Source: Minisyncoccota bacterium (GTDB lineage: Bacteria; Patescibacteriota; Minisyncoccia; Phycocordibacterales; UBA9973). Taken from it: 64,000 bases of DNA. Under the pieces are notes generated by a model. It was not told the origin of the DNA and made no database searches. It was given only the letters and a program-made list of their open reading frames with translations. Shown one piece after another: positions 1 to 64,000 of the stretch. The position numbers were made by a program, and so were the translations under genes. The DNA is taken from the NCBI GenBank assembly GCA_041666045.1, contig JBAYHR010000002.1, forward strand, positions 18,773-82,772, read 5' to 3'. Positions within the stretch are counted from its first letter, which is position 1; each line of letters starts with the position of its first letter.

Positions 1-127
1 TTCAAAAACAACAGATGCAATAATGGATGGTGAACTTAAAGGTATTAAAGTTGAGTTAAAAGATTTTGCAGAAAAGTTTTGTAAACAGGATGATTTACCA
101 GAAGAAACTAATAAAGATAAGGAATAA
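1..127 (+). CDS. 3' end of unknown CDS (partial; ...KDFAEKFCKQDDLPEETNKDKE*)
   Basis: Open frame runs to a stop at ~125-127, immediately followed by the next ATG at 131, giving an operon-like arrangement. Confidence 0.3.
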   Translation, partial: SKTTDAIMDGELKGIKVELKDFAEKFCKQDDLPEETNKDKE

Positions 128-130
128 TTT

Positions 131-607
131 ATGCTTCAATTTACAGATGAACAATTTAATAAACTGAAAGAAAAAAATGAAGAATTGTATAAAACAATTG
201 GTGAAGCATACTGTCCTTATTTTAAAGAAAAAATAGTTTTTAATGCAAAAGGGCTAGAACATTTAAAGTTTAAAAATAAAAATCATGCCCGTTCACGAGA
301 TGATCAATATATACGATTAAAATTATTACACCTTGCGCCTAAAATATTAAGTTTATCAAATACATTACAGAATTTTTCAGAAAGAAGGATTTTTGAACTC
401 AATAGAAGTAATCACAGAAATGAAAAAATATTAGTTGATGTGATTTACTATGAATTTGTGGCTGTATTAGAAGAGGTTAGAGTGCGAATAATTATAAAAA
501 AAGTTGGTACTGCGCCCAAACATTTTTGGAGCATTATTCCATATTGGAAAATTGATAAAATTACGGGAAAAAGAAAAATGCATAATGGTAACCCGGAAGA
601 AGATTAG
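131..607 (+). CDS. Hypothetical protein (158 aa)
   Basis: Long ORF, no recognisable motif. Confidence 0.5.
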   Translation: MLQFTDEQFNKLKEKNEELYKTIGEAYCPYFKEKIVFNAKGLEHLKFKNKNHARSRDDQYIRLKLLHLAPKILSLSNTLQNFSERRIFELNRSNHRNEKILVDVIYYEFVAVLEEVRVRIIIKKVGTAPKHFWSIIPYWKIDKITGKRKMHNGNPEED

Positions 608-758
608 AAACTAAAAAATCCACCTTTTTGGGTAGATCCTTTAGTGGCGCTTGGCTACGGTTTGGATAAACATTGACCGTGAGAGGGCAAGCCCATCCAA
701 GCGCTGGAGTTAGTATATCAAAATGTTAGACAAAAATCAATAGTTTTCCACAGGTGTT

Positions 759-1352
759 TTATTTTACTAAAGTTTTTGATTTTGTGACTATTTCGTCAAT
801 AATTCCGTATTTTTTAGCTTCGTCAGCATCCATAAAAAAATCACGTTCTACGTCTTTTTCTATTTGAGTTAAGTTCTTTCCTGTATTTTTTGCAAGTAAT
901 TTGTTTAGATTATCGCGTGTTTTAAGGATATGTTTTGCTGTTATTGCTATATCTGTAGCTTGTCCTTCTACTCCACCAAGGGGTTGATGAATCATTACTT
1001 CTGCATTTGGTAATATAAATCTCTTTCCTTTTTTACCAGCTGAAAGAACAATCGCTGCACCAGAAGCTGCTATTCCTACGCAGAAAGTAGAAATGTCTGG
1101 GCGGATGTGATTCATTGTGTCTACTATTGCAAGAGTTGAAGTCACAGATCCGCCAGGGGAGTTGATATAAAGATAAATATCTTTTTTAGCGTCTTCTGAT
1201 TCAAGGAATAAAAGTTGAGCGATGACGATATTTGCCACATTGTCATCAATAGGTCCTGCTAAAAAAACTATTCTTTCACGTAAAAGTCGTGAATAAATAT
1301 CGTAAGCTCTTTCTCCAAATTGTGATTTTTCTATAACTGTTGGTATAAGCAT
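759..1352 (-). CDS. clpP: ATP-dependent Clp protease proteolytic subunit ClpP
   Basis: Ser protease catalytic triad context present: [13 protein letters not shown], and a typical ClpP N-terminus. Confidence 0.95.
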
Positions 1353-1472
1353 GTTGATTAGTAACTAGTTGCTAGTTTTTAGTGACTAGTGAATTAAAAC
1401 TAATAATAAATTCATAATATCATTTTTTAAGAGTTTTTTCTAGCACCTAGAAACTAGTATCTAGAACCTAAC

Positions 1473-2549
1473 TTACTGTGTCTCTAGTAATTGGAAGATT
1501 TTTTCATTTGTCAGTACATTTTCAGCGTGCAAACGAGCGCGTTCTGGATCAGCTTCTTTGTAATGATTCAAAATAAGCTCAACTTCTTTTGCGACTTGTT
1601 CTTGGTCAGCAACTATTTTTTCAATTTCAGATATTTTATGCAAAACCAAAGCAAGTTTAGCTTTCTTTTCCGCGTCGTTTTTAAATTCTTTTCTGATATC
1701 TTCAACTGTTTTGTTTAAATGTTTTAGGTAATCTTCAAATTTAAGACCCATTTGAGCAATATCAGATTCCATTCTGTAAAGGATTTTATCTAATTCTACT
1801 TCTATTAAAATATCAGGCAAATCCATTTTTGAATCATCAATTATTTTTTCTACGATTTTTAGTCTGGTTTTTTCTTTTGCTTGATTTTCTTTTTCTAATT
1901 TTATATTTTCACGTAATTTTACTTTAAAATCTTCAACATTTTTGAATGGTCCGAGTGCTTGCACATATTCATCATTGAATTCTGGTAGTTCAACTTCTTT
2001 TACTTCTTCTTTATTTTCATGCTTACAATCTTCTCCTTCACAAGTATGTTCTGCCATGTGCTTTTTAGGAGCGCGAGATTTTCTAATATCTTGTATTGTT
2101 TTTTCTAAATCTTCATCTGTTACTGTAATATTTTTTTCAGTATCAGTAATTTTAGAAGTTATTTTTTTGGAAATTTCTTTATAATCAGGAAGTTGTATCT
2201 CTGGCATTACTGCAGTTTTAATTTTAAATTCTAAAGGATTATTGCGTGCTAATTTTGTAATAGTAATTTCAGGTCTTGAGATAGCATCAATTTTTTCACT
2301 TTCAAGAATTTTTGGATAATGTTCACTTATTGCCATTTCTGCCATTTGTTCTAATACTTTAATTTCTGGAACATTAGAAAGAAGAATGTTTTCTGGTATT
2401 TTACCTTTTCTAAAACCAGGAATTTCCATATTTTCTCCTATTTTTTTAAGAGCTTTACTGAAATAGGTTTCAAAAGTTTCTGCTTCTAATGCACCTTCTA
2501 TTTCAACTTCGCTTTTGGGTAATTTTTTTACTTTTATATTTATACTCAT
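1473..2549 (-). CDS. tig: Trigger factor (short form, PPIase domain absent)
   Basis: N-terminal GFRKGKIP ribosome-binding signature. The tig-clpP arrangement matches. 358 aa with a short H-x-C-x4-C-x-H segment where the PPIase domain would be. Confidence 0.88.
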   Translation of the reverse strand: MSINIKVKKLPKSEVEIEGALEAETFETYFSKALKKIGENMEIPGFRKGKIPENILLSNVPEIKVLEQMAEMAISEHYPKILESEKIDAISRPEITITKLARNNPLEFKIKTAVMPEIQLPDYKEISKKITSKITDTEKNITVTDEDLEKTIQDIRKSRAPKKHMAEHTCEGEDCKHENKEEVKEVELPEFNDEYVQALGPFKNVEDFKVKLRENIKLEKENQAKEKTRLKIVEKIIDDSKMDLPDILIEVELDKILYRMESDIAQMGLKFEDYLKHLNKTVEDIRKEFKNDAEKKAKLALVLHKISEIEKIVADQEQVAKEVELILNHYKEADPERARLHAENVLTNEKIFQLLETQ

Positions 2550-2589
2550 AGTATTGCTATCTTATACCAAAAACAAATTATTTTCAAAT

Positions 2590-2626
2590 AAAAAAGAACC
2601 TCACTTACGTGAGGTTCTTTTTGTCT
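2590..2626. terminator. Bidirectional intrinsic terminator hairpin (agaacctcac-ttac-gtgaggttct) with A/T runs
   Basis: Perfect 10-bp stem with a flanking A-run 5' and T-run 3'. Lies downstream of the 2642 minus-strand gene. Confidence 0.7.
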
Positions 2627-2641
2627 TTTATAGTATTATTT

Positions 2642-2878
2642 TTATTGTACAGAATTTATATCTACATCAACAGTTGAATCTACAGAATTAAGATCTTGTT
2701 CAAGAGTGTTTAATTCGTCAGTTACGCTAGCAGTGTCTATTGGGGTAGGCGTTTCTGGTGGTTTATTTGTTGTGTTTTTTGCATTTGATTGCCAAATATA
2801 CAATCCACCAATTATAAGAATTATTATTACAATAATTGATCCTATTAATGCACCGTGTGATTTTTTTTCTGGTTCCAT
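2642..2878 (-). CDS. Small single-pass membrane protein, hypothetical (start 2878 ATG or 2896 GTG)
   Basis: ORF with one hydrophobic helix (IGSIIVIIILIIGGLYIW) and a polar Thr/Pro-rich tail. Confidence 0.45.
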   Translation of the reverse strand: MEPEKKSHGALIGSIIVIIILIIGGLYIWQSNAKNTTNKPPETPTPIDTASVTDELNTLEQDLNSVDSTVDVDINSVQ

Positions 2879-2895
2879 ATTTGTTTTTAACCGCA

Positions 2896-2924
2896 CTCTG
2901 CCCTAGATGTTATCTAGGGCAGAG
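2896..2924. promoter_or_regulatory. Perfect 13-bp-arm palindrome CTCTGCCCTAGAT-gtt-ATCTAGGGCAGAG
   Basis: Read directly from the sequence. Sits between the stop of the 2966 gene and the start of the 2642 gene. No U-tract on the transcribed strand. Confidence 0.5.
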
Positions 2925-2965
2925 ATTAGTAATTAATTATTAATAATTTTTTAAACTAATTTTGA

Positions 2966-3667
2966 TTAATTATCTGAGTCGTTATCGTTTGAGCCATTAT
3001 TATTATCTCCATCATTATCATTTTCTACTTTATTAGCTTCCATCTTTGATTTTATAGCATCTTTTAAAGCTTTATGCGCATCCTTCAAAGCTTTGTGAGC
3101 TTCCTTAATAAGAGTTTGTGTCTCTTGCGCCAAAGTTCTTAATGTTGTTTTGTCTTCTTTTGAAAGTTGATTTGTTGATCCAGCAAGCAATGTTGTTGCT
3201 TCTGTTATTTTTGCATTGGCTTCAGTTAATTTTGTTTCAGTTATTGCAACAAAAGCTTTTGCAGACGTTGTATCTATTCCTTGTGCTTCAAGTTTGATGA
3301 TACTTGCATTAACTTTATCTTTTAAAGCGCCCATTTTGTCTATTGCATTATTAAATCTTTCTAGAGCTTTTTCTCTTCCTTCAATTCTTGCTTCTTTGAT
3401 TTTTGCTTTAACTCCGTCTTTTTCACTTTTTATGCTTTCTTTTAAAGCTTCCATTTTATTCTCTGCTTCTTCTCTAGCTGCTTCTATTTTATTTTTTAGC
3501 TCTTCTCTAATAACTTCAACTTGTTCTTTTATATCTGGACGTTCTGGAGTTTCTAGAGAATCATTTGGCTGTGTCGCTTCATTTTCATCGTCTTCCGCAA
3601 AAACAAAAGATGTTGAAAATGAAAATACTAATGCGATTGCTAAAAACAAACTTAAATATTTTTTCAT
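2966..3667 (-). CDS. Secreted coiled-coil protein, hypothetical (signal peptide, KEAHKALKDA tandem repeat, D/N-rich tail)
   Basis: N-terminal signal peptide MKKYLSLFLAIALVFSFSTSFVFA. K/E/A-rich heptad-like sequence. Confidence 0.6.
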   Translation of the reverse strand: MKKYLSLFLAIALVFSFSTSFVFAEDDENEATQPNDSLETPERPDIKEQVEVIREELKNKIEAAREEAENKMEALKESIKSEKDGVKAKIKEARIEGREKALERFNNAIDKMGALKDKVNASIIKLEAQGIDTTSAKAFVAITETKLTEANAKITEATTLLAGSTNQLSKEDKTTLRTLAQETQTLIKEAHKALKDAHKALKDAIKSKMEANKVENDNDGDNNNGSNDNDSDN

Positions 3668-3784
3668 AAATTTTTTGCTCTTATGAGCTTATGTTAATTG
3701 ATAATTAATAATTATAATAAAAACTCTGACATTTTTTTATTACAATATATATGACGTTGTCAAAATGCAAATCTTACAGACAAA

Positions 3785-5785
3785 TTATAACAAGAAAGCA
3801 ACGATAAGCAAAGCTACGATGTTTAGAATTTTAATCATAGGGTTTATTGCTGGTCCGGCTGTATCTTTATAAGGATCTCCAACAGTATCACCAGTAACAG
3901 CTGCCTTGTGAGCATCTCCACCTTTACCTCCAAAGTTTCCACTTTCAATATATTTCTTAGCATTATCCCAAGCTCCACCACCAGAAGTCATAGAGATTGC
4001 TACGAATAATCCTGTGATGATTGATCCAACTAAAAGTCCACCAAGAGCAACTGGTCCAAGCAAGAATCCTACTAAGATTGGAACAAGTACCGGGATAAGA
4101 GCGGGTACAATCATTTGTTTAATAGCGCTTGTTGTAACTATATCTACGCACTTTCCGTATTCTGGTTTTCCTTCACCTGTCATAATTCCTTTTATCTCTC
4201 TAAATTGTCTGCGAACTTCGTCAACAACTTTTCCTGCAGTTTTTCCTACAGCTTCCATACAAAGCGCTCCGAAATAATATGGTAGAAGTCCTCCTATGAA
4301 TAATCCAACGATAACTTTTGGATTACTTAAATCAAATTTCATAACTTCTCCAGTGATAGCTTTTATTTCTTCTGTATATGCTGCGAACAACACAAGTGCT
4401 GCAAGTCCTGCAGAACCGATAGCATAACCTTTTGTGACAGCTTTTGTAGTATTTCCAACTGCGTCTAATGGATCCGTAACATCTCTAACTTCTTTTGGAA
4501 GTTCTGACATTTCTGCGATTCCTCCAGCATTGTCTGTGATTGGTCCATATGCGTCGATAGCTACGATGATTCCTGTCATCGAAAGCATAGACATTGCTGC
4601 TACTGCGATACCATAGAGTCCACCAAATTTATATGTAATTAAAATTCCAGTAACTATTGTTATAAGAGGAAGAGCGGTTGCTTTCATTGAGATAGCGAGT
4701 CCTTGGATAACATTTGTTCCATGTCCTGATAAAGATGCTTTGGCGATAGATTTTACTGGTGAGAATTTTGTTGAAGTAAAATATTCTGTAATAACAACAA
4801 GAGCTCCAGTTACAAAAAGACCTGTAAGGGCACAAATAAATAAATCCATTACAGAATAATCACTGCCGTTGTTAGACATTAATAATTTTGTGATAGGGTA
4901 GAAAGCTATTGCCGCAAGAATTCCTGATGCGATAAGTCCTTTGTATAGCGCGCCCATTATATTATTTTTCTTTCCTAATTTTACAAACCAAGTTCCGATG
5001 ATTGAACAAATAATTGCAATACCTCCTATTGCAAGAGGGTATAATATTGCTCCGCTGAAATTTACGAAAAGAAGTGATCCGAGTAACATTGTCGCTACAG
5101 ATGTAACAGCATATGTTTCAAAAAGATCTGCGGCCATTCCTGCGCAATCTCCAACATTGTCTCCAACATTGTCTGCTATAACTGCAGGGTTTCTTGGGTC
5201 GTCTTCTGGAATTCCAGCTTCAACTTTTCCAACAAGATCTGCTCCTACGTCAGCTGCTTTTGTAAAAATTCCTCCACCTAATCTTGCAAATACAGAAATA
5301 AGAGATGCTCCGAAACCAAGACCGATCAATGCTTTAATATCACCTGTGATTGCGTACAGTGTTGATACTCCCAAAAGAGCAAGTCCTACTACTAGAAGTC
5401 CAGTAACAACTCCTCCATTAAAAGCAACACTAAGAGCTTGCTTCAATCCACTTTTTGCGGCTTCTGTTGTTCTAACATTTGCTCTCACTGATACATTCAT
5501 TCCGATATATCCAGCGAGTGCTGAAAGTACTGCTCCTAGAATAAATCCAATAGCTGAATTAAATCCTAAACCAAACCATAAAACAAAGAAAAGAATTATA
5601 GCTATAACTCCAATAGTTTTGTATTGTCTATTTAAATAAGCTTTTGCTCCTTCTTTGATAGCTTCTGCGATAGCTTGCATTTTTGCATCACCGGCATTCT
5701 TTTTAAGAATTGATTTAGTAAGCAACAATCCATAGATGATAGCTACAATAGAACTAATAATTGCAAACAATAAATATATATTCAT
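3785..5785 (-). CDS. hppA: Membrane-bound proton-translocating pyrophosphatase (V-type H+-PPase)
   Basis: Motifs [41 protein letters not shown] and [18 protein letters not shown]. Polytopic membrane protein of 666 aa. Confidence 0.95.
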
Positions 5786-5931
5786 CCCGTTTAGAAATTA
5801 AACTATTCGTACATATAATATTTATATATAAAAATAGATAATTCGTTACTTTTAATAATTTGATCCCGTTTTGTGAATTTCTAACGGGATTCATATTTTT
5901 TATTTTTTATTAATAATAATTTTTAATATTT

Positions 5932-7176
5932 TTATTTTTTAACCTTTTTTGATTTAACGGAATCATGCGGCGCAACGTCCTTTGAGGCGCCGCGAACTTC
6001 TTTTTTCTTCTCTTCTTCATTTACCTCTACTACCTCTACATTATCACCATCTGTAGAAGCAACTTCTTTTCCATCTCCTTTTATATCTATTCTCCAGCCT
6101 GTAAGTTTTGCGGCAAGACGAACATTTTGTCCTCCTTTTCCTATTGCAAGAGAAAGTTGATCATCAGAAACTTCTACTATAGCTTTATGTTCTTTTTCAT
6201 CTACTTCAATTGAAATAACTTTTGCTGGGGATAATGAATTAGAAATATATTCTCTTGGATCTTCTGACCAAGGGATTATATCAATTTTTTCACCTCCTAA
6301 TTCTTGAGTGATTGTATTTACTCTTGTTCCTTTTTGTCCTACACATGAACCTACTGGATCAATATGTTCATCATTTGAATGTACCGCTATTTTTGAACGA
6401 GCGCCTGCTTCACGAGCAATAGACTTTATTTCTACAATTCCATTTTGTATTTCTGGAGCTTCTATAGAAAAAAGTTTCTCTATGAATTTAGGATGTGTGC
6501 GAGAAAGTCTTAAATTAATTCCTCTTGGTGTATCTTCCACTGAATACAAATAAGCACGCAGTCTTTGTCCTCTTTGAAAAAATTCTCCCGGGATTTGTTC
6601 TTCAGCTGGCAATACTCCTGTCGCGCGATTAAAGTCTATATAAACATTTCCTCTTTCAACTTTTTGAACTATTCCGGAAATTATTTCTCCTTCTTTTGTT
6701 CCATATTCATCTATTATAGATGTGCGTTCTGCTTCACGAATTTTTTGTATGATAACTTGTTTTGCTGTTTGAGCTGCTATTCTTCCGTAGTCATCTTTAG
6801 ACTCAAGAGGGAAGATAACTTCATCATTTAGTTCTACTCCTTTTTTAATTTTTTTTGCATCTTCAAGCATGATGTGATGTTCTGCATTAAAGCGAACCCT
6901 TTCATCACTCTCATCTTTTATAGAATATTCTTCCTCCTCCTCTCCTTCTTCTATTTTAGCAATAGTTTCATCAACTACTATTTTTACTTGGAAAAAATCT
7001 GTTTTTCCTGTTTCTAAGTCAAATTTTGCGCGAATTATTTGTCCTTTTTTACCATAATCTTTTTTATAAGCAGCAGCCATTGCTTGTTCTATGGCATCTA
7101 AAATCTTTTCTTTTGGTATTTTTCTTTCTTCTTCAAGCTGTTCTAACGCTGATTTGAACGTTTTTATATCTAACAT
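5932..7176 (-). CDS. nusA: Transcription termination/antitermination factor NusA (ATG at 7176; the ORF track extends to a TTG at 7209)
   Basis: N-terminal domain, S1 and KH-like regions (GQIIRAKFD..., GSCVGQKGTRVNTI, LAIGKGGQNVRLAAKLTGWRIDI). Confidence 0.9.
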   Translation of the reverse strand: MLDIKTFKSALEQLEEERKIPKEKILDAIEQAMAAAYKKDYGKKGQIIRAKFDLETGKTDFFQVKIVVDETIAKIEEGEEEEEYSIKDESDERVRFNAEHHIMLEDAKKIKKGVELNDEVIFPLESKDDYGRIAAQTAKQVIIQKIREAERTSIIDEYGTKEGEIISGIVQKVERGNVYIDFNRATGVLPAEEQIPGEFFQRGQRLRAYLYSVEDTPRGINLRLSRTHPKFIEKLFSIEAPEIQNGIVEIKSIAREAGARSKIAVHSNDEHIDPVGSCVGQKGTRVNTITQELGGEKIDIIPWSEDPREYISNSLSPAKVISIEVDEKEHKAIVEVSDDQLSLAIGKGGQNVRLAAKLTGWRIDIKGDGKEVASTDGDNVEVVEVNEEEKKKEVRGASKDVAPHDSVKSKKVKK

Positions 7177-7353
7177 TGATTTCGCGAAATCACGTCGCGC
7201 AACCGTCAAATTAGCGCGACGCCATTATTATTAAGTTTTTAAAAATAAAAGCCCTGTTGCGACAGGACCTATACACAAACAGAATAGCATATTTTGTTTT
7301 TTTACACAAGATATTTGCTTTTCTTTATATTTTTTAAATAGTATAATCTAAGT

Positions 7354-7650
7354 ATGTTAAGAAATAAAATGTTTGTTATATTTGTGCTAATTTTAATAAT
7401 TGTTTTGATTGGAGTTTATTTTTATTTAAAATCTGTTAAGCAAAATCAAGTGAAACCCATTGATACTATTTTAACAGAGGAAGAAAGAATAAATATTTTA
7501 AATGAATTAAGTTCTGGATCAAACAGTAAACCAATTTCTGAAACAGAACGACAACAGATTCTAAAAGATCTTAATTCTGGGTCTGCCAGTACATCTTTAA
7601 CTGAGGAAGAAAAGTTGTCGATATTAAATTCTTTAAATAGTAAACAATAA
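7354..7650 (+). CDS. Membrane-anchored small protein with three TEEEr-ILN-LNSGS repeats, hypothetical
   Basis: N-terminal TM helix. Three approximately 16-aa tandem repeats are visible in the translation. Confidence 0.5.
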   Translation: MLRNKMFVIFVLILIIVLIGVYFYLKSVKQNQVKPIDTILTEEERINILNELSSGSNSKPISETERQQILKDLNSGSASTSLTEEEKLSILNSLNSKQ

Positions 7651-7651
7651 T

Positions 7652-8461
7652 ATGAAAAAGAAAAATTTTTACATAATCTCATTTTTTGCAATCTTAATAA
7701 TTATTACAGGATTTTTGTTTTTGCAAACTAAGGCTGATGCTCAAAGTACTTCTGTCCCTGTTTCTGGCACAGCTGTAATAACTAATATGGGTTATTCTAT
7801 TAGTTTTTCAGGGAATAATGGTGGAACTCTAGGAAATATTCCTTATAATGTTCAATATGATATTTCTAATAATAGTTTTAGCGGTTATGCTTGGTCTCCC
7901 GAATATGGTTGGGTTAATTTTACTGGATTATCTGCTTCAATCCCATCTTTTTCAAATGATACAGAGACTCCAACAAATTGGGCTACTGGAGCAATAAGTT
8001 TAAAAGGTACTAATGGTGGATCTTCTGCAAATATTCCTTATAGTGTAGCTTTTAATTTAGATGGAACTGCTAATTCTGTTAATCATTGGGCTTGGGGTGG
8101 AAATGTAATTGGTTGGATTGATTTTTCTGGAGTTGTAATTACTACTAATATAATTAATGGAACTTGTTCTTATACCCATTATATTTGTGCTTCTGGAACA
8201 AATAGTAATTTTGTGGATGGTACAAGTACTTGGACTTGGGATTGTTTAGGTGCAAACGGTGGTACAAATCAAACAGGTTGCTCCCAGGATAAAAATATCT
8301 GTACTCCTCCTCAAGTGCTTAATTCAAACAATGAATGTGTAGATCCAACGTATTCTAGTTGTAATAATAATTTGGAATTAGATAATGGAGAAACAGGGAT
8401 AGACTGCGGTGGCTTAGATTGTCCTAGTTGTAAAAAACCACCAAAATATATTGAAAATTAA
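7652..8461 (+). CDS. Secreted protein with repeated GW(V/I)(N/D)F motifs and a Cys-rich C-terminus, hypothetical
   Basis: Signal peptide. Repeats YAWSPEYGWVNFTG and HWAWGGNVIGWIDFSG. More than 10 Cys in the last 90 aa. Confidence 0.6.
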   Translation: MKKKNFYIISFFAILIIITGFLFLQTKADAQSTSVPVSGTAVITNMGYSISFSGNNGGTLGNIPYNVQYDISNNSFSGYAWSPEYGWVNFTGLSASIPSFSNDTETPTNWATGAISLKGTNGGSSANIPYSVAFNLDGTANSVNHWAWGGNVIGWIDFSGVVITTNIINGTCSYTHYICASGTNSNFVDGTSTWTWDCLGANGGTNQTGCSQDKNICTPPQVLNSNNECVDPTYSSCNNNLELDNGETGIDCGGLDCPSCKKPPKYIEN

Positions 8462-8489
8462 TTTATTTTATTATTAAATCAAAAAAATT

Positions 8490-8786
8490 ATGAAAAAAAA
8501 TGAATTATTGCAATCAGTAAAAATTATAGTAGTATGTCTTGTGTTTGGTTTAGGAGTAGCCTCCGTATTTTCTGCTGGTCAGTTTAGTTCACCAATTAAA
8601 CCTATTAATGTCGGTACTTCTCCTCAAGTTATGAATAGCAAATTATCAGTAAATTCTTTTTTAGCTACAAATAATACACTTTTTAGCGGAGGAGTTAAGC
8701 TTAATAATCTTGCTGATACTAATGCAACTGAAAATAGACCAATTTGTGCAGATAATACTGGAAAAATAGTTGTTTGTAATCCTTAA
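8490..8786 (+). CDS. Small secreted protein, paralog family A (MKKNELLQSVK... leader, P-x-C-x-DN-x-G...VC motif)
   Basis: The first ~80 nt are nearly identical to the gene at 8877. Signal/anchor sequence plus a conserved Cys pair. Confidence 0.55.
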   Translation: MKKNELLQSVKIIVVCLVFGLGVASVFSAGQFSSPIKPINVGTSPQVMNSKLSVNSFLATNNTLFSGGVKLNNLADTNATENRPICADNTGKIVVCNP

Positions 8787-8876
8787 TTATTTTAGATAAT
8801 TTAAGTTGAAGTATTTAAAAATTATTATTAATTTCCGCCAAAGGCGGATCAGCCTCAGACTGAAATCAAAATTATT

Positions 8877-9977
8877 ATGAAAAAAAATGAATTATTGCAA
8901 TCAGTGAAAGTTATAATATTAGGTCTTGTGCTTAGTGTAGGAATAGCGTTTGTATTTTCTGCTGGGATAGGAACAGGTAGTGTTCCACCAAGCAACAACG
9001 TTCCAGGGCCTATAAATACTGGAACTTTAGATCAGATTAAAAATGGTGGACTGTCAGTAAATGCTTTCTTGGTTGCAGGTGATTCATTTTTTAATGGTTT
9101 AGTTACTCTTGGTAATTTTATAGGAGGTGGGAATAAACCACTTTGCGTAGATAATAGTGGAAATATCACTACTGTTTGTCCTGAAGCGGTTCCTGTTGTA
9201 AATCCTCCTGTTGTTGCATTACCAACAGTAACAACTTCATTAGTTTCAGCAATAACTCAAACTACTGCCACTAGTGGTGGAAACGTAACTTCAGATGGCG
9301 GAGCAATTGTAACAGTATCTGGTATCGTGTGGAATACTTCAGTTGATCCTTCAACAAGTAATAATATTGGTAAAACAACAGATGGATGGGCTATTGGTGG
9401 TCCTTGGTCAAGTAATTTGACTGGATTATCAGCTGGCACTATTTATTTTGTTCGTGCTTATGCGACAAATAGTGTAGGTACAAGTTATGGTGGAAATATT
9501 CAATTTACAACAACCGCAGGTTCTTCTACTCCTACATTGCCAACTGTTGAAACAGTTATACTAGCACAAACTACAATAAACACTTATATGACAGATCCTT
9601 ATCCAATTTTTGGTGTTGCTAATATAACTAACACTGGTGGAGCACCTGTAACACATTATGGTCTTGTACACAGAGGGGGTACAACAGCATTTCCTTGTAG
9701 TATGACTGTTAATACGCCTATTACGCTGAATCAAACGAACGGTTATGGTGGTGTTACTGGTGGTACTGCTGGTTCTAGTGATACAAATTGGCCTATTAAT
9801 CAGAATATTAGTTCGCCTACTGTTATTAATTCACCTAGGGTAGTAATAGGAAGAATAGGGGCATCTGATGGTAATCCTAATAATGGTAGTGGTAATAGTA
9901 CTAGCGGTGTTTGTGTTCGCGCTTATGCCACAAACAGTGTAGGGACAGCTTATGGTAATCTTCTTTATTTTAATTAA
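8877..9977 (+). CDS. Secreted surface protein, paralog family A, with two internal VRAYATNSVGT(S/A)YG repeats
   Basis: Same N-terminus as the 8490 gene. Gly/Thr/Ser/Asn-rich beta-type sequence with two repeated modules. Confidence 0.65.
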   Translation: MKKNELLQSVKVIILGLVLSVGIAFVFSAGIGTGSVPPSNNVPGPINTGTLDQIKNGGLSVNAFLVAGDSFFNGLVTLGNFIGGGNKPLCVDNSGNITTVCPEAVPVVNPPVVALPTVTTSLVSAITQTTATSGGNVTSDGGAIVTVSGIVWNTSVDPSTSNNIGKTTDGWAIGGPWSSNLTGLSAGTIYFVRAYATNSVGTSYGGNIQFTTTAGSSTPTLPTVETVILAQTTINTYMTDPYPIFGVANITNTGGAPVTHYGLVHRGGTTAFPCSMTVNTPITLNQTNGYGGVTGGTAGSSDTNWPINQNISSPTVINSPRVVIGRIGASDGNPNNGSGNSTSGVCVRAYATNSVGTAYGNLLYFN

Positions 9978-10017
9978 TAAGTAAGGTTTTGTTTTATTAA
10001 AAAATAAAAAATATGAA

Positions 10018-10048
10018 GCAAAAAATCCCCATTTGGGGATTTTTTGAT
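10018..10048. terminator. Palindromic terminator aaaaaatcccc-atttg-gggattttttga (a variant of the 42403/43659 palindrome)
   Basis: Perfect stem with flanking A-run and T-run. Confidence 0.7.
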
Positions 10049-10059
10049 ATAATGGTTTT

Positions 10060-10812
10060 ATGTCTAAAAAAATAATTATCGGAAATTGGAAAATGAATCC
10101 TTCATCTTTAAGACAAGCTGAGGATCTTTTTAAATCTATTCAAAAAACTATATCCTATAATCTAAAAATTGATGTTGTAATTTGTCCGCCATATGTTTAT
10201 TTAGAAAGATTAAAAAAACTTTCTAAAAAGGTAGCATTAGGAGCTCAAAATGTTTCTTGGCAAGAGAAAGGTGCATTTACAGGAGAAATTTCTGCAGAAA
10301 TGTTAAAAGATATTGGAGTAAAATATGTTATTTTAGGCCATTCTGAGAGACGCGTAATGGATGAAAATAATATTGATATAAATAAAAAAACAAAAATGGC
10401 ATTTTCTTTTAATCTTATACCCATACTTTGCATTGGAGAAAAAGAAAGAGACGAGAATCACGAATATTTAAATTTTATTAAAAAACAAATAGAAGAATGT
10501 TTGGCGGGAGTAATAAAAAATTCTATTTCAAAAATAATTATTGCGTACGAGCCTGTCTGGGCAATAGGGAAAGGAGCAATTAGACAAGCAAGTCCCGAAG
10601 AATTTCGTGAGATGAGAATTTTTATTAAAAAAGTTTTAAGTGATAAATTTGGAGCGAAAATTGTTGAGAAAGTAAAAATAATTTATGGTGGTTCAGTTCA
10701 TAAAGAAAATGCGGTTGAGTTTTTGAAAGAAAATGCTGATGGTTTTCTTGTTGGAAGAGATAGTTTGGATTCAAAAAAATTTACAGAAATTATAAAGATA
10801 TGCGAAGCATAA
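10060..10812 (+). CDS. tpiA: Triosephosphate isomerase
   Basis: GNWKMN N-terminal motif, ILGHSERR, YEPVWAIGKG. Confidence 0.95.
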   Translation: MSKKIIIGNWKMNPSSLRQAEDLFKSIQKTISYNLKIDVVICPPYVYLERLKKLSKKVALGAQNVSWQEKGAFTGEISAEMLKDIGVKYVILGHSERRVMDENNIDINKKTKMAFSFNLIPILCIGEKERDENHEYLNFIKKQIEECLAGVIKNSISKIIIAYEPVWAIGKGAIRQASPEEFREMRIFIKKVLSDKFGAKIVEKVKIIYGGSVHKENAVEFLKENADGFLVGRDSLDSKKFTEIIKICEA

Positions 10813-11876
10813 AAACAATAAAAAATATAAAAGGAAAAACAGCGCTTGTTCGTGTGGATTTTAATGTACCCATTAAGGATGGAAAAGTGGAAGATGATTT
10901 TAGAATTAGAAAAGCATTACCAACGATAAATTTTTTAATAAAAAAAGGCGCGCAAATTATTTTAATAACTCATTTAGGGAAAGATGGCACAGCAAGTTTA
11001 GAGCCTGTTATTAAACATTTCTTTAAAATTTCTAAATTATCAAAGTCTAAAGTTGAATTTTTTGAAAATGTAAGAAAATTTTCAGGGGAAATGGATAATA
11101 ATGTTCATTTTGAGAGAAATCTTTCAAGATTAGGGGATTTTTATGTGAATGAGGCTTTCTCTGTTTCTCACCGCGCGCATACGTCTATAGTTGGCATACC
11201 AAAACATTTACCAAGTTATGCAGGTTTTCAAATGGAAGAAGAAATAAAAAATCTTTTAAAAGCTATTAAAAATCCCAAACATCCTTTTCTTTTTATTTTA
11301 GGAGGAGCAAAGTTTTCAACTAAAATGCCTTTGATTAAAAAATATTTAAAGCTCGCAGATTATGTTTTTATAGGTGGGGCGTTGCTTGATGATTTTCTGA
11401 AAGCTGAAGGTTTTGAAGTAGGGAAGTCTCTAGTTGATGATTCAAAAGGGATAAAAGAAATTTTAAAAAACAAAAAATTAATTCTACCCACAGATGTGGT
11501 TGTGAAAAGTGGGGATAAATTAATAAATAAAAAATCAAATGAAGTTAAAAAAGATGAAATTATTTTAGATGTCGGCACAGAATCTGTGAAATTATTGGAG
11601 CCTTTGATTAAAAAATCAAAACTTATTCTTTGGAACGGGCCACTTGGTAAATATGAAACAAAAGGAGGAGATAAAGCTACAAAAGAAATTTTAAAAACAG
11701 TTATTAAATCAAAAGCTCAAGTTATTATCGGTGGAGGTGATCTTGTAGAAGTTTTGTCTACTCTAAAAGCTAAAAGCTATAAGCTAAAACCTAACATGTT
11801 TGTTTCTACAGGAGGTGGTGCAACGTTAGATTTTCTTGCCAATGGTACACTTCCAGGAATTAAAGCGCTTGGATAA
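10800..11876 (+). CDS. pgk: Phosphoglycerate kinase (short, 358 aa)
   Basis: RVDFNVP and RIRKALPTI motifs. A Gly-rich GGGA/GGGD nucleotide-binding region. Overlaps tpiA by 13 nt. Confidence 0.88.
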   Translation: MRSIKTIKNIKGKTALVRVDFNVPIKDGKVEDDFRIRKALPTINFLIKKGAQIILITHLGKDGTASLEPVIKHFFKISKLSKSKVEFFENVRKFSGEMDNNVHFERNLSRLGDFYVNEAFSVSHRAHTSIVGIPKHLPSYAGFQMEEEIKNLLKAIKNPKHPFLFILGGAKFSTKMPLIKKYLKLADYVFIGGALLDDFLKAEGFEVGKSLVDDSKGIKEILKNKKLILPTDVVVKSGDKLINKKSNEVKKDEIILDVGTESVKLLEPLIKKSKLILWNGPLGKYETKGGDKATKEILKTVIKSKAQVIIGGGDLVEVLSTLKAKSYKLKPNMFVSTGGGATLDFLANGTLPGIKALG

Positions 11877-12252
11877 TTCTTTTAACTAATTCAGTTGGTT
11901 CTCCTTCTTGGTATTTTTTTCTTGGAAATTTAGGGAGATTGTCGTCAAAATATCTTGGGATTAAATGAATATGAAAATGTGGAACTTCCTCACCGTTTAC
12001 ACTAACTTGTACATAATCACATTTCATACTTATTTTCATTGCAATCATTATTTTTTTTGTAAGTTTAAAAATTTCAGAAATTGTTTTATCGTCTGAGTCT
12101 TGCATCCAAATAATATGTTTTTTAGGAATTACTAAAAGATGTCCATGAGAAACTGGTTGTATATCCAAAAAAACTAGAAAATCTTTATCTTCATAAATTT
12201 TATCGCAAGGGATTTCTCCTTTTGTTATTTTGCAAAAAATACAGTTTTCCAT
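11860..12252 (-). CDS. HIT-family (histidine triad) nucleotide hydrolase
   Basis: HVPHFHIHLIP histidine-triad motif and an N-terminal C-x-F-C. Confidence 0.9.
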   Translation of the reverse strand: MENCIFCKITKGEIPCDKIYEDKDFLVFLDIQPVSHGHLLVIPKKHIIWMQDSDDKTISEIFKLTKKIMIAMKISMKCDYVQVSVNGEEVPHFHIHLIPRYFDDNLPKFPRKKYQEGEPTELVKRIIQAL

Positions 12253-12267
12253 TATTTAAATATATCA

Positions 12268-12302
12268 AATTTTAGGAATAAAAAAAGCGCCACCCTCCTT
12301 GG
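12268..12302 (-). terminator. Intrinsic terminator (gcgctacc-aaggag-ggtggcgc + U-run) after the 12326 gene
   Basis: 8-bp stem followed by 7 T on the minus strand. The loop is the SD-like AAGGAG. Confidence 0.6.
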
Positions 12303-12325
12303 TAGCGCATAAACGTTTAATTTTT

Positions 12326-12667
12326 TTACTTAAGCAACTTCGAATCTTTTGGGATTTCAAAGGAATATTTTCTTTTGTTTCTTTTTTCGAAAACTTTTCC
12401 TCTGGAATCTTTTTTATTCCCAACAAATTTGTGACCAATGAAACTTAATTTTCCGTCATTTTCACCCATAAATCTTCCAGTAAGGAATTTTCTTTTTTCA
12501 TTGTCTTTACTTTTCCAGGTTTTCCTAATAGGAGAACTTTTTACTTCAATAATTTTTTTAAAAGAGTAAAGTTTTCCTTTAACAGGAGATTCATCACTGC
12601 CCCATACTACAGGAGCATCATCGATTTTTGTACTCATGTTGCTTAGTTTTAAAGATTTAAAAAACAA
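12326..12667 (-). CDS. Basic hypothetical protein (113 aa)
   Basis: ORF followed by a terminator. Lys-rich. No motif recognised. Confidence 0.45.
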   Translation of the reverse strand: MFFKSLKLSNMSTKIDDAPVVWGSDESPVKGKLYSFKKIIEVKSSPIRKTWKSKDNEKRKFLTGRFMGENDGKLSFIGHKFVGNKKDSRGKVFEKRNKRKYSFEIPKDSKLLK

Positions 12668-12749
12668 GATAATTATCTAATAATTAGTTTACATAAAAAA
12701 AATTAAATGTCAAAGATTTTATAAATTTTTATTATGTTATAATTTTTGG

Positions 12750-14399
12750 ATGAAAAATTTTTCAGAGCTTCTTCAAACATTGCTTCAAAAAAGGGGAATC
12801 ATAAACATTGAAGACGCAGATATATTTTTAAATCCAAATTATGAAAAAGATTTCAAGGATCCTTTTTTGATGCACGATATGGAGAAAGCTTGTGTGAGAC
12901 TTTTTGAAGCGATAGATACAAATGAAAAAATAATTATTTATGCGGATTATGATTGTGATGGCATTCCAGGGGCAGTTATTTTGCAGAATTTATTTAAAAA
13001 AATTAATTTTAAAAATTATGAAGTTTACATTCCTCAGAGAAATTCCGAAGGGTATGGACTCAATCTTGAAGCTATAAAAATTTTTGCTGATAAGAGAGTG
13101 AAACTTTTAATCACAGTCGATCTTGGCATCACTGCAATTGCTGAAGTAGCTCAAGCTGAAGTGGATGGTATTGATGTAATAATTACAGATCATCATTTAC
13201 CACAAGAAACACTACCTCGAGCTTATGCAATTTTGAATCCTAAGGTGGATAATTATCCAGAAAAGATGCTCTGTGGTGCTGGAGTTGTTTTTAAATTTGT
13301 TCAAGGTTTTATAAAAAAATATGGAGAATATTTTAAAATAAATTCTGGTTGGGAAAAGTGGCTTCTTGATATGGCTGGCATTGCTACACTTTCTGATATG
13401 GTTCCACTTACGGGAGAGAATAGAGCGTTCGCATATTTTGGAATGAAAGTTTTAAGAAAAACTCCACGTTTAGGTTTGCAAAAACTTTTTGCAAAAATGA
13501 ATATAGATCAGAAACATCTTACAGAAGATGATATTAGTTTTATGGTCGTGCCGAAATTAAATGCAGCTTCTCGTATGGACGACCCTATGAGAGCTTATGA
13601 AATACTTTCTACAGATGATGTGGCAGAGGCAGGAGCTTTAGCGAACCATTTATCAAAAATAAATGACGATAGGAAATTAATTGTCGCAGGAATAATGCGT
13701 GAAGTAAATAAAAAATTTGAGAAAAGAGAATTGAAAGATGTGATAGTGGTAGGTAATCCTCTTTGGAAAGTCGGAGTGCTTGGTATTGTAGCTGGAAAAA
13801 TTTCTGATGAATATGAAAAGCCAGTTTTTGTGTGGGGTAAAGATGAGAATGATTGCATTAAAGGATCTTGCAGGTCAGATGGTTCTGTTTCAGTTGTTGA
13901 GCTTATGACAAGCATATCAGATTCATTTTTAGAATTCGGCGGGCATGAGCTTGCCGGGGGTTTCACTGTTTCTAATGAGAAGATTCATTTCTTAGAAGAT
14001 GAACTATCTGTCTCTTTTAATAAGATTAAAAAAATAAAAACGATAGATGATATTTCTTATGATGTTAAATCAGATTTGAGTATCGTTAATATGAAAAATT
14101 ATAAAGAAATAGAAAAACTTGCTCCGTTTGGAATAGGGAACATTAAACCTTCTTTTCTTTTTGAAAATGTGAAAATAGATAAGATAAAAAAGTTTGGGAA
14201 GAATGGTTCTGGGGAGCATTTAGAAATATCTTTTTCTGATTCTCGAGGTAGCGCTAAAGCTATTTCTTTTTTCTCAACTGTTAATTCTTTTAAGAATAAA
14301 TTAAGTGAAGGTTTGGGAGTTAATTTATTAGCAAACTTTGATCTTTCAAGATTTCGAGGAAAAGAAGAGCTTCGTTTGAGAATTATTGATATACTTTAA
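12750..14399 (+). CDS. recJ: Single-stranded-DNA-specific exonuclease RecJ
   Basis: DHH-family motifs (IIYADYDCDGIPGA, ITDHH), DHHA1-like GGHELAGG. Confidence 0.9.
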   Translation: MKNFSELLQTLLQKRGIINIEDADIFLNPNYEKDFKDPFLMHDMEKACVRLFEAIDTNEKIIIYADYDCDGIPGAVILQNLFKKINFKNYEVYIPQRNSEGYGLNLEAIKIFADKRVKLLITVDLGITAIAEVAQAEVDGIDVIITDHHLPQETLPRAYAILNPKVDNYPEKMLCGAGVVFKFVQGFIKKYGEYFKINSGWEKWLLDMAGIATLSDMVPLTGENRAFAYFGMKVLRKTPRLGLQKLFAKMNIDQKHLTEDDISFMVVPKLNAASRMDDPMRAYEILSTDDVAEAGALANHLSKINDDRKLIVAGIMREVNKKFEKRELKDVIVVGNPLWKVGVLGIVAGKISDEYEKPVFVWGKDENDCIKGSCRSDGSVSVVELMTSISDSFLEFGGHELAGGFTVSNEKIHFLEDELSVSFNKIKKIKTIDDISYDVKSDLSIVNMKNYKEIEKLAPFGIGNIKPSFLFENVKIDKIKKFGKNGSGEHLEISFSDSRGSAKAISFFSTVNSFKNKLSEGLGVNLLANFDLSRFRGKEELRLRIIDIL

Positions 14400-14471
14400 G
14401 TACTTGTCCCGTTAGAAATTCAACTTACGGGAGTAAAGATAAAATTATTAATATTTAAAATTTCTAATGGG

Positions 14472-14942
14472 ATGAATGAAGATAAAATTATAATTTATTC
14501 AGATGGAGCAGCGAGAGGTAACCCAGGCCTTGCAGGTTGGGGATCTGTTTTTATTTTAGGTAAAAAAGTTTTTGAAATTGGCGGAAGAGAAAAACATGCT
14601 ACAAACAATCAGATGGAACTTACAGCAGCGATTGAAGCCTTAAAATATTTAAAGAGACATTCGCATATTGCACAAGGTAAAAAAATAGAATTTTTTTGTG
14701 ATTCAAAATATGTGATTTTAGGAATTACAGAATGGATACAAAATTGGATGAAAAACAATTGGCGCAACGCTGCCAAAAAACCAGTGCTCAATCGTAATCT
14801 TTGGGAAGAACTTTATTTTCTTAATAAAGAATTTAATCCCAAATGGAATTATGTAGAGGGTCATAGTGGTGATAAATATAATGATCGAGCGGATCTTATT
14901 GCTACAAGTTTTGCAGATGACGAACCTGTGGAACTTTTTTAA
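14472..14942 (+). CDS. rnhA: Ribonuclease HI
   Basis: SDGAARGNPG, ELTAAIEAL, GHSGDKYNDRADLIA (DEDD catalytic residues pattern). Confidence 0.9.
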   Translation: MNEDKIIIYSDGAARGNPGLAGWGSVFILGKKVFEIGGREKHATNNQMELTAAIEALKYLKRHSHIAQGKKIEFFCDSKYVILGITEWIQNWMKNNWRNAAKKPVLNRNLWEELYFLNKEFNPKWNYVEGHSGDKYNDRADLIATSFADDEPVELF

Positions 14943-14974
14943 AAATATATTTTTTAAATTTTTATAATAAAAAA

Positions 14975-16480
14975 ATGCGAGACAAAATTTTTTATTTATC
15001 TTGTTTTGGGTTTGAAATAGGCGTGTTAATCAGTTCATTCTTTTTTGTAAATTTATATTTAATTACGTTAATCAGTATTGTCTTCTTAGGTTTGTTTTTA
15101 TTTTTTTTATTTGTCTCAAAATTAAAATGGTGTATACTTTTTTGTATTTTTATTTTAACTATATCATTAGGAATTTTTAGGTTTCATAATGCAGATAAAC
15201 CAGCTCCTTATGTTTTTGAATCTATAGTTGGAGAGAAAGTTAATTTTAGTGGATTGATAATTGATGAAGTGGATGAAAGAGAAAACAATCAGAAATTAAC
15301 AGTCGAAGTTTTGTCTCCTCAAGGTCTTGACTTGGACTCTTTAAAGGCAAAGCCTTTTCCCGCAAAAACAAAAATTCTTTTAACTGCAGATTTTGAACAA
15401 GAATTTAAATACGGGGATACCATAAATTTTTTTGGAAAACTTGAAAAACCTGAGAATTTTTACACAAACACTGGCAAACTTTTTGATTACATTAATTATT
15501 TACATAAAGATGGGATTTTTTATTTAATAAAAAATCCAACTACGGAAATTATATCTCGTGGTGGTGGAAGTTTTGTAAAAAGAAAACTGTTTTCTTTTAA
15601 AGATAAATTTTTAGATAAAATAAATTTTGTTATACCAGAGCCAGAATCTTTGCTTATGGGTGGACTTATTTTAGGTGAACGATCTTCTTTTGACGAATCA
15701 ATGCGTCAGGCTTTTGTAGATACTGGAACGATACACATTATAGCTTTGTCTGGTTACAATGTGACAATTGTCGCAGAGTGGATTATGAAAATATTTTCTT
15801 TTTTTCCTCGTAATATTTCTTTTAGTTTTGGTATTTTTGGTATTTTACTTTTTGTTGTGATGGCTGGTGGCGCTTCTACTGCTGTGCGAGCAGGAGTAAT
15901 GGCAACCTTAGCGCTTATTGCGCGCGCGACAGGGAGGGATTATGATGTCGCGCGCGCACTTGTGTTTGCTGGTGTAATAATGACGATTCTCAATCCTTTT
16001 GTTTTAGCTTTTGATGTGTCTTTTCAACTTTCTTTTATTGCTACGATTGCTGTGATATTTTTTGCCCCTAAAATGGAAAAATATTTTATGTGGATTACAA
16101 AAAGATTTGGTTTACGCGATGTTGTGTGTATAACTTTTTCTGCTTATCTTTTTGTTTTGCCTTTTATACTTTATAAAATGGGAAATTTGTCTATCGTTGC
16201 ACTGCCAGCAAATATTTTAATTCTTCCATTTATTCCTATTACTATGATTTTTGGTTTTATTACAGGTTTTATAGGACTCATTTGGTCAGTATTTTCAATT
16301 CCTTTTGGTTTTGTTTCTTATTTATTTTTACATTATGAATTATCTATAATTTCCTTTTTCTCACATTTGTCATTTGCGTCTTTTGCAATTCCAAATTTTC
16401 CGTTATTAATTACATTAATAGTTTACACTTATTTTATTTACAGACTTTTTGGAAAAAATATTAAAAAGTTTTTTAACTAA
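14975..16480 (+). CDS. comEC: ComEC/Rec2 competence-channel membrane domain (first part of a split comEC)
   Basis: Polytopic membrane protein with the ComEC signature ...GTIHIIALSGYNVTIV... Confidence 0.8.
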   Translation: MRDKIFYLSCFGFEIGVLISSFFFVNLYLITLISIVFLGLFLFFLFVSKLKWCILFCIFILTISLGIFRFHNADKPAPYVFESIVGEKVNFSGLIIDEVDERENNQKLTVEVLSPQGLDLDSLKAKPFPAKTKILLTADFEQEFKYGDTINFFGKLEKPENFYTNTGKLFDYINYLHKDGIFYLIKNPTTEIISRGGGSFVKRKLFSFKDKFLDKINFVIPEPESLLMGGLILGERSSFDESMRQAFVDTGTIHIIALSGYNVTIVAEWIMKIFSFFPRNISFSFGIFGILLFVVMAGGASTAVRAGVMATLALIARATGRDYDVARALVFAGVIMTILNPFVLAFDVSFQLSFIATIAVIFFAPKMEKYFMWITKRFGLRDVVCITFSAYLFVLPFILYKMGNLSIVALPANILILPFIPITMIFGFITGFIGLIWSVFSIPFGFVSYLFLHYELSIISFFSHLSFASFAIPNFPLLITLIVYTYFIYRLFGKNIKKFFN

Positions 16481-16556
16481 AAATCAAAATATAAAACTTT
16501 TCTGGCGGACAAGACGAAGCCAGTGCCCGCAGGCGAAAAGTTTTATATTTTGATTT
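16481..16556. repeat. Structured element copy A: 21-bp perfect AT-rich stem enclosing a 34-nt GC-rich core (ctggcggacaagacgaagccagtgcccgcaggcg), followed by a T-run
   Basis: Read directly from the sequence. A second copy at 48181-48261 has covarying stems. Confidence 0.8.
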
Positions 16557-16589
16557 TTTATATAAGTGTTTAGATGTTAATATTATCTT

Positions 16590-17459
16590 ATGTTTCAGAA
16601 TTTTAAAAAATATATTTTAGCAAAACTTTTAGTAATTTTTTTTATTGCAACTGTTTTTATTTTTTATATCAGTTGGCAAAACTCGCACAGAGGATTCACT
16701 TTTGCAATGCTTGATGTGGGGCAAGGAGATGCTCTTTTTATAGAGTCTCCGACTGGGATGCAAATATTGTTTGACAGTGGTCCAAATGGAAAAGTTCTAA
16801 GCAAACTTTCAGAGGTTATGCCTTTTTATGACAAAAGCATAGATGCGATAATTATTTCACATCCCGATCAAGATCATATAGGTGGATTTTTAGATGTTTT
16901 AAAAAATTATAAAGTTGGAAAAGTATTTGAATCTGGAACATATAGTGATTCAAAAACTTATCAAAAAATAGAAGAAGAAATTAAAAATCAAAACATACCA
17001 AATATTGTAGTGAAAAAAGATATGAAGTTAGATTTTGGCGGTGGAGTTTTTTTAAATATTTTGTTTCCTGACCGTGATGTGTCTAGTTGGGATACCAATG
17101 ATGGATCAATTGTCGCGCGTCTAACTTATGGTAATACTTCTTTTATGCTCACAGGAGACGCAACGAAAAAAACAGAAGGAATAATTCTTTCAGAAAATTT
17201 ACCAAAAGATTTACAAAGTACATTTTTGAAAGCTGGACATCATGGCTCTCACACTTCTTCGTCTTTAGAATTTGTAAAAACAGTTTTACCTAAATATTCT
17301 CTTATCTCTGTCGGAGAGAAAAATAAATACGGGCATCCGCATAAAGAAACTTTGGATATTTTTTCATCAATCGGCTCTGAAATTTTTCGCACGGATGAAA
17401 AAGGAACAATAGTGATAAAATCTGACGGCCAAAAAGAAATAATTTCATTTTCTAAATAA
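16590..17459 (+). CDS. ComEC C-terminal metallo-beta-lactamase domain encoded as a separate gene
   Basis: MLDVGQGDA...IISHPDQDHIGG...GHHGS motifs with an N-terminal TM helix. Confidence 0.8.
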   Translation: MFQNFKKYILAKLLVIFFIATVFIFYISWQNSHRGFTFAMLDVGQGDALFIESPTGMQILFDSGPNGKVLSKLSEVMPFYDKSIDAIIISHPDQDHIGGFLDVLKNYKVGKVFESGTYSDSKTYQKIEEEIKNQNIPNIVVKKDMKLDFGGGVFLNILFPDRDVSSWDTNDGSIVARLTYGNTSFMLTGDATKKTEGIILSENLPKDLQSTFLKAGHHGSHTSSSLEFVKTVLPKYSLISVGEKNKYGHPHKETLDIFSSIGSEIFRTDEKGTIVIKSDGQKEIISFSK

Positions 17460-17522
17460 TTTGACTTTTTGGTGTAAGTCTAGTATTATTGTATTAAATA
17501 AATACATTAAAAATAAAATAAA

Positions 17523-18746
17523 ATGAAAAAATTAGTGGTGTTTTTTCTGTTTGCAATTCTAGGAATTGAAACAGTATTTGCGCAAAAAGGTATTAGTTTT
17601 GAAAACGGAGGAGATAAAGCTCTTGTTGAAATATATAAAGAACCAAATTTAGAGAAAATTCTTGAAAAAGCAAAAAAAGAAAATAAAATTGTTTTTATAG
17701 ATTGCTACACCTCTTGGTGCGCCCCATGTAAACAAATGTCTAAAAATGTTTTCACCAATGATACAATTGGAGATTTCTTTAATTCACATTTTGTATGCAT
17801 TAAAATGGATATGGAAAAAGGAGAAGGAAAAGTTTTTGCAAAGAAATATGAAATAGGATGTTATCCAACTTTTCTTTTTTTAGATGGTAATGGAAATGTA
17901 ATTTACAGAATAAGTAGTTCTTATTCTGTTCAAGAATTTTTTGAAATAGGTAAAAAAGTACTTTTACAAGAAAAACCATATTACATTTTGGAAAATGAAT
18001 ACAAAAAGGATAGTCTTTCCCGTCAAGATTTTATTTCTTATATGAAATTACGTAAAACTTCGTGTCTAGAAGTTGATTCGGAGGTTCAAAAATACTTCAC
18101 TATTTTTAGTTCTGACAGTGAGAATGCTAGATTAGATTGGTCCGTTATACGGGACTTCGGTTTAGATATCAATTCACCCACTTTTAAGTTTTTAGTTTCA
18201 AATAAAGAAATCTTCTATCAGGTTTACACTAAAGATTCTGTGAATAACGTAATTGAAAATTTATACAAAAATGAATTTGATAAATGTTTTTATCCAAAAT
18301 TTGACAGCTTAAATTATTTAAGTTTGAAAGCGGAATTACTTAGTTCAGATTTTGTTTTTTCTCAAAAACTTATCACAACAACAGACTTAAATTTTTTTTC
18401 AATTACAAAAGATTGGAAAAAATATGCTAACGTAACAGTTACTTATGTTGATAATTATCTTAAAAAAGATGATTATTTAACATTAAATGAATTAGCTTGG
18501 GTATTTTATAAACACATAGATGCCGTTATTTATCTTGATATGGCAATTGACTGGGCAAAATGTTCAGTTGAATTGCATAAAGAGACATATAATATGGATA
18601 CTTATGCATGTTTATTATTTAAAACAAAAAAATATGAAGAGGCGTTGAAAGTTGCTGAAGAAGCTGTTCAGTTTCAAAAAGAAGCTGGACAAAACCCACC
18701 TGACACTGAAAAATTGCTTAATGAAATAAAAAAAGCAATGAAATAA
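17523..18746 (+). CDS. Secreted thioredoxin-fold protein (WCAPC active site) with a C-terminal helical domain
   Basis: Signal peptide ending VFAQ. CYTSWCAPCK thioredoxin motif. Confidence 0.75.
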   Translation: MKKLVVFFLFAILGIETVFAQKGISFENGGDKALVEIYKEPNLEKILEKAKKENKIVFIDCYTSWCAPCKQMSKNVFTNDTIGDFFNSHFVCIKMDMEKGEGKVFAKKYEIGCYPTFLFLDGNGNVIYRISSSYSVQEFFEIGKKVLLQEKPYYILENEYKKDSLSRQDFISYMKLRKTSCLEVDSEVQKYFTIFSSDSENARLDWSVIRDFGLDINSPTFKFLVSNKEIFYQVYTKDSVNNVIENLYKNEFDKCFYPKFDSLNYLSLKAELLSSDFVFSQKLITTTDLNFFSITKDWKKYANVTVTYVDNYLKKDDYLTLNELAWVFYKHIDAVIYLDMAIDWAKCSVELHKETYNMDTYACLLFKTKKYEEALKVAEEAVQFQKEAGQNPPDTEKLLNEIKKAMK

Positions 18747-18749
18747 TAT

Positions 18750-18786
18750 TAAACACGCAAAACTAAGATTTTGCGTGTTTTTTTAA
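18750..18786 (+). terminator. Intrinsic terminator (acacgcaaaa-ctaag-attttgcgtgt + T-run)
   Basis: Perfect 10-bp stem followed by tttttt. Confidence 0.75.
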
Positions 18787-18886
18787 TTTTCCACACAATA
18801 TTGTGTTTTATTTTAAGGCATTATATAATATATGAGTCGTTTATTATTAAAATTTAACAGTTTTATTATTAGTTAATTAAAAAATT

Positions 18887-19930
18887 ATGAAAAAATATAT
18901 ATTAATCATGTCGTTTATTTTTGTGTTTGTTTTAGGAGGAGTATTTATGCTTTCTTCTAAAAATGCAGAAGCTGTAGTTGATAATAATCCAACTGTATTA
19001 AAAGTAAGGTATATTACTTCATGGACTCCTTCTGCTGGTGAAGGTATTAATTATGATCTTCAGGTTTTTGAAGGAACTGATACATCTAAAGCTCCAGTTG
19101 TTTTTAAAGAAGGTTTAACAACAACATCTTTTGATTTAACTGAATCTTTGCTTTCAGGTAAAACATATAACTACAGAGTTAGAGCAAGAAATCCTTTTGG
19201 TTACAGCGGATGGAGCGCTTTGACTTTAGTAAAACCTATTTTTACAACAGATGTTGCAAAATCAACAATTGCAACTACCCTTTCTGCTTTTTCTGGTTAT
19301 GATGTTGCTTCTGTAAAAGCTAAGTTTTTAAAATTTGATGCTGTAGCAAAAGCAAAAGCTGTAGCGCAAGTTGCAGTTTCAGCAGCTGACACAGCAAATA
19401 AAGCCCTTATTATTTCTGCTAAGGCAGTTATAGCAACCGACAAAGCTTTTAGTTTAAGTTCTACTGTTGCAAAAAAGACTGCTCTTAAAACAGCTTATAC
19501 TGCTTATAAAGCAAAAGATTTAAAAGCTTATACTGCAGTTGAAAAAGCAAATATTGCGCTTAAGGCATTAGATAGAGCTATGGCAGTTTTAACTGGACAA
19601 ACAAGTTCAGGAACGGGAACTGTCACTTTAAATTCTATGGCCAATACTATTACTATAGAAAATGGATTATCAGTTTTTCCTTTAATTAGCAGGAATTGTG
19701 GAGATCCAAGATTTTGTTTTACATCACCTTTAATTGATCCGATTTCATCATATTTAAGTGAGACAGCTAGAGAAGTGTTAAATTTAGAGTTGCCGATTGG
19801 AGAAGTTAAATCAGCAACAGATTGTGGGTGTGGACTTAACAAAAGTTGTTATACTTGTGAAAATGGTACTAGGGTTTGTGACGAAACAAAGTGTAAAGGT
19901 CCTTCCACTAAGGAAAAGCCTACATCCTAG
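18887..19930 (+). CDS. Secreted/anchored protein with an FN3-like module, an Ala/Lys-rich repeat region and a Cys-rich tail, hypothetical
   Basis: Signal anchor. YNYRVRARNPFGYSGWS resembles a fibronectin-III motif. C-terminus CGCGLNKSCYTCENGTRVCDETKC. Confidence 0.6.
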   Translation: MKKYILIMSFIFVFVLGGVFMLSSKNAEAVVDNNPTVLKVRYITSWTPSAGEGINYDLQVFEGTDTSKAPVVFKEGLTTTSFDLTESLLSGKTYNYRVRARNPFGYSGWSALTLVKPIFTTDVAKSTIATTLSAFSGYDVASVKAKFLKFDAVAKAKAVAQVAVSAADTANKALIISAKAVIATDKAFSLSSTVAKKTALKTAYTAYKAKDLKAYTAVEKANIALKALDRAMAVLTGQTSSGTGTVTLNSMANTITIENGLSVFPLISRNCGDPRFCFTSPLIDPISSYLSETAREVLNLELPIGEVKSATDCGCGLNKSCYTCENGTRVCDETKCKGPSTKEKPTS

Positions 19931-20021
19931 ATACTTAATAAGTAGTTAAGAACCATTCTTATTACTAAAAAGTTGAAGTTATAAAAAATTATTATTAACT
20001 AATTATAAAATTAAAAAAATT

Positions 20022-20489
20022 ATGAAAAAATATATTATCGTTTCAATTATCGTCGCAGCGTTATTTATAGGAGGAAGTATTGGGATTACTAGAGCTTTAA
20101 CAGCAACACAATCAAAATTTATAGCAAAAACACCTATTACATTAACAAATTCTTTTTTTGCTAAAAATCTGGCTGATACATTAATAGCAAGGGGAGCTTC
20201 AACCTTACCAAGTGTAACTTTAGTTGGGATCATTAGTGATGCTATAAAAAATATTAGTGATTTTACAGGAAAAACAATTACTCCCGTTATAGGACAACAA
20301 CCAACAGGTAGTGGAAGTGGACAAGTATATAAAAACTTTTTGTTTACTATGTATAATTTACAAGGCCAGGTGGTAGGTTGTATGTCTTGTGATTGTAATT
20401 ATAATGCTGATGGTTTTGTTGATACTGGAAGTTGCACTGGTTGTTTTCAAAGTGGTGCTCCTGCGAGTGGAAGTTGTGCCCAGTCTTAG
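20022..20489 (+). CDS. Small secreted Cys-rich protein, hypothetical
   Basis: Signal anchor. C-terminus GCMSCDCNYNADGFVDTGSCTGCFQSGAPASGSCAQS. Confidence 0.5.
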   Translation: MKKYIIVSIIVAALFIGGSIGITRALTATQSKFIAKTPITLTNSFFAKNLADTLIARGASTLPSVTLVGIISDAIKNISDFTGKTITPVIGQQPTGSGSGQVYKNFLFTMYNLQGQVVGCMSCDCNYNADGFVDTGSCTGCFQSGAPASGSCAQS

Positions 20490-20533
20490 ATAAATAAAGT
20501 TCTGTTACTTTTATTAATATTAAATAATTTTTA

Positions 20534-20567
20534 TAAAAAAACCCAAGATTATTCTTGGGTTTTTTTA
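20534..20567. terminator. Bidirectional terminator (acccaaga-ttat-tcttgggt with A-run and T-run)
   Basis: Perfect 8-bp stem between convergent genes. Confidence 0.7.
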
Positions 20568-21215
20568 ATAAGTTATTATTTTAATTTCTACTTTGTATTT
20601 TTGTGCACCAAGGTAATCAATGTCTTTTATCCTTTCTCTTCCAATCCCATTTTTAATAAGATAGTGGGTAATATTTTTAGCAATTCTACTGGAGGTTTCT
20701 ATATTATAATGGTATTCATCATATGGTTCATATGCCCAGATTTCTATTTTAATTTGATTCTTAGACATTAGTTCATGAAGTGCTTCCATTGAGATATGGG
20801 CTGACTCTTTATTATTAGTAGAATTTCCATAGAAATTATTTTTTCCACCGATAATATATTTGCCTCCTTCTTTTAGTTTTTGCAATACAACCTCCTTTTT
20901 TATTTTATAGCCTTTTTTTTGTAGTTCAGAATATTTAATTTCTTCAACTTTGAAAAAATAATTTTCTTTTAAAAAAACAACATAGTAATTATTATTTTTT
21001 TGAGAAGAAATTTTTATGTTATATTCCCCATTTAAATGATTAGAAATTGTCTTAATAATATTGTTGTTTTTTTTGTCTTTAAGTATTATTTCAGCGTTAA
21101 TAGGAACATTATTTTCATCTTTAACTATTCCACTGATTTCTAAGGCTTGCTCTTGTGCTTTTGTCGCCATCCCTACACCTAGTGTAATGATAACTAAAAT
21201 ACATTTTATATTCAT
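20565..21215 (-). CDS. Secreted protein with a CarboxypepD_reg-like N-terminal domain and an OmpA-C-like tail, hypothetical
   Basis: Signal peptide ...TKAQ. ISGIVKDENNVPINAEIIL. C-terminus NITHYLIKNGIGRERIKDIDYLGA. Confidence 0.5.
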   Translation of the reverse strand: MNIKCILVIITLGVGMATKAQEQALEISGIVKDENNVPINAEIILKDKKNNNIIKTISNHLNGEYNIKISSQKNNNYYVVFLKENYFFKVEEIKYSELQKKGYKIKKEVVLQKLKEGGKYIIGGKNNFYGNSTNNKESAHISMEALHELMSKNQIKIEIWAYEPYDEYHYNIETSSRIAKNITHYLIKNGIGRERIKDIDYLGAQKYKVEIKIITY

Positions 21216-21320
21216 ATTTTCAAAGATTTTTAAAGGTTAGTTTCTATTTTTATAATACTAAATTTACATCAAAAAGTCAAATTTTAGTATTTTTTTATTT
21301 TTTTGTGATAAAATACAAAA

Positions 21321-22517
21321 ATGCGCGATAAACAAATTGAAAAACTTATTAAATTAGAAGATAAAAGGCAGAAGAGTGTTATTAACCTAATAGCATCTGA
21401 GAACTATGTTTCTAAGGATGTATTACAAGCACTCGGTTCTAATCTTACAAACAAATATGCAGAAGGTTATCCTGGGAGGAGATATTATGGTGGTAATACT
21501 ATCATTGATAAGGTTGAAAATCTTTGTATAGAACGAGCTTTAAAACTTTTTAAATTAAAACCTGAAAATTGGCATGTGAATGTTCAGCTTCTCTCTGGTA
21601 GTCCTGCAAATTTTGCTTTGTATTCTGCTCTAGTTCCTGTTGGTGGAAAAATTATGGGAATGAAATTAACTTCGGGTGGGCATTTGACGCACGGGCATCC
21701 ACTTTCAATGACAGGGAAACTTTGGAAACCAATTCAATTTGAAGTTGATGCAAAAACTGAAGTTATTGATTATGAAAAATTAAAACAAATGGCAATAGCA
21801 GAAAAACCAGATATTATTGTTTGTGGTTTTACGGCTTATCCAAGATTTGTAGATTTTAAAAAGTTTAGAGAGATTGCTGATGCGGTGGTTTACCCTGACG
21901 GCAGGAAGGGAGCAATATTGCATGTAGATATGTCTCATTTTGCGGGATTGGTCGCAGGAGGAGTTTATCCATCACCATTTCAATACGCAGATACTGTGAT
22001 GACAACTACACACAAATCTCTTCGTGGACCAAGACAAGCTATTTTATTTATTAAAAAAGATGCTAGAGAGTTTGATAAAAAATTAGACAAGATGGTTATC
22101 CCAGGACTTTTTGGTGGACCGCATGAAAACAATATTGCAGGTGTCGCTATCGCTTTAAAAGAAGCAATGGCTCCAGCATTTAAAAAATACGCTAAACAAG
22201 TTATGAAAAATGCAAAAACACTAGCAAATGAATTACAAAAACTAGGTTGGCATATTATTTCTGGCGGAACTGATTCTCATTTAATATTGATGGACACATG
22301 GATGAATGGCGCTGGAGTTTCTGGAAAAGACGCAGAAAAAATGCTTGAGAAAGTAGGAATTATCGTTAATAAAAATACTATTCCTCAAGATTCTCGTGGA
22401 GTAATGGATCCTTCTGGTATTCGTCTTGGAACTTGCGCAGAAACAACAAGAGGTAAAAAAGAAAAAGATATGATAAAAATTGCACAGAAAATAGATAAGA
22501 TTTTGAGAAGTAAATAA
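21321..22517 (+). CDS. glyA: Serine hydroxymethyltransferase
   Basis: ASENYVS, TTTHKSLRGPR (PLP-lysine motif). Overall SHMT architecture. Confidence 0.95.
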   Translation: MRDKQIEKLIKLEDKRQKSVINLIASENYVSKDVLQALGSNLTNKYAEGYPGRRYYGGNTIIDKVENLCIERALKLFKLKPENWHVNVQLLSGSPANFALYSALVPVGGKIMGMKLTSGGHLTHGHPLSMTGKLWKPIQFEVDAKTEVIDYEKLKQMAIAEKPDIIVCGFTAYPRFVDFKKFREIADAVVYPDGRKGAILHVDMSHFAGLVAGGVYPSPFQYADTVMTTTHKSLRGPRQAILFIKKDAREFDKKLDKMVIPGLFGGPHENNIAGVAIALKEAMAPAFKKYAKQVMKNAKTLANELQKLGWHIISGGTDSHLILMDTWMNGAGVSGKDAEKMLEKVGIIVNKNTIPQDSRGVMDPSGIRLGTCAETTRGKKEKDMIKIAQKIDKILRSK

Positions 22518-22519
22518 AT

Positions 22520-22951
22520 ATGATTGAAGAAATTAAAAAACCAAAAGTTGGAGTCGGAGTAATGATCTTTAAAGATGGAAAAGTTTTATTTAAAAAAAGA
22601 AAATCTTTTCTTGGAATGAGTGAGTATTCTTTCACTGGTGGACATTTAGATTATATGGAAAGTTTTGAAGAATGTGCACGTCGTGAAACACGCGAAGAAG
22701 CAGGAATTGAAATAAAGAACATTCGATTAAATTATCTTGCTAATATTAAAAAATATAAACCAAAACATTATATAGATATTGGTGTAATAGCTGATTGGGA
22801 GAGTGGTGAACCTCAAGTTTTAGAACCAGAAAAAAATGATAGTTGGGAATGGTATGAAATTGATAGTTTTCCAGAGCCACTTTTTTATCCATGCCAGTTG
22901 GCTTTAAAAAGTTACAAAACCGGAAAAATTAATTATTACGATAATTTATGA
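22520..22951 (+). CDS. NUDIX hydrolase
   Basis: Nudix box GGHLDYMESFEECARRETREEAGIEI. Confidence 0.85.
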   Translation: MIEEIKKPKVGVGVMIFKDGKVLFKKRKSFLGMSEYSFTGGHLDYMESFEECARRETREEAGIEIKNIRLNYLANIKKYKPKHYIDIGVIADWESGEPQVLEPEKNDSWEWYEIDSFPEPLFYPCQLALKSYKTGKINYYDNL

Positions 22952-23637
22952 AAAAAGGACGATTTATTGTTATAGATGGCACGGATGGAAGTGGAAAAGC
23001 TACGCAAGTAGAGCTTTTGATAAAGCATTTAAAAAAGGACGGTAAAAAAGTTAAAGTAGTAGATTTCCCTGATTATTACCAAAATTTTTTTGGTAAATTT
23101 ATTGGGCACTGTCTTTCCGAACAATATTATAAATTTATTCATGTGCATCCCAAAATAGCTTCTGTCTTATTTGCAGCAGATCGTTTTGAATCTAAAAATA
23201 AAATTGATAAATGGCTTAAAGAAGGAAATATCATTATTGCGAATAGATATGTAAGTTCAAATCAAATTCATCAAGGCGGAAAAATTAAAAATAAAAAAAA
23301 ACGACAAGCTTTCATTGAATGGCTTAATGAAATGGAATACGGAGTCTTTAAAATTCCAAAGCCAGACACTGTTTTTTATTTAAGTTTGCCTATAAATATC
23401 GTTCTTAAACTTTTGAAACATCGTGATAGTAGTAAAATGAAAAGAGTTTATTTAAAAAAGAAGAAAGATGTTCATGAAAGTGATGTTGATTTTATGAAGA
23501 ATTCAATAAATAGCGCGATATGGCTTGCGAATACTCAAAAAAATTGGATTAAAATAGATTGTTCAAAAAATGGAGAGATTTTATCTCGTTCAGAAATCCA
23601 TGAAATGGTTTATGAGAAAGTTAAGAAGATTATATGA
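22948..23637 (+). CDS. tmk: Thymidylate kinase (dTMP kinase)-like
   Basis: P-loop FIVIDGTDGSGKATQ. DR motif AADRFESK. Overlaps its neighbours by 4 nt. Confidence 0.75.
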   Translation: MKKGRFIVIDGTDGSGKATQVELLIKHLKKDGKKVKVVDFPDYYQNFFGKFIGHCLSEQYYKFIHVHPKIASVLFAADRFESKNKIDKWLKEGNIIIANRYVSSNQIHQGGKIKNKKKRQAFIEWLNEMEYGVFKIPKPDTVFYLSLPINIVLKLLKHRDSSKMKRVYLKKKKDVHESDVDFMKNSINSAIWLANTQKNWIKIDCSKNGEILSRSEIHEMVYEKVKKII

Positions 23638-24059
23638 AAATAAAAATAAAAAAACTAAAAAAAGATGCGAAATTGCCTACTCATGGGCATCCAGGGGACG
23701 CAGGGATAGATTTTTATGCTGTTGAAACAGTTGTTTTTGTTCCTCATAAACAAAATAGAGTGCCAACTGGTATTTCTGTAGAAATTCCAGAAGATCATGT
23801 AGGTTTGATTTGGGACAAGTCTAGTATTTCTTTTAATAAGGGTTTGAAAGTTATGGGTGGAGTTATTGATTGTGGTTATAGAGGAGAAATATTTATGAGT
23901 CTTTTGAATACATCTGACGAAGAAGTTGTAATAGAAAAAGGGCACAAAATTGCTCAAATGATAATACAAAAATTTGAACATTGTGATATTGTGGAAGTTG
24001 AAGAACTTTCAGAAACTATTCGTGGTGATGGGCGAGAAGGCAGTACGGGACATAAATAA
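23634..24059 (+). CDS. dut: dUTP diphosphatase
   Basis: dUTPase motifs: GDAGIDF, GVIDCGYRGE, RGDGREGSTG. Confidence 0.9.
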   Translation: MKIKIKKLKKDAKLPTHGHPGDAGIDFYAVETVVFVPHKQNRVPTGISVEIPEDHVGLIWDKSSISFNKGLKVMGGVIDCGYRGEIFMSLLNTSDEEVVIEKGHKIAQMIIQKFEHCDIVEVEELSETIRGDGREGSTGHK

Positions 24060-24060
24060 T

Positions 24061-25809
24061 ATGATAGAAGAAAAAATTAAAGATTTAATAAAAAATGCAT
24101 TAAAAAGTCTCAATATAGAAGTTGAGGAAATTTTACTTGAACATCCAGCTGATTTGAAAATGGGTGATTATTCTACAAATGTTGCGATGTCTCTTGCAAA
24201 GAAGGAGAAAACAAATCCAAAAGAATTAGCAGAAAAGATTGTTATTGAAATCTCAAAAAATATTCCAAAAGAAATAGAAAAAATAGAAGTTAAAAATGGA
24301 TTCATTAATTTTTATTTATCACATGAATTTTTTACTAAAAAAATAGAAGAAGTTTTGACTAATAAAAATTTTGGAGGTAATGATATTCTTTCTAATAAAA
24401 AAATAATGATTGAGTATACTCAACCAAATCCTTTCAAACCTTTTCATATAGGGCATTTAATGTCTAACTCTATCGGAGAATCACTTTCAAGACTTTTTGA
24501 GGCGAGTGGAGCGAAAGTTATAAGAGCAAATTATCAAGGTGATGTGGGTCCTCATGTGGCAAAAGCAATTTATCAAATTTTAAAAGATAAAAAAGATATT
24601 ATAACTGTTACTACTTTAGATAATTCATCTACAAATGAAAAAGCAAAATATATCGGTGAATGTTATGCAAAAGGAAATGATGCGTATGAAAATGACGAAA
24701 ATGCCAAAAAAGAAATAGATGAAATAAATAAAAAGATTTATGAAAAGTCTGATGAAGAAATAAATAAAGTTTATGATTGGGGACGAACCATTACATTAGA
24801 AGCATTTGAAGAAATATATAAAGAGCTTGGTACAAATTTTAATTATTATTTCTTTGAAAGTGAAATGGCTCCAATTGGAAAAAAAATAGTAAAAGAAAAT
24901 CTAGATAAAGCCGAAGGTCCTGAGAGTAGCCGAAGGATTTTTGAAAAATCAGATGGTGCCATAGTTTTCCATGCTGAGAATTATGATCTGAAACTTCACA
25001 CTCGAGTATTTATTAATTCTCAAGGTCTTCCAACATACGAAACAAAAGAATTAGGTTTGACTGAGACGAAGTTTAAAAAAGAAGATTTAGATATTTCTGT
25101 TGTGATAACAGCGCAAGAACAACAAGATTATATGAAAGTTGTGACAAAAGCGCTGGAGTTAATAGATCCACAAAATGCATCAAAAATGAAACACATTGTT
25201 CATGGAATGATGCGTCTTACTACTGGTAAAATGTCTTCTCGAAAAGGGAATGTAATAACAGGAGAATCTTTAATAGAAGATTCAAAAGCAGAAATTCTTA
25301 AAAAGATACAAGATAGAGATTTTACTGATGAAGAAAAAGAAATGGTTGCATCATGGGTGGGAGTATCAGCGCTTAAATATTCAATATTAAAACAATCAAT
25401 CGGTGGAGATATTATTTATGATTTTGAAAAATCAATTTCTTTTGAAGGTGATTCTGGTCCATATTTGCAATACGCATACGCGCGCGCTAAATCAATTATA
25501 GAAAAAGCTAGTGGGGAAGAAATCGTTCCAAGTTTTATAGATATGCCGGAGGAAATTTCTGAAGTAGAAAAATTAATATATCGTTTTCCTGAAATAGTAC
25601 AACATTCTGTGGAAGATTATGAACCGCATTACATTGCGAATTATTTGATAGAGCTTTCGCGCGCATATAATACATTTTATGGAAATACAAAAATAATAGA
25701 TAAAGATGATGCAACTTCACCTTATAAAGTGGCAATCACAGAAGCATTTTCTGTAATAGTAAAAAATGGTTTAAATCTTCTTGGAATTCAAGCGCCAGAG
25801 AGGATGTAA
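24061..25809 (+). CDS. argS: Arginyl-tRNA synthetase (the ATG at 24061 is in frame within the 23974 ORF)
   Basis: PNPFKPFHIGH class-I signature. An Add-1-like N-terminal domain. The DALR-type C-terminus ends in ...PERM. Confidence 0.9.
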   Translation: MIEEKIKDLIKNALKSLNIEVEEILLEHPADLKMGDYSTNVAMSLAKKEKTNPKELAEKIVIEISKNIPKEIEKIEVKNGFINFYLSHEFFTKKIEEVLTNKNFGGNDILSNKKIMIEYTQPNPFKPFHIGHLMSNSIGESLSRLFEASGAKVIRANYQGDVGPHVAKAIYQILKDKKDIITVTTLDNSSTNEKAKYIGECYAKGNDAYENDENAKKEIDEINKKIYEKSDEEINKVYDWGRTITLEAFEEIYKELGTNFNYYFFESEMAPIGKKIVKENLDKAEGPESSRRIFEKSDGAIVFHAENYDLKLHTRVFINSQGLPTYETKELGLTETKFKKEDLDISVVITAQEQQDYMKVVTKALELIDPQNASKMKHIVHGMMRLTTGKMSSRKGNVITGESLIEDSKAEILKKIQDRDFTDEEKEMVASWVGVSALKYSILKQSIGGDIIYDFEKSISFEGDSGPYLQYAYARAKSIIEKASGEEIVPSFIDMPEEISEVEKLIYRFPEIVQHSVEDYEPHYIANYLIELSRAYNTFYGNTKIIDKDDATSPYKVAITEAFSVIVKNGLNLLGIQAPERM

Positions 25810-25852
25810 TTTCTTCTTTTAAAATGAAAGATTTTTTGCTAGTATAGAAAAT

Positions 25853-28800
25853 ATGTCTGAAAATGAAAATAAATTGGCAAAATCAGAATTGGCTCAAAAA
25901 GAAGAGCGTATTTTAAGTTTTTGGAAAGAAAATAAGATTTTTGAAAAATCTTTAGAAAAAGAAGCCCCTAAAGGAAATTATGTTTTTTATGATGGTCCAC
26001 CATTTGCTACAGGAACTCCTCACTATGGTCATATATTAGGAAGTACAGCAAAAGATGTTATTGGACGTTATCAAACAATGCGTGGTTTTTGTGTTCCTCG
26101 TCGTTGGGGATGGGATTGTCATGGTTTGCCAATTGAAAATATTGTTGAAAAAGATTTAAATATTTCTGGGAAAAAAGCTATTGAAGAACTTGGCATAGAT
26201 AAATTTGTTGAACATGCTCGCAGTAAAGTTTTGACATATGTTGGCGAATGGAGAAAGACAATTGATCGTATGGGTAGATGGGTAGATTTTGATAATTCAT
26301 ATAAAACTATGGATAACACTTTTATTGAAAGTGTTTGGTGGGCGCTTGGAGAATTAAATAAAAAAGAATTACTTTACGAGGGAGTGAGAGTTCTCGCATA
26401 TTGTCCACGTTGTGAGACACCAATCGCTAATTCTGAAATTGCGATGGATAATAGTTATAAAGACATAACTGATATTTCTGTTTATGTAAAATTTAAATTA
26501 ATTAGTGAAGAAAATACATATTTACTTGCATGGACTACAACTCCTTGGACATTACCTGGCAATACTGCAATTGCGATTAATAATGAAATTAATTATATAT
26601 ATGTTTCTCATACTCCAGAAACAGGTAAAGAAATTTTAATTCTTGCAAAAGACAGATTTGATTCATTGAAAGATAAATTTACAAATCCAGAAATTATAAA
26701 AGAAGTAAAAGGGAGTGAATTAGTAGGTATGTCTTATGAGCCAGTATTTAATTATTACAAAAATACTGATTTGCCAAATAAAGAAAATATTTGGAAAGTT
26801 TGGCACGCAGATTTTGTTACTTTAGATAAAGGGACAGGAATTGCGCACGAAGCGCCTGCTTTTGGTGAAGAAGATATGGGGCTTGCTAAGGAAAATAATA
26901 TTCCATTTATTCGTCATGTTGAGCCAAATGGTGTATTTACAAAAGATGTCGCAGATTTTGCTGGGATAAAAGTTAAACCAAAAGAAGATGGTCAATCAAC
27001 AGATATTTTAATAATTAAATATTTAGCAAAAAAAGGAAAGCTTTTTTCAAAAGAAAAAATAATTCACTCATATCCACATTGTTATCGTTGTGAAACACCT
27101 TTGCTTTATTATGCTCTACCTTCTTGGTTTGTGAATATACAAAAAGTTAAAAATGATTTATTAAAAAATGCTGAGTCTATAAATTGGATTCCGTCTCATT
27201 TAAAAGAAGGACGTTTTAAAAATATAATGGAAAGTGCTCCAGATTGGACTATTTCACGAAATCGTTTTTGGGCAAGCCCATTACCTATTTGGAAATCTGA
27301 ATCTGGAAAAATAATGTTTGTGAATGGAATTGAAGATTTAAAATCAAAAGTTAAAAAATCTGGGAATAAATATTTTGCTTTTAGACACGGAGAAGCTGAA
27401 AATAATGTGAGTAAAGTTTATTTAGAAGATTTACATGGTAATGCTAATTTAACAGAGAAGGGGAAAGAACAAGTATTAGAAACTGCCAAAAATTTTAAAG
27501 AAAAAGTTGATATTATTATATCTTCTCCATTTAATAGGTCAAAACAGACTACAAAAATAATTTGTGAAGAGATTAATTTTCCATTTGAAAGTGTTATCTA
27601 TGACAAAAGAATTGAAGAATGGAAAACTAGTTCTATTTTTGAAGGGCAAGATAAAGCAATTTTTGAAAAATATTATTGTGAAGATTATTTAGATAAATTA
27701 GAGGAAGTTTTACCTAATGCTGAAAGTTTCGCACAAGTTATTAAACGTGTTGGTGATTTTATTTATGATATAGAAAATAAATATTCCGGGAAAAATATTC
27801 TTATTGTAGGACATCAAGGGGCTACAAGAGCTTTAAGTTTTTTGGTTAAAGGTTTAGCTTTTAATGATTTATCTAATAAAAATGATTTACTTATCTCTTT
27901 AAAAAATGCAGAAGTTAGAGAGTTTGATTTTGTTCCGCTTCCTCATAATCATAATTATGAATTGGATTTACATAGACCATATATAGATTCAATTGTTCTT
28001 GTTGATGAAAAAGGCGAAGAATATAAAAGAATACCAGAAGTTGTAGATTGTTGGTTTGAATCTGGGTCAATGCCTTTTGCTCAAGATCATTACCCATTTG
28101 AAAATTTAGATTGGAAGGAGAAAAATTTCCCAGCTGGTTTTGTAGCAGAATATATTGCTCAAACAAGAACTTGGTTTTATTATACTCACGCTATATCTTC
28201 AATTTTATTTAACGAAGCTCCATTTAAAAATGTGGTTACAACAGGAACTATTTTGGCGGAAGATGGACAGAAAATGTCAAAGTCAAAAAATAATTTTCCA
28301 GATCCTTGGATTTTGTTTGATAAATATGGAGTGGATGCGCTTCGTTTTTATTTAATGTTTTGTCCTGTGATGAAAGGGGAGGATATTAATTTTTCAGAAA
28401 AATCTGTTCAAGATATTTCAAATAAAATAATAAATAGATTTAATAATGTTATATCTTTTTATGAATTATATAGAGATGTAGAAGTAGAAGATATAAAGGC
28501 TAGAGTAGAAAGTAAAAATATTTTAGATCAGTGGATATTGGCTCGTTTAGATGAGCTTATTGCTCAATCAACAGATGGAATGGAAAAATATGATATGGCA
28601 CAAGCTACAAAGCCATTTGAATTATTTATTGAAGATTTATCTACTTGGTATTTACGTCGTTCTAGAGATAGGTTAAAAGATAACAATAAAGAAGCAAAGA
28701 AAGTTTTGTATTTTGTTATTAAAACTCTTGCAGTTTTGATGGCACCATTTACTCCTTTTATATCAGAAGATATATGGCAGAAATTTAAAAAGGAAGGTGA

Positions 28801-29332
28801 TTTAGAAAGTATTCATTTGAGTAATTGGCCAGAATCTAATGAGATAAATTATGAAGTAATAGAAAATATGGAGCAAACTAGAAAAGTAGTTTCATTAGGG
28901 CTTGAAGCTCGTCAGAAAGCTGGATTGAAAGTGAGACAACCATTAAGTAAATTACGAATTAAAAATTACGAATTAGGAATTGAATACACAGAACTAATTA
29001 AGGACGAGTTAAATGTTAAAGAAATAGAAGAAGATAAAAATATTGAAACTGAAGTTGTTTTAGATGTAGAAATTACTCCAGAGTTAAAAATAGAAGGAGA
29101 TTATCGTGAACTTATCCGTGCTATTCAAGATATGCGTAAGAAAGCTCTATTAACGCCAAGTGATGTTATTTCTTTAATTATTGAAGCAAACGATGAAGCT
29201 AAAAAATTAATTCAAAAATTTGAAACTGAAATAAAGAAAATTGTTCTTGCTTCAGAAATAGAATTCAAAAATAATAATGGACAAGAAATTAAAATAGACG
29301 AACTTGTATTTAAAATAGAAATAATAAAATAA
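25853..29332 (+). CDS. ileS: Isoleucyl-tRNA synthetase (type-2-like) with an inserted histidine-phosphatase-like domain (aa ~495-697)
   Basis: PHYGH (HIGH), WTISRNRFWASPLPIW, LHRPYID, KMSKS, editing-domain TTTPWTLPGN. The insertion carries RHGE...SSPFNRSKQT...LIVGHQGATRAL. Confidence 0.9.
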   Translation: MSENENKLAKSELAQKEERILSFWKENKIFEKSLEKEAPKGNYVFYDGPPFATGTPHYGHILGSTAKDVIGRYQTMRGFCVPRRWGWDCHGLPIENIVEKDLNISGKKAIEELGIDKFVEHARSKVLTYVGEWRKTIDRMGRWVDFDNSYKTMDNTFIESVWWALGELNKKELLYEGVRVLAYCPRCETPIANSEIAMDNSYKDITDISVYVKFKLISEENTYLLAWTTTPWTLPGNTAIAINNEINYIYVSHTPETGKEILILAKDRFDSLKDKFTNPEIIKEVKGSELVGMSYEPVFNYYKNTDLPNKENIWKVWHADFVTLDKGTGIAHEAPAFGEEDMGLAKENNIPFIRHVEPNGVFTKDVADFAGIKVKPKEDGQSTDILIIKYLAKKGKLFSKEKIIHSYPHCYRCETPLLYYALPSWFVNIQKVKNDLLKNAESINWIPSHLKEGRFKNIMESAPDWTISRNRFWASPLPIWKSESGKIMFVNGIEDLKSKVKKSGNKYFAFRHGEAENNVSKVYLEDLHGNANLTEKGKEQVLETAKNFKEKVDIIISSPFNRSKQTTKIICEEINFPFESVIYDKRIEEWKTSSIFEGQDKAIFEKYYCEDYLDKLEEVLPNAESFAQVIKRVGDFIYDIENKYSGKNILIVGHQGATRALSFLVKGLAFNDLSNKNDLLISLKNAEVREFDFVPLPHNHNYELDLHRPYIDSIVLVDEKGEEYKRIPEVVDCWFESGSMPFAQDHYPFENLDWKEKNFPAGFVAEYIAQTRTWFYYTHAISSILFNEAPFKNVVTTGTILAEDGQKMSKSKNNFPDPWILFDKYGVDALRFYLMFCPVMKGEDINFSEKSVQDISNKIINRFNNVISFYELYRDVEVEDIKARVESKNILDQWILARLDELIAQSTDGMEKYDMAQATKPFELFIEDLSTWYLRRSRDRLKDNNKEAKKVLYFVIKTLAVLMAPFTPFISEDIWQKFKKEGDLESIHLSNWPESNEINYEVIENMEQTRKVVSLGLEARQKAGLKVRQPLSKLRIKNYELGIEYTELIKDELNVKEIEEDKNIETEVVLDVEITPELKIEGDYRELIRAIQDMRKKALLTPSDVISLIIEANDEAKKLIQKFETEIKKIVLASEIEFKNNNGQEIKIDELVFKIEIIK

Positions 29333-29437
29333 AATTAACCTTGAGATAAAAAACCTTAGAAAAAGGCAATCCTATTGCAACTATTGATGATTCTAGGGAT
29401 TTATTGCAAACAATTCAGAGTGTGTTAAAATAACATT

Positions 29438-30190
29438 ATGTTAGAATTTTTTCCACAACACAAAGAAGAAGAAGAAAGACTCAAAAAAGGAGACCCAAAG
29501 GGAGATAAAAAAGGGCGTTCTTTTAGGGGTAAGCCATTTATACCAGCCAATGAAATACCAGATCCAGAATCCTATCAAAATATAGAGGAAAGAATTGATT
29601 CTAAACCAGAAGAAATAAGGAGTGAAATTTTTATACCTAAGGATACAACAAAAGAAGAATTTCTTTCTGGCTTGAAAGATGAATATCTTTTTGAGAAAAG
29701 TGGGCAAATAAGAAAAATTCTTGAAAATCAAATTAAAAAACTTGAAGAAGAAATAAAAGAGGAAGAAAATCAAGAAAAATTAAGTAATGAAAAAATGTCT
29801 AAAGAGGTTAAGTTTTTTAGGCGTGGTGACGTTGCTCATGTGGGTCCCGATGTTGAGGAAGTAAAGAATAATAATTCAGAGATTAAGGTTGAAAAGATTT
29901 TTGATGGGGGAGATAATGAAAATGAAAAAATAAAATTTAAACACGGAAAAAAATTTTTACAGAAGGTTGGAGGAACTTATCCAAGATTTTTATCAGCGAG
30001 TAAAAATTTTATATCTAATACGCCATTTTTGCGTAAAAAGTTAAAAAAAGAAAGTAAAGATAATTTAAAAACAATGCCAGCCTCAAAAAAAGAAAGAAGT
30101 GAGCGTGGTGAAATTAAAAAAGTTTTACATGATCCAAAAAATTGGGAAGAAGCTGGTAAAAAATCTGATCCAATGGATTCTATTGAGTAA
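29438..30190 (+). CDS. Lys/Glu-rich low-complexity hypothetical protein
   Basis: Long ORF with charged low-complexity sequence. Confidence 0.45.
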   Translation: MLEFFPQHKEEEERLKKGDPKGDKKGRSFRGKPFIPANEIPDPESYQNIEERIDSKPEEIRSEIFIPKDTTKEEFLSGLKDEYLFEKSGQIRKILENQIKKLEEEIKEEENQEKLSNEKMSKEVKFFRRGDVAHVGPDVEEVKNNNSEIKVEKIFDGGDNENEKIKFKHGKKFLQKVGGTYPRFLSASKNFISNTPFLRKKLKKESKDNLKTMPASKKERSERGEIKKVLHDPKNWEEAGKKSDPMDSIE

Positions 30191-30208
30191 TAATAAAAAA
30201 TTATAATA

Positions 30209-30994
30209 ATGCAAAAGTTTTCTATAAAAAATAGAAAAGATTTAAATATAATAGGAAATATTTTAATTCCTAAAAACTCAAAAGGTTTGTCTTTTGTAAT
30301 GCATGGATTAGGTGGATATAAAGAAGAACTTCATATAACTTTAATTGCTAACACTCTTTTTGAAAACAATTATGTTGTTATAAACTTTGATGGAACAAAC
30401 TCAAGAGGAGAAAGTGGTGGAAAATACGAAGACGCAACAATGGAAAAACACTATGAAGATTTAGTTGATGTTATCAATTGGGCAAAAACACAAACTTGGT
30501 ATAAAGAACCTTTTATTTTAGCTGGTCATAGCATGGGTGGGTATGCTGTTGCAAGATATGCAGAAGAATTTCCCCTAGAAGTCAAAGGTGTATTTCCATT
30601 TGGTGCTGTTTTTTCTGGGAAAGACTGTTTTGAAACATATAAAAAACTAAGAACCGAAGAACTTAATGATTGGAAAGAAAAAGGTTGGACATATAGGACA
30701 AGTAAATCAAAGCCAGAATTTGAAATGAAACTCCCATGGTCTCATATGGAAGAAAGATTGAAGCATGATTTAAAACCAAGGGCAGATAAAATTACTATGC
30801 CAATATTATTGGTTGCGGGAGAAAATGATACAAGCTGTCCATCAAGTGATCAAAAGAAATTCTATGATTTACTTCCAGAAAATACTACAAAAGAATTTCA
30901 TATTGTAAAAGGAGTTGGTCATGTATTTCGCGAACCTCAACATTTAAATGAATTAAAAGAAATTTTTGATAATTGGTTAAAAAATTTAAATTAA
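30209..30994 (+). CDS. Alpha/beta-fold hydrolase
   Basis: GHSMGG nucleophile elbow. A downstream Asp/His region. Confidence 0.75.
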   Translation: MQKFSIKNRKDLNIIGNILIPKNSKGLSFVMHGLGGYKEELHITLIANTLFENNYVVINFDGTNSRGESGGKYEDATMEKHYEDLVDVINWAKTQTWYKEPFILAGHSMGGYAVARYAEEFPLEVKGVFPFGAVFSGKDCFETYKKLRTEELNDWKEKGWTYRTSKSKPEFEMKLPWSHMEERLKHDLKPRADKITMPILLVAGENDTSCPSSDQKKFYDLLPENTTKEFHIVKGVGHVFREPQHLNELKEIFDNWLKNLN

Positions 30995-30998
30995 AATT

Positions 30999-31646
30999 AT
31001 GAAAATAAAAAAATTAGGGCATTGTTGTTTAGTAATAGAAGAAAATAGTAAAAGAATAATGATTGATCCAGGTAAATATACTACCACTTTTCAAAATGAA
31101 GAAAAAAATATTGATTATATTTTTATAACTCATGAACATTCAGATCATATTCATGTTGATTCTTTAAAAGTTATATTAAAAAATAATCCAAATGTTGAAA
31201 TAATTACAAATGTTTCTGTCGGTAAAATACTAGATAAGGAAGAAATTAAATATTTTTTAATAGAAGAAGGGCAAGAAAAAATTATTGGAGGTGATATTTT
31301 AATTTGTGGTGTTGGAAAATTACATAAAGGAGTTTACGAAGGTATTCCAAGAGTAGAGAATATTGGTTTTACGATAAATGATAAATTTTTCTATCCAGGA
31401 GATGCTTTAGAGAATCCTAAGAAGCAAATAGAGATTGTTGCTTTTCCTGTTGTTGGTAGTTGGTTAAAATTGAGCGGAGCAATTGATTGGTTAAAAGAAT
31501 TAAAACCAAAAATTGCATTTCCTGTTCATGATGGGATTATAAACGAATATGGTAAAAATGCTTTTTTAAAAAATAGTGAAAAAATTCTTTCCAATACTAA
31601 TATTGAGTTTAAAGTTTTGGAAGAAAATAAAGAAGAATTTTTTTAA
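30999..31646 (+). CDS. MBL-fold metallo-hydrolase
   Basis: ITHEHSDHI (HxHxDH) motif. Confidence 0.8.
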   Translation: MKIKKLGHCCLVIEENSKRIMIDPGKYTTTFQNEEKNIDYIFITHEHSDHIHVDSLKVILKNNPNVEIITNVSVGKILDKEEIKYFLIEEGQEKIIGGDILICGVGKLHKGVYEGIPRVENIGFTINDKFFYPGDALENPKKQIEIVAFPVVGSWLKLSGAIDWLKELKPKIAFPVHDGIINEYGKNAFLKNSEKILSNTNIEFKVLEENKEEFF

Positions 31647-31690
31647 TTATTACTAATAAGCTAAAAGCTAATAACTATAAGCTATTCCAA

Positions 31691-32272
31691 ATGCACCACA
31701 TTTATCACACAGAGGCTTTAATATTAGGAAGTAAAAGCTTTGGGGAAGCCGGTAAGTATTATTTTCTTTTTACTCGTGACTTAGGGATGATATATGCATC
31801 TGCGCAGGGAATAAGAAAAATATCTTCCAAACTTCGTTTTGTATTACAAGATTTTTCTTATGTAAAAATTGATCTTGTTCGTGGAAAAGATTTTTGGCGC
31901 ATAACTAGCGCGTCTAAAACAAACGAACTTGAAAATATTTCTAAAAAAAGAGAAACACTAGAAGTTTTTGCTAATTTATCTCAACTACTAAAACGTTTAT
32001 TAGTTGGAGAAGAATCAAATGGAATTTTATTTACTGATTTATTAAATGGTTTATTTGTTTTAGAAAAATCTGAAACTATAGAGGAAATTCGTAATATTGA
32101 AGCAATAGTTGTTTTACGAATGCTTAGTAATCTGGGATATATTGGTGGAAGTGAAGTTTTGAAGGAATTTATAAAATCTCCATTTGAAGAGAATTTAATA
32201 TTTGAAGTAGGGAAAAGCCGTGGAAAGATTCTTTCCGAGATAAACAAGGCTTTAAGAGAAAGTCACTTGTAA
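31691..32272 (+). CDS. recO: DNA repair protein RecO (short)
   Basis: The N-terminal OB-fold pattern GEAGKYYFLFTRDLGMIYASAQGIRKISSKLR resembles RecO. Confidence 0.6.
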   Translation: MHHIYHTEALILGSKSFGEAGKYYFLFTRDLGMIYASAQGIRKISSKLRFVLQDFSYVKIDLVRGKDFWRITSASKTNELENISKKRETLEVFANLSQLLKRLLVGEESNGILFTDLLNGLFVLEKSETIEEIRNIEAIVVLRMLSNLGYIGGSEVLKEFIKSPFEENLIFEVGKSRGKILSEINKALRESHL

Positions 32273-32327
32273 ATTGCCTGTCCCGTCAGAGATTTCTTAA
32301 TCTCGTTCGGGATGATATAATTACAGG

Positions 32328-34256
32328 ATGCCAATAGGTGATAGAGAAAAATTAAACAGACTTGAGGAATTGAAAAGTAAACTATTTAGTAGAAATTATA
32401 AAATGCCAGATCTAACCCATGGCGGATTTTCTCGCGGGCTAAAGAAAGATGTTCCAGATTCTTGGGCTACTAAAGAAGAAGAAAAAAAGCTTGAAGAAAA
32501 ATTTTATATGAAAACATCTATGTTTAAGAAATTCTTTATTTTCTCAATAGTCTTTTTTGTTTTAGCTTTGGGTTTTGCGCTTTATATGTTTTTGGGAGGA
32601 GGCAATACTGTTTCAAATAATAATATTGATATTTCTATATTGGGAAATGCATTTACTGCAGGAGGAGAAGAATTGCCATTACAAATTGAAATAATAAATA
32701 AAAATAATTCTCCACTTGAACTAGCTGATCTTTTAGTAGAATATCCAAAAGGTTCATCTGTTGATTTGTCGCAAGATGCAGAACGTTTGCGTAGTTCATT
32801 AGGAACAATTCCAGCAGGTGGAGTACGAAATGAAAATGTGAAAGTTGTATTATTTGGAGAGCAAGGCAGTATAAAACCGTTAAAAATTTCTCTTGAATAT
32901 AGAATACAAGGTTCTAATGCTATTTTCGTTAAAGAAAAACTGTACGAAGTAACAATAAGTTCTGCACCCATAAATCTTTTAGTTGATGCTCCGACAGAAG
33001 TAAGTCCAAATCAGGATTTGGTTTTAAATGTTAAATCTATTTTAAATGCTACAAAAGCTGCATCAAAAATACTTCTTAAACTTGATTATCCAGTTGGATT
33101 TGAATTTACATCTTCAAATCCAGCACCGTCTTTTGGCAATAATGTCTGGAATCTTGGAGATCTTGCCCCGGGGACAGAACGTGATATTTCTATTGTTGGC
33201 AAAATGGTTGATGTTTACGATGGTGAAGAAAAAACATTTCATGTATTTAGTGGATCACAAAGTGATTCTGATAAATCAGTGATTGGTGTAGTGTTTAATT
33301 CTTTAGGTCATACAGTTATGATAAAAAAACCTTTCATTGAAGCAAAGCTTTATGTGAATGGTGTTTATCAAAGAGAATATGCCACAGATACAAAAACTCC
33401 AATACAAGGTGAAATTCGTTGGGTAAATAATTTAGAAACAAAAATAAATGATTTGGAAATTCGCGCAAAAATTTTAGGTAATGCAGTAGATAGAAAAACA
33501 ATTTCCGCGCAACAAGGATTTTATAATTCTTCAATAGACACAATAATTTGGGATAGAAATTCTTTAAGTCAATTTGAAGAAGTAAATCCTGGAGATTCTG
33601 GATCTGTTGGTTTCTCTGTATCTCCAGTTTCATTATTTTCAGGAAGCGGGGGAATGTTGTCTAATCCATCAGTAACCATAGAAGTTTCCATAGCTGGCAA
33701 ACAACCACTTGAAGGTAATGCGGTAAAAGTATTAAATAATTCAGAATCAAAAATAATAAGAATTACTTCTGACGTTGGACTTGCCACAAAAGCACTTTAT
33801 TATTCTGGACCTTTTACAAATACTGGGTCTATTCCACCAAAAGTAGAACAAGAAACTACTTATACTATTACGTGGTCTCTTTCTAATTCTGCAAATAATA
33901 TTTCAAAAGCTAAAATAAATTCTACGCTTCCTTCATGGGTTAGATTTATGAATGCAATTTCTCCTTCTACTGAAGATTTAACATATAATGCTTCTACAAA
34001 AGAAATAGTTTGGAATATTGGGGCTATTCCAAAGGGTGTAGGGATAACAGGTGGAGAGAGAGAAGTTTCTTTCCAAATTGCTTTAACACCTTCACTTTCA
34101 CAAGTTGGAACCGCTCCTGTGATAATAAATGATGCAGTTTTGACCGGACACGATGATTTTGCTAATGTAGATGTACGGGTAAATAAATCTTCTTTAAATA
34201 CTCGTCTTTCGAATGATTCTCTTTTTTCAACTACTGGAGATAGAGTTATAAATTAA
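32328..34256 (+). CDS. Membrane-anchored surface protein with CARDB/DUF11-like repeats, hypothetical
   Basis: Cytoplasmic N-terminus, one TM helix, then repeated beta-modules (VWNLGDLAPGTERDISIVG etc.). Confidence 0.6.
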   Translation: MPIGDREKLNRLEELKSKLFSRNYKMPDLTHGGFSRGLKKDVPDSWATKEEEKKLEEKFYMKTSMFKKFFIFSIVFFVLALGFALYMFLGGGNTVSNNNIDISILGNAFTAGGEELPLQIEIINKNNSPLELADLLVEYPKGSSVDLSQDAERLRSSLGTIPAGGVRNENVKVVLFGEQGSIKPLKISLEYRIQGSNAIFVKEKLYEVTISSAPINLLVDAPTEVSPNQDLVLNVKSILNATKAASKILLKLDYPVGFEFTSSNPAPSFGNNVWNLGDLAPGTERDISIVGKMVDVYDGEEKTFHVFSGSQSDSDKSVIGVVFNSLGHTVMIKKPFIEAKLYVNGVYQREYATDTKTPIQGEIRWVNNLETKINDLEIRAKILGNAVDRKTISAQQGFYNSSIDTIIWDRNSLSQFEEVNPGDSGSVGFSVSPVSLFSGSGGMLSNPSVTIEVSIAGKQPLEGNAVKVLNNSESKIIRITSDVGLATKALYYSGPFTNTGSIPPKVEQETTYTITWSLSNSANNISKAKINSTLPSWVRFMNAISPSTEDLTYNASTKEIVWNIGAIPKGVGITGGEREVSFQIALTPSLSQVGTAPVIINDAVLTGHDDFANVDVRVNKSSLNTRLSNDSLFSTTGDRVIN

Positions 34257-34261
34257 ATTAT

Positions 34262-35569
34262 ATGTCAGAAAAAAATATAGAAAATGATTTGATGGAAAAA
34301 ATAGTTTCTCTTTGCAAGAGAAGAGGTTTTATTTTTCTTGGTTCTGAAATTTATGGCGGGCTAGCTGGGACTTACGACTGGGGGCATTTTGGTTTAGCTC
34401 TAAAAAATAATATAAAAAATTCTTGGTGGAAAAAATTTGTAGATTCACGCCGTGATATGTATGGAATTGATTCTGCAATTTTAATGCGACAAGAAGTGTG
34501 GCAAAAGGCAGGACACGTAGAGAATTTTGCTGACCCTATGGTTGAGTGCGAAAAGTGCAAGAAAAGATTTCGCGCTGATCAAATAGAGGATAAAAATAAA
34601 TGCGCTGATTGCGGTGGAAAATTAAGTGAAGCAAAACAATTCAATATGATGTTTGCGACGAAAGTCGGAGTGTCTGAAGATTCTTCGGCTATTTCATATC
34701 TTCGTCCAGAAACTGCACAAGGTATGTTTGTAAATTTTAAAAATACAGTAGATGCTTTTCATCCTAAACTTCCTTTCGGTTTGGCTCAAATCGGTAAAGC
34801 ATTTCGTAATGAAATAACTCCAAGAGATTTTATTTTCCGTGTTCGTGAATTTGAGCAAATGGAAATAGAATATTTTGTGCGTGCTGAAGATTGGGAAAAA
34901 TATTTTGAATATTGGAAAGATGAAATGGAAGAATGGATGGAAGAAGTAGGTATCGATATGAATAAAGTTCATGATATTGATATTGCAAAAGAAGATCTCG
35001 CGCATTATTCAAAAAGAACAACAGATTTTGAATTTGAATATCCTTTCGGGCAGAAAGAACTTTTTGGCCTTGCATACAGAACAGATTTTGATTTAACAAC
35101 TCACAAGATTGATTTTATTGATGAAGAAAAAGGAGAAAAAATAGTTCCTCATGTTATAGAGCCATCATTTGGATTGGATCGTTCAGTATTAGCATTACTT
35201 CTTTCAGCTTATTGTGAAGAAGAAAAAGATGGGGAAGTGCGTTCATATCTTAAATTTAAACCTTCTATCGCGCCAGTTATTTGTGCGGTTTCACCTTTAC
35301 TTAAAAATAAGCCTGAGCTTGTGGAATATGCTAATACAAAAGTTTTTGCTCTACTCAAAACAGAATTTGGACGTGTGATTTGGGATGATAATGGAAATAT
35401 TGGAAAGCGTTATCGTAGACAAGATGAAATCGGTACACCATTTTGTATAGTAGTTGATTTTGATACTTTGGAAGATGATATTGTCACAGTTCGTGATCGT
35501 GATACTGGTAAGCAGGAAAGAATAAAAGTAGAAGAATTAAAGAATTATATTAAAGAGAAAATAAACTAA
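34262..35569 (+). CDS. glyQS: Glycyl-tRNA synthetase, alpha2 (eukaryote/archaeal-like) type
   Basis: GSEIYGGLAGTYDWGHFG. Class-II motifs (FRNEITPR, GLDRSVLALL). C-terminal anticodon-binding region. Confidence 0.9.
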   Translation: MSEKNIENDLMEKIVSLCKRRGFIFLGSEIYGGLAGTYDWGHFGLALKNNIKNSWWKKFVDSRRDMYGIDSAILMRQEVWQKAGHVENFADPMVECEKCKKRFRADQIEDKNKCADCGGKLSEAKQFNMMFATKVGVSEDSSAISYLRPETAQGMFVNFKNTVDAFHPKLPFGLAQIGKAFRNEITPRDFIFRVREFEQMEIEYFVRAEDWEKYFEYWKDEMEEWMEEVGIDMNKVHDIDIAKEDLAHYSKRTTDFEFEYPFGQKELFGLAYRTDFDLTTHKIDFIDEEKGEKIVPHVIEPSFGLDRSVLALLLSAYCEEEKDGEVRSYLKFKPSIAPVICAVSPLLKNKPELVEYANTKVFALLKTEFGRVIWDDNGNIGKRYRRQDEIGTPFCIVVDFDTLEDDIVTVRDRDTGKQERIKVEELKNYIKEKIN

Positions 35570-36838
35570 ATGAAATTTACAAAAAAGGTTTTACATAATG
35601 GACTTCGAGTTATCACTGTACCAATGAAAGATAATCCTACTGCTACAGTTTTGGTGCTTGTGGAAGCAGGTTCTAAATACGAAACAAAAAAGATAAATGG
35701 TTTGTCTCATTTTCTCGAACATATGTGTTTTAAGGGCACAATTAAAAGACCTAAGGCAATTGATATTTCTAAGGAATTAGATGCAATAGGAAGCCAATAT
35801 AACGCTTTTACAGCCCAAGAATATACAGGTTACTATGCGAAATCAGACGCAAAGCACTTCAAGCAGATTTTTGATATTGTTTCAGATATTTATTTGAATT
35901 CCACTTTTCCAGAAGCTGAAATGCAGAAAGAAAAAGGAGTGATTATTGAAGAAATAAATATGTATGAAGACTTACCAAATCGTCATGTGCAAGATTTGAT
36001 GATGGAGCTTTTGTATGGCGATCAACCAGCAGGATGGAATATAGCAGGAGACAAAAAAAATATTTTAAATATGAAGCGTGATGATTTCGTTAGTTATAAA
36101 AAAATGCATTATCTTCCAGAAGCTACAGTGATAATAGTCGCAGGGCAGGTGACAGAAAAGGAAGTTTTAAAACAAGTTAAAAAAGTTTTTGGGAAAGTTT
36201 CTCGTGGTAAAAAATCTCCAAAAGTTAAAGTAAAAGAAAAACAAATAAAACCAGAAGTATTGTTGAAATTTAAAAAGACAGATCAAACACATTTTGTTTT
36301 AGCAAATCGCACTTATGATTTATTTAATAAGAAAAATGCAGAGCTTGTTGTGCTTGGTGGAATACTCGGTGGTGGGATGAGTTCAAGATTATTTCAAAAG
36401 CTTCGTGAAGAAATGGGAGTAGGTTATTATGTTCGTGCTTATGATGATGCTTATACTGATCATGGATTTTTTCAAGTATCTGCTGGTGTAGATAATAAAA
36501 GAATTTACGAAGTTATAGATGCGGTGTTAGAAGAATGTAAAAAACTTAAGAATGAAAAAGTAACTGAAGATGAATTAAATAAAGTTAAAGAATGTTTGAT
36601 AGGCAATATGAAGCTCTCTCTTGAATCTAGTGATGATATTGCGAACTTTTATGGTGGACAAGAGTTATTAAAGAAAGAAATAAAAAATGCTGAAGAAAAA
36701 GCTAAAGAGATAAGGAAAGTGACAGCAGATCAAATACAGAAAGTGGCAAAAGATATTTTTAATGATAAAAAACTCAACCTTGCAATAATTGGACCTTTTA
36801 AAGATAAAACAAAATTCTCAAAGATATTAAAATTGTAG
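35570..36838 (+). CDS. M16-family (insulinase-like) zinc peptidase
   Basis: HFLEHMCFKGT inverted zincin motif plus a downstream E. Confidence 0.85.
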   Translation: MKFTKKVLHNGLRVITVPMKDNPTATVLVLVEAGSKYETKKINGLSHFLEHMCFKGTIKRPKAIDISKELDAIGSQYNAFTAQEYTGYYAKSDAKHFKQIFDIVSDIYLNSTFPEAEMQKEKGVIIEEINMYEDLPNRHVQDLMMELLYGDQPAGWNIAGDKKNILNMKRDDFVSYKKMHYLPEATVIIVAGQVTEKEVLKQVKKVFGKVSRGKKSPKVKVKEKQIKPEVLLKFKKTDQTHFVLANRTYDLFNKKNAELVVLGGILGGGMSSRLFQKLREEMGVGYYVRAYDDAYTDHGFFQVSAGVDNKRIYEVIDAVLEECKKLKNEKVTEDELNKVKECLIGNMKLSLESSDDIANFYGGQELLKKEIKNAEEKAKEIRKVTADQIQKVAKDIFNDKKLNLAIIGPFKDKTKFSKILKL

Positions 36839-36868
36839 AACTGAGTATTTTTGTGTTATTATACTTTT

Positions 36869-37945
36869 ATGAAGGAAAAAGATAATGTTTCATCTATTTC
36901 AATATCAAACGGGTCAATAATCCGCGTATTTTTAATCGTGCTTGGATTCTTTTTGATTTATGTTTTGCGAGATATGGTGCTCGTTATTCTTACTTCTATC
37001 GTGATAGCTTCTTTTGTTGAGTCCGCAATTCCTTATTTTAGAAAAATAAGAATGGGTAGAGTTATGGGGGTGGCAATTTTATACATTGTTTCAATTAGTG
37101 TATTAGCAGGATTATTTTATCTTTTTGCTCCTCTTTTAATAACAGAAATTTATAATTTTGCTGTATTTATTTCTTCTTATGCTCCGGGGGTTGATTTTTT
37201 GAATTATTTCCAAAATGATGTATTTTCTGGCGCTAAAGATATTGTTGCGAATTTATCTGGTAATTTTTCACTTGATACTTTGCTTTTAGCATCAAAAGCA
37301 TTTATTTCAAATCTTTCAGGTGGATTCTTTACGACAGTATCAGTAGCATTCGGCAGTATTTTCAACTTTGTATTAATTATTATTATTTCTTTTTATCTTT
37401 CAATTCAAGAAAAGGGAATAGAGAATTTTTTGCGAATTATTTTGCCTATAAAACACGAAGATTATATTGTTAATTTATGGGAACGTTCAAGTAGAAAAAT
37501 TGGTCTTTGGATGAAAGGTCAAATGCTTCTTGGTATTTTGGTTGGAGTTTTGATTTATCTAGTGCTTTCACTTTTAGGAATTCAATACGCGCTTCTTTTA
37601 GCTATAATTGCCGGAATAATGGAAATGGTGCCTTATGGTATTTTGATTGCTCTTGTGCCAGCAATTTCCTTTTCTTTTCTTTCAGGAGGAATGTCTAGCG
37701 CATTGATGGTTGGTGGAGCATATTTAATAATTCACCAATTTGAAGTTTTCTTATTTAATCCTCTTATTGTAAAGAGAGTCGTAGGGCTTTCTCCACTTGT
37801 GGTAATTTTGTCTGTTTTGATAGGTTTTGAGCTTGCTGGTTTCTGGGGAATAGTGCTCGCTATTCCAACTGCAGTGGTCCTTATGGAATTTTTGGGTGAT
37901 ATAGAAAAGGATAAGATTTTCAGTAAAATAAAAAATGAAAAATAG
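36869..37945 (+). CDS. AI-2E family transporter-like membrane protein (UPF0118)
   Basis: Eight or more TM helices. The C-terminal pattern ...GLSPLVVILSVLIGFELAGFWGIVLAIP... is typical of PF01594. Confidence 0.65.
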   Translation: MKEKDNVSSISISNGSIIRVFLIVLGFFLIYVLRDMVLVILTSIVIASFVESAIPYFRKIRMGRVMGVAILYIVSISVLAGLFYLFAPLLITEIYNFAVFISSYAPGVDFLNYFQNDVFSGAKDIVANLSGNFSLDTLLLASKAFISNLSGGFFTTVSVAFGSIFNFVLIIIISFYLSIQEKGIENFLRIILPIKHEDYIVNLWERSSRKIGLWMKGQMLLGILVGVLIYLVLSLLGIQYALLLAIIAGIMEMVPYGILIALVPAISFSFLSGGMSSALMVGGAYLIIHQFEVFLFNPLIVKRVVGLSPLVVILSVLIGFELAGFWGIVLAIPTAVVLMEFLGDIEKDKIFSKIKNEK

Positions 37946-39374
37946 TTTTTATATTACAACGACTCTCCCGTATGTTAATTCAGATCCACATGTTGGATTT
38001 GCAATGGAATTTATTCGTGCTGACGTTATAGCTCGATTTAAAAAATTAAATGGTTATGAAGTATTTTTTAATACTGGTACTGATGAGCATGGTCAGAAAC
38101 TTTTTGATTCTGCAAAAAAAGAAGGAAAGGAAGTTCAAGTCTATGTGGATGAATATGCAGAAAAATTTAGAGATTTGAAAAATGTTTTAGGAATTTCAGA
38201 AGATGTTCATTTTGTTCGTACCACAGATGAGCATCATATAAAGTCCGCGCAGGAATTTTGGAAAATTTGTAAAGAGAATGGATATATTTATAAAAAAACC
38301 TATCAGGCAAAATATTGTGTAGGTTGTGAGCTCAATAAGACTGATTCTGAATTAGTAGATGGCGAGTGTCCTATACATCCTGGACGAAAATTAGAATTGA
38401 TTGATGAAGAGAATTATTTTTTTAAGTTTTCAGAATTTCAAAAACCACTTTTAGATTTTTATGTAAAGAATCCTAATTTTGTTGTGCCAGATTTTCGTTT
38501 TCACGAAATAAAAGCTTTTATTGGAGCTGGTCTTGATGATTTTTCAATTTCTCGTTTGAAATCAAAAATGTCATGGGGTGTACCCGTACCTGATGATGAT
38601 AAACATGTTATGTATGTTTGGTTTGATGCGCTTGTTAATTATATTTCTACATTGGGATGGCCAGAGAACAAAGAACAATTTGAAAAGTTTTGGGTGAATG
38701 GAACTCCTGTTCAATATTGTGGCAAAGATAATCTACGCCAACAAACTGCAATGTGGCAAGCAATGCTTATGTCTGTAAAATTACCAAATACGCATCAAGT
38801 TATTGTAGATGGTTTTATAACAGGCGATGGGGGAATAAAAATGTCTAAATCTATTGGCAATGTGGTAAATCCAGTTGAAATAGTAAAAGAATATGGCACA
38901 GATGCATTAAGATATTTTTTACTTCGTGAAGTATCTAGCTTTGAAGATAGTCCCTTTACCATAGAGCGATTTAAAGAAGCTTATAATTCAGGACTTGCAA
39001 ATGGGCTTGGTAATTTATCTTCACGGATTCTTACACTTTCGGAAAAACATTTGGATAAATGTCCAGAGATTCCTGAAAAATTAGATTTTACAGAATATTT
39101 TAAAATATATGAAGATTTTGATATTAAAAAAGTTATGGATTATATTTGGGATAAAATACAAAATCTTGATAAAAAAATTCAGGAAACTGAACCATTTAAG
39201 GTTATAAAAATTGATGAACAAAAAGGAAAAGAAATGATTAAAGAATTAGTTTTAGAATTATATACAATTGCACGAATGTTAAATCCTGTGATGCCAGAAA
39301 CAAATGAAAAATTAAAAAAATTAATTAAAGAAAATAAAAAACCAGAACAACCTTTATTTTTAAGAAAAGAATAG
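37935..39374 (+). CDS. metG: Methionyl-tRNA synthetase (short, no C-terminal tRNA-binding domain)
   Basis: PYVNSDPHVGF (HIGH-region), Cys-x2-Cys knuckle CVGCE...CPIH, KMSKS. Confidence 0.95.
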   Translation: MKNSFYITTTLPYVNSDPHVGFAMEFIRADVIARFKKLNGYEVFFNTGTDEHGQKLFDSAKKEGKEVQVYVDEYAEKFRDLKNVLGISEDVHFVRTTDEHHIKSAQEFWKICKENGYIYKKTYQAKYCVGCELNKTDSELVDGECPIHPGRKLELIDEENYFFKFSEFQKPLLDFYVKNPNFVVPDFRFHEIKAFIGAGLDDFSISRLKSKMSWGVPVPDDDKHVMYVWFDALVNYISTLGWPENKEQFEKFWVNGTPVQYCGKDNLRQQTAMWQAMLMSVKLPNTHQVIVDGFITGDGGIKMSKSIGNVVNPVEIVKEYGTDALRYFLLREVSSFEDSPFTIERFKEAYNSGLANGLGNLSSRILTLSEKHLDKCPEIPEKLDFTEYFKIYEDFDIKKVMDYIWDKIQNLDKKIQETEPFKVIKIDEQKGKEMIKELVLELYTIARMLNPVMPETNEKLKKLIKENKKPEQPLFLRKE

Positions 39375-39377
39375 AAT

Positions 39378-39494
39378 TTGAATTTTCCCCTCCTTGTGGA
39401 GGAGGGGTGCCTAAAGGGCGGGGTGGTGATTTATTAAATTTAGAATTACCACCCCCAACCCCCTCCTTGAAAAGGAGGGGAGTTAAAATACAAA
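39378..39494. repeat. GC-rich three-hairpin repeat, copy 1 (SD/anti-SD-like hairpins cccctcctt-N4-aaggagggg flanking a GGGTGGT...ACCACCC hairpin)
   Basis: 100% identical over ~114 nt to 40005-40118. Confidence 0.9.
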
Positions 39495-39499
39495 ATACA

Positions 39500-39859
39500 A
39501 TGAAAACCATTCATAATATAAAAAAATTATTTTATAGAAGAAAAGAATTAAGAAACAATAGTACTCCTCAAGAAATTTTATTGTGGTTGAAATTAAAAAA
39601 TTCTCAGCTTGGTTTTAAATTTCGTCGTCAGCACAGCATAGGTGGATATATTGCTGATTTTTATTGTCCTTCTAAAAAATTAGTTATTGAAATTGATGGT
39701 TCACAGCATTTTAAAGAAGAAGCAAAAAAATATGATGATATAAGAAGTAATTATTTTGAAGGTCTTGATATAAAAGTTTTGCGTTTTACAAATGGCGAGA
39801 TAAATACTAATATGAGTGGAGTGTTGTTAAAAATAATAACACAATTAAGTAAAAAATAA
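39500..39859 (+). CDS. DUF559-family (Vsr-like PD-(D/E)xK) endonuclease-domain protein (the 39407 upstream extension is a repeat artefact)
   Basis: RRQHSIGGYIADFYCPSKKLVIEIDGSQH...VLRFTNGEI is a typical DUF559 signature. Confidence 0.8.
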   Translation: MKTIHNIKKLFYRRKELRNNSTPQEILLWLKLKNSQLGFKFRRQHSIGGYIADFYCPSKKLVIEIDGSQHFKEEAKKYDDIRSNYFEGLDIKVLRFTNGEINTNMSGVLLKIITQLSKK

Positions 39860-40004
39860 ATTTATGTCAAAGTATGAAAATATTGTAGAAGTTGTTGGTT
39901 CACCAATAATTATAAATAAAATAAAGTTTGATATTGAAACTTTTGATTTTAATAAAAATAATAAATAATTTTTTATGTCAAAATATATTTACAAAAGTAA
40001 AAGT

Positions 40005-40118
40005 GTCGAATTTTCCCCTCCTTGTGGAGGAGGGGTGCCTAAAGGGCGGGGTGGTGATTTATTAAATTTAGAATTACCACCCCCAACCCCCTCCTTGAAA
40101 AGGAGGGGAGTTAAAATA
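40005..40118. repeat. GC-rich three-hairpin repeat, copy 2 (identical to copy 1). It ends 2 nt before the tatD ATG.
   Basis: Direct sequence identity with 39381-39494. Confidence 0.9.
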
Positions 40119-49223: not shown

Positions 49224-49810
49224 AGGACATGAGTTAGGTTCTAGAAATTTATTTATACCAGCAACTGGTCCCTAGAAACTAGCGCCTAATTGAGTGTAAG
49301 TTTTCCGCTTTTATCTCGTCATTATGTGTATATCTTGTGTTTGCATTTCTTATTAAAATATGCGAATATGGGGTATGGATATTTTTGCCTTTAAATGGGT
49401 GGTTATCCACATTATAATATTTTGCTGTATTTTTACAGTTATATTATAATATTACTGTGTTTAAAGGTTGCACATTTATGTGTATTCTTTATTCACAAAT
49501 TAAATTTATTTTCGTTCAAAATTCCGTCGAAAAAATTTTGAAAGAAAATAAATGCTCTGAAATTTTTGAAAGAAAATTTTATGAGATATTGTAAGGTCAT
49601 TGAAAATAGAATACAAATTTGTTTTCTGTTTTTAATGTTTAAGTTTTCATCTAAATTGTTTCGTATTAAAAGACGAGACATTAGATATATTAGCGTAATT
49701 TTAGTTTGTCGAAACTAACTTATAATTACGCGAACCCGTTTCGTTATCTTTCATTAATAATTATTATTAGTTAATAAAAAAGATTTCGGAAAGGAATTAA
49801 AAATAATTTT

Positions 49811-51865
49811 ATGAGTAATTTATTAAAATCAAAATTCTTTCTTGGAGTTATGATCGTAACAGTTATGTTCGCAGGCGTTCTTGCTTTCACAAGCTCAGCT
49901 TCTGCATCTGATTGTTCACTCGGTTCAACTACCTTGAAATATGGTTCAACAGGAACTGCCGTTACATGTCTTCAAGAGACATTAGGTCTAGACAGTTCTT
50001 ATCCAAGAGGATACTTTGGAAATGTAACAAAGAACTTAGTTATAGCTTTTCAATCTGCTAACAGCTTAACAGCTGATGGTTTGGTTGGACCTATGACAAA
50101 AGCAGCTCTTTCTGTTGCTCCAACTACAACAACAACTACTACAACGACAACTACTACAACAGCAGATCTTTGTCCAAATGGAAACACTTTGGCAAGTAAC
50201 TGTTCTTTAGCTCCTGCAACAACTACAACAGCAGAAGCTCTTTGTCCAAATGGTAATACAGTTGCAAGTAATTGTGCTATCTTGCCAGCAACCACTACAA
50301 CAACAGTAAATGCTAATGGTTTGGCAGGAACATTTGGTACAATTTCAACTATTACACAACTTTCTGCATACAATAATGAAGAAGTTGGTGATAGTGCAAA
50401 AGATGTAAAAATAATGGGTCTTGATCTTACTGCTTCAGCAGATGGAGATATTGCATTACAGTCAATCAAATTGACTTTTGATGCTACAGGTTATGGATCA
50501 GGAGATTCAACTCGTATTACTGACTTCTTAAGTTCTGTTTCTGTATGGATGGGAACAACTAAAGTTGCTACAGCAAGTACAGCTGATTTTACCAAAGATG
50601 ACACTGGTATTTATTCAAAGACTATTGCTCTTAGCAATGCTATCGTTCGCGCAGATAAGACTGAAAAGTTTTATGTTTCTGTTGATGCAATAGGTAATAT
50701 GGATTCAGGAGATATTAACTCTGATTCATGGACAGTTGGTATCAATAGTATTCGTTACGTAGACGGTTCTGGTGTTGTCACAACTGATGCTGACATAATG
50801 CCAGCAGCTCTTGAATGGAATGCAGCTGGAGATGGAGTAGGAATCGCTTTCGTAACATTCTCAACTTCAGTAGATACTGAATTGAAGATTTCACTTGATT
50901 CAGCTTCACCAGTAGCAGGTATTTCTACAGTAAATGCAACTAACAATACTGATAATGTTGTTCTTGCAAAAGGTAAAATGAAATTAGAAGGAACATCTGA
51001 CATTTGGTTAGATGAACTTCCATTCTTGTTCACAACAAATGCAACAAACGCTGATGAGGTTTCATCAACTGTTTATCTTACTATCGGTGGAAACACATAT
51101 AGTGAATCAATGACAGCAACAGCTGGAACAACAGAGGCTATTACATTTGATAACCTTGATCTAGATATCGTAGCTGGTTCTACAACAACATTTTCTGTTT
51201 TAGCAGATATCAATGATATTGAAACTACAGTATTTGATGAAGGAGATTATTTGACTGTAGACTTAGATGCTACAAGACGAGCTTTGATGGTTGTTGAGAA
51301 CTCAGAAGGTACTCAATTAACTGATGGAACAGAAGTATCTGGTGTTATGTCTGGTAATAAGCAATACTTCTATTCTATTGCTCCAACAATATCAGTTTCT
51401 TCAGTTTCTATTACCCCAGTTGATAATGGTTCATCTTCTCCAGCTTCTGCAATAGCTAAAATGACACTTAAGATTACAGCTGATGGTGGAACTATTTACC
51501 TAAACGGTGATGATGAAACTACTGCAGCAAATGAATTTATTACATTAGCTGTAGATGGTGGTACTGTCACAAGTACAACTGTTGGTTCATACACATTTAC
51601 TCCAAGTGGCACATATACTGTCACAAATAATGGTGCAAATGATGAATATTACACCATTAATGATGGTGATGTAATGTATGTTCTTATAGAAGCCGTAATT
51701 TCTCAAGGCACTGCTGGACCAGCTGTACTTGCTGGTTTGAAAGGAACAGCAATTCTATTTGATACTACCGTTCCTGATGGTACAACTGCTCCAGTTAATA
51801 CAATGAACTGGACAACATTGACTGATATTCTAAAATCAGGCAAAACTGTTGTAACCGGCGCTTAG
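49811..51865 (+). CDS. Large surface protein: signal peptide, PG-binding-1-like domain, poly-Thr linker, duplicated LCPNGNT(L/V)ASNC module, long Thr/Ser/Gly/Asp-rich beta region. An S-layer/cell-envelope candidate.
   Basis: KYGSTGTAVTCLQETLGL...ADGLVGPMTKAAL matches the peptidoglycan-binding domain pattern. A 590-nt leader lies upstream and strong terminators downstream. Confidence 0.7.
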   Translation: MSNLLKSKFFLGVMIVTVMFAGVLAFTSSASASDCSLGSTTLKYGSTGTAVTCLQETLGLDSSYPRGYFGNVTKNLVIAFQSANSLTADGLVGPMTKAALSVAPTTTTTTTTTTTTTADLCPNGNTLASNCSLAPATTTTAEALCPNGNTVASNCAILPATTTTTVNANGLAGTFGTISTITQLSAYNNEEVGDSAKDVKIMGLDLTASADGDIALQSIKLTFDATGYGSGDSTRITDFLSSVSVWMGTTKVATASTADFTKDDTGIYSKTIALSNAIVRADKTEKFYVSVDAIGNMDSGDINSDSWTVGINSIRYVDGSGVVTTDADIMPAALEWNAAGDGVGIAFVTFSTSVDTELKISLDSASPVAGISTVNATNNTDNVVLAKGKMKLEGTSDIWLDELPFLFTTNATNADEVSSTVYLTIGGNTYSESMTATAGTTEAITFDNLDLDIVAGSTTTFSVLADINDIETTVFDEGDYLTVDLDATRRALMVVENSEGTQLTDGTEVSGVMSGNKQYFYSIAPTISVSSVSITPVDNGSSSPASAIAKMTLKITADGGTIYLNGDDETTAANEFITLAVDGGTVTSTTVGSYTFTPSGTYTVTNNGANDEYYTINDGDVMYVLIEAVISQGTAGPAVLAGLKGTAILFDTTVPDGTTAPVNTMNWTTLTDILKSGKTVVTGA

Positions 51866-51982
51866 TTTTAGTGTAATTCTGGTTAATACGCCCGCCTGTA
51901 AAAGCTATGCTTTAAGCATTGCGGACAGGCCTTAAAAAGTATTAAAAATTTCTCTTTCTTGGTCGAATAAGATAGAGAGCTC

Positions 51983-52012
51983 AAAAAACCACTCAGAAAT
52001 GAGTGGTTTTTT
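51983..52012. terminator. Bidirectional terminator (accactca-gaaa-tgagtggt flanked by A6 and T6)
   Basis: Perfect 8-bp stem with runs on both sides. Confidence 0.8.
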
Positions 52013-52093
52013 GTTATTGACATAACAAAATTAATTTGTTTAACTCTTATATGAATAACAATAGTGTTATTTGAAAACTTAAAATCATAAAAA

Positions 52094-53023
52094 ATGAAAA
52101 AGAAAATTTTATTCAGAACAATAGCAATAATTGCTATTGTATTTTTTGCTTTTATCGTAGAAGCGCAAGTTCCTCAAAGTATCAATTATCAAGCGGTGTT
52201 GAGAAATACCACTGGACAAATTATACAAAATCAAACTGCTACCGTGAAATTTACAATTCATCAGGCAACCACGAACGGAGTTGTTGTTTATGAGGAGACA
52301 CAAACAGCAACAACCAATGATTACGGCTTAATAAATTTGCAGATTGGACAAGGGGTTCCTGTTGTTGGAACATTATCTGCAATTCAGTGGGGAACAAATA
52401 GTTATTTTCTGCAAGTGTGGGTGGATATCGGCGGAGGTTATATAGACCTCGGAACGACACAATTTATCACTGTGCCTTATGCTATGGTTGCTGATACCGC
52501 ATTACATTGCAGTGTTAGTGGAACAAAAATAGCTATTAATACAACTCAAGCAACTGCAAATACTAATGGTGTGGAAACCACACTCTATACTATACCAATT
52601 CCAGGTGGAATTTTAGGAACTAATAATGCAATTAAATTCAAAATTCCTTGCAGTGCAATAAATGCCAGATTAAATGTTTCAATTTCAATAAAAATGTATT
52701 ATGGAACAACGCTTATTACAACATTAAACTTTTCATCTAGTACTAATGCAGATTGTCATATTTGGGAAGGAGAAATAAATGGATATATTATTGCTGATAA
52801 TGCAACAAATGCGCAAAAAGCATTAATAACTATATTAAAAGGAGATGCTCAAGGAGGAATAAATAATAATGCACAATTTTTTCTTCAATCAAAATATGGA
52901 ACTTCTGCTGAGGATAGTAATGTAATTAAAAATTTAGTTATTACAGCAATTCCGTATTTTGCTAGTGGATACCCAAATCCCTCTATTACCACTGAAGCAA
53001 TTATAGTTGAAGCAGTTAGGTAA
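52094..53023 (+). CDS. Secreted hypothetical protein (Bacteroidetes-style signal peptide ...VEAQ)
   Basis: Signal peptide. Thr/Asn/Gly-rich beta-type sequence. Confidence 0.55.
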   Translation: MKKKILFRTIAIIAIVFFAFIVEAQVPQSINYQAVLRNTTGQIIQNQTATVKFTIHQATTNGVVVYEETQTATTNDYGLINLQIGQGVPVVGTLSAIQWGTNSYFLQVWVDIGGGYIDLGTTQFITVPYAMVADTALHCSVSGTKIAINTTQATANTNGVETTLYTIPIPGGILGTNNAIKFKIPCSAINARLNVSISIKMYYGTTLITTLNFSSSTNADCHIWEGEINGYIIADNATNAQKALITILKGDAQGGINNNAQFFLQSKYGTSAEDSNVIKNLVITAIPYFASGYPNPSITTEAIIVEAVR

Positions 53024-53043
53024 TAAATAAAAAAATAATAAAA

Positions 53044-53541
53044 ATGAAAAAGATATTTTTTATTTTAGTTGCACTGTTTTGCTACAAAATTTCTTTTGCG
53101 CAAATCAGTGTTGAACGTCAAGTAATCAGTTCAACTGGCAATTTGACAAATGTGGGAGCTATAAAAGCATTCTCTAATGTTGGTGAAACTGTAATTCAAA
53201 CTTTTTCACAAACAACTCTTGTTATTACGCAAGGTTTTGAACAGGGGAATAAAATTTCAGCAACAGGGATTAATTTAGACAATATTTCTTCTAAAAACGA
53301 GATTTCTATTTACCCAAATCCTGTAGGAAATATTATAAATTTAGAATTTCAATCAGATAAAAAAGAGGAAATTAAAATTGAAATGATAAATTTATTAAGG
53401 CAAGTGGTTTTTAGTAAAAATCTTACAGCACAAATTAGTGAAAATAATTTTACTTTAGAAGTAAATACAATTCCTAAGGGAGTTTATATACTTCAAATAA
53501 AAGGTAGCGAAATTTTTACTAAGTTAGTAATAAAAGAATAA
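53044..53541 (+). CDS. Secreted protein with a T9SS (Por) C-terminal sorting domain
   Basis: Signal peptide ...SFAQ. The C-terminus ISIYPNPVGNIINLEF...IEMINLLRQVVFSKNL...IPKGVYILQIKGSEIFTKLVIKE matches the TIGR04183 pattern. Confidence 0.6.
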   Translation: MKKIFFILVALFCYKISFAQISVERQVISSTGNLTNVGAIKAFSNVGETVIQTFSQTTLVITQGFEQGNKISATGINLDNISSKNEISIYPNPVGNIINLEFQSDKKEEIKIEMINLLRQVVFSKNLTAQISENNFTLEVNTIPKGVYILQIKGSEIFTKLVIKE

Positions 53542-53627
53542 AATAAATTAAAAGAGTATAGATACTTGTTATTTATGCTCTTTTTTGTTTGGATAATACG
53601 CTTTTTATGTTATATAATATACATATT

Positions 53628-55484
53628 ATGAATTTAATAATTAAAAGAATTATTCTTGTTTCAATTTTTGTTTTGCCTTTTATTTTTTTATCCAGTTCGT
53701 ATTATCCGGCAGTTTTTCCAAAATCTCTTTTTATAGAAGCTATAACTCTTATTCTTGGAACTCTTTGGATAATTGGCAGATTGTTTAAAAAAGAAGAAAA
53801 TACAATTCCTAAAAACATTGTTTTTTTAACATTTTTTGCTTTTATTTTTTTTCTTTTAATTTCGTTTTTTAACAGTGTCGTTCCAAGTTTGTCATTTTGG
53901 GGAAGCATTGATCATAGCACGGGTGTTATTTTTACATTATGTTTATTTCTGTTTTCTTTAATTGTCAGTTCTGTGTTTAAAACTATGGAAGATTGGCATA
54001 AACTTTTTACAGTTTTTATTGCCTCTGGAATTCTTTTTGCTTTTGGAACATTTCTATCAGAAATGGGTGTTCGTTTTTTTTCTCATAAATTAACTATTGA
54101 TTTTACTATTGGTAATTCATCCTATGCTGGAATTTATCTCGTTTTTATATTTTTTATAAGTTTAGGAATTATATTTTCATCAAAAATTAAAAGTCAAAGA
54201 ATAATTGGTATTTTAGGGCTTATAACAGCATTTTTGAATCCGATTTTAACCGGATTTATAGCTCAAACTCCAGGAACGTCCTTTGGTTTTATTGGATTAG
54301 CCAAAACGGCATCTTATTCTCTTTTGGTTGGGATTGGATTGTTTGCGCTTTATTTATTTTTTAGAAAAATATCATCCATTAAATGGAGAAAAATATTTAT
54401 TGGATCTTTCATTTCTATTTTACTTGCGGGGGTATTATATGTTTCATTTATTGGATTTGGTTCTATACGTCAATGGGTTTCTGAAAAAGCTGGCCCTAAT
54501 AGATTCGTTTTTTGGGATATAGCGTTAAAGGGATTCAAAGAAAAGCCGATTTTAGGCTGGGGAAATGACACTTATCATCTTGTTTATACCAAATATTTCA
54601 ACCCAATTATAACTACCTCGGGTTATGCGCCAGAATATTGGGTTGACAGATCTCATAGTATTTATTTTGATGAACTTGTGTCTGGGGGAATTTTAGGTTT
54701 CTTTTTTCTTATGTCATTGTATGGAATTCTTTTATTTGGCCTTATCCAGAAAGCAGTCAAAGATAGAGGGAAAGAGGGTATTTTATATATGGCTTTATTT
54801 GCTGGTGTAGTTTCGTTCCTTATTCAAGGAGTGATGTTTTTTCAAACAGTTATTGGTTGGTTTATTATTTCTTTACTTATTGCTTTTGTTGCTAATTTTT
54901 GTTTTAGAAACAGAATTTTTACTTTTAAAACTAAAATTGATTTTTCAAAATATAAAGTTATTATTTCAATATTTTTAATTATTTTATTTTCTTTTGGCAT
55001 GGTTTATTTTATATTTAAACCATACGGTATTTCACATAAACTTGCTTCCTTTCCAAGGATGGAGCCTAATGAAAGATTAATTATTTACGATAAAATTAAT
55101 AATGCCTATATGGGGAATACAGCGGATCTTGGTACAGCCTTTCTTCCTTTTGGTGAAAGTATGCGTAAGGTGTTATTTAATATAAAATTATCTGAAGAAG
55201 ACAAGAAAGGAGCAATCAATGAAATGAATAAAATTACTGATGTTTTAGAAAATGGTTTAAAAAAAGAAAATTATATGGATATGAAATTATTAATGAGTAC
55301 AGTTGAATTTTACTCAATTCTTACTTCATTAGCTGAAGGTCAGGATAAAATAAATTATTATAATAAAGGTATCTCTTATATAGATAAAATGCTTTTAGTT
55401 TCACCTAAAAATCACATTAATGAAATGTCAAAAGGAATAATGGATTTTTCTCTTAAGCAAAATTTAGCAAATTTGCCAAGGTAA
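53628..55484 (+). CDS. O-antigen ligase (Wzy_C)-like polytopic membrane protein with a C-terminal soluble helical domain (paralog 1; the ORF track starts at a TTG at 53589)
   Basis: More than 10 TM helices. The RFVFWDIALKGFKEKPILGWGNDTY motif is typical of Wzy_C. Confidence 0.7.
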   Translation: MNLIIKRIILVSIFVLPFIFLSSSYYPAVFPKSLFIEAITLILGTLWIIGRLFKKEENTIPKNIVFLTFFAFIFFLLISFFNSVVPSLSFWGSIDHSTGVIFTLCLFLFSLIVSSVFKTMEDWHKLFTVFIASGILFAFGTFLSEMGVRFFSHKLTIDFTIGNSSYAGIYLVFIFFISLGIIFSSKIKSQRIIGILGLITAFLNPILTGFIAQTPGTSFGFIGLAKTASYSLLVGIGLFALYLFFRKISSIKWRKIFIGSFISILLAGVLYVSFIGFGSIRQWVSEKAGPNRFVFWDIALKGFKEKPILGWGNDTYHLVYTKYFNPIITTSGYAPEYWVDRSHSIYFDELVSGGILGFFFLMSLYGILLFGLIQKAVKDRGKEGILYMALFAGVVSFLIQGVMFFQTVIGWFIISLLIAFVANFCFRNRIFTFKTKIDFSKYKVIISIFLIILFSFGMVYFIFKPYGISHKLASFPRMEPNERLIIYDKINNAYMGNTADLGTAFLPFGESMRKVLFNIKLSEEDKKGAINEMNKITDVLENGLKKENYMDMKLLMSTVEFYSILTSLAEGQDKINYYNKGISYIDKMLLVSPKNHINEMSKGIMDFSLKQNLANLPR

Positions 55485-55545
55485 TTTATAAAAATTATAT
55501 TTATTTACTATTTGTTTTTAATGTTTTTTGTGATATTCTTTTATT

Positions 55546-57591
55546 ATGAAAAGGATAGATATGGATGTTTTTTTAGTTAATATTTTGCTTTTTTTATTGC
55601 CCCTTATTTATGTTATAGGATTTTTCTCTTTTAATTCATTACGTTATTTTTTCTTTGGAACAATAGTTCTTATTCTTACAATATTTACTACGATAAGATT
55701 TATTAAAAATAAATGGCTTATAAATAATTTTTTTAAAAGCTGGTATAGTTATGGATTAATTGCTTATTTAACTTCTTTTTTTATAGTTTCAATTACAAGT
55801 ATTGACCCAGCTCTTTCTTTTTTTTCTTCTTTTTCTAGAAGTGATGGATTTTTTGCAATCCTTTTCCTTTCTTTGTTTTCATTGTCTATTTATAGCATTA
55901 TTTCTGTTTCTGAAAATAAAAAAGAAATTATTAAGCAATTTCTTGCTTCTTCTGTTTTGGGCGCGGTTGTATTATCAATATTTATTCTTTTTTCTTCAGA
56001 AGGGTTGTCTATCTTTAATTGGAATTGGTTAACTAAAACTGGGGGAGGAGCGATGACGGGGAACCAGTCTATTGCAGGTTCTTATATTATATGGAATATC
56101 TTTTTTGCGGTAATTTTATTTTTCAAATCAGATTTTTTAAAAGAAAAGATATTTTCTATTTTTTCCTTTTTTATTTTAATTTTTTCTCCTTTATTTTTTA
56201 ATTGGCATTTATTTTTTGGAAAAATCAAATATTCAGGATTAACAAGTTTTGTTGGTTTAGCCAGAGGTGTGTTTTTAGGTATAATTTTTGGTTTTTTAGT
56301 AGCGATAGGAATCTATTTTTTATTGCAGAAAAATAAAATTAAAAAATATATTGGGATAGGGTTAATATCAATTATTTTTATAAGTACTATTTTAGGCGGA
56401 ATATCACTTTTGCAAAAATCTTCTGTTTTGCATCAAAAATTTATTGAAAATGTTGGTGGAAATCGTTTTATTTTTTGGGATGCTGCATTGGAAGGATTCA
56501 AAGAGAGTCCTTTGGTTGGCATAGGTCCAAGTAATTTTGGGTATTCCTTTCATAAATACTTTAATGCTAAATTAGAATATGAAGTTATGGTTGATAAAGC
56601 GCATAATATTTTTTTTGAAAGTTTAGTTAATGGTGGAATATTGCTTATTTTAGCATTGTTATTTTTTATTACCTCAATTATTACCGGACTGATAAAATTG
56701 GCAAAAAAGAATGAATTTTCAATTTTAGAAATTTCTTTATTTATTGGAGTATTATTTGGTTGGTTATTTCAAGCTCAATTTGTATTTGATTCTATTTTAT
56801 CTCTTTCGATGCTTTTCTTGATTTGCGGTATTTTATATGGATGTTTGGAAGAAAAAATAGAAAATCACAAAAAAATATATTATTTTTCTAAAAAAGAGAA
56901 ATTAGTTATCTTTATCATTGTTCTTGTAATTATTTCATTATTTATTTATACAATTGCTCTTCCTTATAAAAAAAATAGAACAATGTATAAAACATACAGT
57001 ACTAGCTTGCCAGCTCGTATTATTTTATGGAAAGATCTTTCCGGCATATCCCCAATGGGAGATTCAATTGATACTGTTGTAATGTTTGATAAAGTATTTA
57101 AATCTTATTATACAGAAATAAAAATGAAATATGTTGGCAATTGGGATATTCGTAAAAAAGAGATAATTCTAAAAGAGTTAGATGCTATTATTAATTATTT
57201 TTCTAATTCAACTTACCGAAAAGATGATTATGAATTTATTACTCTAAATATTAAATTTGGCTGGATAAGAATGTATATTGCTAATGATTTTTCTGGTTTT
57301 TTATTTGATAAAACTAAAGAACTTATTAAAAAAGCAATGTTATTGTCTCCAACAGATCCACAACCTTATTGGCTTGGTGTTCAAATAGAGATTGCAAATC
57401 AAAATTTTTCTGAAGCAAAAAGCTTATTGGAAAAAGCTTTTTCCCTTGAACCAAAATTAAAATATACTAATAATATGATTTTATTACTTGCAAAAGATAT
57501 GAAAGATGAAGTATATTATAATTTTGCTCTTAAACGAGCTGGAGAAAATATTTCCAATTTTATTATTAATAATGAAATAAAATTTAAGTAA
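55546..57591 (+). CDS. O-antigen ligase (Wzy_C)-like membrane protein (paralog 2)
   Basis: RFIFWDAALEGFKESPLVGIGPSNFGY motif. Same architecture as the 53628 gene. Confidence 0.7.
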   Translation: MKRIDMDVFLVNILLFLLPLIYVIGFFSFNSLRYFFFGTIVLILTIFTTIRFIKNKWLINNFFKSWYSYGLIAYLTSFFIVSITSIDPALSFFSSFSRSDGFFAILFLSLFSLSIYSIISVSENKKEIIKQFLASSVLGAVVLSIFILFSSEGLSIFNWNWLTKTGGGAMTGNQSIAGSYIIWNIFFAVILFFKSDFLKEKIFSIFSFFILIFSPLFFNWHLFFGKIKYSGLTSFVGLARGVFLGIIFGFLVAIGIYFLLQKNKIKKYIGIGLISIIFISTILGGISLLQKSSVLHQKFIENVGGNRFIFWDAALEGFKESPLVGIGPSNFGYSFHKYFNAKLEYEVMVDKAHNIFFESLVNGGILLILALLFFITSIITGLIKLAKKNEFSILEISLFIGVLFGWLFQAQFVFDSILSLSMLFLICGILYGCLEEKIENHKKIYYFSKKEKLVIFIIVLVIISLFIYTIALPYKKNRTMYKTYSTSLPARIILWKDLSGISPMGDSIDTVVMFDKVFKSYYTEIKMKYVGNWDIRKKEIILKELDAIINYFSNSTYRKDDYEFITLNIKFGWIRMYIANDFSGFLFDKTKELIKKAMLLSPTDPQPYWLGVQIEIANQNFSEAKSLLEKAFSLEPKLKYTNNMILLLAKDMKDEVYYNFALKRAGENISNFIINNEIKFK

Positions 57592-57598
57592 ATTATTT

Positions 57599-58504
57599 AT
57601 GGAAAAAATCATTGTTACAGGAGGGGCTGGTTTTATAGGATCACATATCGTAGATGCTCTTATTAATGAAGAATATGAAGTTCATATTATAGATAATATG
57701 TGTGCTGGAAAAAAGGAAAATATAAATTCTAAAGCAATTTTACATATTGTTGATATAAGAGATAAAGAAAAACTTGTTCCAATTTTTAAAGGTGTAAAAT
57801 ATGTTTTTCACGAGGCTGCCTTACCAAGAGTTCAATATTCTATAGAAAATCCAATTGAAACGCATGAAATTAACGTAACAGGCTTGTTAAATGTATTAGA
57901 GGCTTCAAGGGTAAATAACGTAAAGAGAGTGATTTTTGCCTCTTCTAGCGCCATATATGGAGATTCAGATATATTGCCAACAATGGAGACTATGGAAGCA
58001 AATCCGCTTTCCCCTTATGCGGCTCATAAATATATTGGAGAAATTTATCTTAAATTATATGCGCAAATTTATGGAGTGCAAACTGTTTGCCTTCGTTACT
58101 TTAATGTTTATGGACCGCGTATTAATCCAGATGGAGCTTATCCTTTGGTTATAGGGTATTTTTTAAAATTGTCTATGCAAAACAAACCTCTTACTATTAC
58201 TGGAGATGGAAAGCAAACCAGAGATTTTACTCACGTGAGTGATGTGGTAAAAGCTAATTTATTGGCAATGAAATCTGATAAAGTGGGGAAGGGTGAAATT
58301 ATAAATATTGGGGGTGGACAGAGATATGATATTAATTATATTGCCAAATTAATTGGTGGTAAGATAGAATACATTCCTTCTCGCATAGAACCCCATGATA
58401 CAGAAGCTGATATTTCAAAAGCAAAAGAACTTCTTGATTGGGAACCGACCATTAAAATAGAGGATGGAATTTTAGAATTAAAGGAGATAAGTAAATTATT
58501 TTAA
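57599..58504 (+). CDS. NAD-dependent sugar-nucleotide epimerase/dehydratase (GalE-like SDR)
   Basis: TGGAGFIGSH Rossmann motif and a YxxxK context (YAAHKYIGE). Confidence 0.85.
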   Translation: MEKIIVTGGAGFIGSHIVDALINEEYEVHIIDNMCAGKKENINSKAILHIVDIRDKEKLVPIFKGVKYVFHEAALPRVQYSIENPIETHEINVTGLLNVLEASRVNNVKRVIFASSSAIYGDSDILPTMETMEANPLSPYAAHKYIGEIYLKLYAQIYGVQTVCLRYFNVYGPRINPDGAYPLVIGYFLKLSMQNKPLTITGDGKQTRDFTHVSDVVKANLLAMKSDKVGKGEIINIGGGQRYDINYIAKLIGGKIEYIPSRIEPHDTEADISKAKELLDWEPTIKIEDGILELKEISKLF

Positions 58505-58956
58505 TGAAAAAATTAAAAAAGAAAAAGAAAAAAATTGTTGCAGTAAGTGGTGGGTTTGATCCGATTCACATAGGGCATGTTCGTTATATGAAAGAGGCTA
58601 AAGCAATGGGTGATAAGTTAATTGTAATTTTAAATAATGATAATTGGTTAAAATTAAAAGGAAAACCAGTTTTTATGCCAGATAAAGAAAGAAAAGAAAT
58701 TATAGAAGCATTTGATTGCGTAGATGAAGTAATTATTTCACGACACCCTAAAAATACTAAAGAAATGAGTGTTTGTAAGGAGTTGGCAAAAATCAAACCT
58801 GATATTTTTGCAAATGGTGGAGATAGGAAAGATTTTAATATTCCAGAATTTACATTATGTAATGATTTAGGTATTAAAATGGTTTTTAATGTCGGTCGTG
58901 GAGGTAAAATTCGCAGTTCTTCGGAATTATTAAAAAAATATTCTAAAAAAATATAA
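58504..58956 (+). CDS. Cytidylyltransferase-like nucleotidyltransferase (TagD/RfaE-domain-II type)
   Basis: The [10 protein letters not shown] (HxGH) motif is typical of the cytidylyltransferase family. Confidence 0.75.
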
Positions 58957-58963
58957 ACAATAT

Positions 58964-60019
58964 ATGAAAAATAAAAAAAGAGCATTGATTACAGGTATTA
59001 CAGGTCAAGATGGTTCATATCTTGCCGAGTTTTTATTAAAAAAAGGGTATGAGGTTCATGGTATTATTCGTCGAGCTAGCACTTTTAATACTGGTCGCTT
59101 AGATAATATTTACCAGGATCCTCATGAAAGCGGACGTCGACTTTTTCTGCATTATGGTGATATTTCAGATAGTAGTAATATTAGTCGTTTAATTGAAAAA
59201 ATTAAACCAGATGAAATTTATCATTTAGCGGCGCAAAGTCACGTTCGGGTTAGTTTTGATTTGCCAGAATATACTGGAGATGTTACTGGATTAGGTACCG
59301 TTAGAATTTTAGATGCTATAAAAAATTCTGGAATCAAAACTAAATTTTATCAGGCCTCTTCAAGTGAAATGTTTGGTAAAGTTGATAAAAAAGATTTACC
59401 AATTACAGAAAAAAATCAATTTTATCCTAGATCTCCTTATGGTTGCTCGAAAGTATATTCATATTGGAGTACAAAAAATTATCGTGAAAGTTATGGTTTA
59501 TTTGCTGTGAATGGTATTTTATTTAACCATGAATCTCCTCGTCGTGGAGAAACTTTCGTTACTCGTAAGATTACTAGAGGTCTGGCTCGTATAAAAAATG
59601 GTAAAGATAAAAAATTATTTCTTGGATATTTAGACGCTAGTCGCGACTGGGGCTATGCACCAGATTATGTGGAGGCGATGTATTTAATGCTTCAACAAAA
59701 AAACCCAGGAGATTATATCATTGCTACCGGCGAAACACACACCGTTCGTGAATTTATAGAAAAGGCAGCAAAATATGTTGGATTTGATTTGATTTGGAAA
59801 GGTAAAGATTTGGATGAGAAAGGAATTGATAAAAAAACCGGTAAAGTTATAGTAGAAATTGATCCGAAATATTTTAGACCAGCTGAAGTGGATATTTTAT
59901 TGGGTGATTATAAAAAAGCAAAAAAAGAATTAGGCTGGAAACCAAAAGTTAAATTTGATGAATTAATTAAAATAATGATGGAAGCTGATTTAAAAAACGA
60001 TAGAAAGAGTGAAGAATAA
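58964..60019 (+). CDS. gmd: GDP-mannose 4,6-dehydratase
   Basis: [19 protein letters not shown], the ...YxxxK region and [15 protein letters not shown] are all typical of Gmd. Confidence 0.9.
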
Positions 60020-60033
60020 TCAATTTATTAAAA

Positions 60034-60474
60034 ATGAATTTAATACCACTAGAAACATATAAAAAAATCCATAAAAATATACCTATTCTTTGTGTTGATT
60101 TAGTTATTTTAGATAAAAAGAAAAATTTTTTATTAGTGAAAAGAGCTAATGAACCAGCCAAGGGAAAATGGTGGTTTATTGGAGGCAGAGTTAATAAATT
60201 TGAAACACTTAAAAAAGCAGTTGCTAGAAAAGCTAAAGAAGAAATAGGATTAAAAGTAAAAATATTAAAGTGTCTAGGTGTTGATGAAACAATTTTTAAA
60301 AATGGTCCATTTGGTTGGCCTACCCATACAATTAATGTGGTTTTTTTAGTTGAACTTGATAATAAATTAATTAAAATTGATTATCAATCTAAAAAATATG
60401 AATGGTTTAGTCAAATAAACAACAATTGGCCAAGTTATATAAAAAAATTTATTAAATTAGGTTTAGTTAATTAA
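60034..60474 (+). CDS. gmm: NUDIX hydrolase (GDP-mannose mannosyl hydrolase-like, given its position between gmd and fcl)
   Basis: Nudix-fold sequence (GGRVNKFETLKKAVARKAKEEIGL) in gmd-gmm-fcl order. Confidence 0.65.
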   Translation: MNLIPLETYKKIHKNIPILCVDLVILDKKKNFLLVKRANEPAKGKWWFIGGRVNKFETLKKAVARKAKEEIGLKVKILKCLGVDETIFKNGPFGWPTHTINVVFLVELDNKLIKIDYQSKKYEWFSQINNNWPSYIKKFIKLGLVN

Positions 60475-60514
60475 TTGAAATAATAAATATTTGTTTTAGT
60501 TTAGAGATAAAATA

Positions 60515-60548
60515 AAAATCTCCAACAATTAAAGTTGGAGATTTTTGT
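60515..60548. terminator. Bidirectional terminator (atctccaac-aattaaa-gttggagat with A/T runs)
   Basis: Perfect 9-bp stem between convergent genes. Confidence 0.75.
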
Positions 60549-60556
60549 ATTTGCGA

Positions 60557-61198
60557 TTATTTTTTAAGTAACCTTAATTGTATTAAGGCTTTGTAAGAAC
60601 AAGCTACGGCGCTTGTTTCTACAAAAAGCTCAGAATTTAAAACTTCCAAAAATTCTTCAATCGGGACTTCCAAAATCTCAATAATCTCGTTTGGTTCCGG
60701 ATTTCTAGCTTTTTGTTTTTTTATCAAGCCGGTTGCTAAAAATAAATGTGCTGGTAGTCCATGGTCATTTGGTCCTGCTCCACGATATTTTCCAGATTCA
60801 ATAATTACGTGACCAAGATATTTAAAAATTCCATCTCCATAGCCGGTCTCTTTTAAAAAGGAACTTTTAGTCTTTTCAGTAATTTCTTCTTGGGTGGCTT
60901 CAGGAGAAATTTTTCCAATACCACCTGGTGATAATTCCCAATTTGCCATATTTGTTCCGGGCTTCCATTGGATAATTGTTATTACTTTATTTTCTGTGGT
61001 GACTCCAAAGACAACACTCCATCCAAAATATCGAAGAATAGAATGATAATCTTGAATTCCAGTTGGAGTTGCTAGATCATAATCTAGTGTTTGACCAAAG
61101 AATGGGATCTTCGTTCCCAATCTGTATTCACCAACTAGTGGCCAGCCATTAAATTTGGCTTGGTTTGCAATTTTCAGAAATTTTTTAGTAATTTTCAT
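60557..61198 (-). CDS. Hypothetical protein, possibly a degenerate Nudix-like hydrolase
   Basis: ORF of 213 aa with a weak Nudix-box resemblance (GGIGKISPEATQEEITEKTKSSFLKETGYG). Confidence 0.4.
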   Translation of the reverse strand: MKITKKFLKIANQAKFNGWPLVGEYRLGTKIPFFGQTLDYDLATPTGIQDYHSILRYFGWSVVFGVTTENKVITIIQWKPGTNMANWELSPGGIGKISPEATQEEITEKTKSSFLKETGYGDGIFKYLGHVIIESGKYRGAGPNDHGLPAHLFLATGLIKKQKARNPEPNEIIEILEVPIEEFLEVLNSELFVETSAVACSYKALIQLRLLKK

Positions 61199-61261
61199 GG
61201 TTTTTATTTTTAGTTTATGTTATTATGTAAGATACAAAGTTATCCTTTTATAGGATAGCAT

Positions 61262-62233
61262 ATGTTTGATAATATGTCAATGAATAAAAATTCAAAAATT
61301 TACGTCGCAGGACACAGGGGATTGGTTGGTTCTGCACTTACAAGAGCGCTGAAAAAAGGGGGATACACCAATCTTATTATGCGTACTCATCAAGAACTTG
61401 ACCTTACGCGTCAAGCGGATGTTGAACATTTTTTTATGACTGAAAAGCCAGAATATGTTTTTCTCGCGGCCGCTAAAGTCGGGGGCATTATGGCAAATAA
61501 TACATATCCAGCGGAATTCATTTATCAAAATCTAGTTATTGAAACAAATATTATTGAAAGTGCGAGAAAGAATGGTGTGAAAAAACTTCTCTTTTTGGGA
61601 AGTTCCTGCATTTACCCAAAATTTGCTCCTCAGCCGATGAAGGAAGAACATCTTTTAACTGGAACGATTGAGCCAACGAATGAGCCATATGCGCTTGCGA
61701 AAATTGCGGGCATTAAGATGTGCCAGAGCTACAATCGTCAGTATGGGACTAATTTTGTGGCAGTCATGCCAACTAATTTATATGGTCCGAATGATAATTT
61801 TGACCTAACCTCATCGCATGTTTTACCTGCGCTCATTCGTAAATTTCATGAAGCCAAAGAAGCTGGAGCTAAAGAAGTCGTGGCATGGGGTACAGGGTCA
61901 CCCAAGCGAGAGTTCCTGCATGTTGATGATTTGGCGGAGGCATGTCTTTTTGTCATGAATAAATACAATCCGACTAAAGAAGAGAATGAAAAAGGTTCAA
62001 TATTTATGAATTTGGGAACCGGAGAAGATATATCAATCAAGGAACTTACGGAAATGATAAAGGAAGTTGTGGAATTTAAAGGAAAAATTGTCTGGGACAC
62101 AACAAAGCCTGATGGAACACCAAGAAAATTATTAGATGTATCTAAAATAAACAATCTCGGGTGGAAATCAGCTATAACGCTTGAGAATGGTATCAGAACC
62201 ACATATGAATGGTTCTTGGGGAATTTTAATTAA
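61262..62233 (+). CDS. fcl: GDP-L-fucose synthase (GDP-4-keto-6-deoxymannose 3,5-epimerase/4-reductase)
   Basis: [13 protein letters not shown] Rossmann motif and [15 protein letters not shown] (YxxxK) are both typical of Fcl. Confidence 0.9.
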
Positions 62234-62257
62234 TTTTAATTAATTTTAAGATATTTT

Positions 62258-63022
62258 ATGGAAGAATTAAAAACAAAATCAGAGTTTGAACAGAAAAAAA
62301 GTAAATATTTTATTTCATTAGGGTTTCGTGTTCGTGAAGTATTAGAGTTGCATAAACTTTATAATCTTTGGGGAGAGAAAGATACAAAAGAAGATTGGAG
62401 AAATGTATCTGAACATTGTCTTGTTGAAGTGGGGAGAGTAAAAAAATTTGCCGAGATTTTAAACTTTTCGGAGGAGACAAAAAATAATCTTATTCTTGCA
62501 GCTGGAGTGCATGATTTTTATAAAAGATATGAAGTAGAAGAAACGGCAAAAGCAGGACGGACTTGGGATAGTTATGAAAAAGTATCCAAAGAAGGAACAG
62601 AAAAAATGTATAAAGCTGGTTTGTCACCAAAAGTAATATATCTTGCAAATGCTCCCGGACATTATTCATCACTTGCTGTTATGGAAGTTCTTAATCATCA
62701 GAAACTTTCTGAGAATGATATAGCTTTTCTTGTTATGCATTATGTTGATGATTATACGATAGGTAGTGATTGGGCAAAGAAAGGACAACTCGAACTAAGG
62801 ATACAACACAATGAAGCAAATTCCCAGTATACTATTTTAAATGAGGAAGGGAGGAGGTATTATAATGGGAAAACAACATTTGAAACACAAAGAGAGGTGA
62901 ACAAAATAGTTGCAGAAAAGCTTCTTTTCTTTTTACAGGAAAATAGTCAGAATATTACTGACTCAGAAGATATTCCACTTTTTATAGATGAAAAGATAAA
63001 AGAAGAAATAGAAAAAATATAA
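62258..63022 (+). CDS. HD-domain phosphohydrolase-like protein
   Basis: SEHCLVEV...LILAAGVHDF gives an H...HD pattern. Confidence 0.5.
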   Translation: MEELKTKSEFEQKKSKYFISLGFRVREVLELHKLYNLWGEKDTKEDWRNVSEHCLVEVGRVKKFAEILNFSEETKNNLILAAGVHDFYKRYEVEETAKAGRTWDSYEKVSKEGTEKMYKAGLSPKVIYLANAPGHYSSLAVMEVLNHQKLSENDIAFLVMHYVDDYTIGSDWAKKGQLELRIQHNEANSQYTILNEEGRRYYNGKTTFETQREVNKIVAEKLLFFLQENSQNITDSEDIPLFIDEKIKEEIEKI

Positions 63023-63062
63023 AGATGATTATTTTATTTTTAATAAAAAACAAATAAATTTT

Positions 63063-63950
63063 ATGATTATTACGCGACTAAAAGGAGGAATGGGAAATCA
63101 GATGTTCCAATATGCCTTGGGACGTGCTTTATCTATTAAATATAATGTTCCACTTGGATTAGACCTTGCTTTTTTATTGGATAGAACTCCGCGACCAAAA
63201 TTTCACCAATTTTCTTTTAGGAATTATGATTTAGATGTTTTTAATGTGAATGTTAAAATTATTTCTCAATCAAAAATTCCATTTTTCCATAGACAGTATT
63301 TTAAGGGTAAAATTATGGTATATATTAATGGTTTAATTAGTATTTTTGATAAAATTTTTAGAAAAGAAAAATATTTTGTTTTTAAAGAGTCTGTTTTAAA
63401 TAAAGGTCCGAATGCTTATCTTGATGGTTATTGGCAAAATCCAAAATATTTTGATGGTATAAAAGATATTCTTAGAAAAGATTTTACCATTAAGGATTTA
63501 ACAGATCAAAATATACAAAATTTATCAAAAGATATATTAAGTCAAAATTCTCTGTGCATTCATGTAAGAAGAGGTGATTTTGTTAGTAATAAAAATCACG
63601 ATATTGTTGCAAAGAATTATTATAATGAAAGATTAGAATATTTAAAAAAAATTGTTAGTGTTGATAAAATTTATGTTTTTTCTGACGATATTTCTTGGTG
63701 TAAAGAGAATTTAATATTTGATATTCCAACCATATTTGTAGAGAATAGTCTTTCTGGTAAAAAAGGAGAAGGACATTTATATTTAATGAGTTGTTGTAAG
63801 TATTTTATTATTCCCAATAGTACATTTTCTTGGTGGGGAGCTTGGTTGAGTATAAGAGAAGAAAAAATTGTAATTTGTCCTAAAAAATGGTTAAATAGTG
63901 AAGTAATTAATACAGATGATTTGATTCCTAAAGAATGGATAAGAATATAA
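63063..63950 (+). CDS. GT11-family alpha-1,2-fucosyltransferase
   Basis: N-terminal GGMGNQMFQYALGRAL and a HVRRGDF motif, both typical of bacterial FutC-type GT11 enzymes. Confidence 0.8.
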   Translation: MIITRLKGGMGNQMFQYALGRALSIKYNVPLGLDLAFLLDRTPRPKFHQFSFRNYDLDVFNVNVKIISQSKIPFFHRQYFKGKIMVYINGLISIFDKIFRKEKYFVFKESVLNKGPNAYLDGYWQNPKYFDGIKDILRKDFTIKDLTDQNIQNLSKDILSQNSLCIHVRRGDFVSNKNHDIVAKNYYNERLEYLKKIVSVDKIYVFSDDISWCKENLIFDIPTIFVENSLSGKKGEGHLYLMSCCKYFIIPNSTFSWWGAWLSIREEKIVICPKKWLNSEVINTDDLIPKEWIRI

Positions 63951-63965
63951 TTAAAATTAAAAATT

Positions 63966-64000
63966 ATGAATAACGAAGAATTAAAAAATTTAATAATTTA
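63966..64000 (+). CDS. 5' end of a further CDS (partial)
   Basis: An ATG at 63966 opens a reading frame that runs off the window. Confidence 0.3.
   Translation, partial: MNNEELKNLII

Follow-up and report, generated by a model that had tools for sequence, protein, structure and literature searches.

Inverted repeats at three start codons

Three genes in the 64,000-nt stretch of Minisyncoccota DNA analysed here (the window), namely those for a membrane H+-pyrophosphatase (H+-PPase), for RNase HI (rnhA) and for ssb, share one layout, in which TCCCGTTAGAA lies upstream of the gene and TTCTAACGGGA ends on the A of its ATG. The initial annotation had described this arm pair at the H+-PPase start, with one bulged A, together with the same architecture at rnhA and ssb and a weaker variant upstream of the gene starting at 32328; all four were located again and are listed in Table 1. 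When up to two mismatches are allowed, TCCCGTTAGAAATT has 5 matches in the window against 0.95 expected, a number reached by none of 100 shuffles, and AACGGGAT likewise has 5 matches against 0.92 expected. An ungapped scan of the window for a complementary 13-mer upstream of every ORF start raised only the rnhA and ssb copies above the AT-rich noise, the H+-PPase copy being missed because of its bulge. Neither further copies nor a nuclease gene were found in 20 kb extending the window on the contig, and no nuclease-coding copy was found in the 84 kb of this genome that were read.

Table 1. Element copies, their arms and internal boxes, and the host genes in the window
Feature	Position	Strand	Remarks
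MITE copy 1, 105 nt	5785..5889	-	Begins with the T of TCCCG; its final base supplies the A of the H+-PPase ATG; ends match the metagenome copies
Copy 1, left terminal inverted repeat TCCCGTTAGAAAT	5877..5889	-	90 nt upstream of the right arm
Copy 1, right terminal inverted repeat AATTTCTAAACGGGA	5785..5799	-	One bulged A
Copy 1, left start-codon copy and duplication ATGAA	5890..5894	-	Right TGAA at 5784-5781
Copy 1, B box AACGGGAT (internal copy of the right arm, local partner for the left arm)	5863..5870	-	6 nt past the left arm
Host gene, membrane H+-pyrophosphatase	3785..5785	-	ORF and PF03030
MITE copy 2, 66 nt, before rnhA	14407..14472	+	Arms 14407-14420 / 14459-14472, one G.U pair
Copy 2, B box TACGGGA	14426-14432	+
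Host gene, rnhA (RNase HI)	14472..14942	+	Native ATG start, with which 120 homologues agree at the N-terminus
Decayed 32-nt hairpin TCCCGTCAGAGATT tctt AATCTCGTTCGGGA, then TGATATAAT	32281..32312	+	15 nt before the ATG of the gene at 32328
MITE copy 3, 117 nt, between rpsF and ssb	41586..41702	+	Arms stretched to about 22 nt: 41584-41607 / 41681-41704
Copy 3, left copy of the ssb start, ATGTA	41581..41585	+	Right TGTA at 41703-41706
Copy 3, B box AATGGGA	41615-41621	+
Host gene, ssb, in rpsF-ssb-rpsR	41702..42148	+

As to the general character of the window, it belongs to a 108-kb metagenome contig of a Nomurabacteria-like bacterium of the Paceibacterota, its GC content is about 30% and a Shine-Dalgarno (SD) signal is almost absent. 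TATAAT-like boxes lie about 6 nt before the start codons of many of its genes, without an SD sequence. No tRNA or tmRNA genes were found in it.

Filled and empty sites

The ssb locus was taken from 80 species-level relatives, 77 of which gave a readable rpsF-ssb spacer. In 74 of these 77 the spacer is short and devoid of the motif, the element being present only in L032, L075 and L080. The closest syntenic relative (L224, with an SSB 92% identical) has an empty site, in which the spacer likewise reads taattattaaaattaattt... and ATGTATTTA occurs once; the filled site of the window reads ...ATGTA[TCCCG...CGGGA]TGTACTTA. L224 also lacks the hairpin downstream of recO, of which the window keeps the relic at 32281-32312, and reads ..gtagttATGATATAATcataagATG there. 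At rnhA, a homologue 88% identical is separated from its neighbour by 4 nt according to the gene table, compared with 72 nt in the window. The polymorphism runs in the other direction as well, since the element is found at metG in L018, L022, L059 and L066 and at rpsR in L032, and the corresponding sites of the window are empty.

From the filled sites it is also clear that the element is bordered by repeats of its target. At all compared sites except rnhA and the one in L018, the five bases to the left of TCCCG repeat the start of the right-hand gene. The repeat at ssb is ATGTA in four genomes (the window, L032, L075 and L080), split as ATGTA/T...A/TGTA, and it is ATGAA at the H+-PPase gene (ATGAA/T...A/TGAA), at metG (L022, L059 and L066) and at rpsR (L032). 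The sequence of these target-site duplications varies with the second codon of the host gene.

A family of short elements on start codons

We have collected further copies from metagenomes with the flank-blind pattern TCCCGTTAGAA-N(40-70)-TTCTAACGGGA, which constrains nothing outside the element. At least 126 different copies on at least 120 contigs were obtained, a sample that favours intact copies because perfect 11-nt ends and an interior of 40-70 nt were required. Among the matches listed, 93 of 126 copies (74%) sit exactly on the start of an ORF that has at least 60 aa or runs off the contig, and one further copy precedes rpmJ (38 aa); the 93 gene-start copies all differ in sequence. The recurrence and the link to initiation codons, which had been proposed from the window alone, are thus borne out. 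With crude ORF-based gene calls as the null model, gene starts account for 1.4% of all NTG sites and for 9.6% of those NTG sites that are either non-coding or gene starts. Even if insertions were tolerated only at the latter sites, 93 of the 126 listed copies against 9.6% expected corresponds to a P of about 1e-66. Restricting the listed copies to those duplicated perfectly at ATGAA leaves 48, of which 45 lie on gene starts, compared with 34% expected from tolerated ATGAA sites (P 3e-18).

The duplication measures 3-5 bp and mostly 4 bp, TGAA being the commonest, followed by forms such as TGAG, TGGA, TGTA and TGCG. A perfect ATG-type 5-mer flanks 66 of the listed copies on both sides, and the ATGAA pattern of copy 1 recurs in 62 of these 66. 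Listed copies away from start codons have duplications of their own (TTTA, TAAA, TTGA, CCCG, CTCG), five of them adjoining an upstream stop codon, and in L137 one copy is nested within another with a CGCG duplication. The duplication is missing in a subclass with the left flank ACTTG, which includes the rnhA copy of the window (ACTTG at 14402-14406). In five of the listed start-codon copies the left start is GTG (L097, L139, L191 and L192) or TTG (L123) and the right one is ATG, which indicates that the terminal A belongs to the element; this A converts a GTG or TTG start codon to ATG.

The reconstructed target logo is informative only at A-T-G-A-A, and a search for an extended target motif within 20 nt on either side found nothing beyond ATGAA. 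A logo limited to this pentamer offers no mechanism for the start-codon excess of the non-coding copies. The targeted genes (more than 60 different ones among the matches listed) are ordinary housekeeping genes, examples being many ribosomal protein genes inside the S10/spc cluster, topA, ruvC, ftsW, pheT, murG and dnaA. Targeting of leaderless transcription starts was considered and rejected: the left start copy is preceded by a -10-like box at leaderless spacing in 18% of cases, compared with 27% for control genes, which is no enrichment.

The short copies are 62-117 nt long, and their interiors are hypervariable in both length and sequence; among the listed gene-start copies, all 93 interiors are not alignable outside subfamilies. 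Such subfamilies are common to unrelated genes and genomes, each having one orientation relative to the host gene. The extended arms GCCGCGGTCGCAG ... GACCGCGACCTGC of the ssb copy in the window, for example, are common to copies at rpsR, ftsW, ruvC and other genes, with subfamily members in L032 (two copies), L125, L145, L162 and L197. In hosts that use SD sequences, some interiors contain AAGGAG about 14 nt before the ATG. Two intragenic copies are in-frame insertions of 72 nt, one in atpG of L153 and the other in a GIY-YIG ORF of L191. The hosts, which range from 30% to 60% GC, include Kazan, Paceibacterota and other Patescibacteria. Carriage by phages was rejected, because viral contigs held only two short copies, neither at a start codon, and no full-length (about 275-bp) unit was found in them.

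Relatives that encode a GIY-YIG nuclease

When pairs of ends were sought further apart, units of about 275 bp were recovered (L163:203-482, L124:5367-5642 and L191:1121-1450), ending in TCCCGTTAGAGAT / ATCTCTAACGGGA and containing one ORF each. This ORF encodes an 86-aa GIY-YIG domain that matches PF01541 above the gathering score (E 1.8e-17 and 3e-15), the closest solved structures being the UPF0213 proteins 1zg2 (E 3.4e-9) and 1ywl. The protein has the UPF0213/Slx1-like form without a DNA-binding extension; a minimal standalone Slx1-like branch of the GIY-YIG superfamily has been described by Dunin-Horkawicz et al. (PMC1564403). Its catalytic columns (the Tyr of GIY and of YIG, Arg, His and Glu) are at least 97% conserved in 86 homologues of 71% mean identity. 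The coding relatives encode a genuine GIY-YIG superfamily protein.

A database search gave at least 1655 homologues of this protein, typically 86 aa long; their hosts include Terry-, Taylor-, Lloyd-, Kaiser- and Nomurabacteria, and their records carry the name 'GIY-YIG nuclease family protein' or 'excinuclease ABC subunit C'. Of the best 120 of these at least 1655 homologues, 97 end in ..LTG, mostly as ..SLTG or ..TLTG. This terminus is the translated right repeat of the element (TTC CTA TCT CTA ACG GGA, giving F-L-S-L-T-G). At the other end, 10 of the same best 120 begin with MNPVR, which corresponds to the host ATG copy followed by the left repeat.

Six full-length copies could be read together with their flanks, one of them on a complete 619-kb genome (CP060230.1), and in all six the ORF stop is a TGA or TAA right after the terminal A. 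In four (L202, L205, L213 and L214) the duplication lies on the ATGAA or ATGA of the next gene and the stop is the host TGA within ATGA, so that the nuclease gene call overlaps the next gene by 4 nt. In the other two (L211 and L212) it is the previous gene's TAA that is duplicated, at a distance of 1-3 nt from the following ATG, and this duplicated TAA serves as the ORF stop. The TTCCTA tract that precedes the right arm of the coding unit is kept in some short copies (L066 and L174), and its retention there fits an origin by internal deletion of the coding unit.

We put the probability at about 85% that the helix consists of the terminal inverted repeats, of about 13 bp (TCCCGTTAGAAnn / nnTTCTAACGGGA), of a non-autonomous MITE-like element of CPR bacteria (Patescibacteria) that has inserted at start codons and whose likely parent is the 275-bp GIY-YIG unit. 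This unit, which has the same ends, codes for the 86-aa standalone UPF0213/Slx1-like GIY-YIG nuclease only. The window copies fall within the structural definition of a MITE, in that they have terminal inverted repeats, short duplications in copies 1 and 3, presence/absence polymorphism, a size too small for a protein-coding gene and a coding relative with the same ends. The opinion in the initial annotation that the arm pair does not look like a mobile repeat is overturned by the 74 of 77 relatives without the element, the empty site in L224 and the 4-nt spacer at rnhA, and equally by the target duplications, the shared subfamilies, the nested copy and the nuclease-coding units with the same ends.

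The stem, the competing fold and alternative readings

For each of the three leaders in the window, the long-range helix is the predicted minimum-free-energy fold, at -26.2 kcal/mol (z -3.6) for H+-PPase, -19.7 kcal/mol (z -3.4) for rnhA and -47.5 kcal/mol (z -7.0) for ssb. In the ssb leader the whole AUG is inside the predicted helix, owing to the arms of about 22 nt. The stem has 11 fixed bp and 2 covarying bp in all 93 oriented copies among the matches listed. In the same listed gene-start copies, position 12 is A-T in 46 and G-C in 44, four kinds of pair occur at position 13, and Watson-Crick pairs at these two positions are kept in 91-92 of 93. This covariation points to pairing rather than sequence recognition, and it agrees with the earlier proposal that a helix buries the AUG. 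We regard the sequestration of the AUG as a by-product of the inverted ends and the insertion site; an effect on translation is likely, as a consequence of insertion and not as the purpose of the element.

The initial annotation had gone further and proposed two mutually exclusive folds that act as a translational switch. The left arm would pair either with the B box, leaving the AUG free, or with the start region, hiding it, and a signal would shift the balance, whether as the original role of the element or as an exapted one. All three window copies have a B box, so both pairings are indeed possible in each of them, and the boxes are always sense copies of the right arm: at no more than one mismatch in 8 nt they occur in 13 of the 93 gene-start copies among the matches listed, compared with none of 93 for internal copies of the left arm. 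Only transitions occur as mismatches in the boxes, five of them giving G.U and two A.C, with none of 16 possible disruptive substitutions. In the ACTTG subclass the helix spans the whole AUG, and all six members among the matches listed have the box.

Against a switch, the competing fold, although it stands for the window copies, is a minority feature of the family at 13 of 93 listed members. The element is missing from orthologous leaders (74 of 77 at ssb, L224 and the rnhA homologue), its hypervariable interior has no conserved part capable of sensing, and its targets are unrelated housekeeping genes, many of them for ribosomal proteins. Rfam gave no match at the gathering score in the whole window, and its E-value mode returned only sub-threshold generic hairpins. 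The duplications and the nuclease-coding relatives also account for the architecture without regulation. We therefore consider a switch unlikely, and the sensing of a signal or ligand that went with it is left unsupported. Under the preferred reading of a mobile element, the B box would be a secondary feature that prevents the left arm from re-pairing.

A reading with slightly poorer prospects is that of an RNA processing site, at which a double-strand-specific RNase such as RNase III would cut the perfect 13-25 bp helix and leave an mRNA starting near the AUG; the genome as a whole has a largely leaderless look. In favour of this reading are the length and stability of the helices and the boxes about 6 nt before the ATG of many SD-less window genes, and RNase III is known to cleave the hairpins of Correia elements, which are MITEs of other bacteria. 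However, leaderless-type -10 boxes are not enriched at the targeted genes (18%, compared with 27%), most copies have a helix of only 13 bp, and processing would account for the tolerance of the element and not for its origin.

It is highly improbable that TCCCGTTAGAA represents the half-sites of a DNA operator bound by a transcription factor. Strong conservation of the 11 nt across hosts of 30%-60% GC is in its favour, but the half-sites are spaced from 4 to more than 250 nt apart, the target genes have no common function, and the insertion polymorphism, the duplications and the covarying pairs have no place in this reading. No better are the chances of an intrinsic terminator of the upstream gene abutting the next start codon: the left arm and B box do form a hairpin shortly past the upstream stop in the window copies, but a T tract is absent, a terminator scan gave no sites at any of the three loci, the conserved partner of the left arm lies at the ATG of the next gene, and many copies are inside tight ribosomal-protein operons. 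An internal promoter was rejected as well, promoter-like sites being at the shuffle level.

Proposed mode of insertion and expression

The mobile element, as we picture it, inserts at the pentamer A/TGAA with a duplication of 3-5 bp, and in the surviving copies this pentamer is almost always a host start codon. The terminal A of the element together with the duplicated TG rebuilds the ATG, so that the host ORF is left intact, and the original start codon with its upstream expression signals remains to the left of the element. The coding form thereby has its nuclease ORF between the original and the rebuilt start codon. The GIY-YIG protein would mobilise the coding and the short forms alike, possibly through structure-specific cleavage at the stem base where the two ends pair.

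In the full-length unit, the nuclease would be translated from the left start or from an ATG of the element's own a few nt on. Its last codons are the right repeat and its stop is the host TGA in ATGA or the duplicated TAA, which is the layout of translationally coupled genes; such coupling may be what keeps the host genes expressed. If the coding form depends on host initiation signals in this way, selection for start- and stop-codon sites and for one orientation would follow.

In the short copies, including those in the window, the left start opens a short ORF (M-N-P-V-R..) across the left arm, and ribosomes coming from it would probably melt the helix, stop at or close to the real AUG and re-initiate there. 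Depending on the frame, the right arm of a short copy supplies a TAA at -7, an ATGA overlap or an in-frame N-terminal extension or fusion, and among the matches listed 56 of 76 uORFs either come to a stop no more than 30 nt from the AUG, overlap with it or are fused to the gene. A design for in-frame read-through was rejected for want of a preferred frame, the distance between the two ATGs being distributed over the three frames as 27, 25 and 13 copies for stop-ended uORFs, with 11 more copies that lack a stop and read through in frame. The uORF of the ssb copy in the window stops about 60 nt before the real AUG, and for this reason simple coupling offers no obvious explanation for ssb expression.

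Relation to known elements

Among known systems, the Correia elements (CREE) of Neisseria resemble the CPR element in being short, non-coding and gene-adjacent in many copies, with terminal inverted repeats, a short duplication and transcribed hairpins able to alter expression. The duplication of Correia elements is TA and their distance from genes varies, whereas the CPR element lands on the start codon, rebuilds the ATG with its own terminal A and has a hypervariable interior. Its coding relatives, moreover, carry a GIY-YIG nuclease and not a DDE transposase.

The free-standing and intron-encoded homing genes of the GIY-YIG type (I-TevI and the Seg proteins of T4) are similar as selfish units whose sole protein is a GIY-YIG nuclease and which sit between host genes or at their edges. 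The recognition sites of homing endonucleases are long, and recombination copies their genes into one and the same locus with neither inverted ends nor target duplications. In contrast, the CPR element uses many unrelated loci with only an informative pentamer, and has inverted repeats, 3-5 bp duplications and non-coding derivatives. A homing endonuclease gene was rejected on the grounds that more than 60 host genes are targeted and that the logo is informative only at ATGAA. We are aware of GIY-YIG nucleases that act in homing or in repair, but of none that acts as a transposase.

The palindromic elements of Rickettsia (RPE) are likewise small palindromic mobile elements of reduced genomes, with in-frame insertions tolerated inside ORFs. 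They are mostly intragenic or intergenic, and we know of no start-codon rule and no coding parent for them; unlike them, 74% of the CPR copies among the matches listed are on start codons. The PATEs derived from IS200/IS605 and the REP/RAYT system share with the CPR element short, hairpin-forming repeats that are abundant beside genes, and they are mobilised in trans by a small nuclease. The nucleases of PATE and REP/RAYT are HUH (Y1) enzymes that use subterminal hairpins, in place of true terminal inverted repeats, and a fixed 4-5 nt target on one side only, without target duplication. Duplications are the rule in the CPR element and its enzyme family differs, and an IS200/IS605-type (PATE) origin was rejected on both counts, the associated protein being a GIY-YIG nuclease.

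The nearest published statement that we found is the remark of Tsurumaki et al. (2024, PMC11270868) that GIY-YIG ORFs occur 'outside the context of homing' in non-intron insertions of CPR rRNA genes. Those insertions come from the same bacterial group, and no inverted repeats, duplications or start-codon link are described for them there. Full-text literature searches, which included the motif itself and covered the literature incompletely, returned no description of terminal inverted repeats and duplications around a unit encoding only a GIY-YIG protein, of start-codon insertion that rebuilds the ATG, or of the stop/start overlap. The impression in the initial annotation that no element of this kind has been described is in this respect upheld. 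The element combines kinds already known, a MITE and a GIY-YIG selfish gene, and we could not find an earlier instance of the combination itself.

There is a substantial chance, which we rate a little short of even, that the element represents a new class of prokaryotic transposable element. It would encode nothing but a minimal Slx1-like GIY-YIG nuclease, the substrate of which would be the hairpin or cruciform that the ends of the element form, and its lifestyle might be termed 'translational hitch-hiking'. Such an element would land on a host start or stop codon and borrow the initiation signals there for its own ORF; the ATGA overlap would then hand the ribosomes back, and the terminal base would rebuild the host ATG.

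Implications for CPR genomes

If the GIY-YIG protein moves these elements, a nuclease family would be added to the short list of enzymes of DNA transposition, and the unit of about 275 bp would be among the smallest autonomous mobile units. On the reading of a new class, thousands of CPR genes now called 'GIY-YIG nuclease family protein' or 'excinuclease ABC subunit C' would be transposase genes, and a very large set of small 'GIY-YIG' or 'UvrC-like' proteins would be re-labelled. It would be a mobile element whose insertion site is set by the translation map of the host, that is, by its start and stop codons, and which is nearly scar-free for the host gene.

For the annotation of CPR genomes, the element would account for many odd 'leaders' of 60-120 nt, start-codon hairpins, short N-terminal extensions of the MNPVR.. 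type and mis-called gene starts. The copies may also serve as natural constructs for initiation by the SD-poor ribosomes of CPR bacteria downstream of a stable hairpin.

Element copies within genes, arrays and viral contigs

Two copies of the MITE-like element lie inside genes, in L153 and L191 (L-numbers denote the loci and contigs compared with the window). Each copy together with its 4-bp duplication adds 72 nt, that is, 24 codons that are in frame and free of stops, and both insertion points are NTG codons, likewise in frame. The L153 copy lies in atpG, and one database entry from that protein cluster is annotated as a single protein of 360 aa; the host of the L191 copy is a GIY-YIG ORF.

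In a subclass of elements that lack a target duplication, the left flank is constant (ACTTG) and the B box, the internal copy of the right arm, is present in every member. Here CUUGU is able to pair with AUGA, which would lengthen the helix across the entire start codon. Elements also occur in tandem, where two of them have one duplication in common, in the patterns ATGGA[T..A]TGGA[TCCCG.. and ATGAA[T..A]TGAA[TCCCG..; in the L163 array, a nuclease-coding copy directly follows a short one. Among the viral contigs of IMG/VR only two short copies were found, neither of them at a start codon and both with flanking tetramers that match only partially (TTTA/TTAA and TTTA/ATTA), and a search of the same contigs for the full-length, nuclease-coding unit found none.

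Coordinates of elements, repeats and gene starts
Feature	Position	Remarks
In-frame copies	L153:5248-5315; L191:1321-1388	68 nt each
ACTTG subclass, left flank ACTTG	window 14402-14406; L085, L087, L186, L199	
ACTTG subclass, flank variants	L118; window 32277-32280	ACCTG; CCTG
Tandem arrays	L133:4818-4899; L163:118-482	
Short viral copies	L222:3126-3204; L223:4675-4757	
Frameshifted GIY-YIG ORF	L074:10440-10760	between ssb and rpsR
134-nt direct repeat	window 39360-39493; 39988-40121	93% identical
DUF559 ORF	window 39501 (ATG) to 39859 (end)	between both repeat copies
Further repeats, rpsF-ssb spacer	L225/L227/L228, L020, L025, L028, L033, L034, L062, L067; L027, L057, L060, L066, L074	
Further short repeats	window 42150-42190; 1353-1395	
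Example gene starts surveyed	window 7354, 10060, 12750, 14975, 21321, 25853, 42485	almost no Shine-Dalgarno; many TATAAT-like hexamers

Other endonuclease genes and repeat families

Between metG and tatD, the window carries an ORF for a DUF559 (Vsr-like) endonuclease enclosed by two copies of a direct repeat. Each copy is a GC-rich unit with multiple hairpins and AAAATACAATGA at its end, which falls on the ATG of the DUF559 ORF in the first copy and on that of tatD in the second. In L224, the closest relative, tatD directly follows metG, and both the repeat and the ORF are absent. The arrangement resembles the insertion, on a start codon, of another endonuclease gene, unrelated to the first, that duplicated the leader.

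The same architecture also seems to exist with other end families, since the L074 GIY-YIG ORF is flanked by an inverted-repeat pair, ACCCTGCACATAAATT / AAATTTATGTGCAGGGT, unlike the MITE ends. GIY-YIG ORFs in L095, L103, L158, L184 and L199 adjoin other palindromes.

Other families of short repeats recur in the rpsF-ssb spacer, an apparent hot spot for small elements, and in other leaders: 'aagtttataaagt ... actttcaactttataac', an inverted repeat in its own right, 'gctagtgactagctgctagaacctag', which is rich in CTAG, and 'aattacgaatt'.

Gene starts in the window

Shine-Dalgarno sequences are nearly absent at most gene starts of the window, and many of its genes have a TATAAT-like hexamer that ends about 6 nt 5′ of the ATG. 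The position of these hexamers suggests that the mRNAs of the window are mostly leaderless.

Follow-up and report, generated by a model that had tools for sequence, protein, structure and literature searches.

Initiation codons that are paired in RNA are known from sequestering leaders, such as RNA thermometers or the MS2-type long-range helix that is opened by upstream translation, and these leaders are vertically conserved parts of their genes. Hairpins can also have a mobile origin, as is thought for the byp elements of Magnusiomyces mitochondria. Among small bacterial repeats, the Correia repeats of Neisseria are substrates of RNase III and alter gene expression, and the Rickettsia palindromic elements (RPEs), which occur in a reduced genome, are tolerated in-frame inside protein-coding genes (PMC10969869). 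The IS1380 and piggyBac elements share as hallmarks 4-bp target duplications and CC...GG termini or subtermini (PMC10045372; PMC10140906).

Here we analyze a helix that covers the start codon of rnhA in the window, by which we mean the whole 64-kb stretch of DNA under study. We consider it likely that the arms of this helix are the terminal inverted repeats of a non-coding mobile element of 66 nt, MITE-like and RPE-like, that inserted at the rnhA start, and from sequence comparison we hold with high confidence that the rnhA insert is a member of a mobile-element family.

Results

The start codon of rnhA is enclosed in a long-range helix

A repeat search identified two 14-nt arms with 93% complementarity, 14407-14420 and 14459-14472. 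Their core consists of 13 Watson-Crick pairs and one G-U pair (G14411/T14468), in agreement with the 14-bp helix described in an earlier note on this DNA, and the arms are separated by 38 nt (the spacer of 36 nt given in that note is shorter because its arms were longer). Outward, the helix extends by the pairs G14406-U14473, U14405-G14474, and U14404-A14475, and therefore every base of the rnhA ATG (14472-14474) is paired, which bears out the proposal that the 3' arm includes the start codon. By direct reading of the sequence, 14405-14421 is TGTCCCGTTAGAAATTC and 14457-14474 is AAAATTTCTAATGGGATG; the 5' arm had thus been placed correctly, and the 3' arm had been given as a string of 17 letters with coordinates that span 18, an off-by-one discrepancy. 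The minimum-free-energy fold of 14402-14480 was this 17-bp helix (-19.7 kcal/mol, z = -3.9), and 0 of 200 shuffled sequences folded as well. The rnhA start-codon helix is not due to chance. Folding also recovered the competing local hairpin between 14407-14415 and 14424-14432 (-9.3 kcal/mol) that the note had suggested. Without the 5' arm the start region of rnhA was unstructured (-4.0 kcal/mol, z = +0.65), which makes sequestration of the start physically plausible on an RNA that carries both arms.

The features of the insert and of the other copies in the window are collected in Table 1. Upstream lies recJ (ORF 12750-14399), which carries DHH, DHHA1, and RecJ_OB domains. To judge from its sequence, the hexamer TATACT in the last recJ codons is the ancestral promoter of a leaderless rnhA, its transcription start being a prediction. 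The pentanucleotide ACTTG between the recJ stop and the left arm occupies the place of the 4-nt direct-repeat copy that is present in most family members, and the rnhA copy has no target-site duplication. In the fold, the UUG of this flank forms G-U pairs with the UGA of AUGA. Among the matches listed, the copies with an AC(T/C)TG flank, which we refer to as class 2, occur in unrelated genomes and before unrelated genes. Directly before the gene-side arm, TAAAAT may serve as a putative internal promoter that would produce a 3-5-nt leader without the 5' arm; strong -10-like hexamers at this position were weakly enriched in the family (12/99 copies versus 5/99 in the mirrored position). No clear peak of -10 positions was found before class-2 flanks. 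The same element sequence is present on contig Ga0376277_0001250.

Table 1. Coordinates of the rnhA insert, of its surroundings, and of related features.
Feature	Position	Strand	Remarks
-10-like hexamer TATACT	14390..14395	+	within last codons of recJ; predicted +1 at A14402, 6 nt downstream
recJ stop TAA	14397..14399	+	7 nt before core helix, 4 nt before G-U extension
ACTTG, class 2 conserved left flank	14402..14406	+	AC(T/C)TG adjoins the arm in 16/105 start-codon copies
Palindromic insertion element, 66 nt	14407..14472	+	ends with A14472, the first base of the rnhA ATG
Left terminal inverted repeat, 5' arm TCCCGTTAGAAATTC	14407..14421	+	identical in the pyrophosphatase copy
Internal anti-arm CTTACGGGA	14424..14432	+	pairs with left arm to form the competing local hairpin
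-10-like hexamer TAAAAT	14456..14461	+	element interior plus arm extension, 10 nt before ATG
Right terminal inverted repeat, 3' arm AAATTTCTAATGGGA	14458..14472	+	T14468 replaces the usual C of the family; G-U in RNA
rnhA, RNase H, 156 aa	14472..14942	+	PF00075; start codon 14472-14474
Second copy	5785..5889	-	H+-pyrophosphatase start codon (gene label from earlier note)
Third copy	41586..41702	+	ssb start codon; relic ATG 41581-41583
Compact diverged hairpin TCCCGTCAGAGATT-TCTT-AATCTCGTTCGGGA	32281..32312	+	termini match family; adjoins TGATATAAT
Family termini TCCCGTTAGAA...TTCTAAYGGGA			terminal inverted repeats, invariant over 11 nt; pair also written TCCCGTTAGAA/TTCTAACGGGA

Relatives have an empty site at the rnhA start

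Aligning the junction from the recJ stop to the rnhA ATG produced a clean 68-70-nt gap at the element in 7 of 7 relatives, all of which have the same recJ-rnhA synteny, an RnhA protein 68-87% identical, and no helix. In the relatives (L121-L148), TATAAT or TATACT is kept 6-8 nt before the rnhA ATG, inside the end of recJ, which implies that rnhA is leaderless there. The presence and absence of the element are reciprocal: the rnhA site is filled in the window and empty in the 7 relatives, and L144/L145 carry a copy at the start of comEC, with the direct repeat TGCG, where the comEC start of the window (14975) is empty. By this sequence comparison, the element is an insertion that the orthologous sites lack. 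The start-sequestering helix proposed earlier thus stands as a structure, but not as a regulatory device belonging to rnhA. The helix is not specific to rnhA because it is absent in the 7 relatives, stands before unrelated genes, carries transposon-like repeats, and has in-frame intragenic copies; any regulation would therefore be a consequence or later adaptation of the insertion and not a device built for rnhA.

The insert belongs to a family that is tied to start codons

A scan for both arms, in which a spacing of 35-95 nt was allowed, found at least 120 loci, mostly in very diverse Patescibacteria MAGs; the element lengths of 59-117 nt hold within those limits. Labels among the matches listed include Nomura-, Kaiser-, Yanofsky-, Doudna-, Kerfeld-, Levyi-, and Saccharibacteria, and the few matches outside Patescibacteria, among those listed, are in Omnitrophota, Planctomycetota, and WOR-3 bins. 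Viral contigs gave only 2 matches, which argues that the family is not phage-borne. Beside the invariant 11 nt, pairing is kept at arm position 12 in 100% and at position 13 in 97% of the copies, with 4-5 pair types, versus 67% and 59% when partners are shuffled, so that the universal family helix has 13 bp. These two further covarying pairs show that pairing of the arms matters. Mismatches within the arms are few in all, and G-U and A-C mismatches, an imbalance of which would point to selection on the RNA, occur twice each. Exact 4-nt direct repeats, including TGAA, TGAG, and TGGA, adjoin the arms in 73 of the 121 copies listed, versus 10.5 expected from shuffled partners (maximum 18); as copies of a subfamily share descent, the family counts are not fully independent events.

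In the 121 elements listed, 105 arm ends (approximately 85% of elements) form an ATG in which the last A precedes TG, and 97 of these 105 ATGs open an ORF of at least 60 codons. From the window we estimate that approximately 45% would be at real starts if insertion merely targeted ATGRR sites. The downstream genes are unrelated, with 132 Pfam families among 97 proteins, and the orientation of the element relative to the gene is fixed. Orientation is visible also within the element: the anti-arm, and with it the local hairpin, is a strand-specific feature of the family that adjoins the gene-distal arm in 39/99 copies versus 1/99 in the mirrored arrangement, and a 4-nt bulge is found in the gene-proximal arm in 12 copies and in the other arm in 0. 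Apart from the anti-arm, the interior is not conserved between copies. Approximately 10 of 125 copies are intragenic and span long ORFs in-frame; they encode xPVR(S/N)...SNG(I/M)x in unrelated host proteins that have no mutual BLAST similarity. Genomes can hold multiple copies: L019 has 3 of them in a stretch of 3 kb, and L075 has near-identical pairs.

The window itself holds three copies, a density of approximately one per 20 kb, and the arm 11-mer with at most 1 mismatch occurs 6 times versus 0.7 expected (0 of 100 shuffles reach 6). In the pyrophosphatase copy, the direct repeats are TGAA on the minus strand (TTCA at 5781-5784 and 5890-5893 on the plus strand), the relic ATG is at 5894-5892, and the real ATG is at 5785-5783. 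The arms of this copy and of rnhA had been reported as identical; this is correct for the 5' arm TCCCGTTAGAAATTC (5875-5889, minus strand), but the 3' arm has one extra A in the pyrophosphatase copy. The ssb copy is flanked by TGTA at 41582-41585 and 41703-41706, its arms run on through GCCGCGGTC/GACCGCG with a 4-nt bulge ACCT, and it folds at -47.5 kcal/mol (z = -7.2). The spacers of the window copies are unrelated to each other, as had been noted. The hairpin at 32281-32312, which is followed by TGATATAAT, 6 nt, and an ATG at 32328, is by its termini probably a relative of the family.

Searches for known RNAs did not identify the element. Rfam 15 gave 0 matches in the window at gathering score, only chance-level matches (E >= 1) for 14350-14520 at E <= 10, and none on the elements in 18 other loci, and a tRNA/tmRNA scan of the window found none. 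The literature searched, with the 11-mer and on MITEs or repeats and leaderless translation in CPR/Patescibacteria, does not describe the element. As judged from sequence, this is thus a MITE-like, RPE-like family with no description found in Rfam or in that literature.

Genes of the window are largely leaderless

The genes of the window largely start without a leader and without a Shine-Dalgarno sequence: in 15 of 59, a -10 hexamer stands exactly 6 nt upstream of the ATG, and any SD-like tetramer was found in 7 of 59. In the majority class of elements, the frame that starts at the relic ATG crosses the element without a stop in 33/66 copies, versus 10/66 for each other frame, and in 36/66 the element length is a multiple of 3, so that this frame ends at a TAA 4 nt before the real ATG. 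These statistics hold for class 1, whereas the rnhA copy is of class 2 and has a stop in this frame at 14455-14457. An upstream ORF on the same strand is present in 10 of 15 class-2 copies, and nine of these ORFs have their stop 4-11 nt ahead of the arm. In many copies of the family, the stop of the upstream gene is in or just before the left flank.

The family combines features of several known systems

Like Correia repeats and MITEs, the elements are short (about 60-120 nt) and non-coding, have terminal inverted repeats and short target-site duplications, occur in many copies per genome, are present or absent among relatives, and would form an RNA hairpin when co-transcribed. They are small and multicopy, with insertion polymorphism, as MITEs are, and the target-site duplication is found, in addition to the copies counted above, at ssb and the pyrophosphatase gene of the window, although not at rnhA. 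No autonomous element or transposase with the family termini was found in the window plus about 200 loci (approximately 1.2 Mb), nor were arm pairs 0.5-3 kb apart or an ORF bounded by arms; the search for autonomous copies or solo arms gave degenerate or truncated copies only, and we know of no parent insertion sequence. In Correia elements the repeats measure 26 bp and the duplication is TA, whereas this family has 11+2-bp repeats and 4-nt duplications, is start-codon-tied (~85%) and gene-oriented, and has termini that are identical across classes and phyla with largely unrelated interiors. For a MITE, an 11-mer that stays exactly the same from phylum to phylum is unusual; this could reflect a function in RNA or protein recognition. 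The likeness to RPEs is one of features, and similarity in sequence would not be expected: both are palindromic and found in-frame in unrelated protein genes, although the copy at rnhA is not one of those within genes. RPEs, about 100-150 bp long, are confined to Rickettsia and mostly intragenic, whereas most members of the family lie at start codons, their 4-nt duplications are clear, and their hosts are Patescibacteria and other uncultured phyla. With IS1380 and piggyBac it shares the 4-nt duplication and the T-CCC...GGG-A ends, but there is an extra T/A outside CCC/GGG and the duplication is TGAA/TGAG/TGGA and not TTAA. No IS1380-like transposase was found or linked to the family in the fetched loci, and we treat this resemblance as a lead.

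Like sequestering leaders and coupled genes, the rnhA insert pairs the initiation codon, offers a competing upstream hairpin, and has an upstream cistron that ends beside the helix base. Unlike them, it is recent and common to unrelated genes, with no sensing element identified, no match to a curated RNA family, and no conservation at the orthologous gene. A hairpin between matching short sequences also recalls ribosome shunting and bypassing (CaMV 35S leader, T4 gene 60, Magnusiomyces byp), with a duplicated ATGNN and take-off and landing sites that would meet at the stem base; unlike in those systems, an ordinary relay frame ending 4 nt before the real ATG would do in many copies. REP/REPIN sequences, which are mobilised by RAYT, have no target duplication, bear a 5' GTAG-type tetranucleotide, and are extragenic and lineage-specific; here we found 4-nt duplications, no GTAG, and termini common across phyla. 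Integron attC sites close a cassette on its 3' side and have 5'-RYYYAAC ... GTTRRRY-3' around an imperfect palindrome. In the family, the core-like hexamers are reversed (GTTAGAA ... TTCTAAC) on both strands and stand at gene 5' ends with direct repeats. Both attC-like core sites and similarity to the Neisseria DNA-uptake sequence were rejected on element order, position, and cross-phylum spread. A hammerhead-like reading of CUGAUGAG-UCCC was rejected as the flanks vary.

Discussion

The data are best read as an insertion event with possible effects on translation. The site of insertion would be precisely the start codon of rnhA, with the ancestral leaderless promoter of the recJ end on one side and the ATG on the other, and the ATG would now take its A from the last base of the element. 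Transcripts that start at the recJ-end promoter or read through from recJ would carry both arms and form a 15-17-bp helix that pairs all of the AUG and sets the recJ stop, 4-7 nt before the helix base, beside it. A ribosome finishing recJ could then open the helix base, and rnhA would be translated mainly at that moment and be damped otherwise; during transcription, the local hairpin may transiently leave the 3' arm free. That the helix really affects rnhA translation is a possibility toward which the fold points, although we would lean slightly against it, and the specific mechanism of coupling between recJ stop and rnhA start is doubtful. If TAAAAT starts RNAs that have no 5' arm, the main rnhA mRNA would at no time contain the helix. 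More broadly, these elements might be phylum-spanning, translation-compatible mobile hairpins, adapted to leaderless, Shine-Dalgarno-poor hosts, that relay ribosomes across the insert. Insertion would take place at a gene's first bases, where the terminal A and the duplicated TGNN would rebuild the start codon, and the stem would hold the relic ATG or an upstream stop against the rebuilt AUG. Ribosomes would cross either by reading a short frame that closes 4 nt upstream of the AUG or, at the base of the stem, by termination-reinitiation or hopping. Class 2, as present at rnhA with its ACUUG flank and G-U pairs over the AUG, would be a derived form, through which a gene inside an operon would come to depend strictly on the preceding gene being translated. 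Taken as a whole, this full scenario is speculative and somewhat unlikely.

A dedicated cis-regulatory switch of rnhA, in which the local hairpin would be the ON state and the AUG-hiding helix the OFF state, perhaps in response to temperature, a ligand, or a protein, is very unlikely. The two stable alternative structures (-9.3 versus -19.7 kcal/mol), the strand-specific anti-arm of the family, and the class-2 UUG flank, which covers the whole AUG by G-U pairs that are workable in RNA only, would suit such a switch, but the helix is missing at the orthologous junction in the 7 relatives, the identical module stands before unrelated genes and inside coding regions, most copies have transposon-like direct repeats, the interior is unconserved except for the anti-arm, and Rfam gave no match above chance even at E <= 10. 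We also regard as unlikely, although compatible with a mobile origin, that the helix serves RNA processing, by which an RNase III-type cut at the duplex base would free a leaderless rnhA mRNA from read-through transcripts. The universal helix is just 13 bp, which is short for RNase III, the invariant termini are equally explained by transposase binding, and cleavage would destroy the in-frame intragenic copies. For processing speak the dependence of the organism on leaderless starts, the 11 bp of duplex that do not vary between phyla, as recognition by a protein would lead one to expect, the coincidence of the helix base with the A of AUG in ~85% of the copies listed, and the cutting of Correia inverted repeats by RNase III in Neisseria (PMC10969869).

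That the helix is irrelevant in RNA, the repeat acting only in DNA as transposon ends while the TAAAAT of the element starts the mRNA 3-5 nt before the AUG, is rather unlikely. This hexamer immediately precedes the 3' arm both here and in 5 further copies, its position is enriched for -10-like hexamers in the family, and the start region is open when the 5' arm is missing; the enrichment is weak, however, a GC-rich arm-extension subfamily has no such hexamer, the hexamer-ATG spacing is 10 nt versus the 6 nt typical of the genome, and the promoter at 14390-14395 and recJ read-through should still yield RNA with both arms. Two operator half-sites for a DNA-binding repressor bracketing the rnhA promoter would account for an 11-bp sequence conserved across phyla in inverted copies around AT-rich, promoter-like DNA. 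This regulon reading was rejected and is extremely improbable: arm spacing is variable, being continuous over the whole allowed 35-95 nt, positions beside the motif covary to maintain pairing, direct repeats and in-frame intragenic copies occur, and the functionally unrelated downstream genes form no common regulon and have orthologous promoters without the site. An intrinsic recJ terminator, or an inverted repeat that arose by chance, is equally improbable. The location directly after the recJ stop and a GC-rich stem base in a 31% GC genome would fit a terminator, but there is no U-tract and a terminator scan of 14250-14600 gave 0 sites, on which this candidate was rejected; chance is ruled out by the shuffle statistics and more than 120 homologous copies elsewhere.

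A mobile element at the rnhA start explains, for annotation, a recurrent and very stable hairpin at Patescibacteria gene starts that is mistakable for riboswitches, operators, or terminators. It also indicates that tiny, streamlined genomes carry an abundant mobile element with ends conserved across classes. Near-confinement to start codons and to one orientation is unusual for MITEs and implies either that initiation sites are recognised in transposition or that selection strongly favors copies compatible with translation. In organisms in which many mRNAs begin at the AUG itself, the element gives a structured leader to a gene that had none. It constitutes a natural experiment on how their ribosomes initiate internally, and it is a possible source of translational coupling or dosage control for housekeeping genes, rnhA, ssb, and the pyrophosphatase gene among them.

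The rnhA start codon lies in a stable predicted helix

In the window sequence, TGTCCCGTTAGAAATTC lies at positions 14405-14421 and AAAATTTCTAATGGGATG at 14457-14474. A repeat search detected these arms as two 14-nt segments (14407-14420 and 14459-14472) with 93% complementarity and a separation of 38 nt, together with a competing local pairing (14407-14415 with 14424-14432). RNA folding of 14402-14480 predicted a 17-bp helix of -19.7 kcal/mol (z = -3.9), and none of 200 shuffles was equally stable. In this fold the core helix is lengthened by the pairs G14406-U14473, U14405-G14474 and U14404-A14475, and therefore the entire rnhA AUG is paired. The local hairpin by itself folds with -9.3 kcal/mol, and the start region minus the 5' arm is predicted to be unstructured (-4.0 kcal/mol, z = +0.65). 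The earlier note had described a start-sequestering helix here, which was correct overall except that its 3' arm coordinates were off by one base; the local hairpin that it proposed for the 5' arm and the inclusion of the rnhA ATG in the 3' arm were both recovered.

Coordinates of the rnhA region, of element copies in the window and of unusual copies at other fetched loci (L numbers)
Feature	Sequence	Position	Remark
rnhA ORF	window	start 14472	product with PF00075
Gene upstream of rnhA	window		RecJ domains in product
TATACT (-10-like hexamer)	window	14390-14395	counterpart of the relatives' hexamer within recJ
Element copy	window	5785-5889, minus strand	start of gene labelled pyrophosphatase by the earlier note
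Element copy	window	14407-14472	rnhA start
Element copy	window	41586-41702	ssb start
In-frame intragenic copy	L004	2402-2472	compact, GC-rich
In-frame intragenic copy	L091	1986-2059	compact, GC-rich
In-frame intragenic copy	L038	2535-2605	compact, GC-rich
In-frame intragenic copy	L056	1149-1216	compact, GC-rich
In-frame intragenic copy	L097	1152-1219	compact, GC-rich
In-frame intragenic copy	L114	6689-6759	compact, GC-rich
In-frame intragenic copy	L094	5691-5755	compact, GC-rich
In-frame intragenic copy	L060	2235-2305	compact, GC-rich
Tandem, nested or back-to-back copies	L051	452-514
Tandem, nested or back-to-back copies	L086	6199-6288
Tandem, nested or back-to-back copies	L026	4711-4790
Tandem, nested or back-to-back copies	L076	658-775
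Tandem, nested or back-to-back copies	L068	1965-2037
Tandem, nested or back-to-back copies	L117	6503-6640

The rnhA copy arose by insertion

In metagenome relatives with RnhA proteins 60-87% identical, recJ is mostly found directly upstream of rnhA. The junction reads ...GATATAAT/GATATACT-stop-(2-4 nt)-ATG in seven aligned relatives, and the window junction contains 68-70 bases more. A -10-like hexamer in the last recJ codons is conserved 6-8 nt upstream of the rnhA ATG in the aligned relatives, and from its window counterpart, TATACT, transcription is predicted to start at A14402, a base that was probably the first of the original rnhA ATG. Relatives have family members at other sites. A close homologue of the 66-nt rnhA-type copy stands ahead of another gene in L134, L135 and L137. 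L144 (3011-3090; also L145) carries at the comEC start (ComEC MRDKIFYIVCFGF...) a class-1 copy, the majority type with 4-nt direct repeats and an old "relic" ATG ahead of the hairpin. The duplication there is TGCG, and the window comEC start at 14975 (site 14960-14980) is empty, reading TATAAT, 6 nt, ATGCGAG. Presence and absence at the rnhA and comEC sites are thus reciprocal between relatives, as a mobile element predicts. At the level of sequence comparison, this shows that the rnhA copy is an insertion and that the two strands of the helix are the inverted repeats of a mobile palindromic insert at the rnhA start codon.

Within the window, TCCCGTTAGAA has 6 matches at no more than one mismatch (0.7 expected). 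They form three inverted pairs, all intergenic and all ending ...CGGGATG at a start codon. The ssb copy (41581-41706) and the pyrophosphatase copy (5781-5894, minus strand) have intact 4-nt duplications, TGTA and TGAA, respectively, and each keeps a relic ATG on the upstream side of its hairpin. The arms of the ssb copy (fold -47.5 kcal/mol) continue through GCCGCGGTC/GACCGCG, where a 4-nt bulge (ACCT) is conserved; this bulged extension is also seen, with compensatory changes, across many other genomes.

The genome has a GC content of 31%. A -10-like hexamer is located exactly 6 nt upstream of the ATG in 15 of the 59 called window genes, often TATAAT-like with a TG extension (e.g., 10060, 12750, 14975, 21321, and 32328), and any Shine-Dalgarno-like tetramer is present in only 7 of 59, so that many of the mRNAs are probably leaderless. 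A compact hairpin at 32281-32312 (site 32278-32330), TGTCCCGTCAGAGATT-TCTT-AATCTCGTTCGGGA, has the same termini in diverged form; it directly follows the stop of the upstream gene and adjoins TGATATAAT, with the ATG at 32328 6 nt further, and may be a diverged minimal family member on a leaderless promoter. GC-rich palindromes of a different kind, unrelated to this element family, flank the ORF at 39407-39859 in otherwise AT-rich surroundings (39377-39410, cccctccttgtggaggaggg; 40090-40125, ctccttgaaaaggagggg).

The element family is widespread and lies mostly at start codons

We took one representative genome for each species and searched it for the two arms, TCCCGTTAGAA and then TTCTAAYGGGA, with 35-95 nt between them; at least 120 loci matched this pattern. 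The exact 11-mers and 35-95-nt interiors bound the family as counted, the invariance of 11 arm positions is built into the pattern, and copies inside subfamilies are related rather than independent events. By the labels of the deposited MAGs, the matches listed include Nomura-, Kaiser-, Yanofsky-, Doudna-, Kerfeld-, Levyi-, Jorgensen- and Saccharibacteria, and a few Omnitrophota, Planctomycetota and WOR-3 bins for which mis-binning is possible. Only 2 matches were found in 2.9 million viral contigs. An Rfam search with the elements returned no matching family, and the literature searched contained no paper with the 11-mer in a relevant context and none on such repeats in these phyla. One Parcubacteria contig with two element copies also carries a group I intron (L037 3154-3454; RF00028, 57.8 bits).

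Among the matches listed, the 4 nt beside the two arms are identical in 73 of 121 copies (shuffled partners: mean 10.5, maximum 18), as TGAA (34), TGAG (13), TGGA (10), TTGA (5), TAAA (3) and others, and many of the others are a single mismatch or a shift of one base away from identity. These direct repeats are the signature of target-site duplication. Because the element ends in A, an ATG is rebuilt wherever the duplication starts with TG: 105 arm ends in the 121 listed elements (approximately 85% of elements) give ATG, and 97 of these 105 begin ORFs of 60 codons or more. The window has 30 ATGRR sites at gene starts and 36 in other intergenic DNA; sequence preference and purging from coding regions thus predict approximately 45% at real starts, not 92%. 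The downstream genes are unrelated (97 proteins, 132 Pfam families among the matches listed). In listed class-1 copies, -10-like hexamers peak 6-7 nt upstream of the left, relic ATG, meaning that the old leaderless start is still upstream of the hairpin. In other listed copies the left repeat contains the upstream gene's stop, and insertion split an old ATGA or TAATG stop-start overlap while both genes were kept.

Arm positions 12 and 13, although variable, are paired in 100% and 97% of the copies listed, with 4-5 pair types (67% and 59% with shuffled partners). Orientation is asymmetric among these matches: the short internal anti-arm YTARCGGGA, which pairs with the left arm, lies beside the gene-distal arm in 39 of 99 copies versus 1 of 99 mirrored, and within the extended-arm subfamily 12 copies have their 4-nt bulge in the gene-proximal arm and none has it in the opposite one. 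The relic-ATG frame (M-x-P-V-R...) is open across the interior in 33 of 66 listed copies versus 10 of 66 per other frame, and the length is divisible by three in 36 of 66, in which case this frame ends at a TAA 4 nt upstream of the real ATG.

Approximately 10 of 125 listed copies, mostly compact, GC-rich and 64-74 nt long, lie in frame within long ORFs and encode xPVR(S/N)...SNG(I/M)x in host proteins without mutual similarity. They add approximately 24 residues in one constant element frame and strand, and two internal hairpins are predicted. Elsewhere, gene-side arms in tandem with an ATG after each, nested copies, and back-to-back copies with one common 4-nt repeat suggest that existing copies were hit by further insertions or underwent slippage. 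A lone gene-side arm at a start codon (L093 2030-2055, ACATTTCTAACGGGATG) may be what is left of an element that lost its other parts.

The rnhA copy belongs to class 2, which comprises 16 of 105 copies listed and carries a conserved A followed by CTTG or CCTG (AC(T/C)TG) where other copies have the left 4-nt repeat. By reading of the sequences, these copies precede unrelated genes, including those for EF-P, ribosomal proteins and LexA. A same-strand ORF is found upstream of 10 of 15 listed class-2 copies; it stops 4-11 nt before the arm in nine of them (7 nt for rnhA) and extends into the arm in one. In class 2, UUG pairs with the UGA of AUGA via G-U pairs, and in most copies a T replaces C in the 3' arm, which gives a further G-U pair. 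This pairing fits RNA and not DNA but, as the copies are related by descent, is no more than suggestive.

Comparison with known systems and proposed mechanism

The family has the architecture of a MITE, but a search of the window and approximately 200 fetched loci found no parent transposase, and the rnhA copy lacks a duplication. Unlike typical MITEs, it is almost exclusively at start codons in fixed orientation, with an open relay frame and with termini identical in deeply divergent lineages. The in-frame intragenic copies resemble Rickettsia palindromic elements, and the inverted-repeat hairpin on mRNA resembles Correia elements, which are cleaved by RNase III (PMC10969869). The stated hallmark of IS1380/piggyBac, a 4-bp duplication with CCC...GGG subtermini (PMC10045372), offers a lead toward the missing transposase.

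Transcripts that start at the recJ-end promoter or read through from recJ would carry both arms of the rnhA copy. The local hairpin could form first, and the long-range helix, approximately 10 kcal/mol more stable, would then pair the AUG. The data do not fit a riboswitch specific to the gene, a pair of operators or a terminator, and these readings were excluded. Double-strand RNase cleavage of the duplex could regenerate a leaderless rnhA mRNA, and transcripts started at the element's internal TAAAAT (14456-14461) could bypass the helix entirely; neither possibility excludes the reading that we favour, translational coupling to recJ. The helix base would bring the recJ stop, 4-7 nt away, beside the rnhA AUG, roughly restoring the 2-4-nt stop-start spacing of relatives. 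Translation of rnhA would be damped and would depend on a ribosome that completes recJ and thereby opens the G-U-rich helix base.

Follow-up and report, generated by a model that had tools for sequence, protein, structure and literature searches.

The two long hairpins in the 64-kb stretch of DNA analysed here (the window, a chromosome segment of about 30% GC) are two copies of a dispersed palindromic repeat, here called F1, which occurs in Paceibacteria (candidate phyla radiation, CPR) and has not been described before. We consider it probable, though by no means certain, that F1 is a family of palindromic mobile elements, non-autonomous and dispersed in CPR genomes of the Paceibacteria type. 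Its copies are tolerated directly behind stop codons and in promoter regions, and essential proteins accept them in frame where a loop is permissive. F1 inverts the usual pattern of small palindromic repeats, as its loop is conserved and structured and its arms are free.

The two copies, A and B, and the genes next to them have the following positions in the window:

14975-16480, plus strand: comEC-N, 501 aa, with DUF4131 and Competence domains; its TAA stop codon is at 16478-16480
16479-16558: copy A, whole hairpin, a long perfect AT-rich stem around a GC-rich core
16479-16501 (16481-16501 without two extra pairs), plus strand: copy A, left arm, which pairs with 16536-16558
16502-16535: copy A, core CTGGCGGACAAGACGAAGCCAGTGCCCGCAGGCG, 34 nt, GGA/CC type
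16502-16535, minus strand: copy A, core on the better-pairing strand, which reads CGCCUGCGGGCACUGGCUUCGUCUUGUCCGCCAG; 7-bp helix and small apical hairpin
16536-16558, plus strand: copy A, right arm (AAAA and GTTTTAT...), followed by a T-run to about 16562
16590-17459, plus strand: stand-alone, membrane-anchored MBL (Lactamase_B) gene downstream of copy A, 289 aa
45913-48138, minus strand: ftsK, its start codon 41 nt from the left arm of copy B
48179-48262: copy B, whole hairpin, a long perfect AT-rich stem around a GC-rich core
48179-48203, plus strand: copy B, left arm, which pairs with 48238-48262
48204-48237, minus strand (the better-pairing one): copy B, core, AAG/TT type
48238-48262, plus strand: copy B, right arm, followed by a T-run

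The arms form 23 consecutive Watson-Crick pairs in copy A and 25 consecutive pairs in copy B, and both hairpins fold far better than shuffled sequences (z from -7.3 to -10.5). The left arm of copy A has a variable outer part, and its inner ATAAAAC and TTTT are semi-conserved in the family. A 16-mer common to both cores occurs twice in the window, where 0.13 occurrences are expected and none of 100 shuffles reaches two. From A to B the cores differ at five positions, GGA becoming AAG (positions 6-8) and CC becoming TT (positions 26-27), with the changes spread over both sides of a single helix: G6-C27 and G7-C26 become A-T, while A8.C25 becomes G8-C25. The initial annotation of this DNA had described two hairpins with perfect arms and one common core, a GG/CC to AA/TT replacement at paired positions and a swap of the inner C/G of AAAA(C/G)TTTT between the copies. 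All of this is confirmed, and the change of A8 to G8, which improves A8.C25, is to be added. A profile search of all fetched sequence found no third F1 copy in the window, where the density is about one per 30 kb.

Copy B is not located at the end of a gene. Its two neighbours are transcribed divergently: ftsK, on the minus strand, whose sense strand is the better-pairing strand of this copy, and an ORF with its ATG at 48327. Copy B is flanked by divergent promoter-like sites, in a region that does not look transcribed, and may never be transcribed. The frame through copy B is open, has no start codon upstream of the core and continues into a 298-aa ORF without a Pfam match (48162-49223; the same in L004 and L022). 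At all three orthologous loci the T-rich right arm, read in this frame, gives a run of hydrophobic residues. The open frame is probably due to chance in T-rich sequence; an N-terminal extension of the 298-aa ORF from GTG 48225 is conceivable. There are no tRNA genes in the 64-kb window.

To see how far the family extends, species-representative genomes and metagenome contigs were scanned, once each, with a 20-base core pattern. Note that the pattern needed an intact central core, so that decayed copies are under-sampled. The core was found at 3 low-GC loci in the genomes and at 18 in the metagenomes; all of these contigs have 26-39% GC, and they are those of Minisyncoccia, Nomurabacteria and related ones. 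Matches on contigs of 57-61% GC (L002, L005, L006 and L012) were discarded as chance matches, as they have no arms. Pattern scans and profile search together give about 25 further F1 copies, all in low-GC Paceibacteria/Nomurabacteria contigs; a count of core copies elsewhere had been proposed in the initial annotation, and the family is clearly not limited to two. Orthologues of copy A are present in L007, L017 and L035, and orthologues of copy B, with similar arms, in L004 and L022. The AAG/TT haplotype of copy B is found in L018, L022, L025b, L026 and L031 as well. A census of host proteins with the F1 peptide, too short a query to be informative, gave 12 candidates in a word-indexed and 1 match in an exhaustive search. 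Over the whole window there were no Rfam matches at the gathering threshold, and permissive scans returned generic long-hairpin matches below threshold. The viral collection held no F1 matches, and a phage origin was rejected on these grounds.

An F1 unit is about 80-100 nt long. Its inner stem is semi-conserved (..TAYAAAWS-TTTT / AAAA-S-TTTTRT..), and the 34-nt core folds as a 7-bp helix capped by a nearly invariant loop. In a gap-free covariation alignment of 24 distinct copies, 20 of the 25 pairs of the outer stem were changed on both sides, as were 3-4 pairs of the apical helix, including 5-28, 6-27 and 7-26. None of 500 shuffles reached the observed values, slid controls paired in about 40-55% of the cells, and RNAalifold, run unguided, predicted the same fold. 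The compensatory changes first suspected from the two copies of the window are thus real. Conservation is highest in the loop, which hardly varies, and drops outwards: 8-12 inner positions of the stem are semi-conserved and distinguish F1 subfamilies, and the outer stem is free.

Two structural assignments were tried and rejected. An H-type pseudoknot of CTGGC/GCCAG with the 4-10/23-29 helix has unfit loop lengths, and in L027 the change of C5 to T is compensated at G28 and not at G18. Known RNA motifs (hammerhead, twister, pistol, hatchet, guanidine-III, preQ1 and group II domain V), did not fit either; the guanidine-III likeness is a fortuitous GGACAAGACG resemblance that is not kept in copy B and is unsupported by Rfam.

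The mismatches on the written strand are mostly A.C, which are G.U on the complement. Cells pair in 95.8% of cases on the minus strand and in 88.9% on the plus strand, and for the ten apical pairs the values are 99.2% and 80.0%, respectively, with much of the signal coming from two nearly invariant positions (counted as independent events, A.C:G.T is only about 2:1). The minus strand gives the more stable RNA in 23 of 24 copies. Among the TsaE alleles described below, helix states with one A.C (N-S, D-P) are common and a G.U on the written strand is almost absent. From these sequence patterns, the folding strand is probably the minus strand of the window. In 14/14 of the loci found by pattern that have a host gene, or an upstream gene of the same orientation, the written (CTGGCGG) strand is the sense strand, which places the better-folding strand antisense to host genes. 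Either the folded form works on the antisense strand, or mRNAs are under selection against the more stable orientation.

Several copies are located in frame inside genes: in the linker of DNA polymerase I (polA; L001 and L010), in a surface loop of TsaE (L008) and in uvrC (L019), where the reading frame differs from that in the other genes. This tolerance is explained by the core being free of stop codons in all six frames. A search with the TsaE of L008 found about 30 TsaE protein clusters, 60-75% identical, that carry the insert at one site (..KNF-LA[DSNT]KTKPV[PLFS]AGENF..), and in the five genes that were fetched it always adds 72 nt. Among the remaining TsaE alleles some lack an insert, a few contain the core in inverted or frame-shifted form, and others carry unrelated GC-rich inserts at this place. 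A neighbour-joining tree of TsaE (140 columns, with the insert masked) mixes the filled and inverted alleles with the empty ones and those with other inserts; its resolution is too low for a count of gains and losses.

In five tsaE copies, the synonymous identity at third positions is 0.90 in the core compared with 0.59 in the flanking codons, and GC3 is 0.46-0.69 in the core compared with 0.14-0.33 in the flanks. The amino-acid changes in the TsaE core (D/N/S, P/S/L/F, A/V, A/T) are those that follow the base pairs. The synonymous conservation and the high GC3 show that the constraint is on the nucleic acid and not on the peptide. Between orthologous tsaE copies the outer arms have diverged fully and are still complementary. 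The core is thus constrained at the nucleotide level, and compensatory change maintains the stems. A conserved peptide was considered, as the frame FLADKTKPVPAGE is open and in phase with the flanking ORFs in several copies; it was ruled out because uvrC and some tsaE alleles use other frames, inverted copies use frames of the minus strand, and the amino-acid changes track the base pairs.

As a separate observation, the TsaE loop has received at least 3-4 unrelated GC-rich inserts, depending on the lineage, for example PLPRGSARRARGSK..PPLRRGG; the alleles concerned are P0031, P0034, P0035, P0042, P0045, P0050, P0051, P0056 and P0091. The PolA linker behaves in the same way. Both sites are insertion hot spots or unusually permissive.

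Copy A begins right after the TAA of comEC-N, and the MBL gene starts at 16590, 33 nt beyond the hairpin (not 35 nt, as given earlier). This arrangement had led to the idea that insertion of the element split an ancestral full-length comEC, an explanation that we now consider practically out of the question. The best 120 ComEC homologues (62-100% identity) are, in 120/120 cases, about 500 aa long and have no fused MBL domain; a protein identical to the ComEC of the window comes from a 'Candidatus Paceibacterota' MAG. In L032, a relative with 78% identity and the gene order recJ-rnhA-comEC_N-MBL-trx as in the window, comEC-N and the MBL gene are split likewise, 24 nt apart, and the element is absent; the same split in element-free relatives had been named beforehand as evidence against the insertion. 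In L033, L034 and L017 sod intervenes between the two genes, and MBL is a separate gene in all relatives examined. Furthermore, the MBL ORF is in a different frame from comEC-N and has its own N-terminal membrane helix. A stop-codon read-through from comEC-N into MBL was rejected as well, as the frame past the TAA closes at 16570 and MBL lies in another frame. The separation of the two genes is the gene architecture of the whole clade, found even without the element, and comEC-N in the window is a complete gene of the type that is universal in the clade. The element does no more than occupy a site between the two genes. Copy A was acquired behind the comEC-N stop codon in the lineage of the window, L007, L017 and L035, and had no part in separating the two genes.

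The same comparison shows what was inserted. The 24-nt spacer of L032 aligns to the part of the window spacer downstream of the hairpin, and the insertion therefore consists of both arms and the core (about 80 nt). L016 contains two units of about 100 nt including the arms, L016a and L016b, which are 95% identical, have unrelated flanks and lie 1.7 kb apart, a recent duplication of the unit. The whole hairpin is thus the unit that is gained or duplicated, and the earlier suggestion of a mobile structured element is borne out by the empty site in L032 and the duplication of the unit with its arms in L016. The second L016 copy is situated about 150 nt after rplL, behind a GC-rich segment ..cccgcgcaagcccaggccgaatgcgggtgccgaataggcacg.. 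(oriented coordinates about 4630-4760) that is probably structured.

Once in place, the copies do not stay unchanged. At the comEC site of L035 the core has been inverted in place, and so it has at the tsaE site in P0025/L028, P0043 and P0026, where P0025 is a near-identical sister of the uninverted P0011. The core can thus flip in place between the arms. Decaying copies are seen in L007, L017, L022 and L027. Two discrete core haplotypes occur at the orthologous ftsK and tsaE sites, combined with all inner-arm types, a distribution that suggests exchange of cores between copies.

A second hairpin family, F2, is present in the window at 45473-45555, between recA and the next gene on the minus strand. 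It has the same architecture as F1: arm-TTTTC TCGGGTCCTCGG (7-19 variable nt) CCAGACCAGCTC GAAAA-arm. In relatives F2 occurs in the RecJ ORF (L032), inverted in the PolA linker (L030), at the N-terminus of TsaE (L010) and in an intergenic site (L027).

Two cases do not fit a simple movement of whole hairpins. In the tsaE allele P0048 (L036) the left arm is kept, identical to that of P0014 at 27/27 nt, and exactly the core and the right arm (60 nt) are absent. In the polA linker, L001 and L010 have an F1 core where L030 has an F2 core, and the left flanks that precede these cores are homologous (FFGNNQKENQKNF vs FFGDNQNSKPENF). Potentially, the mobile unit is only the GC-rich core cassette, and the arms are local sequence; the cassette would enter AT-rich hairpin loops between TTTT and AAAA, or replace the core that resides there, or break repair would copy it in, along with one flank as a fold-back copy. 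The common TTTTC...GAAAA junctions of F1 and F2 and the free combination of the two core haplotypes with the inner-arm types at ftsK and tsaE are in line with such a cassette. On the other hand, both arms are missing in the empty relative at the comEC site, L016a and L016b have their arms in common, and the arms of one subfamily (L011, L014, L020, L023 and L025a) are still alike, as if inherited and then diverged. Since L010 has an F2 remnant beside its F1 copy, the polA site may simply have been hit twice. We regard a mobile core without arms as quite unlikely. In L036, a bAvd and RVT_1 gene pair lies at 2598-3963, 1.2 kb downstream of the left-arm-only tsaE allele; such a pair is typical of a diversity-generating retroelement.

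Several results count against mobile hairpins, too. We were not able to identify a transposase or any other partner protein for F1, and in about 280 kb of fetched loci there was no longer element bounded by F1 halves. L032 and the window form the one clean empty/filled pair, at which no target duplication is evident, with AT-rich flanks that mask repeats of 2-3 nt. The left-arm-only P0048 does not fit a model in which whole hairpins come and go. Finally, the core conservation inside tsaE, in proteins that are 60-75% identical, exceeds what a dead selfish insertion should show, and would call for either host-level selection or repeated core exchange.

Host-level selection would be central if F1 were a cis-acting RNA module kept by the host, with mobility being secondary. 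The hairpin on the antisense strand would then stop or destabilise antisense transcripts, intergenic copies would be two-way terminators or processing sites, and the apical module would be a platform for protein binding. The initial annotation had already considered a family of bidirectional terminators, and the anatomy of the intergenic copies agrees with this: they lie 0-40 nt after stop codons (those of dut, trmH, rnpA, rplS, rplL, pyk and others) and consist of a hairpin with a T5-T7 run and a mirrored A-run. Some are located between convergent genes, in L017 (comEC-N/sod), L020 (hsp20) and L025a (jag). Core and pairing are conserved over deep divergence, also at synonymous sites of tsaE, and G.U pairs accumulate on one strand, which is what one expects of RNA. 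However, the in-gene copies have no good U-tracts, and none on the antisense side; copy B, between its divergent promoter-like sites, is maybe untranscribed; and in L003 only about 10 nt separate the hairpin from the ATG of argS, which precludes efficient termination in the sense direction. A consensus terminator scanner did not call F1 copies, their loop being longer than 8 nt. Termination thus fits the anatomy of the intergenic copies; copy B and the copies inside genes are not at 3' ends, and it cannot be the general explanation of F1.

An RNA module also has to account for copies that are gained, lost, inverted and decayed among close relatives, and for neighbour genes without any functional theme. 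While comEC, ftsK, polA, uvrC and dut at first resemble a DNA-metabolism regulon, the other neighbours (rnpA/yidC, jag, rplS, rplL, pyk, hsp20 and trmH) led us to reject it. We consider an RNA module selected by the host possible and on the whole somewhat unlikely.

Alternatively, a chromosomal protein might recognise F1 as double-stranded DNA or as a cruciform, for instance in DNA uptake, in segregation or in setting replication polarity. The strongly uniform orientation relative to the gene strand would be explained in this way, and copy B and L025b, the latter just upstream of dnaA, lie in regions that do not look transcribed. The covariation from GGA/CC to AAG/TT within one genome is, on the other hand, unexpected of a duplex operator, and the strand asymmetry of the wobbles argues for a single-stranded form. 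L025a and L025b lie on opposite sides of the dnaA region in the same orientation, which speaks against replication polarity, and one copy per 30 kb or so is far rarer than uptake sequences. A duplex site is, in our view, very improbable.

For the mobile palindromic elements that we favour, the following mechanism can be proposed. A trans-acting protein would recognise the folded single-stranded form, that is, the core and the inner stem, and for this reason conservation would fall off with the distance from the core. The relevant strand would be the one antisense to host genes. Exchange of cores between copies would bring the same two haplotypes to orthologous sites, and the intergenic hairpins would probably double as a two-way barrier to transcription.

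The closest known relatives in kind are, by analogy, the Rickettsia palindromic elements (RPE), reportedly those of Ogata et al. 2000, and other small bacterial palindromic repeats. Like F1, RPE are short palindromic repeats that fold into a long stem-loop, occur both between genes and as in-frame fusions in conserved protein genes whose products tolerate them, are present as several families together in reduced, AT-rich genomes, and have no known transposase, with target duplications absent or unclear. In this habit, which defines a functional class, F1 agrees with RPE. It differs in its phylum, in its use of at least three reading frames and both orientations, and in having a conserved GC-rich structured loop with variable arms at a length of about 80-100 nt. 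RPE, in contrast, are 105-150 nt long, conserved along their whole length and reported to encode a conserved peptide (PMC2229807, PMC10969869). Given the different phylum, length and architecture, homology between F1 and the RPE families is unlikely; the likeness to these and other small palindromic repeats would be one of kind (PMC2229807, PMC10969869).

MITEs and terminator-like repeats (Correia/NEMIS, ERIC, RUP, SPRITE) resemble F1 in being non-autonomous hairpins of about 100 nt, mostly at gene ends; some of them are terminators or RNase III sites, and some are open in frame (PMC2229807, PMC10969869). A classical MITE is defined by terminal inverted repeats of conserved sequence, by the duplication of its target (TA or other) and by its parent IS (PMC2229807, PMC10969869), whereas the termini of F1 are its least conserved part, with no duplication or parent element seen: the outer arms of paralogous copies share no sequence, and only the inner 8-12 nt are semi-conserved. 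The RAYT-mobilised REP/BIME/REPIN sequences are, like F1, palindromes abundant at gene ends, extragenic and thought to be recognised as single-stranded hairpins; REPs have a conserved stem and a GTAG/CGTC head and are absent in frame from genes (PMC3733652). F1 has variable stems, lacks the GTAG/CGTC head and does occur in frame, and no RAYT-type gene came to notice on the fetched contigs. Integron attC sites combine conserved R/L boxes at the base of an imperfect hairpin with a variable loop, and F1, on the contrary, has a conserved loop and a variable base.

Palindromic or GC-rich structures inside and between the genes of very AT-rich genomes are known from mitochondria as well. The GC clusters of yeast mitochondria are GC-rich structures between and inside coding sequences of a very AT-rich genome. 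The mitochondria of Nematomorpha have coding palindromes, in which the protein-encoding hairpin arms are kept paired (PMC6649704). Both cases differ from F1 in being organellar and unrelated in sequence, and the Nematomorpha palindromes, furthermore, are neither dispersed as repeats nor built around a common conserved core.

In the tiny genomes of CPR bacteria, very few mobile elements have been recognised. At least two, probably four, families of small hairpin repeats are now seen in them, at gene ends and in frame in polA, tsaE, uvrC and recJ. Such repeats inflate and diversify "conserved" marker proteins, make genes look split and produce long open frames upstream, and they will confuse gene callers and phylogenomic alignments. 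A GC-rich core that hardly changes, synonymous positions of an essential gene included, on a stem that drifts implies that there is a specific recogniser, be it a protein or a nucleic acid that functions in folded form; the strand asymmetry and the in-place inversions are handles for finding it. A further-reaching idea, which we find unlikely, is that CPR genomes host interchangeable structured GC-rich core cassettes (F1, F2 and others), which some enzyme would recognise on the strand antisense to the host gene. Such cassettes may home into, invert in and replace one another in AT-rich hairpins, also those in essential genes. If this were true, the conserved loop with free arms would represent a new mechanism of mobility or a new class of structured antisense RNA, and not a MITE.

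The window contains one more kind of hairpin repeat. Two identical units of about 116 nt, at 39377-39500 and 40005-40121, have three GC-rich hairpins each (CCCCTCCTT..AGGAGGGG, GGGGTGGTG..CCACCCC and again CCCCTCCTT..AGGAGGGG) and end in a Shine-Dalgarno sequence and an ATG. They precede a DUF559 endonuclease-like ORF (39501-39859) and tatD (40122-40966), respectively, which looks like the insertion of a DUF559 gene cassette with duplication of the tatD leader. The same type of hairpin is also found in frame in the PolA linker of L028.

What the first reader, a model, noticed from the sequence alone, without database searches (positions are those of the whole stretch)
27335..27945. Histidine-phosphatase (PGAM/CobC-like) domain inserted in the catalytic core of isoleucyl-tRNA synthetase
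The IleRS segment between WTISRNRFWASPLPIW and LHRPYID is normally a few dozen residues. Here it is about 200 aa. The insert carries the branch-1 histidine-phosphatase signatures FAFRHGEAENN (RHG motif), SSPFNRSKQT and LIVGHQGATRAL (second catalytic His). An aaRS-embedded phosphatase domain is not something I recognise from known IleRS architectures. It suggests an added activity, for example on a nucleotide or an RNA-end phosphate.
Basis: partly seen in the sequence, partly recalled or inferred. Interest (0 to 1): 0.6.

Follow-up and report, generated by a model that had tools for sequence, protein, structure and literature searches.

The report
Phosphatase domain nested inside IleRS
The housekeeping isoleucyl-tRNA synthetase of this ultra-small (CPR/Paceibacterota) bacterium, like that of many related species, carries a complete and apparently active histidine-phosphatase enzyme spliced into a surface loop of its catalytic domain, a conserved two-enzymes-in-one architecture that the literature I could search does not describe and whose substrate is unknown.

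Summary
ORF 25853..29332 (+, 1159 aa) is a type-2 IleRS (TIGR00392, 865 bits). A ~190-aa branch-1 histidine-phosphatase domain (Pfam His_Phos_1 aa 510-674, E=6.6e-26) interrupts the second half of its Rossmann/HUP fold. Solved type-2 IleRS has ~22 residues there, and one close natural variant (P0273) has ~12.

It is not a one-off.
- At least 130 clusters at 50% identity show the same junction-insert-junction.
- 119 of the 120 nearest full-length relatives carry it.
- All 80 best species-genome loci carry it, all Patescibacteria of the Parcubacteria type, at a conserved ArgRS-IleRS-RecO locus.

The phosphatase catalytic residues (R511, H512, R562, E589, E624, H654) are as invariant as the IleRS core motifs, while the rest of the insert evolves fast. 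An MSA-based AlphaFold model is confident (pLDDT 93.5).

Relatives carry 2-4 copies, or copies in two other IleRS loops, and some add GNAT or P-loop-kinase modules.

The domain is PhoE/PspA/CobC-like and is not a dPGM mutase.

Best reading: a bifunctional enzyme with an active phosphomonoesterase module. The substrate is unknown. A small molecule such as a nucleotide is most likely, and action on the tRNA end or on a phosphoprotein is not excluded. I found no description in the searchable literature.

The parts
25853..29332 (+). Complete IleRS gene (1159 aa, type 2 / eukaryote-like), with the phosphatase domain nested inside
   Evidence: ORF list. TIGR00392 ileS scores 865.3 bits against a cut-off of 621.4. 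Best solved relatives are type-2 IleRS 8c8u/8c9d, 1ile and 8wnd. The exact protein is on record as MFA6524215.1 from a Ca. Paceibacterota MAG.
25853..27358 (+). N-terminal part of IleRS: first half of the Rossmann/HUP fold with the HIGH-type motif HYGH (aa 57-60, nt 26021-26032), the CP1/editing domain (WTTTPWT aa 227-233; GTGIAHEAP aa 327-335), CP2, the DWTISRNRFWASPLPIW motif (aa 464-480), and a beta-hairpin plus helix up to ...KSKVKK
   Evidence: Pfam tRNA-synt_1 aa 20-505 matches profile positions 2-272 of 414. These motifs are invariant in the 108-sequence family alignment. Model pLDDT is above 90.
27359..27931 (+). Inserted branch-1 histidine-phosphatase domain (aa ~503-693; Pfam core aa 510-674 = nt 27380-27874), PhoE/PspA/CobC-like
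   Evidence: His_Phos_1 E=6.6e-26. Boundaries come from comparison with the insert-less relative P0273 and with 8c8u. The family profile's best PDB hits are PhoE 1EBB/1H2E (E=5e-33), PspA 4IJ5 and CobC 6NRU. Model pLDDT is 85-97, with strands at 506-511, 554-557, 648-653 and 688-691.
27383..27388 (+). Arg511-His512 of the RHG motif (predicted phospho-accepting histidine)
   Evidence: R and H are present in 120/120 site-1 family members and in 161/161 domains when the extra copies are included.
27536..27538 (+). Arg562 (second phosphate-binding arginine, motif SSPFNR)
   Evidence: 120/120.
27617..27619 (+). Glu589 (predicted general acid/base)
   Evidence: E in 112 and D in 7 of 120; 150 E and 10 D of 161.
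27722..27724 (+). Glu624 of the 'GES' motif
   Evidence: 120/120.
27812..27814 (+). His654 (second catalytic histidine, motif VGHQG)
   Evidence: 120/120 and 161/161.
27932..29332 (+). C-terminal part of IleRS: PLPHN..LHRPYID junction (aa 695-712), amino-acid-pocket motif DCWFESGSMPF (732-742), EYIAQTRTWFY (766-776), KMSKS (807-811, nt 28271-28285), anticodon-binding domain (892-1032) and C-terminal DUF5915-type domain
   Evidence: Pfam second tRNA-synt_1 stretch, tRNA-synt_1g 792-867, Anticodon_1 892-1032 and DUF5915 1066-1157. 8c8u aligns to 483-860.

Best explanation
This is the housekeeping type-2 isoleucyl-tRNA synthetase of a Paceibacterota (Parcubacteria-type CPR) bacterium. A complete PhoE/PspA/CobC-like histidine phosphatase has been nested into a surface loop of the second half of its Rossmann (HUP) catalytic fold. 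By position this loop is the small excursion that structural papers call CP3 (inference). The protein is a two-active-site enzyme. The IleRS framework (HIGH-type motif, KMSKS, editing motifs, anticodon domains) is intact and charges tRNA-Ile. The inserted module folds on its own and hydrolyses a phosphomonoester through a phospho-His512 intermediate, using Arg511/Arg562/His654 to hold the phosphate and Glu589 as acid/base. Shown here: the architecture, its boundaries, the confident fold, its wide and ancient conservation, the near-absolute retention of the insert, and invariance of the catalytic residues. Inferred: that it is catalytically active. More weakly inferred: that it acts autonomously on a small phospho-substrate, most plausibly a nucleotide such as the AMP released by the synthetase or another small phospho-metabolite, rather than on tRNA or protein. 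On this view IleRS serves as an essential carrier that fixes the activity in a minimal genome.
For: Architecture. Fold: AF2 with a 108-sequence MSA gives pLDDT 93.5 and pTM 0.87, with the insert at 85-97; the IleRS framework matches type-2 IleRS with TM 0.82-0.92. Breadth: exhaustive profile search gives 501 hits at E<=1e-30, and about 130 of the top 150 cluster representatives match junction+insert+junction in one stretch at aa ~430-830 of ~1150-1200-aa proteins. All 80 best species-representative loci are Patescibacteria (Nomurabacteria, Paceibacterota, Taylorbacteria, Zambryskiibacteriota, RAAC4_OD1_1), with the domain always inside a long IleRS ORF. 119/120 nearest relatives have PF00300. 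Housekeeping status: conserved ArgRS-IleRS-RecO synteny in ~60/80 loci, and no second IleRS in the window. Active enzyme: R511, H512, R562, E624 and H654 in 120/120 and E589 as E/D in 119/120, although insert identity is only 24-53%; every copy in multi-copy proteins keeps the set, with one E-to-Q exception at position 624 in P0087 copy 1. Small-substrate leaning: the insert evolves much faster than the core (43% vs 74% identity among close relatives), only active-site positions are fixed, and net charge is slightly negative. Tandem and multi-site copies (2-4 per protein) are hard to reconcile with one cis-acting site on a bound tRNA. The closest solved relative is the broad-specificity phosphatase PhoE. 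Separable module: the natural variant P0273 lacks exactly the insert and keeps an intact IleRS frame.
Against: No activity was measured. The substrate is not identified by any test here. If IleRS were a mere carrier, other large essential proteins might carry the domain too. Yet His_Phos domains have entered or persisted in three different IleRS loops, while ArgRS and MetRS of the same window have none. That hints at a specific functional tie to IleRS which the 'autonomous passenger' view does not explain. An AMP-directed nucleotidase next to an ATP-consuming enzyme has no obvious benefit. Some relatives add a P-loop kinase or GNAT modules, which could point to RNA-end or aminoacyl-tRNA/inhibitor chemistry instead.
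Confidence: 0.5

Rival explanations
1. The embedded phosphatase works on the tRNA that IleRS binds. It would remove a 2'-, 3'- or pyro-phosphate from the 3' CCA end (or act on the 5' phosphate) of damaged or toxin-modified tRNA-Ile, so that repair and charging happen on one enzyme.
For: The insert sits in the catalytic domain, and two of the three insertion sites are loops of the second half of the HUP fold. The association is specific to IleRS within this window. One relative (P0099) adds a P-loop kinase module whose weak PDB matches include Pnkp1 (E=0.059), giving a kinase+phosphatase pair reminiscent of RNA end-healing. NCBIfam has a precedent for a nucleic-acid enzyme fused to a CobC-like phosphatase (PRK07238, RNase H/acid phosphatase; 61.8 bits to the insert).
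Against: The insert surface is poorly conserved and slightly acidic, with no sign of an RNA-binding face. Proteins with 2-4 copies, or copies at a site next to the anticodon-binding domain, do not fit one cis-acting site. The kinase match is as good to APS and shikimate kinases. To my knowledge no histidine phosphatase is known as an RNA-end phosphatase. The insert-less variant P0273 exists.
Confidence: 0.15
2. It is a protein phosphatase or regulatory module. It would dephosphorylate IleRS itself or a partner, for example countering a HipA-like toxin kinase that targets synthetase active sites, or it would tune IleRS activity by binding a phospho-ligand.
For: Branch-1 histidine phosphatases include protein phosphatases (SixA, PGAM5, Sts-1; general knowledge), and there is a weak SixA model hit (30 bits). 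The insert lies in the same half of the fold as the KMSKS loop. GNAT and kinase add-ons in relatives are also typical protein-modifying enzymes.
Against: No kinase partner or toxin gene is conserved next to the gene; the neighbourhood is housekeeping. There are no PADLOC defence-system hits. The closest relatives are small-molecule phosphatases (PhoE, PspA, CobC), not SixA. No conserved interface is evident on the insert.
Confidence: 0.1
3. It is the 'missing' glycolytic phosphoglycerate mutase of Parcubacteria. It would be a dPGM-type mutase converting the 3-phosphoglycerate made by PGK (encoded in this window), hidden from pathway surveys because it lies inside IleRS.
For: PGM is reported absent from several shallow Parcubacteria clades (PMC7304191). 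The window encodes TIM and PGK with no PGM beside them. The domain belongs to the same superfamily as dPGM.
Against: All dPGM equivalog models score far below their cut-offs (for example TIGR01258 39 vs 81.7, NF010713 29.6 vs 305). dPGM structures align only to the N-terminal half of the family profile. At the positions where dPGMs have substrate-binding Arg/Tyr after the catalytic Glu and Asn after the second His (positions recalled from established dPGM literature), the family has I/L/V, F/V/L and G-D-P, the phosphatase-type pattern. The characterised PhoE-like proteins I know of are phosphatases, not mutases.
Confidence: 0.07
4. The domain is catalytically silent and serves as a structural or ligand-sensing spacer replacing the small CP3/zinc-knuckle excursion of other IleRS.
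For: The insert replaces a short, variable excursion. The window protein has no Cys in this region, whereas (from memory) T. thermophilus IleRS binds zinc there. The surface evolves fast.
Against: A spacer would not keep the nucleophile His, both Arg, the second His and the acid/base Glu invariant over sequences only 24-53% identical. P0273 shows that a 12-residue linker suffices structurally.
Confidence: 0.06

Closest known systems
Type-2 (eukaryote-like, mupirocin-resistant) IleRS, e.g. Priestia megaterium IleRS2 (PDB 8C8U/8C9D) and Thermus thermophilus IleRS (1ILE)
   Same: Same enzyme family and domain order (HUP/Rossmann fold split by CP1/editing and CP2, anticodon-binding domain, type-2 C-terminal domains). 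E=1e-220 by sequence and TM 0.82-0.92 by structure. HIGH-type, KMSKS and editing motifs are present.
   Different: About 190 extra residues forming a histidine-phosphatase domain stand where these enzymes have ~22 residues. The window's subclade also has EYIAQTRTWF instead of EG.DQTRGWF. A 2026 survey of ~96,000 IleRS domain architectures does not mention such an insert.
PhoE broad-specificity phosphatase of Geobacillus stearothermophilus (1EBB/1H2E), with PspA phosphoserine phosphatase (4IJ5) and CobC alpha-ribazole phosphatase (6NRU/6E4B)
   Same: These are the best solved relatives of the insert family (E=5e-33 to 3e-26 over the whole ~170-residue core). They share the RHG...R...E...H catalytic set and the 'LrEi.fG.feG' motif.
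   Different: Those are free-standing ~200-aa enzymes. Here the domain is nested in another enzyme. It reaches none of the NCBIfam equivalog cut-offs for CobC (67.6 vs 162.9), PspA (57.7 vs 350) or the others, so no specific substrate can be transferred.
NCBIfam NF040702 'ileS_w_GNAT' (IleRS containing an N-acetyltransferase domain)
   Same: A precedent that bacterial IleRS can host an extra enzyme domain. A relative found here (P0159) has GNAT modules and the His_Phos insert in one IleRS.
   Different: The window protein has no GNAT domain and scores 314.9 against a cut-off of 1999. The nested enzyme is a phosphatase. I found no paper on either architecture.
Bifunctional RNase H / acid phosphatase (PRK07238, Rv2228c-type) and PFKFB kinase/bisphosphatase
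   Same: Known fusions of a branch-1 histidine phosphatase with another enzyme. The insert matches the phosphatase half of PRK07238 (61.8 bits). PFKFB bisphosphatase domains match the family profile (E about 1e-15 to 1e-16).
   Different: Those are end-to-end fusions, not a domain nested inside the partner's catalytic fold, and neither partner is a tRNA synthetase.

Membership tests
Isoleucyl-tRNA synthetase (TIGR00392 ileS; type 2) | Whole-protein score above the curated equivalog cut-off | tested here: met
   865.3 bits against a cut-off of 621.4, despite the insert splitting the match.
Isoleucyl-tRNA synthetase (TIGR00392 ileS; type 2) | Class I signature motifs HIGH and KMSKS | tested here: met
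   HYGH at aa 57-60 and KMSKS at aa 807-811. K807, S809 and K810 are invariant in 108 relatives.
Isoleucyl-tRNA synthetase (TIGR00392 ileS; type 2) | CP1 editing domain with Thr-rich and GTG.(V/A)H...D motifs | tested here: met
   WTTTPWT at 227-233 and GTGIAHEAPAFGEED from 327. W227-P231, H332 and D341 are invariant.
Isoleucyl-tRNA synthetase (TIGR00392 ileS; type 2) | Canonical active-site motif EG.DQTRGWF | tested here: not met
   The window and its subclade have EYIAQTRTWF (G to Y, D to A, G to T). 44/50 more distant family members keep D. The consequence for catalysis is unknown. The enzyme is still the only IleRS seen at the conserved locus.
Isoleucyl-tRNA synthetase (TIGR00392 ileS; type 2) | Type-2 C-terminal organisation (no zinc-binding domain; ARD2/ARD3-type domains) | tested here: met
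   DUF5915 hit at 1066-1157. The best sequence and structure matches are all type-2 IleRS, while type-1 enzymes score much lower.
Isoleucyl-tRNA synthetase (TIGR00392 ileS; type 2) | Aminoacylation of tRNA-Ile | not testable with these tools
   Needs an enzyme assay.
Histidine phosphatase superfamily, branch 1 (Pfam PF00300) | Profile match above the gathering threshold | tested here: met
   91.6 bits against 21.7, E=6.6e-26, profile positions 4-167 of 194.
Histidine phosphatase superfamily, branch 1 (Pfam PF00300) | Catalytic core: RHG histidine nucleophile, two arginines, second histidine, acidic proton donor | tested here: met
   R511, H512, R562, H654 and E589 are present in the window. 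Across 120 family representatives the first four are invariant and E589 is E/D in 119. Across all 161 domains R511, H512 and H654 are invariant and E589 is E/D in 160.
Histidine phosphatase superfamily, branch 1 (Pfam PF00300) | Alpha/beta fold of the domain | tested here: inconclusive
Histidine phosphatase superfamily, branch 1 (Pfam PF00300) | Phosphomonoesterase activity via a phospho-histidine intermediate | not testable with these tools
   Needs an enzyme assay with an H512A control.
Cofactor-dependent phosphoglycerate mutase (dPGM) | Equivalog/subfamily score above cut-off | tested here: not met
   TIGR01258 39 vs 81.7; NF010713 29.6 vs 305; NF038349 65.9 vs 225.
Cofactor-dependent phosphoglycerate mutase (dPGM) | Mutase-specific substrate-binding residues (Arg/Tyr after the catalytic Glu; Asn after the second His; extra segment with Lys/Arg-Arg) | tested here: not met
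   The family has I/L/V at 590, F/V/L at 592 and G-D-P at 655-657. dPGM structures align only to profile positions ~7-110. The dPGM residue identities are from established literature, recalled and not re-derived here.
CobC alpha-ribazole phosphatase (TIGR03162) / PspA phosphoserine phosphatase (NF045917) | Equivalog score above cut-off | tested here: not met
   67.6 vs 162.9 and 57.7 vs 350 for the insert alone. It resembles these families but cannot be filed as a member of either.
ileS_w_GNAT (NF040702) | Score above cut-off and presence of a GNAT domain | tested here: not met
   314.9 vs 1999, and no acetyltransferase Pfam hit in the window protein.
Known anti-phage defence proteins (PADLOC) | Any model hit | tested here: not met
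   0 families for the insert or for the whole protein.

The most novel reading that the evidence does not exclude
The phosphatase is functionally coupled to the synthetase: it clears a phosphate block from tRNA-Ile (a 2'/3'-phosphate or a toxin-added pyrophosphate on the CCA end), from IleRS itself (toxin-kinase phosphorylation), or from a phosphorylated IleRS-directed inhibitor. IleRS in these episymbiotic bacteria would then be a platform for built-in repair or counter-defence enzymes, with the phosphatase universal and GNAT and P-loop kinase modules added in some lineages. This would be a new kind of quality-control or immunity function embedded in an aminoacyl-tRNA synthetase.
Probability: 0.2. 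Interest if true: 0.85.

Novelty: new variant of a known kind. Interest (0 to 1): 0.62.

Why it matters
Aminoacyl-tRNA synthetases are among the most conserved enzymes known. Bacterial synthetases carrying an additional, catalytically intact enzyme nested inside the catalytic fold are very unusual.

Here the feature is retained across a whole major lineage of CPR bacteria: 119 of 120 nearest relatives carry it, the catalytic residues are invariant, and copies occur in three different loops. That implies strong selection for a second activity on the IleRS scaffold in organisms with minimal genomes.

Finding the substrate could reveal a missing metabolic step or a new link between translation and phosphate, nucleotide or RNA-end chemistry in these uncultivated episymbionts.

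There is also a practical side. NCBI's pipeline names these proteins only 'class I tRNA ligase family protein', and gene-level pathway annotation will overlook the phosphatase. Both IleRS and a phosphatase activity can therefore be mis-scored in genome surveys of CPR bacteria.

The natural insert-less variant (P0273) gives a ready-made design for a deletion control.

Tried and rejected
1. Single-sequence AlphaFold model: useless (pLDDT 32). It was replaced by an MSA-based model.

2. The first word-indexed homologue search found only 9 hits and suggested rarity. The exhaustive profile search showed this was a sensitivity artefact.

3. 'A downstream HAD phosphatase replaces the His_Phos insert': suggested by the insert-less P0273 locus and by a HAD relic in the window. 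Rejected because the HAD gene also follows insert-bearing IleRS in at least 7 loci.

4. 'Missing dPGM': rejected on equivalog scores and mutase-specific residues.

5. Defence-system link: no PADLOC hits.

6. Origin of the site-2 and site-3 copies (intragenic duplication or independent capture): pairwise identities are saturated at ~30-40% for all comparisons, including free-standing homologues, so this is unresolved.

7. RNA-binding surface: net charge is slightly negative, so no support.

8. Nucleotide-metabolism neighbours (NUDIX, dNK/Tmk-like, dUTPase): adjacent in only 7-34 of 80 loci, whereas ArgRS-IleRS-RecO is the conserved core. This gives no functional clue.

9. Free-standing His_Phos genes in 1.16 Mb of related DNA: none. 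The sample is all IleRS neighbourhoods, so this is uninformative genome-wide.

10. Accessory kinase and GNAT modules of P0099 and P0159 against the PDB: only weak, generic matches.

11. Rfam and tRNA scans of the window: nothing.

12. The diverse 28-sequence alignment was too divergent for locus search, so a tighter alignment was used.

14. Hosts of the variants P0159 and P0120 could not be named.

15. Ten literature searches found no description of an IleRS with a histidine-phosphatase domain.
Full report
**1. What is in the sequence**

The interval given (27335-27945) lies inside one uninterrupted ORF, 25853..29332 on the + strand, 1159 aa. It corresponds to residues 495-698.

Pfam gives the predicted picture:
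- tRNA-synt_1 in two stretches, the first covering aa 20-505 (profile positions 2-272 of 414);
- His_Phos_1 at 510-674 (E=6.6e-26, 91.6 bits against a gathering score of 21.7);
- then tRNA-synt_1g, Anticodon_1 (892-1032) and DUF5915.

NCBIfam calls the whole protein ileS (TIGR00392, 865 bits, cut-off 621). The insert alone matches CobC, archaeal dPGM, PspA and the phosphatase half of an RNase H/acid-phosphatase fusion, all far below their cut-offs.

Against the closest solved structure, the type-2 IleRS of Priestia megaterium (8c8u, E=1e-220), query residues 484-701 correspond to chain residues 461-483. So about 217 residues stand where about 22 are normal. GC and GC3 of the insert resemble the rest of the gene.

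**2. Source and context**

The exact protein is on record from a 108-kb JGI metagenome contig and as NCBI MFA6524215.1, 'MAG: class I tRNA ligase family protein [Candidatus Paceibacterota bacterium]'. NCBI taxonomy now files that name under phylum Minisyncoccota.

The window is low-GC (~30%) housekeeping DNA. It encodes ClpP, trigger factor, H+-pyrophosphatase, NusA, TIM, PGK, RecJ, RNase H, ComEC, SHMT, NUDIX, a dNK/Tmk-like kinase, dUTPase, ArgRS, IleRS, RecO, a class II synthetase, MetRS, TatD, S6, SSB, RecA, FtsK and sugar-nucleotide enzymes.

There is no second IleRS and no other His_Phos gene in the window. ArgRS and MetRS carry no insert. Rfam and tRNA scans found nothing.

**3. It is a large, old family, not a one-off**

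A first word-indexed search found only a few fragments with the same junctions. The exhaustive profile search against 1.84 billion cluster representatives gave a very different picture. There were 501 hits at E<=1e-30, and the best 150 were almost all proteins of ~1150-1200 aa in which junction, insert and junction match in one stretch at residues ~430-830. I classified 133 domains as insertions at the window's site.

The insert of these representatives is only 24-53% identical to the window's (median 33%), and its length is constant (193-227 aa for the segment 500-712).

The 80 best all cover the query end to end including the IleRS junctions, and all are Patescibacteria: Nomurabacteria, Paceibacterota/Paceibacteria, Minisyncoccia, Taylorbacteria, Zambryskiibacteriota, the closed genome RAAC4_OD1_1, and some records labelled Saccharibacteria whose labels I could not verify. 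In all these loci the His_Phos match lies inside an ORF of at least 600 aa. The order ArgRS-IleRS-RecO-(642-aa gene) is conserved in about 60 of 80 loci, so this is the resident housekeeping gene.

Of the 120 best full-length relatives (63-77% identical), 119 have PF00300.

**4. A natural deletion variant**

The one exception, P0273 (989 aa, a 4.8-kb ENA scaffold), is 86% identical to the window protein before the insert and 68% after it. It reads ...GIEDLKLKTKKNKNGE|INLPLNAKGELDLHRPYID, so about 12 residues replace residues 495-694 and the IleRS frame stays intact. This fixes the insert boundaries at about aa 503-693 (nt 27359-27931) and shows that the module is separable.

P0273 is a singleton: its 119 nearest relatives all carry the insert. 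Loss is therefore rare and has left no detectable clade. The unequal identity of its two halves leaves open recombination or a chimeric assembly.

Its downstream HAD-family gene suggested a replacement phosphatase, and a relic of that gene's last 27 codons lies in the window at 29350-29430. However, the HAD gene also follows insert-bearing IleRS in at least seven loci, so I rejected that idea.

**5. The phosphatase looks active**

In 120 family representatives, R511, H512, S558, R562, E624 and H654 are invariant, and E589 is E in 112 and D in 7. That matches the conservation of the IleRS core residues W465, R469, W473, D712, D732 and W734. The same holds in the 108-sequence full-length alignment and over all 161 domains once extra copies are included.

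Meanwhile the insert as a whole evolves much faster than the synthetase (43% vs 74% mean pairwise identity among close relatives), and it is slightly acidic. This is the signature of an enzyme whose active site, but little else, is constrained.

The family profile is closest to the broad-specificity phosphatase PhoE (1EBB/1H2E, E=5e-33), then PspA (4IJ5) and CobC (6NRU, 6E4B). dPGM mutases align only over the N-terminal half.

**6. Structure**

The single-sequence model failed (pLDDT 32). With a 108-sequence alignment the model has mean pLDDT 93.5 and pTM 0.87. The insert scores 85-97 and shows the expected alternation of strands (506-511 carrying RHG, 554-557, 648-653, 688-691) and helices.

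The whole model matches type-2 IleRS structures with TM 0.82-0.92 normalised to the target (8c9d, 8wnd, 1ile), so the synthetase framework is undisturbed.

By position the insertion lies in the second half of the HUP/Rossmann fold, after the W.ISR.R.WG.P.P.W motif and before the amino-acid-pocket motif D.WF.SG. Structural papers list a CP3 connective peptide for IleRS (PMC11685878; domain scheme in bioRxiv 10.64898/2026.02.03.703510). Equating site 1 with CP3 is my inference.

**7. Variants**

Mapping onto the insert-less P0273 shows three distinct host loops:
- Site 1 is after P0273 residue ~495-510. This is the window's site.
- Site 3 is after ~558-570, just before the FPA(D/G)F...QTR.WF strand. 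It occurs in P0109, P0149, P0087 and P0159.
- Site 2 is after ~684-702, at the start of the anticodon-binding domain. It occurs in P0120 alone, and in P0065, P0109, P0149 and P0080 together with another copy.

Some proteins have tandem copies in site 1 (P0097, P0105, P0123, P0134), and P0116 has four domains. Every copy keeps the catalytic set, with one E-to-Q exception. Whether the extra copies arose by duplication or by separate capture cannot be resolved, because all identities are saturated at 30-40%.

Two relatives add other enzymes. P0159 has GNAT acetyltransferase modules in the CP1 region and at site 3 besides His_Phos at site 1; its host has ~57% GC and contigs up to 2.1 Mb. P0099 has a P-loop kinase (AAA_18/AAA_33) at site 3. 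Their PDB matches are weak and generic. NCBIfam already has an 'ileS_w_GNAT' model, so IleRS hosting an extra enzyme has a curated precedent, but I found no paper on it.

**8. What it does**

Shown: a housekeeping IleRS with an intact synthetase framework and a nested histidine-phosphatase domain that is independently folded, strongly retained and catalytically complete.

Inferred: it is a bifunctional enzyme with an active phosphomonoesterase.

The substrate is not determined.
- *Small molecule (favoured).* The reasons are the fast-evolving, non-basic surface, the multi-copy and multi-site variants and the kinship to PhoE. A nucleotide such as the AMP made by the synthetase is a natural but unproven candidate.
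- *Pyrophosphate.* This is unlikely to be the point, because the window encodes an H+-pyrophosphatase.
- *Missing glycolytic mutase.* PGM is reported missing in some Parcubacteria (PMC7304191), but this fails on equivalog scores and on mutase-specific residues.
- *Coupled functions.* A tRNA-end phosphatase, a protein phosphatase or a counter-toxin role are not excluded. They gain some plausibility from the specificity for IleRS, the three independent host loops and the kinase and GNAT add-ons. No direct evidence supports them, and there is no defence-system similarity.

**9. Novelty**

Both component families are well known, and the architecture is visible in public databases (precomputed PF00133+PF00300; a UniRef entry from a 2015 Parcubacteria genome appears among the hits). 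Ten full-text searches found no description of it. These included a 2026 survey of ~96,000 IleRS domain architectures that mentions neither a phosphatase nor Patescibacteria.

I rate it a new variant of a known kind: a synthetase with a nested accessory enzyme. It is real and lineage-wide, and the substrate is an open and testable question.

Noticed in passing
window 29350-29430 (+), between the IleRS stop and the next ORF: Relic of the last 27 codons (67% identity, E=2e-6) of a HAD-family hydrolase gene. That gene directly follows, and overlaps the stop of, IleRS in L082 and follows IleRS in at least 7 other related loci. In the window the gene has been lost, and lineage-specific genes (a 250-aa unknown, an alpha/beta hydrolase, an MBL-fold protein) sit between IleRS and RecO.
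   Followed up: yes
window 28148-28177 (IleRS aa 766-775): The conserved class Ia active-site motif EG.DQTRGWF reads EYIAQTRTWF (G to Y, D to A, G to T). The change is fixed in the window's subclade (57-58 of 58 close relatives, and also the insert-less P0273), while 44/50 more distant family members keep the canonical Asp. A remodelled nucleotide-binding motif in a housekeeping IleRS deserves a look of its own.
   Followed up: partly
family alignment A4 (relatives of window IleRS aa 57-60): 21 of 108 relatives have the non-canonical HIGH variant G-x-H-H instead of H-x-G-H. This is the signature reported to give type-2 IleRS hyper-resistance to mupirocin (PMC10485003; bioRxiv 10.64898/2026.02.03.703510). 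The window itself has HYGH.
   Followed up: partly
L083:6001-10686 (P0159, 1561 aa) and P0099 (1395 aa): These IleRS proteins combine the His_Phos insert with other nested enzymes. P0159 has GNAT acetyltransferase modules (aa ~281-413 in the CP1/editing region and ~965-1000 at site 3). P0099 has a P-loop kinase-like module (AAA_18/AAA_33, aa 746-869). P0159's host has ~57% GC and contigs up to 2.1 Mb, unlike typical small low-GC Paceibacteria, and it could not be named.
   Followed up: partly
L082:448-3417 (P0273): This is the only insert-less close relative. Its N-terminal half is 86% identical to the window protein and its C-terminal half 68%, on a single 4.8-kb scaffold. It is either a real rare deletion or recombinant, or a chimeric assembly joined across the divergent insert.
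   Followed up: partly
relatives P0065, P0109, P0149, P0097, P0080, P0105, P0099, P0159, P0121 versus the window C-terminal region (aa ~1040-1070): These relatives have an extra 45-71 residues after P0273 position ~888-897. The window matches only the second half of DUF5915 (profile positions 100-192). This is consistent with the optional 'INS' subdomain of type-2 IleRS being absent from the window's subclade and present in others.
   Followed up: no
window 10060-10812 and 10800-11876 (+); 3785-5785 (-); 21321-22517 (+): The TIM and PGK genes overlap by 13 nt and no phosphoglycerate mutase or enolase lies next to them. A membrane H+-pyrophosphatase and serine hydroxymethyltransferase are also encoded. 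This is relevant background for guesses about the phosphatase's substrate.
   Followed up: partly
database annotation of window 25853-29332 and relatives: NCBI names most of these proteins 'class I tRNA ligase family protein' rather than isoleucine--tRNA ligase, although they pass the TIGR00392 cut-off here. Automated surveys may therefore score IleRS as missing or ambiguous in these genomes and will not report the phosphatase.
   Followed up: no
tool behaviour (vs 23): The word-indexed homologue search with the 252-aa insert segment returned only 9 hits and missed the query's own database entry. The exhaustive HMM search found hundreds of family members. Rarity inferred from the first tool alone would have been wrong.
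   Followed up: yes
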